A DNA stretch of 64,000 bases from Eledone cirrhosa. Taxonomy: Eukaryota. This document shows positions 1 to 64,000 of the stretch, piece after piece. The notes below the pieces were generated by a model. The model was not told the origin of the DNA. It made no database searches and saw only the letters and a list, made by a program, of their open reading frames with translations. The translations under genes and the position numbers were made by a program. The stretch covers positions 11,532,001-11,596,000 of the forward strand of contig OZ024743.1 of the NCBI GenBank assembly GCA_964016885.1, read 5' to 3'. Numbering within the stretch: position 1 is the first letter of the stretch; each line of letters opens with the position of its first letter.

Positions 1-35182: not shown

Positions 35183-38100
35183 GATGTAGTATTAACTTGG
35201 ATATTTACCATGCGACCCTCAGTTTCTACCTCACAATTCCCCCCCCCCCCCCCCACACACCACCATAGTCTATTCGACCAATCAAACCTAGCATGCCATT
35301 TCCACTGCTGCTGCTGCTACTACCTGCCTAACTAACTCTCTCCTCCTCTGGCGCATCCCAACACACCCTGCCATTACCCCACCACCACTGTCCTTCTAGC
35401 CCTCAATTTTCCCACCGTTAGGGATGGATGAGCTGGGAATACACGAGCAACTCTGAATCAATAGATGAAATATGAATCTGCGAGCTACCAAGCACCCACG
35501 TGAAGCGCCAACCCAGAGACCCTCCCCTACGAGTGTCGACAAATGCCCAAAACTCCGAGTTGGTACCATCAATGTAGGCTCAATGAAAGGAAGAGCAGGA
35601 GAAATCGTAGAAATGCTAGAGCGAAAGGAAGTTGATGTATGCTGTGTGCAAGAGACTAGATGGAGAGGAGGGTCTGCTAGAATCCTTGTAGGAAAAAGCC
35701 AGTGCTACAAATTTTTCTGGGTGGGAAATGACGATGGGATGGGTGGTGTAGGTATACTATTAGCTGACAAGTGGGTAGATAAAGTAATCTCAGTGTACAG
35801 GGTAAATGCAAGAATCATTAAACTCAGACTAGTCCTGAATAAGACAATTACCACAATAATATCAGCTTACGCACCCCAATCGGGGCTGCCAGACGAACTT
35901 AAGGATAGGTTTTACGAGTCCCTAATACACACTACTGCTCTAACAGACGACAAGGACTTCCTAATCATTGCAGGAGATTTTAACGGACACGTAGGTAAAC
36001 ACTGCGACGGCTTCAATAGAGTACATGGAGGCCATGGAGTTGGCACAAGGAATGAGGAAGGATTCAGACTTCTAGAATTCTGCGACGCCAATGACATGTC
36101 GATATGTAACACAAACTTTAAAAAAGCCGACAACCACCTGATCACCTATAGATCAGGGGAGCACTCTAGTCAGTTAGATTTTATCCTCATCAGAGGACGT
36201 GACAGATGGACGGTCGTAAACACAAAAGCCTTCCCTAGTGAGGAATGTACATCCCAACATAGCTTAGTTGTCAGCGACCTCACGGTCAGAACTAGACGAG
36301 CCCTGAAACAGAGGCCAACCTGGAGAAGAAAGATCTGGAAGCTGAAAGTCCCCTCAACCAGTAACAGATTTAAAGATATTTTACTCAACGCCTACGACAG
36401 TAAAGAAGAACAGATAGAGACATTTAACGTAGAAGAGAACTGGGAGTTCCTAAAAAATAACTTACTAGAGGCGACGGATGAGGTTTGTGGCTGGAGTAAG
36501 ACCTCAAGCAGGAGGAGAGTGACTTGGTGGTGGAACAATAAGGTAGATGAAGCAGTCAAGGCCAAGAGACAGGCATGGAAAGAATGGAAGAACGGGGGGA
36601 GCAGGGTACATTACATAGAGACCAAGAGGGAAGCTAGGCGACAAGTATACTTAGCTAGGAGGGAAGCAGAGGATAGAAAATTCAAGCATGTTTTACAACG
36701 TGAGGACCAGAAACAGGAGGTATTCAAGATTGCGAGGCAGTGTGTCAGAGATAGTTGTGATGTCATTGGAGAGAAGTGTATCCGGAATGATAAAGGTGAG
36801 CTTGCCCTCACAAGTGCTGAGAAGAAAGATGCATGGAAGAGTCATTATGATAGATTACTAAATGAGGAGAATGCATGGGAAGAAGAGACCCTACCCCACG
36901 TAGACCCTATAGAGGGACCAGCAGTACAAGTCAGCGGCAGCGTAGTAAGTAAGGCAATCAGAGATATGAAGATAGGGAAGGCAACCGGTCCATCGGGTAT
37001 AGCTGCCGAGATGCTGAAGGCATCTGGGTCTGTAGGTCACACTATAACCACACGTATCGTTAACCAGGTAATACTAGAGGGGGCCATACCAAAAGATTGG
37101 TGCAGTAGCATCATTGTCAACTGCTACAAAGGTAAAGGCGATGCACTAGATAGAGGAAACTATAGAGGTATAAAGTTGATGGACCAGGTCATGAAAGTAA
37201 CAGAAAGAGTTATAGCACAGCTGATTAGGGACCGGGTGAATATAGACGAGATGCAATTTGGGTTTGTTCCAGGGAAAGGCACCACTGATGCGCTCTTCCT
37301 TGTGAGGCAATTACAGGAAAAGTACCTAGCTAAAAGTAAGCCACTCTACTTGGCATTTGTCGACCTTGAGAAAGCCTTTGACAGAGTTCCACGTGCAGTA
37401 ATCTGGTGGGCTCTTAGAAAACTAGGAGTAGATGAATGGCTTGTGAAAGCGGTACAAGCCATGTATAGGGGAGCAGTCAGCAAAGTTAGGATTGGCAATG
37501 AGTATAGCGAGGAATTTAGCGTACAGGTTGGGGTCCACCAGGGCTCTGTTCTTAGCCCTCTCCTGTTCATCATAGTCCTGCAGGCAATAACGGAGGAGTT
37601 TAAGACCGGATGCCCATGGGAACTCCTGTATGCTGATGACCTCGCACTCATAGCTGAATCTATGGTAGAACTAGAGAATAAATTCCAAACCTGGAAGCAG
37701 GGACTAGAGAGAAAGGGCCTCAAAGTCAACATGACAAAGACTAAGGTCCTTATAAGTAGACGAGAAAACAGAACCCAGATCCCCTCAGGGAAATGGCCTT
37801 GCTCAGTATGTAGGAAAGGTGTAGGTAGGAACTCCATTCTTTGCCCCAAATGCAAACAATGGGTACACAAGAGATGTAGCGGGATCTCAGGAAGCTTAAT
37901 TAAGAATGTAGGATTCACATGCAGCAGCTGTGCTGAAACAGCAAGCAAACAGCCACAGGAAACAAGTACCACCAATCTCTGGGAGGGCCCTGTAGAAACA
38001 GTAGACAGCTTCTGCTACCTAGGTGACCGAATTAGCAACGGAGGTGGGTGCTCAGAAAGTACAATAACTAGGGTAAGAACGGGATGGAAGAAGTTTAGGG

Positions 38101-38887
38101 AACTACTACCACTGCTAGCTGCAAAAGGCTTCTCCCTCAGAATGAAAGGCAGACTGTATGATGCGTGTATCCGAACAGCGATGTTGCATGGTAGTGAGAC
38201 CTGGGCGCTGAAGGTGGAAGACTTACGTAGATTAGAGAGAAACGAAGCCTGCATGCTCCGATGGATGTGTAACAGTAATATACGTGAACGACAAAGCATA
38301 AATGAATTGAGAGAGAGACTGAGCATAAGAGGAATCAAATGCTGCGTGCAGGAGAGGCGGTTACGCTGGTATGGACATGTGATGCGTATGAAGGATGACA
38401 GCTGCATAAAAAGGTGCAGAGCACTAGAAGTTGATGGAAACCGCGGAGTGGGGAGACCCAAGATGACTTGGGATGAGGTGATAAAAGCCGACCTTACCCA
38501 ACTACACCTCTCAAAGTCAATGACACACGACCGTGACTTCTGGCGTCACGCAGTAATACAGGGTACCCGACCTCCCATGGGTACATGCTGAAGCATATAA
38601 ACAACATGCCCCCCCCCCCCACCGCAAGGTGGTCGTGGAGGTGCCACGGCAAAAAAAGCACCCAGCCCACACTGTAAAGTGGACGTGTAGGCGCCACGAA
38701 AAAGCACCCAGCACTCACTGTAAATGAGGTTGGTGTTAGGAAGGGCATCCAGCTGTAGAAATCAAGCCAGATCAGTTCCTGTATGAGCAAGGCATGGTCA
38801 GCCGACCAGACACTGCCCACAACAGGACAACCCGTCTAACCCATGCTAGCGTGGAAGAACGGACGTAAAACGGTGATGATGATGATG

Positions 38888-38892
<5 letters not shown>
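35183..38892 (+). mobile_element. Full-length RTE-clade LINE (family B) in TA microsatellite
   Basis: ~290-bp leader, single ORF, 3' UTR ending in a (GAT)n tail fused to (TA)n. Confidence 0.93.
35472..38591 (+). CDS. RTE LINE polyprotein: APE endonuclease + reverse transcriptase with inserted PHD-type Zn finger (intact, 1039 aa)
   Basis: APE motifs VGTINV, QETRW, SAYAP, GDFNGH, LDFIL; RT motifs NYRGIKL, QFGF, FVDLEKAFD, GVHQGSVLSP, LYADD, FCYLG; RTE C-terminus [15 protein letters not shown]. Confidence 0.95.
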   Translation: MNLRATKHPREAPTQRPSPTSVDKCPKLRVGTINVGSMKGRAGEIVEMLERKEVDVCCVQETRWRGGSARILVGKSQCYKFFWVGNDDGMGGVGILLADKWVDKVISVYRVNARIIKLRLVLNKTITTIISAYAPQSGLPDELKDRFYESLIHTTALTDDKDFLIIAGDFNGHVGKHCDGFNRVHGGHGVGTRNEEGFRLLEFCDANDMSICNTNFKKADNHLITYRSGEHSSQLDFILIRGRDRWTVVNTKAFPSEECTSQHSLVVSDLTVRTRRALKQRPTWRRKIWKLKVPSTSNRFKDILLNAYDSKEEQIETFNVEENWEFLKNNLLEATDEVCGWSKTSSRRRVTWWWNNKVDEAVKAKRQAWKEWKNGGSRVHYIETKREARRQVYLARREAEDRKFKHVLQREDQKQEVFKIARQCVRDSCDVIGEKCIRNDKGELALTSAEKKDAWKSHYDRLLNEENAWEEETLPHVDPIEGPAVQVSGSVVSKAIRDMKIGKATGPSGIAAEMLKASGSVGHTITTRIVNQVILEGAIPKDWCSSIIVNCYKGKGDALDRGNYRGIKLMDQVMKVTERVIAQLIRDRVNIDEMQFGFVPGKGTTDALFLVRQLQEKYLAKSKPLYLAFVDLEKAFDRVPRAVIWWALRKLGVDEWLVKAVQAMYRGAVSKVRIGNEYSEEFSVQVGVHQGSVLSPLLFIIVLQAITEEFKTGCPWELLYADDLALIAESMVELENKFQTWKQGLERKGLKVNMTKTKVLISRRENRTQIPSGKWPCSVCRKGVGRNSILCPKCKQWVHKRCSGISGSLIKNVGFTCSSCAETASKQPQETSTTNLWEGPVETVDSFCYLGDRISNGGGCSESTITRVRTGWKKFRELLPLLAAKGFSLRMKGRLYDACIRTAMLHGSETWALKVEDLRRLERNEACMLRWMCNSNIRERQSINELRERLSIRGIKCCVQERRLRWYGHVMRMKDDSCIKRCRALEVDGNRGVGRPKMTWDEVIKADLTQLHLSKSMTHDRDFWRHAVIQGTRPPMGTC

Positions 38893-38980
<88 letters not shown>

Positions 38981-39009
38981 GTATATATATATATATATGT
39001 ATATATATG

Positions 39010-39060
<51 letters not shown>

Positions 39061-39118
39061 GTATATATATAGATATGTATATATATATATATATATATAT
39101 ACATATCTATATATATAC

Positions 39119-39184
<66 letters not shown>

Positions 39185-39187
39185 GTA

Positions 39188-40126
39188 TCATCATCATCAT
39201 CATCATCACCGTTTTACGTCCGTTCTTCCACGCTAGCATGGGTTAGACGGGTTGTCCTGTTGTGGGCAGTGTCTGGTCGGCTGACCATGCCTTGCTCATA
39301 CAGGAACTGATCTGGCTTGATTTCTACAGCTGGATGCCCTTCCTAACACCAACCTCATTTACAGTGAGTGCTGGGTGCTTTTTCGTGGCGCCTACACGTC
39401 CACTTTACAGTGTGGGCTGGGTGCTTTTTTGCCGTGGCACCTCCACGACCACCTTGCGGTGGGGGGGGGGGGGCATATTGTTTATATGCTTCAGCATGTA
39501 CCCATGGGAGGTCGGGTACCCTGTATTACTGCGTGACGCCAGAAGTCACGGTCGTGTGTCATTGACTTTGAGAGGTGTAGTTGGGTAAGGTCGGCTTTTA
39601 TCACCTCATCCCAAGTCATCTTGGGTCTCCCCACTCCGCGGTTTCCATCAACTTCTAGTGCTCTGCACCTTTTTATGCAGCTGTCATCCTTCATACGCAT
39701 CACATGTCCATACCAGCGTAACCGCCTCTCCTGCACGCAGCATTTGATTCCTCTTATGCTCAGTCTCTCTCTCAATTCCTTTATGCTTTGTCGTTCACGT
39801 ATATTACTGTTACACATCCATCGGAGCATGCAGGCTTCGTTTCTCTCTAATCTACGTAAGTCTTCCACCTTCAGCGCCCAGGTCTCACTACCATGCAACA
39901 TCGCTGTTCGGATACACGCATCATACAGTCTGCCTTTCATTCTGAGGGAGAAGCCTTTTGCAGCTAGCAGTGGTAGTAGTTCCCTAAACTTCTTCCATCC
40001 CGTTCTTACCCTAGTTATTGTACTTTCTGAGCACCCACCTCCGTTGCTAATTCGGTCACCTAGGTAGCAGAAGCTGTCTACTGTTTCTACAGGGCCCTCC
40101 CAGAGATTGGTGGTACTTGTTTCCTG
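39188..40126 (-). mobile_element. RTE family B 5'-truncated copy in inverted orientation (tail-to-tail with 35183-38892)
   Basis: Reverse complement of ~37957-38892; (CAT)n tail at 39188; encodes QETSTTNLW...RPPMGTC. Confidence 0.92.
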
Positions 40127-41130
<1,004 letters not shown>

Positions 41131-44118
41131 TTGGACAACATTGTGACGGCTACGACGAAATCCATGGAGGCTATGGGTTTGGTACTAGAAATGAGGAAGG
41201 CTCCAGAATCCTGGAATTCTGTGATGCAAATAACCTAACTATCTGTAACACTAACTTCAAAAAACGTGACATCACCTGATCACCTATAGATCCGGGGAAC
41301 ACACAAGCCAGGTAGATTATATCCTTACCAGAAGACGTGACAGAGTGTCTGTTGTAAACACTAAATCCCTCCCCCATGAAGAATGCACCTCCCAACATAG
41401 ACTGATAATTAGCGACCTCATAGTCAGGACGAGACGTACTCGACAGCAGAAGAGGACTATCCTCAGGAGAAAAATATGGAAGCTAAAGGACCCCACAGCC
41501 AGGAATAAATTTCAAAGCATATTACTTGATGCTTTCGACAGTAAGGAAGAACATTTAGAGTTGGACAATATAGAGGGAGAGTGGGAATTTCTGAAAGCAA
41601 ACCTGCTGTTGGCGACAGACGAAGTCTGTGGCTGGAGCAGGCCTGTAGGCAGGAGGAGAGTAACATGGTGGTGGAACAGTAAGGTGGAGGGGTCAATTAA
41701 GGCCAAAAAGCAGGCTTGGAAAGTATGGCGGGATGGGGGAAGTAGAGAAGACTATCAAGTGGCCAGGAGGGAAGCTAGGAGACAAGTGTACTTAGCAAGA
41801 AGGGAAGCTGAGGAAAGAAAGTTCAAGCATGTTCTACAACGCGATGACCAAAAACGTGAGGTGTTCAGGATTGCTAGGCAATGCATCAAGGAAAACCGTG
41901 ATATTGTCGGGGAGAAGTGTGTACTAAACGACGATGGCACACTTGCCATCACCGACGCTGATAAGAAGGTAGCTTGGAAGTGTCACTATGAAAGGCTACT
42001 AAATGAGGAGAATAAATGGGAGAAAGACAGTCTCCCCTATATCGACCCAATAGAGGGACCAGCAGTGTTAGTCGAGGGGAGTATAATAAGTAAGGCAATC
42101 AAGGATATGAAGACGGGTAAGGCGGCTGGGCCTTCGGAAATAGTTGCTGAGATGCTGAAGGCATCTGGCACGGTGGGACACACCATGGTCACCCGCATAG
42201 TTAACCAAGTCGTACAGAATGGGGTTGTTCCGAAGGACTGGCGTAGCAGCATCATCGTTAACTGTTATAAGGGTAAAGGAGACGCCCTAGATAGGAGTAA
42301 CTATAGAGGCATTAAATTAATCGACCAGGTCATGAAGGTCACGGAAAAAGTAATAGCACAACTAATCAGAGAGAGAATTGACCTAGATGAAATGCAGTTC
42401 GGGTTTGTGTCAGGCAAAAGTACCACAGACGCTCTTTTCATTGTACGACAACTACAGGAGAAGTACCTAGCTAAAGGTAAACCCCTCTACTTAGCTTTTG
42501 TCGACTTGGAGAAAGCCTTCGACAGAGTCCCCCGCTCCATTATCTGGTGGGCTCTTAGAAAACTAGGCGTTGACGAATGGCTTGTGAGAGCTATACAAGC
42601 CATGTATAAAGAAACAGTCAGCAAGGTTAGAATTAACAACGAATATAGTGAAGAGTTTAGCGTAAAAGTTGGCGTCCATCAGGGCTCTGTTCTCAGCCCC
42701 CTACTATTTATTATTGCCCTTCAGGCTATAACAGAGGAGTTCAAGACCGGCTGCCCATGGGAACTCCTATACGCAGATGACCTGACACTCATAGCGGAAT
42801 CAATAGCCAAGCTAGAGAAGAAATTCCAAACATGGAAGCACGGCCTAGAATCAAAAGGCCTTAAAATTAACCTGGCTAAGACTAAAGTTCTAGTTTGTAG
42901 GAAAGAAAATAAGGCAGCGGTCCCTTCTGGGAAATGGTCGTGCTCGGTGTGTAGGAAAGGCGTAGGTAGAAACTCCATTTTGTGTCCCAAATGCAAAGTA
43001 TGGGTGCATAAAAGATGTAGTGGGATCACAGGTAAGCTGACTAAGAACATAGATTTTACATGTGGCCGGTGATCTGGTGCAATAAGTAGCAGCAAGTGCC
43101 CACAAAATACTAGCTCTTTCAACTGCGCAGAGGGTTCTATAGAAATAGTGGACAGCTTCCGTTACCTGGGTGACAAAATCAGCAGTGGGGGAGGGTGCTC
43201 TGAAAATACAGTAGCTAGAGTCAGAACTGGATGGAAAAAGTTCAGAGAGCTTATACCACTATTAGCCGCTAAAGGGTTCTCCCTAAAAATGAAAGTCAGG
43301 TTGTACGATGCCTGCATACGAACAGCAATGTTGCATGGCAGTGAGACCTGGGCATTGTGTGCAGAGGATATACGCAGACTAGAGAGGAACGAAGCTTGCA
43401 TGCTCCGCTGGATGTGTAATAGTAATATACGTGAACGGCAAAGCATAAACGAACTAAGGAAAAAATTAGAAATAAGAGGGATCAGATGTTGTTTACTCGA
43501 GAGAAGGCTACGTTGGTATGGTCACGTGATGCGCATGAAGGACGATAGCTGTATAACAAAGTGCAGGGCAATAAAGATAGACGGTAGCCACGGAATAGGC
43601 AGACCCAGAAAAACCTGGGACGAGCTGATAAATTCCGACCTCACACACTTACACCTCACCAAGACAATGTCACTGGACCGAGACCTTTGGCGGTACTGAG
43701 TAATAGAGAAGACCCGCCTTACCTAAATACAAAGTAAAACCTACTACAGTCAGTAGGCATCTCTAACAAAATACACCCCCCGTCCCACCACCCCCACCCC
43801 ATCCACACCGCCCCTTTCAATGTAAAGTTATGTTGGTGCCACAACATCCAGGCCGAAACAAATGAGATCGTGTAGGTGTCACGTCAAAAAAACACACAGT
43901 TCACGCTGTAATGTGGCCGTCTAGGCAACACGGTAAAAACCTCCCAGCCCCACACTGTAAATGTGGTTGGTGTTAGGAAGGGCATCCAGCTGTAGAAAAC
44001 CCGCCAGATAGTCCTATGCGAGCAAGATAATCACTCTTGCCTCAAGTGGGAAAACCCCCGTCCAAACCCATGCAAGCGTGGAACACGGACATTAAACGTT
44101 GATGATGATGATGATGAT
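41131..44118 (+). pseudogene. RTE LINE family A, 5'-truncated and inactivated copy
   Basis: 1-bp deletion at ~41270 versus the 6737 copy, TGA at 43070 (TGT in the 21507 copy) and at 43697; LYADD RT core and Zn finger present; (GAT)n tail. Confidence 0.92.
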
Positions 44119-44619
44119 ATATATATATATATATATATATATAAATTAATATTTGATGAACATTTACATGTTATAGTTGCAATTGACTAATAAGATCGCT
44201 AGAGTGAAAAATCTTAATTCAACAACATAAGGTCTGCCTGTACGATCTAGAAAATAATAAATCAATACTCACAGACTCATATGGGCAAAAAGCCTTGGTA
44301 CCTAGACACGTTTAAAATTCAAAATACAAACTTTTTCCGCAGATCGGTCAGAACTTCAAACTTCAAACATGTTTCACAAAGGATGGTATAATAGTAAAAT
44401 AATTAACTAATTAGCAGTGAGTTAATCAACTTTTTCTGTGTTTATCAATAGGCACCCAGATAAAAATAAAATAACTCAACCTTAGAAAAATATCTAAGGT
44501 CTGGTTAGCGTAGCGAAAATACACGAGGTTTTGCACACGGTTTATTCCAGTCCTCTAACGTCCCACACATAGTGCTAGAAATAACAGCCGTTTGTATGGG
44601 ATTACAAAATTCAGCTCAC

Positions 44620-44661
<42 letters not shown>

Positions 44662-44781
44662 GATATATATGTATATATATATGTATATATATATATATAA
44701 GTATGTATATATATATATATGTATATATATATATGTATGTATATATATATATATGTATGTATATATATATATATATGTATG

Positions 44782-44820
<39 letters not shown>

Positions 44821-44974
44821 ATATATATATATGTATGTATGTATATATATATACATAATGTATGTATATATATATATATATATGTATGTATATATATATA
44901 TATGTATGTATATATATATATGTGTATGTATATATATATATATATGTATGTATATATATATATATATATGTATG

Positions 44975-45009
<35 letters not shown>

Positions 45010-45156
45010 GTATGTATATATATATATATGTATGTATATATATATATATATGTATGTATATATATATATATATGTATGTATATATATATATATGTATGTA
45101 TGTATATATATATATATATATGATGATATGTATATATATATATATATGATGATATG

Positions 45157-45211
<55 letters not shown>

Positions 45212-45448
45212 GTATGTATATATATATATATATGTATGTATGTATGTGTATATATATGTATGTATGTATATGTATATTATTGTTGTTGTTGTTATTATTG
45301 TTGTATGTGTGTGCGTGTGTATATGTGTGTGTGAGTATGTGTGTGTGTGTATATGTATGTATATTTATATATATATATATATATATTTCTTTTTTTTTTC
45401 TTTTTATTTATTTATTATTATTATTTTTTTTTTCTTTCTCCTCGTGCA

Positions 45449-46510
45449 ATGGCCATACTCGATAACGAGGGGGCAGCCATCAAAATCACCGGGAGAGATG
45501 ACCCCTTAGCCTTTGTCAGGGCAGAATTCTAGGAGAAGGAAAACTCTGATATAACACCTGCAACCCTGATGGTATCCAATGATGTTGACTTGTTCTTCTT
45601 TTTGGTAAATATCATCTTGGTTAAGAGAGTGGGACTGGCTTTGTGCAGTGCCTTTGCTCACTATAAAAGCTTCACGGCACAGGCATTGCTTTATATCTGG
45701 AGATCTCTCTGCACTTGTTGTCACATGGTGCCATGGGCCCAGCACTGTGTCAATAATTGTCACAAGTGTAGTGTTTGTACCAGAGTGCATCGGTAGGGGT
45801 TCTCTCCTACATGGATGTAAAGTGGTGGCCGTACTCGAAAACGAGTTGGCAGCCACCACCATGTATGTATGTACATGTATGCATATGTATGTATGTATGT
45901 ACGTGTATATGTATGTATGTATGTATATGTGTATGTATGTATGTATGCATGTACATGTGTATGTATGTATGTACGTATATATGTATGTATGTATGTGGGT
46001 ATCTACGTATATATGTGTGTGTATGTATGTATATATATGTGTATGTATATATATCAAAGGGCAAAGGAGCTCTTAAGAGTCAATGGCCATCCAAAATCAC
46101 CGGGAGACATGACCCCCTTAGCCTTTGTCAAGGCAGAATTCTAGGAGAAGGAAAACTCTGATATAACACCTGCAACCCTGATGATATCCAATGATGTTGA
46201 CTTGTTCTTCTTTTTGGTAAATATCATCTTGGTTAAGAGAGTGGGACTGGCCTTGTGCAGTGCCTTTGCTCACTATAAAAGCTTCATGGCACAGGCATTG
46301 CTTTATATCTGGAGATCTCTCTGCACTTGTCGTCACATGGTACCATGGGCACAGCACCATGTGTCAATAATTGTCACAAGTGTAGTGTTTGTACCAGAGT
46401 TTTCAAGCTGGCTGGACTAAAAAGTCACACTCGTTCAGCGCATCGGTAGGGGTTCTCCTACATGGATATAAAGTAGTGGCCGTACTCGAAAACGAGTTGG
46501 CAGCCACCAT
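45449..46510 (+). mobile_element. Two partial copies of the non-autonomous RTE-type element (45482-45862 and 46054-46510) separated by a TATG tract
   Basis: Homology to 3100-3519 and 3062-3519; 45449-45481 is the 3' terminus of a related element. Confidence 0.72.
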
Positions 46511-47228
46511 GTATATATATATATGTATGTATATATATATATCTATATATATATATATATGTATGTATGTATATATGTATGTATGTATATATGTATATAT
46601 GTATGTATGTATATATATATATGTATGTATGTATATATATATGTATGTATGTATATATATATGTATATATATATGTATATATATGTTTATATATATGTAT
46701 GTATGTATATATATATATGTATGAATGTATATATATATGTATGTATGTATATATATATATGTATGTATGTATATATATATATGTATGTATGTATATATAT
46801 ATGTATATATGTATGTATATATATATGTATATATATGTTTATATATATGTATGTATGTATATATAAATGTGAATCCCAGTTGATCCATGAGCTTTTAAAC
46901 AAGACCAGCTGTGCCTAGAGCTATGCAGATGACTACATACGCATAATGGATATCGCGCCCACACAGTCACCAGTACTGTTCATCCTGTTGTATGTATGTA
47001 AATATCCGTGCGCGGGATATCCCTGAGTACATTTTCTTGACCATCAATTGTTAATCGATTGTTTGTTAATTAGGCAGGAATATACCATTGTGTCTGTGCT
47101 AATCCTATGTTGCTGTGTGTGTGTAAAGTATCCGAGCGCGGGATATCCCTGAGCTAATTTTGCCTGACTGTTAATAGTGTTTTGATTTCTTGTTAATTAG
47201 GCAGGAATATATATTATTATGTCTTTGT

Positions 47229-47384
47229 TAATCCTGTATCAATAATTTTATAATAATTTTTTGTGATAATCCTGTATCAATAATTTTATAATAATTTTTT
47301 GTGATAATCCTGTATCAATAATTTTATAATAATTTTTTGTGATAATCCTGTATCAATAATTTTATAATAATTTTTTGTGATAAT
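47229..47384. repeat. 38-bp minisatellite x4, preceded by two diverged ~126-bp repeats (47003, 47129)
   Basis: TAATCCTGTATCAATAATTTTATAATAATTTTTTGTGA at 47229, 47267, 47305 and 47343; TATCCG.GCGCGGGATATCCCTGAG twice. Confidence 0.9.
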
Positions 47385-48275
47385 ACATTGTTAGATTACT
47401 GAAGCTACCTTATACCTTCTTAAAAATACATTTTATAATTATTGTCTTTTTGCTTATGTATTTTCTTATTCACCACTTTCTTTAATCTTGCCCAACTTGA
47501 TAAACTCCTTGAATTGCTCCCTAATTAAATTACTTAAATTACTTAAATTATTGTATCTATTATGCCTAAGTTGTATCTGTTGAAGCAGCCCTTTGAAAAT
47601 TCCTCGGATATCCCAAATACCGTAATTTTTAACTTTTAATGTATAATTTTCCTCAATTCGTTTTTATATATATTAAAGGCTCTCTAAAATTTTAATTCTT
47701 CGAAGGGTCTCTCAGAAGAAGTTCCTATTAAAAATATTAAAGGGGCCTTTTCTGAGAGAATTATAGAAGGCTCTTTGAATTAACCTTTAATTGATTAGTT
47801 TCTTTCAACTTAGTAGGGAATATCAAAACTTTGTAAGTTTTCTGAAATTTGTAAACGTGATCTCCGGGGAAGAAGGTTTTTTTCTTTCGGAAAACATTTT
47901 TTTCTCTAGAAGGAATTTCATAGGAAACTTTATATATTTTTTAGGGAAACTTTATATTTTTATTTTTTATTTTATTAGCCTCTTAATTTCTTCCAGTCTA
48001 GTAGGTTTATTGGAGCCTGTAAGCTTTATGCACTTATTGAGGGATTTTCTAAGGTGCTTCTACGGGACCCCAAGTCTTTTAGTTTACTGTTAATGCGTAA
48101 ATTATATATTATCTAATTTTTAAACTTCAATCCCTGACCCCGACAACTAATATAAAAGAGCCCCCTTAGAATATAGACCCCAACTATACAAGCGGAGTTG
48201 CTGATGTATACCACAATTTCTAACTGCTAGCCTTGAGTGATACGTTGATGTAAATAATGATCTTACAATCACATG

Positions 48276-48333
48276 TTATATGCCTTGAAAAGTCCCACCA
48301 TGTGGTCGGACGAAACGGCTGTCGGCAATAAAC
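48276..48333 (+). ncRNA. Variant type I hammerhead (U3-A8 core), Penelope-pLTR-like
   Basis: TGCC-TTGAAAA-GTCC CACCATGTGGTC GGAC-GAAA-CGGCT-GTC^GGCA ATAAAC: stem I TGCC/GGCA, stem II GTCC/GGAC, minimal stem III, GUC triplet, directly followed by AATAAA. Confidence 0.7.
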
Positions 48334-48754
48334 TTGTTATAATGTCATAATAGTTCCTTTGTTCTTTTTCACTAATATTTCTGCTCTGCGTATACGCATA
48401 GAGCTTAACTAGCTACCGTCACATATTTGGTAGGTCAGACGTGATCATCGCGATTCACATACAACCTACCATACATCTTACTTATATATATGTATGTATA
48501 TATATATGTATGTATATATATATATGTATATATAGATATATATATGTATATAGATATATATATGTATATATATATATATATATATGTATGTATATATATA
48601 TATATATATATGTATGTATATATATATATATATGTATGTATATATATATATATATATGTATGTATATATATATATGTATGTATATATATATATATGTATG
48701 TATATATATATGTATGTATGTATATATATATATGTATGTATATATATATATATG

Positions 48755-48801
<47 letters not shown>

Positions 48802-48827
48802 ATATAAGTATATATATGTATGTATAT

Positions 48828-48868
<41 letters not shown>

Positions 48869-48898
48869 TGTATGTATATATATATATGTATGTATATG

Positions 48899-48930
<32 letters not shown>

Positions 48931-48935
<5 letters not shown>

Positions 48936-50849
48936 ATAAATGCTCTGAAATAGCGATATATATGTGAATATAGACATAGAATATTCGAAAATATTCTGTA
49001 TGTTTATAATAAACATTTTGAAGACCTAATCGCTATAGAATAGAATACGTCACGTATTACAATTAGATTCTCGATAAAAGCAAGGGAAGTAATCTACGCG
49101 TTTCATTCTTGTTAGAATTCATCAGGACCACATATCCAGTGCTTTTATCGAGAATGACACAGCTAGAGACTTATAGAATACTTAGCTGTGTACAGGAACT
49201 GGTTTGAAAGAGCGGTTGCCGGTCCGGCAGAAATTAGAAATTGGAATAAATGCTCTGAAATAGCGATATATATGTGAATATAGACATAGAATATTCGAAA
49301 ATATTCTGTATGTTTATAATAAACATTTTGAAGACCTAATCGCTATAGAATAGAATACGTCACGTATTACAATTAGATTCTCGATAAAAGCAAGGGAAGT
49401 AATCTACGCGTTTCATTCTTGTTAGAATTCATCAGGACCACATATCCAGTGCTTTTATCGAGAATGACACAGCTAGAGACTTATAGAATACTTAGCTGTG
49501 TACAGGAACTGGTTTGAAAGAGCGGTTGCCGGTCCGGCAGAAATTAGAAATTGGAATAAATGCTCTGAAATAGCGATATATATGTGAATATAGACATAGA
49601 ATATTCGAAAATATTCTGTATGTTTATAATAAACATTTTGAAGACCTAATCGCTATAGAATAGAATACGTCACGTATTACAATTAGATTCTCGATAAAAG
49701 CAAGGGAAGTAATCTACGCGTTTCATTCTTGTTAGAATTCATCAGGACCACATATCCAGTGCTTTTATCGAGAATGACACAGCTAGAGACTTATAGAATA
49801 CTTAGCTGTGTACAGGAACTGGTTTGAAAGAGCGGTTGCCGGTCCGGCAGAAATTAGAAATTGGAATAAATGCTCTGAAATAGCGATATATATGTGAATA
49901 TAGACATAGAATATTCGAAAATATTCTGTATGTTTATAATAAACATTTTGAAGACCTAATCGCTATAGAATAGAATACGTCACGTATTACAATTAGATTC
50001 TCGATAAAAGCAAGGGAAGTAATCTACGCGTTTCATTCTTGTTAGAATTCATCAGGACCACATATCCAGTGCTTTTATCGAGAATGACACAGCTAGAGAC
50101 TTATAGAATACTTAGCTGTGTACAGGAACTGGTTTGAAAGAGCGGTTGCCGGTCCGGCAGAAATTAGAAATTGGAATAAATGCTCTGAAATAGCGATATA
50201 TATGTGAATATAGACATAGAATATTCGAAAATATTCTGTATGTTTATAATAAACATTTTGAAGACCTAATCGCTATAGAATAGAATACGTCACGTATTAC
50301 AATTAGATTCTCGATAAAAGCAAGGGAAGTAATCTACGCGTTTCATTCTTGTTAGAATTCATCAGGACCACATATCCAGTGCTTTTATCGAGAATGACAC
50401 AGCTAGAGACTTATAGAATACTTAGCTGTGTACAGGAACTGGTTTGAAAGAGCGGTTGCCGGTCCGGCAGAAATTAGAAATTGGAATAAATGCTCTGAAA
50501 TAGCGATATATATGTGAATATAGACATAGAATATTCGAAAATATTCTGTATGTTTATAATAAACATTTTGAAGACCTAATCGCTATAGAATAGAATACGT
50601 CACGTATTACAATTAGATTCTCGATAAAAGCAAGGGAAGTAATCTACGCGTTTCATTCTTGTTAGAATTCATCAGGACCACATATCCAGTGCTTTTATCG
50701 AGAATGACACAGCTAGAGACTTATAGAATACTTAGCTGTGTACAGGAACTGGTTTGAAAGAGCGGTTGCCGGTCCGGCAGAAATTAGAAATTGGAATAAA
50801 TGCTCTGAAATAGCGATATATATGTGAATATAGACATAGAATATTCGAA
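48931..50849 (-). repeat. 310-bp tandem array (6 full units + 59 bp), each unit with a type I hammerhead ribozyme on the minus strand (retrozyme-like)
   Basis: Unit start TTGGAATAAATGCTCTG recurs at 48931, 49241, 49551, 49861, 50171, 50481 and 50791; units look identical by eye. Minus strand reads GTGGTC-CTGATGA-ATTCT AACA AGAAT-GAAA-CGC-GTA^GATTAC. Confidence 0.95.
49067..49155 (-). ncRNA. Type I hammerhead ribozyme, 310-bp family (core 49089-49131; further copies at 49399, 49709, 50019, 50329, 50639)
   Basis: Canonical CUGAUGA and GAAA boxes; stem II ATTCT/AGAAT with AACA loop; palindromic stem III ACGCGT; GUA triplet; stem I GTGGTC/GATTAC, extended by a perfect 16-bp inverted repeat ATTCTCGATAAAAGCA (49067-49082) / TGCTTTTATCGAGAAT (49140-49155). 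Confidence 0.9.
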
Positions 50850-51051
50850 GTAGTCGTGGAGGTTCCACGGCAAAAAAGCACCCAGCCCACACTGTAAAGT
50901 GGATGTGGCGGTGCAGCGGGAAAAAAGCACCCAGCACTCACTGTAAATGAGGTTGGTGTTAGGAAGGGCATCCAGCTGTAGAAATCAAGCCAGAATCAGT
51001 TCCCGTCCCACCCTTGCAAGCAGGGAAAAAGTGGACGTAAAATGAAATGAT
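50850..51051 (+). mobile_element. RTE family B-like 3' UTR fragment abutting the 310-bp array
   Basis: Matches 38630-38780 (CACCCAGCCCACACTGTAAAG, GGTGTTAGGAAGGGCATCCAGCTGTAGAAATC). Confidence 0.75.
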
Positions 51052-51385
51052 GTGTGCTCCCAGCTGTGGTCACCCCCATAGTATCAAACTAACCATGGAG
51101 CTTGAAGTATTCCAATGAAGCTACACCAAGAAGGTTGCCATGATGGAGATAAACTACTGGGAGAGTCTAAAAGAACTGAAACTCTACTCCTCGGAATGAA
51201 GACGGGAGAGATATGCAATGATATACATATGGAAAATCCTGGGGGACTAAGACCAAACTTTCGCATCGAGAGCTGGACCAATTCTCGAACAGGATGTCAC
51301 TGTGTGGTACCAAAGGTCCCGTCTTCCACATCTAGAATCAGGAGCAGCTATTGCAATAGCCTGGGGTTCAAAGGCCCTCAACTTG
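51052..51385 (+). mobile_element. Degenerate CR1-like fragment
   Basis: Homologous to the reverse complement of 56645-56970 (TACTGGGAGAGTCTAAAAGAACTGAAACTCTACTCC). Confidence 0.7.
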
Positions 51386-51456
51386 GTTTTCAAAATTTAA
51401 ATTTGTGTTTCCTATTCATCAATGCTTCAAGTAAGCTATAAAACTCTGTTATATTT

Positions 51457-52305
51457 CATCATCATCATTGTATGTCAGTTCTTCTACGCTAGCATGGGTT
51501 GTCCTGTTGTGAACAGTGTCCGGTCGGCTGACCTTGTCTTGCTCATACGGGAACTGATTCTGTTTTGAGTTCTACAGCTGGATGCCCTTCCTAACACCAA
51601 CTTCATTGACAGTGAGTGCTGGGTGCTTTTTTTTTTTTTTGCCGTGGCACCTCCACGACCACTTTGCAGTGGAATGATAGGGACCCCAGTCCTATCATCT
51701 CATTTCTACAGCTGAGTAAACTGGAGCAATGTGAAATAAAGTGTCTTGCTCAAGGAAACAACACATCATCCGGTCCAAGAATTAAACTCACAACCTTTCA
51801 ATTGCAAGCCCAATGCTCTAACCACTGAGCCATGTGCCTTCTATTGTTGGCAATGTTAGGTCAGGTGACCATGTCTTGCTCATAAAGAACTGATTTGGGC
51901 TTGGTTTCTACAGCTGGATGCCCTTCCTAATGCCAAGCTCATTTACAATGAGTACTGGGTGTTTTTTGTTGTGATTCCTCCACGACTACTTTACAGTGTA
52001 GACTGGGTGTTTTTTACCGTGTCACCATCACGACCACTTTACAGTGTTTCGGCCTGTTCTCATGAAAGATATATTGGCGGGTGGGATGGAGTGGTGCATA
52101 CCGTATGTATGTTTCAGCCTTGGCCTGGGCCCGTGGGAAGTTGGGGTTTCTGTATTACCTCATAACGCCAGAGATCTTGGTCCTGTGTCATTGCCTTTCA
52201 GAGGTGCAATTGGGCAAGGTCGGCTTTTATCACTTCATCTCAAGTCTTTCTGGGACTTTATGTAGCTGTCATTCTTCATACGAATCACATGTCCATACCA
52301 ACATA
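51457..52305 (-). mobile_element. Older RTE-like 3' fragments plus a tRNA-derived SINE head (51690-51840)
   Basis: CTACAGCTGGATGCCCTTCCTAA motif twice; minus strand 51840-51690 has A-box TGGCTCAGTGG, B-box-like GTGAGTTTAATTC and TCCTTGAGCAAGACACTT. Confidence 0.65.
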
Positions 52306-52580
52306 ATCTCTTTTGAATTTGCCACCGACGCAGTAGGCAGTGATTTTATCAATGGCTTGGAATTAGTCCTCGCTTTGCTTTTTCCATCCACTGAATTATT
52401 TTTGTATAAGTTCCCTGTGTCCACGTATTGCCTGGAAACTTAGCTGAGAATAGACTTCCCTGGTGACGAAAGGCTTCTCCGTGCTCTCTTCGGATAGTAC
52501 GTTTAATCCCTTTCAGAAACTAATTAGTTGGGAGTGAAATTTAAGTAAGTAAGTTAATTTTATAATTTTCTTATTTTACG

Positions 52581-52621
<41 letters not shown>

Positions 52622-52656
52622 TACACAAACACACACACATATATATATATATGGAC

Positions 52657-55600
52657 TGAAATATGAATCTGCGAGCTACCAAGCACCCACGTGAAGCGCC
52701 AACCCAGAGACGCTCCCCTACGAGTGTCGACAAATGCCCAAAACTCTGAGTTGGTACCATCAATGTAGGCTCAATGAAAGGAAGAGCAGGAGAAATCGTA
52801 GAAATGCTAGAGCGAAAGGAAGTTGATGTATGCTGTGTGCAAGAGACTAGATGGAGAGGAGGGTCTGCTAGAGTCCTTGTAGGAAAAAGCCAGTGCTACA
52901 AATTTTTCTGGGTGGGAAATGATGATGGGATGGGTGGTGTAGGTATACTACTAGCTGACAAGTGGGTAGATAAAGTAATCTCAGTGTACAGGGTAAATGC
53001 AAGAATCATTAAACTCAGACTAGTCCTGAATAAGACAATTACCACAATAATATCAGCTTACGCACCCCAATCGGGGCTGCCAGACGAACTTAAGGATAGG
53101 TTTTACGAGTCCCTAATACACACTACTGCTCTAACAGACGACAAGGACTTCCTAATCATTGCAGGAGATTTTAACGGACACGTAGGTAAACACTGCGACG
53201 GCTTCAATAGAGTACATGGAGGCCATGGAGTTGGCACAAGGAATGAGGAAGGATTCAGACTTCTAGAATTCTGCGACGCCAATGACATGTCGATATGTAA
53301 CACAAACTTTAAAAAAGCCGACAACCACCTGATCACCTATAGATCAGGGGAGCACTCTAGTCAGTTAGATTTTATCCTCATCAGAGGACGTGACAGATGG
53401 ACGGTCGTAAACACAAAAGCCTTCCCTAGTGAGGAATGTACATCCCAACATAGCTTAGTTGTCAGTGACCTCATGGTCAGAACTAGACGAGCCCTGAAAC
53501 AGAGGCCAACCTGGAGAAGAAAGATCTGGAAGCTGAAAGTCCCCTCAACCAGTAACAGATTTAAAGATATTTTACTCAACGCCTACGACAGTAAAGAAGA
53601 ACAGATAGAGACATTTAACGTAGAAGAGAACTGGGAGTTCCTAAAAAATAACTTACTAGAGGCGACGGATGAGGTTTGTGGCTGGAGTAAGACCTCAAGC
53701 AGGAGGAGAGTGACTTGGTGGTGGAACAATAAGGTAGATGAAGCAGTCAAGGCCAAGAGACAGGCATGGAAAGAATGGAAGAACGGGGGGAGCAGGGTAC
53801 ATTACATAGAGACCAAGAGGGAAGCTAGGCGACAAGTATACTTAGCTAGGAGGGAAGCAGAGGATAGAAAATTCAAGCATGTTTTACAACGTGAGGACCA
53901 GAAACAGGAGGTATTCAAGATTGCGAGGCAGTGTGTCAGAGATAGTTGTGATGTCATTGGAGAGAAGTGTATCCGGAATGATAAAGGTGAGCTTGCCCTC
54001 ACAAGTGCTGAGAAGAAAGATGCATGGAAGAGTCATTATGATAGATTACTAAATGAGGAGAATGCATGGGAAGAAGAGACCCTACCCCACGTAGACCCTA
54101 TAGAGGGACCAGCAGTACAAGTCAGCGGCAGCGTAGGAAGTAAGGCAATCAGAGATATGAAGATAGGGAAGGCAACCGGTCCATCGGGTATAGCTGCCGA
54201 GATGCTGAAGGCATCTGGGTCTGTAGGTCACACTATAACCACACGTATCATTAACCAGGTAATACTAGAGGGGGCCATACCAAAAGATTGGTGCAGTAGC
54301 ATCATTGTCAACTGCTACAAAGGTAAAGGCGATGCACTAGATAGAGGAAACTATAGAGGTATAAAGTTGATGGACCAGGTCATGAAAGTAACAGAAAGAG
54401 TTATAGCACAGCTGATTAGGGACCGGGTGAATATAGACGAGATGCAATTTGGGTTTGTACCAGGGAAAGGCACCACTGATGCCCTCTTCCTTGTGAGGCA
54501 ATTACAGGAAAAGTACCTAGCTAAAAGTAAGCCACTCTACTTGGCATTTGTCGACCTTGAGAAAGCCTTTGACAGAGTTCCACGTGCAGTAATCTGGTGG
54601 GCTCTTAGAAAACTAGGAGTAGATGAATGGCTTGTGAAAGCGGTACAAGCCATGTATAGGGGAGCAGTCAGCAAAGTTAGGATTGGCAATGAGTATAGCG
54701 AGGAATTTAGCGTACAGGTTGGGGTCCACCAGGGCTCTGTTCTTAGCCCTCTCCTGTTCATCATAGTCCTGCAGGCAATAACGGAGGAGTTTAAGACTGG
54801 ATGCCCATGGGAACTCCTGTATGCTGATGACCTCGCACTCATAGCTGAATCTATGGTAGAACTAGAGAATAAATTCCAAACCTGGAAGCAGGGACTAGAG
54901 AGAAAGGGCCTCAAAGTCAACATGACAAAGACTAAGGTCCTTATAAGTAGACGAGAAAACAGAACCCAGATCCCCTCAGGGAAATGGCCTTGCTCAGTAT
55001 GTAGGAAAGGTGTAGGTAGGAACTCCATTCTCTGCCCCAAATGCAAACAATGGGTACACAAGAGATGTAGCGGGATCTCAGGAAGCTTAATTAAGAATGT
55101 AGGATTCACATGCAGCAGCTGTGCTGAAACAGCAAGCAAACAGCCACAGGAAACAAGTACCACCAATCTCTGGGAGGGCCCTGTAGAAACAGTAGACAGC
55201 TTCTGCTACCTAGGTGACCGAATTAGCAACGGAGGTGGGTGCTCAGAAAGTACAATAACTAGGGTAAGAACGGGATGGAAGAAGTTTAGGGAACTACTAC
55301 CACTGCTAGCTGCAAAAGGCTTCTCCCTCAGAATGAAAGGCAGACTGTATGATGCGTGTATCCGAACAGCGATGTTGCATGGTAGTGAGACCTGGGCGCT
55401 GAAGGTGGAAGACTTACGTAGATTAGAGAGAAACGAAGCCTGCATGCTCCGATGGATGTGTAACAGTAATATACGTGAACGACAAAGCATAAAGGAATTG
55501 AGAGAGAGACTGAGCATAAGAGGAATCAAATGCTGCGTGCAGGAGAGGCGGTTACGCTGGTATGGACATGTGATGCGTATGAAGGATGACAGCTGCATAA

Positions 55601-56088
55601 AAAGGTGCAGAGCACTAGAAGTTGATGGAAACCGCGGAGTGGGGAGACCCAAGATGACTTGGGATGAGGTGATAAAAGCCGACCTTACCCAACTACACCT
55701 CTCAAAGTCAATGACACACGACCGTGACTTCTGGCGTCACGCAGTAATACAGGGTACCCGACCTCCCATGGGTACACGCTGAAGCATATAAACAATATGC
55801 CCCCCCCCCCCCCCACCGCAAGGTGGTCGTGGAGGTGCCACGGCAAAAAAGCACCCAGCCCACACTGTAAAGTGGACGTGTAGGCGCCACGAAAAAGCAC
55901 CCAGCACTCATTGTAAATGAGGTTGGTGTTAGGAAGGACATCCAGCTGTAGAAATCAAGCCAGATCAGTTCCTGTATGAGCAAGGCATGGTCAGCCGACC
56001 AGACACTGCCCACAACAGGACAACCCGTCTAACCCATGCTAGCGTGGAAGAACGGACGTAAAACGGTGATGATGATGATGATGATGAT
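52657..56088 (+). mobile_element. RTE LINE family B, second near-identical copy with most of the 5' UTR missing
   Basis: Nearly identical to 35466-38892; (GAT)n tail at ~56067-56088; preceded by TA/CA microsatellite. Confidence 0.93.
52663..55782 (+). pseudogene. RTE family B ORF with early nonsense codon (CGA>TGA at 52747); open from ATG 52774 (1002 aa)
   Basis: Aligns to 35472-38591; a restart at 52774 would lose the first endonuclease strand (VGTINV). Confidence 0.85.
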
Positions 56089-56384
56089 ACACCCAAACAC
56101 ACACGCACATATATATATATATACACAAACACACACACATATTTATATCTTTTAGCAGAGCATTTTAATATTGCCACTCAATGAAAACCCTTTGTTTGGA
56201 ATAAATGAATCTTGAAAATTAGGAGTGCCTGTCAGTGTGTATGTTTGTCTACTTAGCATCAATTTACTACCCTCCCCTACCACCAGAAAATACCACCATA
56301 TTACATTGACAGTCAGCTTTTCTGATGATTTCCTCCAAATGAAACAGTTCTAGTCCTGTTGAAGCCATTTCTATATTAAATATA

Positions 56385-57030
56385 TATATATACTCTTTTA
56401 GCTGTTCCAGCCATCCGGCTGAGACCATGATTGGGCAGTCCTTGTTGCTACACATTCTATCTCCAGCCTGTGTTGGCTGGCCATTGATGTAAGAGGGAGT
56501 TCGTTGCTGCTGCCCTTAGGTCACCTTCGTACCATGATGTGGGCTCATCCGGGATCCTGGATAACAGGGTGTCGAGAAGCTTCTTGAAAATATCCACGAC
56601 CACACCATGTAGATCTCTCAAATTCCTTGGCAGTTTGTGGAAGAGTTGAGGGCCTTTGAACCCCAGTCTATTGCAATATCTGCTTCTTGTTCTAGATGTG
56701 GAAGACGGGACCTTTGTCACCACACAGTGACGTCCTGTTCGGGGGTTGGTCCCGCTCTCAATACCAAAGTTTGGCGCTAGTCGTTCCAGGATTTTCCATA
56801 TGTATATCACTGCATATCTCTCCCATCTTCGTTCCAAGGAGTAGAGTTTCAGTTCTTTTAGCCTCTTCCAGTAGCTCATCTCCTTCATCGTGCAATCCTC
56901 TTGGTGTAGCTTCGTTGGATTGTCTCAAGTTCCGTGGTTAGTTTGATACTATGGGGTGACCACAGCTGGGAGCAATAGTCCAGGCGGCTTAGGACAAATG
57001 GCCTTCATAGTATCAACATGGTCTCCCGGT
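56385..57030 (-). mobile_element. CR1-like LINE 3' fragment
   Basis: MSYWKRLKELKLYSLERR.ERYA.IY.WKIL...GPQLFHKLP...[14 protein letters not shown]; AAAAGAGTA tail abuts (TA)n at 56380-56392. Confidence 0.85.
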
Positions 57031-57256
57031 CTCTTATATAGAAAACCTCAAATAAAAAGTCAAGATTTGTTTCGATTTAACAGAGCAGAAAGAATTCGCG
57101 TCAGAATATTCCAACCAATCCAGCCTATATCAGCTGAATAAATATGTATGTGGAGATACATATATACACACCCACATGCACATATATATATATATATACA
57201 CACACACGCACGCACACACACACTCAAACACACAGACATACATGCATGCATGCATA

Positions 57257-57882
57257 CATGATGGCTTCCCCCTCGTTATCGAGTATGGCCATTGCACGAT
57301 ATACCATTATTAATAATTATTAATTAATTCTATCGTGCAAATACCTGTGCGTGAAGATATATTTTAAAGTGAGGAAAGACTGTGCACTGAGCCAATCCCA
57401 CTCTCTGAGAGACAGTAGCTATAACCCGAAAAGAAGACAATATTTAACATCATCGGTTACTGAGCCACAGGTTTTATATCGGAGTTATCCCAGTTTCCTG
57501 GGTTGCCTTCTCCTAGAAGAATGCCCTGACAAAGGCTAGGGGTCCTTCACTCCCAGTGGTTTAACCGCGCGATCGGGTGTCCAGCCCGATTATTTCAATA
57601 TCCCCGCACATGTACATACACATGCACCCATGTATATACACATATACATATACATACATATGTACATGTGTATATACATATTTACACACTTTTGGATGGC
57701 CGTTGACTCTTATGAGATCTTCCGCCCTTTGTCAGGTTTTGTTTTTTGTCCTGCAGGGTGTCCCAAATCACCCTCCTCACCAAGTAAACTTGGTGGGGTT
57801 GCCGGTTTAGTCGCCGACGACCTGACCATGCGACAGGTTGTACTGGGTTACATGTTACCAATAGCACTCAAGAGTCATCCGA
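57257..57882 (-). mobile_element. Diverged relative of the non-autonomous RTE-type element
   Basis: Patchy homology to 60398-61004 (CCTTCTCCTAGA..GACAAAGGCTA, TTTTGGATGGCC..TCACCCTCCTCACCAAG). Confidence 0.6.
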
Positions 57883-57903
57883 CATACATACATACATACA
57901 TAC

Positions 57904-60375
57904 ATGATGGCTGCAAACTCGTGTTCAAGTAATGCCATCGCCCGATAAAATGTTCAAAAATGTGAAGCACAAATGTGACTCTTTAAACCAGCCAAAATAC
58001 TTGCACCCTATGGCACACACATGGCAACTTTAGGCTCCCTCGAAACCTTCCATTGCTTTGTTCTGGCTGTATGTTCTCATGTATCTTTTAAGACCTCCCA
58101 TGCTTGTACATTTCTTACACCTTTTCAGATCATAATCTACATGAGGTCTACTGATATGACTTTGTTCATGTCTAATCAAACCAGCTTTGCTCAGGCTGAC
58201 TCGACCACAGTGCTGGCAAACTAGATGATGTTCAACAGCAGGCAGTTCAGAACAGTCTCAATCCTCACCTTCCTTTTCAGTGTTAGGTGTTCTCTCCGAC
58301 GAGTTTCAAAGTGTTCACCACCTGACTTGATCAAACGTCTCTTCACACGCTCATCAGCCATTTTCTCCTATTCGTCAGATGAAATTCCAGCACAAGCCAA
58401 GGTGCCCCTGATACAGTCCCGGTACCGCCTTTTTGGTTTATGTGGTGGTCGCCTTCCTTCACACAGTTCTCCATAGAGAAGTTGTTTTGGAATACGATCA
58501 TCAGACATCCGGACCACGTGACTGCACCACCTCAACCGATACCGAAAGATTATGCTCTCTATAGTCACGCACCTGCTCCGTTCTAGAACTTCCAAATCAC
58601 TGGCGAACATTTTCCACCACACCCCAAGTAACTTATGAAGAGATTGTTGGTGAAATCTCTCCAGATCCTTCAGGTGCTTTCTGTATATGACCCACGTTTC
58701 ACAAACAAAGTAAAGAGGAGACAACACAAGTCAGATACACTTTCACCTTGGTTTCGATAGTGATACCTCGTCTGGACCATAAACGTTGATGCAGCCGTCC
58801 AAAAGCATCACTGGCTTTCTTGATTCTTAAGGATATTTCATTATCATGTGTGCATGAAGTGTTCAACGTACTACCAAGGTAAACAAACTTGTCAGCAACT
58901 TTTAGCCTCTTTCCGTACACATACACACTTGGTGCAGTGTACTCGTTTCCAGGTACTGGCTGATACATCACAACAGTCTTTTCCAAGCTTATTGTGACGC
59001 CCAAAGTGCTGCAAGCTGCAGAAAAAGAGTTCATAATAATCTGCATGTCACTTTGTGAGTGTGCAAAAAGATCGCAGTCATCTGCATACAAAAACTCTCG
59101 GATTATAGATGTTAATACCTTTGTGCTTGCACCAAAGCACCTGGTGTTGAACAACCTTCCTGAAGTGCAATACCTGATGTAAACCCCATGAGAACAATAT
59201 TTGAATGCCATGAGAAACACTATCGTAAAATATAAGGAAAACAGAGTTGGAGCCGGAATGTCCCCCTGCTTCACTCCATTTTCAACTGATATTGGTTCAG
59301 AGATGCTACCACCAAAACTGACCAAAGCCTTCATGTCATCGTGGAAAAGATGCAGAATCTTCTACCCTACCTTGGATTTTTTTCCAACAACGCAGTTCGA
59401 TTGACAGTGTCAAAGGCCTTTGTCAAGTCAACAAAGATCTGGTAAAGGTCCATACATTGTTCGATACACTTTTCTTGCAGTTGCCGAGCAGAAACGATCA
59501 TATCCACTGTTCCACTTTCGTTTCTGAACCCACACTGCGACTCAGGCAACACATTCAGAGCAACTCTTGGGATCAATCTATCCATCAATATTCGACACGA
59601 CTTTACCAACTACTGAAAGAAGGGATATGACATGATAATTGCCACATTTGTCCTTTCCTTTATGGAGAATCACCATGAGCGCATCCTTCTTGTGGGACAT
59701 TCTCATCTTCCCACACCATTTTCATGAGGTCAGTCAGGCGCTGCGTGAAGTTTTCACCACCACACTCAAAACCGCTCCACTCAGACCATCCATACCAGGA
59801 GACTTACCACAGTTCAGCTTATGCACAACAGAAGTCCCCTCTGCAAGAGAAGATACATTAGCCATCTCATATGCCTCACTGGTTCAATAGGAATGGAACA
59901 AATGAAATCATCATCAACCTGGGATGGCTGGTTTAAGAGCTCATCAAAGTGATCTCTCTATCTGTCGAGTGTCTTTTGGGTCGCGCAGTAATTGCTTGCC
60001 ATCTTTCGATCTCAAAGGGGCCACTGGAGAGCTGAAAGGGCCATACCCCTCTGTGAGTAGAAAGTGCGGCAGTTTCACATTGTTGCCGTCAGATGCCACT
60101 TGAACTTCATCTGCTTTGTTGCTCCACCAGGTATTTTGCATAGCCCTGAGTTTCACCTGCACTTCCTTCTTTACCTGTCTGTAACGCTCATAATTGTCAC
60201 CAACAGAGATACCACCTTTAAGAACAGCATCAAGTGCCTTTTGTTTTCTGTCTAGCAGAGTCTTGACCTACTGGTTATTCTCATCAAACCAGTCCTTGTT
60301 TTCTTGTGACAAAGCCAAGGACCTCTGCTGAAGCCTCATAGACCGAGCTCCTGAAGTCCTTCCAGTTGTTCTCAT
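57904..60375 (-). pseudogene. Decayed RTE/BovB-type LINE (RT region, multiple frameshifts)
   Basis: Fragments LPESQCGFR, RQLQEKCIEQ, FVDLTKAFDTV, GVKQGDIPAP, FLYADD, FVYLGS, RLRWCSHVVRM..RIPKQLLYGEL. Confidence 0.88.
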
Positions 60376-60397
60376 ACACGCATACATACTTACATAT

Positions 60398-61004
60398 ATG
60401 GTGGCTGCCAACTCGTTTTCGATTACAGCCACTACTTTATATCCATGTAGGAGAACTCCTACCGATGCGCTGAACGAGTGTGACTTCTTAGTCCAGCCAG
60501 CGACTTGAAAACTCTGGTATAAACACTACACTTGTGACAATTATTGACACATAGTGCTGGGCCCATGGCACCATGTGACGACAAGTGCAGAGAGATCTCC
60601 AGATATAAAGCAATGCCTGTGCCGTGAAGCTTTTATAGTGAGCAAAGGCACTGCACAAAGCCAGTCCCACTCCCTTAACCAAGATGATATTTACCAAAAA
60701 GAAGAACATGTCAACATCATTGGATACCATCAGAGTTGCAGGTGTTATATCAGAGTTTTCCTTCTAGAATTCTGCCTTGACAAAGGCTAAGGGGTCATCT
60801 CTCCCGGTGATTTTGGATGGCCATTGACTCTTAAGAGCTCCTTTGCCCTTTGACAGGTTTTGTTTTTAGTCCTGCAGGATGTCCAAAGTCACCCTCCTCA
60901 CCAAGAAACCTTGGTGGGGTTGCCAGTTTAGTCACCAACGACCCGACCATGAGACAGGTTGTACTGGGATATATGTTACCAGTAGCACCGACTGGTGACC
61001 TGAC
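60398..61004 (-). mobile_element. Non-autonomous RTE-type element, full copy, minus strand
   Basis: Reverse complement of 2911-3519; flanked by CATA microsatellite. Confidence 0.78.
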
Positions 61005-61689
61005 ATATATACATGTATACATACATCCATCCATACATGTATACACACATCCATCCATACATACATACATACAATGGTTAAAGTGTTTGACTGACGACCA
61101 TAAGTTCATGGGTTCATATTTGGGACCGGGTTGTTATTGAATCAACCTGATATCAATGTTTATTATACAGCACACTTCCTCTTTGGTATAATATGACACA
61201 GTAATATCTAACATAGTACCCATCTAATCTGTTATAATATGATTTACCTTTCCTCTGTGAAGGCACATGCCTTAGGGGTTACGGTACTGGACTAACCATT
61301 ATAAAGTCATGGGCTCGTTTCTTCGATCCTGCAGCATGTTGCGTCCTTCAGTAAAATACTTTAATTTGTGTAGCATCTTCTACCAGGACTTGCGGCAGAC
61401 AGATAATATCAGTAATGGAAAAAACCTTGTTTCATTAGTATGACCTGGAAATCAGTTCCACTCTATTTATCTTCTTTATTAAAGGCAATCAAATTATTTT
61501 TTATTTTATTTTTTCTTATTTTTCCATGTTTGTTAAATAAATTCCATAAAATCGAACTAAATTGAAATTTTGTAATAAAATTTCCATAAAAGTTAATGTT
61601 TACAATACAATAAAATGTAATAAAATGTATTGAAGTCGACGAAATGTGGACCTTCATTTTTGAAAGATCCACATAAGCAGACCTTACAA

Positions 61690-61924
61690 TATTGTACCAC
61701 AATTTTCCTTTGTGCAAAAGTGGGCAGCCGAATTTAGGAAAGGATAGGGGATTCTTGAAGATGACCCAATGTCTGGACGTCCTACAACTGCCACTACCGA
61801 GGAAAACATTGATCTCAGTACTGCAACACCGATGGAAGAAGTGTGTGGAACGCAAGGGAGACTATGTTGAAAAATATACCTCATTTGGTCACATTCCATG
61901 AGAGTATCTTTGTCAACCCTCGTA
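61690..61924 (+). mobile_element. Internally deleted mariner-type DNA transposon remnant
   Basis: KWAAEFRKG..LEDDPMSGRPTTATTEENID joined to LQHRWKKCVERKGDYVEK, ending in ACCCTCGTA (mariner-like TIR end plus TA). Confidence 0.75.
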
Positions 61925-62605
61925 TCTATGCGTAATATACGTAAAGATAGAGAATTGCGGGCACTACAACGCTATTAACTGTCATATTTGTTGGTGAAAA
62001 AAATGTGATTATAAAACTTAAATTTATGAATGACTTGTTTTCTAATTAACTTAAATTTGTTTTCTAATTTGGCCCTTTTAAGGGCCACCTATATTTTCAT
62101 TTAAGTAACTCCACTTACATCGATATGCTTTATAACCATGACTTGTTTTCTATTTGTTTTCTAATTTGGTACTTTTAAGTCTTCCCTCTCTCTCTCTTCC
62201 CTATCTCTCCTCTTCCCTCTCTCTCTAAAAAAAAACGCGTGAAAACTCCACTTACGCGTGGTAGTAATACGGAAATAAACGATGTTGACGAGTGACGTCA
62301 CCTTCGCCTGTTTTCCACTGGACTGACAGCTAATAGCGTTGTAGTGCCGAAAATATAGTAAAAGGTACCGGCATTTACCGGATGTTTTTAGTGTATATAG
62401 TGAATGCGCATGCACTGGAGTCAACTTCAAGGGAGATAATTCAATTTGCTATTTGAACTGTTTTATTCACAAGGGGATTTGGTAGAAATAGCAGCTAAAT
62501 ATTTCTCGAATTAATATCTCCCATCTCAAAAGTGAAAGGAGACAGTAAAATTAGGTCCTCTAAACAAAACAGACAAGATGGTCATGGATATGACGACATT
62601 GATTA

Positions 62606-63300
62606 AACTGGGGAACATTTTTTTTCTTGGATTTGAGTTCTTATTCTGATATTTTTATGCCACTGATTCTGAAAATATCCATTTTATCCCAGCAGCTGTA
62701 GTTTTTTAGATATTGCATAGGCCATTGCTTACTTTATTACTCTTCTGAAATGGTAGTATGAGTTACTTGTAATTCTAAATTCATCTGTAGAATTAAATTG
62801 TAGCTATAATCTTGCTGATGTTGTAATTTTACATGTGTATAATACATGTATTAATGTAAGTTCTTTCCTACTACAGGTACAGGTGATGACATGGCTTTGA
62901 GAGAAAATGTTTAAATCATCCATATGGTTTTTTTGTATTATTTGCCACGAGTACACATTCATTGAACAGAGAAAAACTATCAGTGATTTTATGAAAAAAA
63001 CTTATTTTGCCTATTTTAGAGTACAACTAGAGGACCAAGGTAAGCCATGGGCTCCTCAGGTTGTGTGTAAAACATGTACAGAGGATTTGTAGCAATAGAT
63101 CCTTGGAAAGAAATGTCGGAAATTTGGTATACCAATGTTATGGGGGTGACAGAAAAACCACAGTGATGACTGTTACTTTTGTTTGGTGAATATAAAGAGC
63201 ATCAGTGGATGTATCCTGAAATAATCTCAGCTAGATAACCTGTTGCATATTCCAATGACCCATCCTTCAGCTATTTTCTAAAGCTCCCTCAAAATGTTCA
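62606..63300 (+). mobile_element. Decayed DNA transposase N-terminus, Chapaev3(CMC)-like
   Basis: FC.IC.EYT...YFAYF..QLEDQGKPWAPQVVCKTC...FGIPM.W...KNHSDDCYFCLVN with stops; family assignment is from memory of the motif. Confidence 0.55.
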
Positions 63301-64000
63301 TGAATCTGCTATAGACAAAGAAAACATGGAGGCAAAATGACAGTAATTTTTAAGGAACAACCACAAACCTATCAGAGAGCGGCTGATACTTTGACAGTTT
63401 TCCCTCTTTGGCCAGGTGGGCAGCGTAGCCTGGGCTGGTAGCCAAAGGCAGCCAGTTACTGCTAGGTATCTATACTGAGAACAGTCAGCCCTGGGAACAA
63501 TAGTTGAGACACAATTTAACCCTCTCACTGTAACTGCCATAACAACTTTCACGGTTAATTGTAGTTGTTATCTCTACTGCCTCACTCACTAATACAATTA
63601 TATATATTGTTACTGTTGTTATTGTTGTTGTCATTGCAGTTGCATGACGTAGTTATTGATGGCATTCTATGCTCATGCAGCTGTTTTTCTTGTTATTTTA
63701 AAAAAATGTTTAATTATAATTTCCAATGGAAGCACAATACCACAATCTTTGGTGGGTTGTCCATTAAATTGATCTTAGTACTTGATTGGTTTGGTCCTTT
63801 ATTTTATCAACCCTGGAATGATGAAAGGTAAAATCGACCTTGATGGGATTTTAATTAAGAACTTAATGAGCAAAAACAAATACTGCAAGGCATATTGTCC
63901 AATGCTCTAACAATATTGGTGACAGTGAAGGTGGTGGTGGTGGTGGTGGTAGCAACAGCAGCAGTAGTAGTAGTAGTAGTAGTAGTAGTAGGTTTTTGTT

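What the first reader, a model, noticed from the sequence alone, without database searches (positions are those of the whole stretch)
48931..50849. Homogeneous 310-bp tandem array is a hammerhead-ribozyme (retrozyme-like) array
Seen: six apparently identical 310-bp units. Each has, on the minus strand, a full type I hammerhead (GTGGTC-CTGATGA-ATTCT AACA AGAAT-GAAA-CGC-GTA^GATTAC) closed by a perfect 16-bp helix. The rest of the unit is packed with hairpins (AGAATATT-CGAA-AATATTCT, ATGTTTAT-A-ATAAACAT, AATACGT-C-ACGTATT, ACACAGCTA..TAGCTGTGT, TGCCGG-T-CCGGCA). Known: metazoan non-LTR retrozymes are tandem repeats of a few hundred bp with type I hammerheads that give monomeric circular RNAs. Inference: read-through transcription self-cleaves into 310-nt structured monomers or circles, and the array arose recently by rolling-circle reverse transcription. 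It looks like plain satellite DNA and is easily left unannotated.
Basis: partly seen in the sequence, partly recalled or inferred. Interest (0 to 1): 0.92.

Follow-up and report, generated by a model that had tools for sequence, protein, structure and literature searches.

The report
Young retrozyme copied by Penelope machinery
This is one arm of a very young mobile repeat carrying a predicted self-cutting RNA motif, present at more than a thousand places in the genome, mostly as two back-to-back arrays inside TA repeats, a footprint that likely records a Penelope-type retrotransposon enzyme copying one small RNA circle round and round from both cut DNA ends.

Summary
Observation confirmed: 6.19 identical 310-bp units, each with a type I hammerhead motif on the minus strand (0 of 20,000 shuffles give one). 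It is a non-LTR retrozyme, a known kind. The new information lies elsewhere in the genome: 14,690 exact hammerhead 25-mers and at least 1,015 insertions. Of 59 other loci examined, 51 are two head-to-head arrays in TA-rich targets, with fixed outer ends about 34 nt apart and random inner ends. This is the inverted-copy-plus-tail signature of Penelope-like elements (PLEs). Locus-wide variants sit in both arms (99 of 99 tests), either arm can be the longer, and copying does not stop at the ribozyme cut (2 of 109 ends, 583 crossings). Best reading: a PLE enzyme primes from both cut strands on one circular RNA and rolls. A young Neptune-type PLE in this genome has the same structure, but no sequence link to it was found. 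No RNA data exist here, so expression, cleavage and circles are untested. The window locus has only one arm and lacks 166 host bases. This scan earlier noted the same insertion pattern for a tRNA-bearing repeat in another genome.

The parts
48931..50849 (-). Retrozyme array, 6.19 x 310 bp, one arm (arm A); RNA sense is the minus strand; inner end truncated at unit position 59
49089..49131 (-). Type I hammerhead of unit 1 (repeats every 310 bp): stem I 6 bp, CUGAUGA, stem II 5 bp with AACA loop, GAAA, palindromic stem III ACGCGU, predicted cut 49095^49094
49067..49155 (-). Perfect 16-bp helix (49140-49155 with 49067-49082) extending stem I beyond an internal loop; kept with other sequence in subfamilies B and C
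48931..48964 (-). About 34-nt tail between the two fixed outer ends: end A at unit position 1 (48931, used here), end B near unit position 33-37 (about 48965, used by the second arm at other loci)
48483..48930 (.). (TA)n / TATG microsatellite, the insertion target
   Evidence: 45 of 51 two-arm loci have the exact (TA)n-TTGG junction
50848..50849 (.). AA microhomology joining the array to the host repeat; the second arm, right-hand (TA)n and 166 host bases are absent relative to a near-identical paralogue
46866..48482 (+). Left part of the host dispersed repeat (hammerhead-like motif at about 48280-48329, fixed ends); its internal (TA)n received the array
50848..52310 (+). Right part of the host dispersed repeat (starts with RTE 3'-UTR-like sequence)

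Best explanation
The array is one arm of a young non-LTR retrozyme whose genomic copies are mostly two head-to-head arrays in TA repeats, and it is likely inserted by a Penelope-like (Neptune-type) reverse transcriptase-endonuclease copying a predicted 310-nt RNA circle from both cut DNA ends. Steps: (1) inferred: the minus strand is transcribed as a multimer; adjacent hammerheads pair through the ACGCGU palindrome, cut, and the monomer is ligated to a circle. (2) inferred from shown junctions: the enzyme nicks both strands of (TA)n and starts two cDNAs internally on the same RNA, at fixed sites about 34 nt apart, 130 and 164 nt downstream of the cut. (3) shown as a footprint: each arm runs for a variable number of units across the cut site and stops at a random phase. 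(4) shown: the two inner ends are joined with 0-9 nt overlap in most cases. (5) inferred: at this locus the second arm and 166 host bases were lost during or after insertion.
For: Motif far beyond chance. 14,690 exact 25-mers and 1,015 exact end-A junctions genome-wide, controls 0. 51 of 59 other loci have the A/B two-arm form (17 of 19 best hits; 11 of 16 consecutive loci not chosen by their ends; 23 of 24 chosen for having end A), none tail-to-tail. Locus-wide variants are in both arms in 99 of 99 variant-by-locus tests, 21 haplotypes among 60 loci. Inner ends are uniform over the unit (KS p=0.24), 2 of 109 within 5 nt of the cut against 3.9 expected, with 583 crossings. Arm B is longer than arm A at 21 of 51 loci, and only 2 of 98 sporadic variants are in both arms, so neither arm is a copy of the other. 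One off-microsatellite copy (L147) has a 15-bp target duplication. Inverted truncated copy, 30-40 bp tail and (TA)n bias are described PLE traits (PMC8557442); a purified PLE protein cleaves and extends both strands and starts at two internal sites that define the tail (PMC11167929). A young RT+GIY-YIG element here (4,202-bp unit) has the same two-arm structure, arm-shared variants and ends 127 and 177 nt past its own hammerhead cut. Older subfamilies B and C (69-78% identical) keep the ends and the helices.
Against: No RNA evidence of any kind was obtained. No sequence similarity beyond TA-rich words between the unit and PLE ends in 53 PLE loci, and the young Neptune's tail is 50 nt, not 34, so the partner is unidentified. 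An uncleaved linear multimer would also cross the cut site; L170 has one variant in only the outermost unit of each arm, which fits a multimeric template, and 3 of 60 loci (L152, L153, L172) show recurring variants that suggest later local duplication or conversion. Rfam does not reach threshold. PLE hammerheads can be weak and were dispensable for insertion in vitro (PMC11167929; PMC4209133). The window locus itself lacks the second arm.
Confidence: 0.72

Rival explanations
1. Same Penelope-type twin priming, but the template is a long uncleaved read-through transcript of an existing array and the hammerhead is weak or irrelevant to insertion.
For: Explains two arms, tail and crossing of the cut site equally well; stem III is unstable in a monomer; L170 pattern; hammerhead mutants did not impair PLE insertion in vitro (PMC11167929).
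Against: 21 haplotypes each fixed in nearly every unit of a locus need repeated single-unit bottlenecks, and arms reach 28 to more than 30 units; inherited variants avoid the catalytic core (0 of 19 positions); circles are the main RNA form of other animal retrozymes (PMC7229834).
Confidence: 0.18
2. Satellite-like local amplification: a monomer or PLE end lands once and expands in place by unequal crossover.
For: Proposed for retrozymes in bioRxiv 10.64898/2026.07.22.740005 (Discussion); recurring variants in 3 long arrays.
Against: Does not give two inverted arms with fixed ends 34 nt apart, random inner phases and shared haplotypes at 51 of 59 loci; sporadic divergence is only 0.05%. At most a secondary process.
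Confidence: 0.04
3. Mobilised by the abundant RTE LINEs (or a DNA fold-back process), with the inversion made by copying back on the first cDNA.
For: Intact-looking RTE ORFs lie in the window and beside (TA)n; the array abuts RTE 3'-UTR-like sequence.
Against: That flank is part of an older host repeat; the unit showed no match to the RTE copies in the window self-comparison printed only for matches starting outside the array, and lacks their (GAT)n tail by inspection; either arm can be the longer and sporadic variants are not mirrored.
Confidence: 0.04
4. Assembly artefact (collapsed or fold-back reads).
For: Perfect identity and palindromes can arise in long-read assembly; no reads spanning junctions were seen.
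Against: The two outer ends differ by a fixed offset and have different flanks, inner phases differ between arms, haplotypes are locus-specific; the unit, with 1-2 differences, is in contigs of four runs from four studies.
Confidence: 0.02

Closest known systems
Metazoan non-LTR retrozymes (coral, mussel, axolotl; PMC7229834)
   Same: Tandem units of 170-400 nt, low GC, one type I hammerhead per unit, short palindromic stem III, no ORF/LTR; the commonest allele has a U.U at the base of stem II as in axolotl HHR_Amex2.
   Different: Here insertions are two head-to-head arms with fixed ends in (TA)n; the words inverted and microsatellite do not occur in that paper's main text. Circles were shown there, not here.
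Penelope-like elements, Neptune/Naiad type insertions (PMC8557442; PMC11167929)
   Same: Inverted 5'-truncated copy, 30-40 bp tail at one end, (TA)n target, internal start downstream of a hammerhead.
   Different: Non-coding, 310 nt, many complete turns per arm; no sequence similarity to the PLE ends examined.
Retrozymes as non-autonomous PLE derivatives (bioRxiv 10.64898/2026.07.22.740005)
   Same: Same conclusion on the partner class.
   Different: That work argues from co-distribution and phylogeny and suggests local tandem amplification; here the junctions indicate arrays are made at insertion.
L1 twin priming (recalled, no call)
   Same: Two primers on one RNA give an inverted 5' arm joined with microhomology.
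   Different: Both starts are fixed and internal, there is no poly(A), and each arm is multimeric.

Membership tests
Type I hammerhead ribozyme | Core CUGANGA, GAAA, UH with three helices, stem I open | tested here: met
   stem I 6 bp, stem II 5 bp, stem III 2 bp
Type I hammerhead ribozyme | Match to a curated Rfam hammerhead model | tested here: not met
   HH9 21.5 bits against cut-off 52; none at gathering. The second, unrelated hammerhead repeat in the window was missed too.
Type I hammerhead ribozyme | Helices kept while sequence changes; core spared | tested here: met
   Stem II, long helix and three 3' hairpins show changes on both sides among subfamilies A, B, C (9 rows, 7 from one subfamily, no valid shuffle control); 0 of 19 inherited variant positions in the core
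Type I hammerhead ribozyme | Self-cleavage | not testable with these tools
   needs in vitro transcription
Non-LTR retrozyme | Tandem 170-400 bp units each with an intact type I hammerhead, non-coding, dispersed | tested here: met
   (no ORF of 200 aa or more over the array)
Non-LTR retrozyme | Expressed as monomeric circular RNA | not testable with these tools
   no RNA holder listed; contigs cannot tell a circle from a tandem array
Non-LTR retrozyme | Target duplication longer than 4 bp when present | tested here: inconclusive
   15 bp at one locus, L147; unreadable inside (TA)n
PLE-mobilised non-autonomous element | Inverted truncated copy plus 30-40 bp tail at one end | tested here: met
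   51 of 59 loci
PLE-mobilised non-autonomous element | Microsatellite-biased insertion | tested here: met
   1,015 exact (TA)n-end A junctions
PLE-mobilised non-autonomous element | Sequence shared with the end of an autonomous PLE | tested here: not met
   none in 53 PLE loci, a small sample of the genome's PLE families
PLE-mobilised non-autonomous element | Co-active autonomous PLE in the genome | tested here: met
   92 of 150 listed matches score as identical over 181 aa, many in 775-aa open frames; units 99.1-100% alike in six tandem loci
Plant LTR retrozyme | Type III hammerhead in LTRs, PBS/PPT, 4-bp duplication | tested here: not met
   type I motif, no LTR structure

The most novel reading that the evidence does not exclude
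These insertions are direct genomic records of double rolling-circle reverse transcription: one PLE dimer cuts both strands of (TA)n and two reverse transcriptases start about 34 nt apart on the same hammerhead-made RNA circle, each going round up to 30 or more times. The same footprint in the 4.2-kb Neptune element would make this the general origin of the tandem, inverted and tail structures of PLEs and of animal retrozyme arrays.
Probability: 0.55. Interest if true: 0.78.

Novelty: new member of a known kind. Interest (0 to 1): 0.6.

Why it matters
Which enzyme moves animal retrozymes, and whether their tandem arrays come from rolling-circle copying or from local expansion, has been hypothesis (PMC7229834, PMC4209133, bioRxiv 10.64898/2026.07.22.740005). 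This family is young enough (0.05% sporadic divergence, over 1,000 loci) that each insertion still shows both start sites, the single template haplotype and the stop points. It supplies a 310-nt template with nucleotide-exact predictions and candidate intact PLE proteins, which makes the retrozyme-PLE link and the unexplained tandem/inverted PLE structure directly testable. At roughly 4.5 Mb (14,690 x 310 bp) it also adds many multi-kilobase palindromes to the genome.

Tried and rejected
RNA search: no RNA holder listed; no evidence either way. Laying four runs of unknown kind (4 of the 6 listed) gave 340-nt contigs (310 + 30), which a tandem array produces as well as a circle. Rfam at gathering found only a histone stem-loop. 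One search's pattern was one base too long and counts only insertion variants; not used. One search's structure was out of register with the alignment; its counts and controls are void, and one search had two helices off by one; one search replaces them without a shuffle control. MAFFT misaligns stems I and III across subfamilies, so these were read by anchoring on the core. The RTE-like right flank was considered as a template switch and rejected because it continues into an older host repeat. A 26-nt AT-rich resemblance to the young Neptune's end (E=0.09) was rejected as low complexity. Literature: four searches aimed at a head-to-head or twin-primed retrozyme and one for octopus plus hammerhead ribozyme listed no such report; the library lacks most subscription papers, Repbase was not available, and no supplements were read (Supplementary Figure S9 of PMC7229834 and the closed supplements of the 2026 preprint may bear on this).

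Full report
Observation. The window holds 6.19 copies of a 310-bp unit at 48931-50849 with no difference among the six full units. Each carries a type I hammerhead motif on the minus strand: stem I of 6 bp, CUGAUGA, stem II of 5 bp, GAAA, a 2-bp stem III inside the palindrome ACGCGU, and a GUA triplet with the cut at 49095^49094. None of 20,000 shuffles of the unit gave such a motif. In the predicted circle stems I and II and the 16-bp helix have pair probabilities mostly above 0.85, while stem III is 0.0; two copies of the palindrome pair at -9.5 kcal/mol. Short palindromic stem III is the described mark of hammerheads that cut as dimers (PMC4209133, passages). Rfam stays below threshold.

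The family. The genome is 3.0 Gb; its repeats look cephalopod-like to me, which is recall and was not tested. An exact 25-mer of the ribozyme occurs 14,690 times, the exact (TA)n-to-unit-start junction 1,015 times, and a second-end pattern 1,187 times (this last count includes some internal units and misses other ends); reversed controls gave 0. Contigs of four runs from four studies hold the unit, three of them as single 340-nt contigs with 1-2 differences. Older subfamilies B (about 315 nt; 1,420 candidates, 40 scored) and C are 69-78% identical over the aligned parts and show the same ends. Across A, B and C stem II, the long helix and three 3' hairpins keep pairing with changes on both sides (9 rows, 7 from B, no valid control).

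Insertion structure. I examined 59 other loci: 19 from the best BLAST hits, 16 consecutive loci from the 25-mer listing, and 24 picked from the end-A listing. 51 are two arrays head to head, one starting at unit position 1-2 and the other near position 33-37: 17 of 19, 11 of 16 and 23 of 24. The rest are four one-armed loci, two irregular two-arm loci, one cut by an N gap and one running off the fetched stretch. None is tail to tail. 45 of the 51 have the exact (TA)n-TTGG junction. Among 50 simple central junctions 33 overlap by 0-9 nt, 4 by 16-31 nt and 13 have 1-73 extra bases. L147, outside a microsatellite, shows a 15-bp duplication.

One template per insertion. Variants fixed across a locus are in both arms in 99 of 99 variant-by-locus tests; these tests are not independent within a locus. 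There are 21 haplotypes among 60 loci, and sporadic variants amount to 0.05%. Arm B is longer than arm A at 21 of 51 loci and only 2 of 98 sporadic variants occur in both arms, so neither arm was copied from the other. Inner ends of 109 arms are uniform over the unit; 2 lie within 5 nt of the cut against 3.9 expected, while the cut site is crossed 583 times. The template was therefore continuous across the cut: a circle or an uncleaved multimer. Repeated whole-locus fixation of new variants and arms of 28 to over 30 units favour the circle; L170, and recurring variants at L152, L153 and L172, show that multimeric templates or later local exchange also occur. Inherited variants fall on 19 positions, none in the core; the 7 inside the ribozyme are N7, loop II, the base of stem II (A-U to U.U, the majority allele) and stem I changes that keep pairing (mapping from the sequence).

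The likely enzyme. An adjacent inverted truncated copy, a 30-40 bp tail at one end and (TA)n bias are described for PLEs (PMC8557442, passages). A purified PLE protein cut and extended both strands and started at two internal RNA sites that bound the tail (PMC11167929, main text parts 1-2 of 4). This genome has many RT plus GIY-YIG elements with the cysteine linker that PMC8557442 gives for Neptune. One family is very young; in six tandem or inverted loci it has a 4,202-bp unit, two fixed ends 50 nt apart, and variants shared by both arms in the five loci that differ from the reference copy. Its ends lie 127 and 177 nt past its hammerhead cut, against 130 and 164 for the retrozyme (counted from the sequence). 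But no sequence link was found in 53 PLE loci, so the class of partner is inferred and the family unknown.

This locus. The array sits in the internal (TA)n of an older dispersed repeat. A paralogue 132 kb away, 99.2-99.8% identical on both flanks, lacks the array and holds a different insert there, as do two further paralogues. Relative to it the window lacks the right-hand (TA)n and 166 host bases, with AA shared at the joint. The second arm was probably lost or never completed; reads were not available to check.

Comparison and verdict. It meets the sequence definition of a metazoan non-LTR retrozyme (PMC7229834, passages and parts 3-4 of 6; bioRxiv 10.64898/2026.07.22.740005, part 1 of 5, Discussion and passages). 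Rolling-circle copying by a PLE enzyme was proposed in PMC7229834 and PMC4209133; I found no report of the two-arm footprint for a retrozyme, with the limits of that library and without supplements. Verdict: real, a new member of a known kind, valuable for the mechanism it records; interest 0.6.

Noticed in passing
window 34361-35026 (-); fragments 5653-5830, 16188-16365, 27593-27770: A second, unrelated young hammerhead repeat with a 485-bp unit, long stem II and 10-nt palindromic stem III, flanked by (TA)n; at least 172 genomic matches, tandem copies, fixed ends at unit positions about 181 and 287 (a 106-nt offset), some head-to-head.
   Followed up: partly
window 46866-48482 and 50848-52310: The host repeat is itself PLE-like: hammerhead-like motif near 48280-48329, two fixed ends about 104 nt apart, and an internal (TA)n that holds different nested insertions in four paralogues.
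   Followed up: partly
L120-L132 (G000:C4:322.58 Mb, C1:147.23 Mb, C26:20.69 Mb and others): Very young Neptune-type PLE, 4,202-bp unit with two overlapping frames (476 and 775 aa), in seamless tandem and head-to-head arrays with arm-shared variants; may itself be copied from a circle.
   Followed up: partly
L070-L089: Several other PLE and small non-coding families show two-arm insertions in (TA)n with family-specific tails of about 33 to 62 nt (read by eye).
   Followed up: no
window 35469-38591 and 52750-55782 (+); 6808-8841, 41270-43699: RTE-type LINE ORFs with endonuclease, RT and a PHD-finger match; two look intact and are 99.4% identical.
   Followed up: no
window 4729-5556, 15266-16093, 26197-27492: A 466-468 bp tandem repeat with internal TA-rich tracts, no hammerhead found by my scan; part of a larger block repeated at about 10.5-kb spacing.
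   Followed up: no
window 62066-62110 (+): Histone 3' UTR stem-loop at the gathering score.
   Followed up: no
subfamily B, e.g. L096, L101, L111: Hammerhead with a GUU triplet, U.U at the base of stem II and a 4-bp stem III around a single A.
   Followed up: partly
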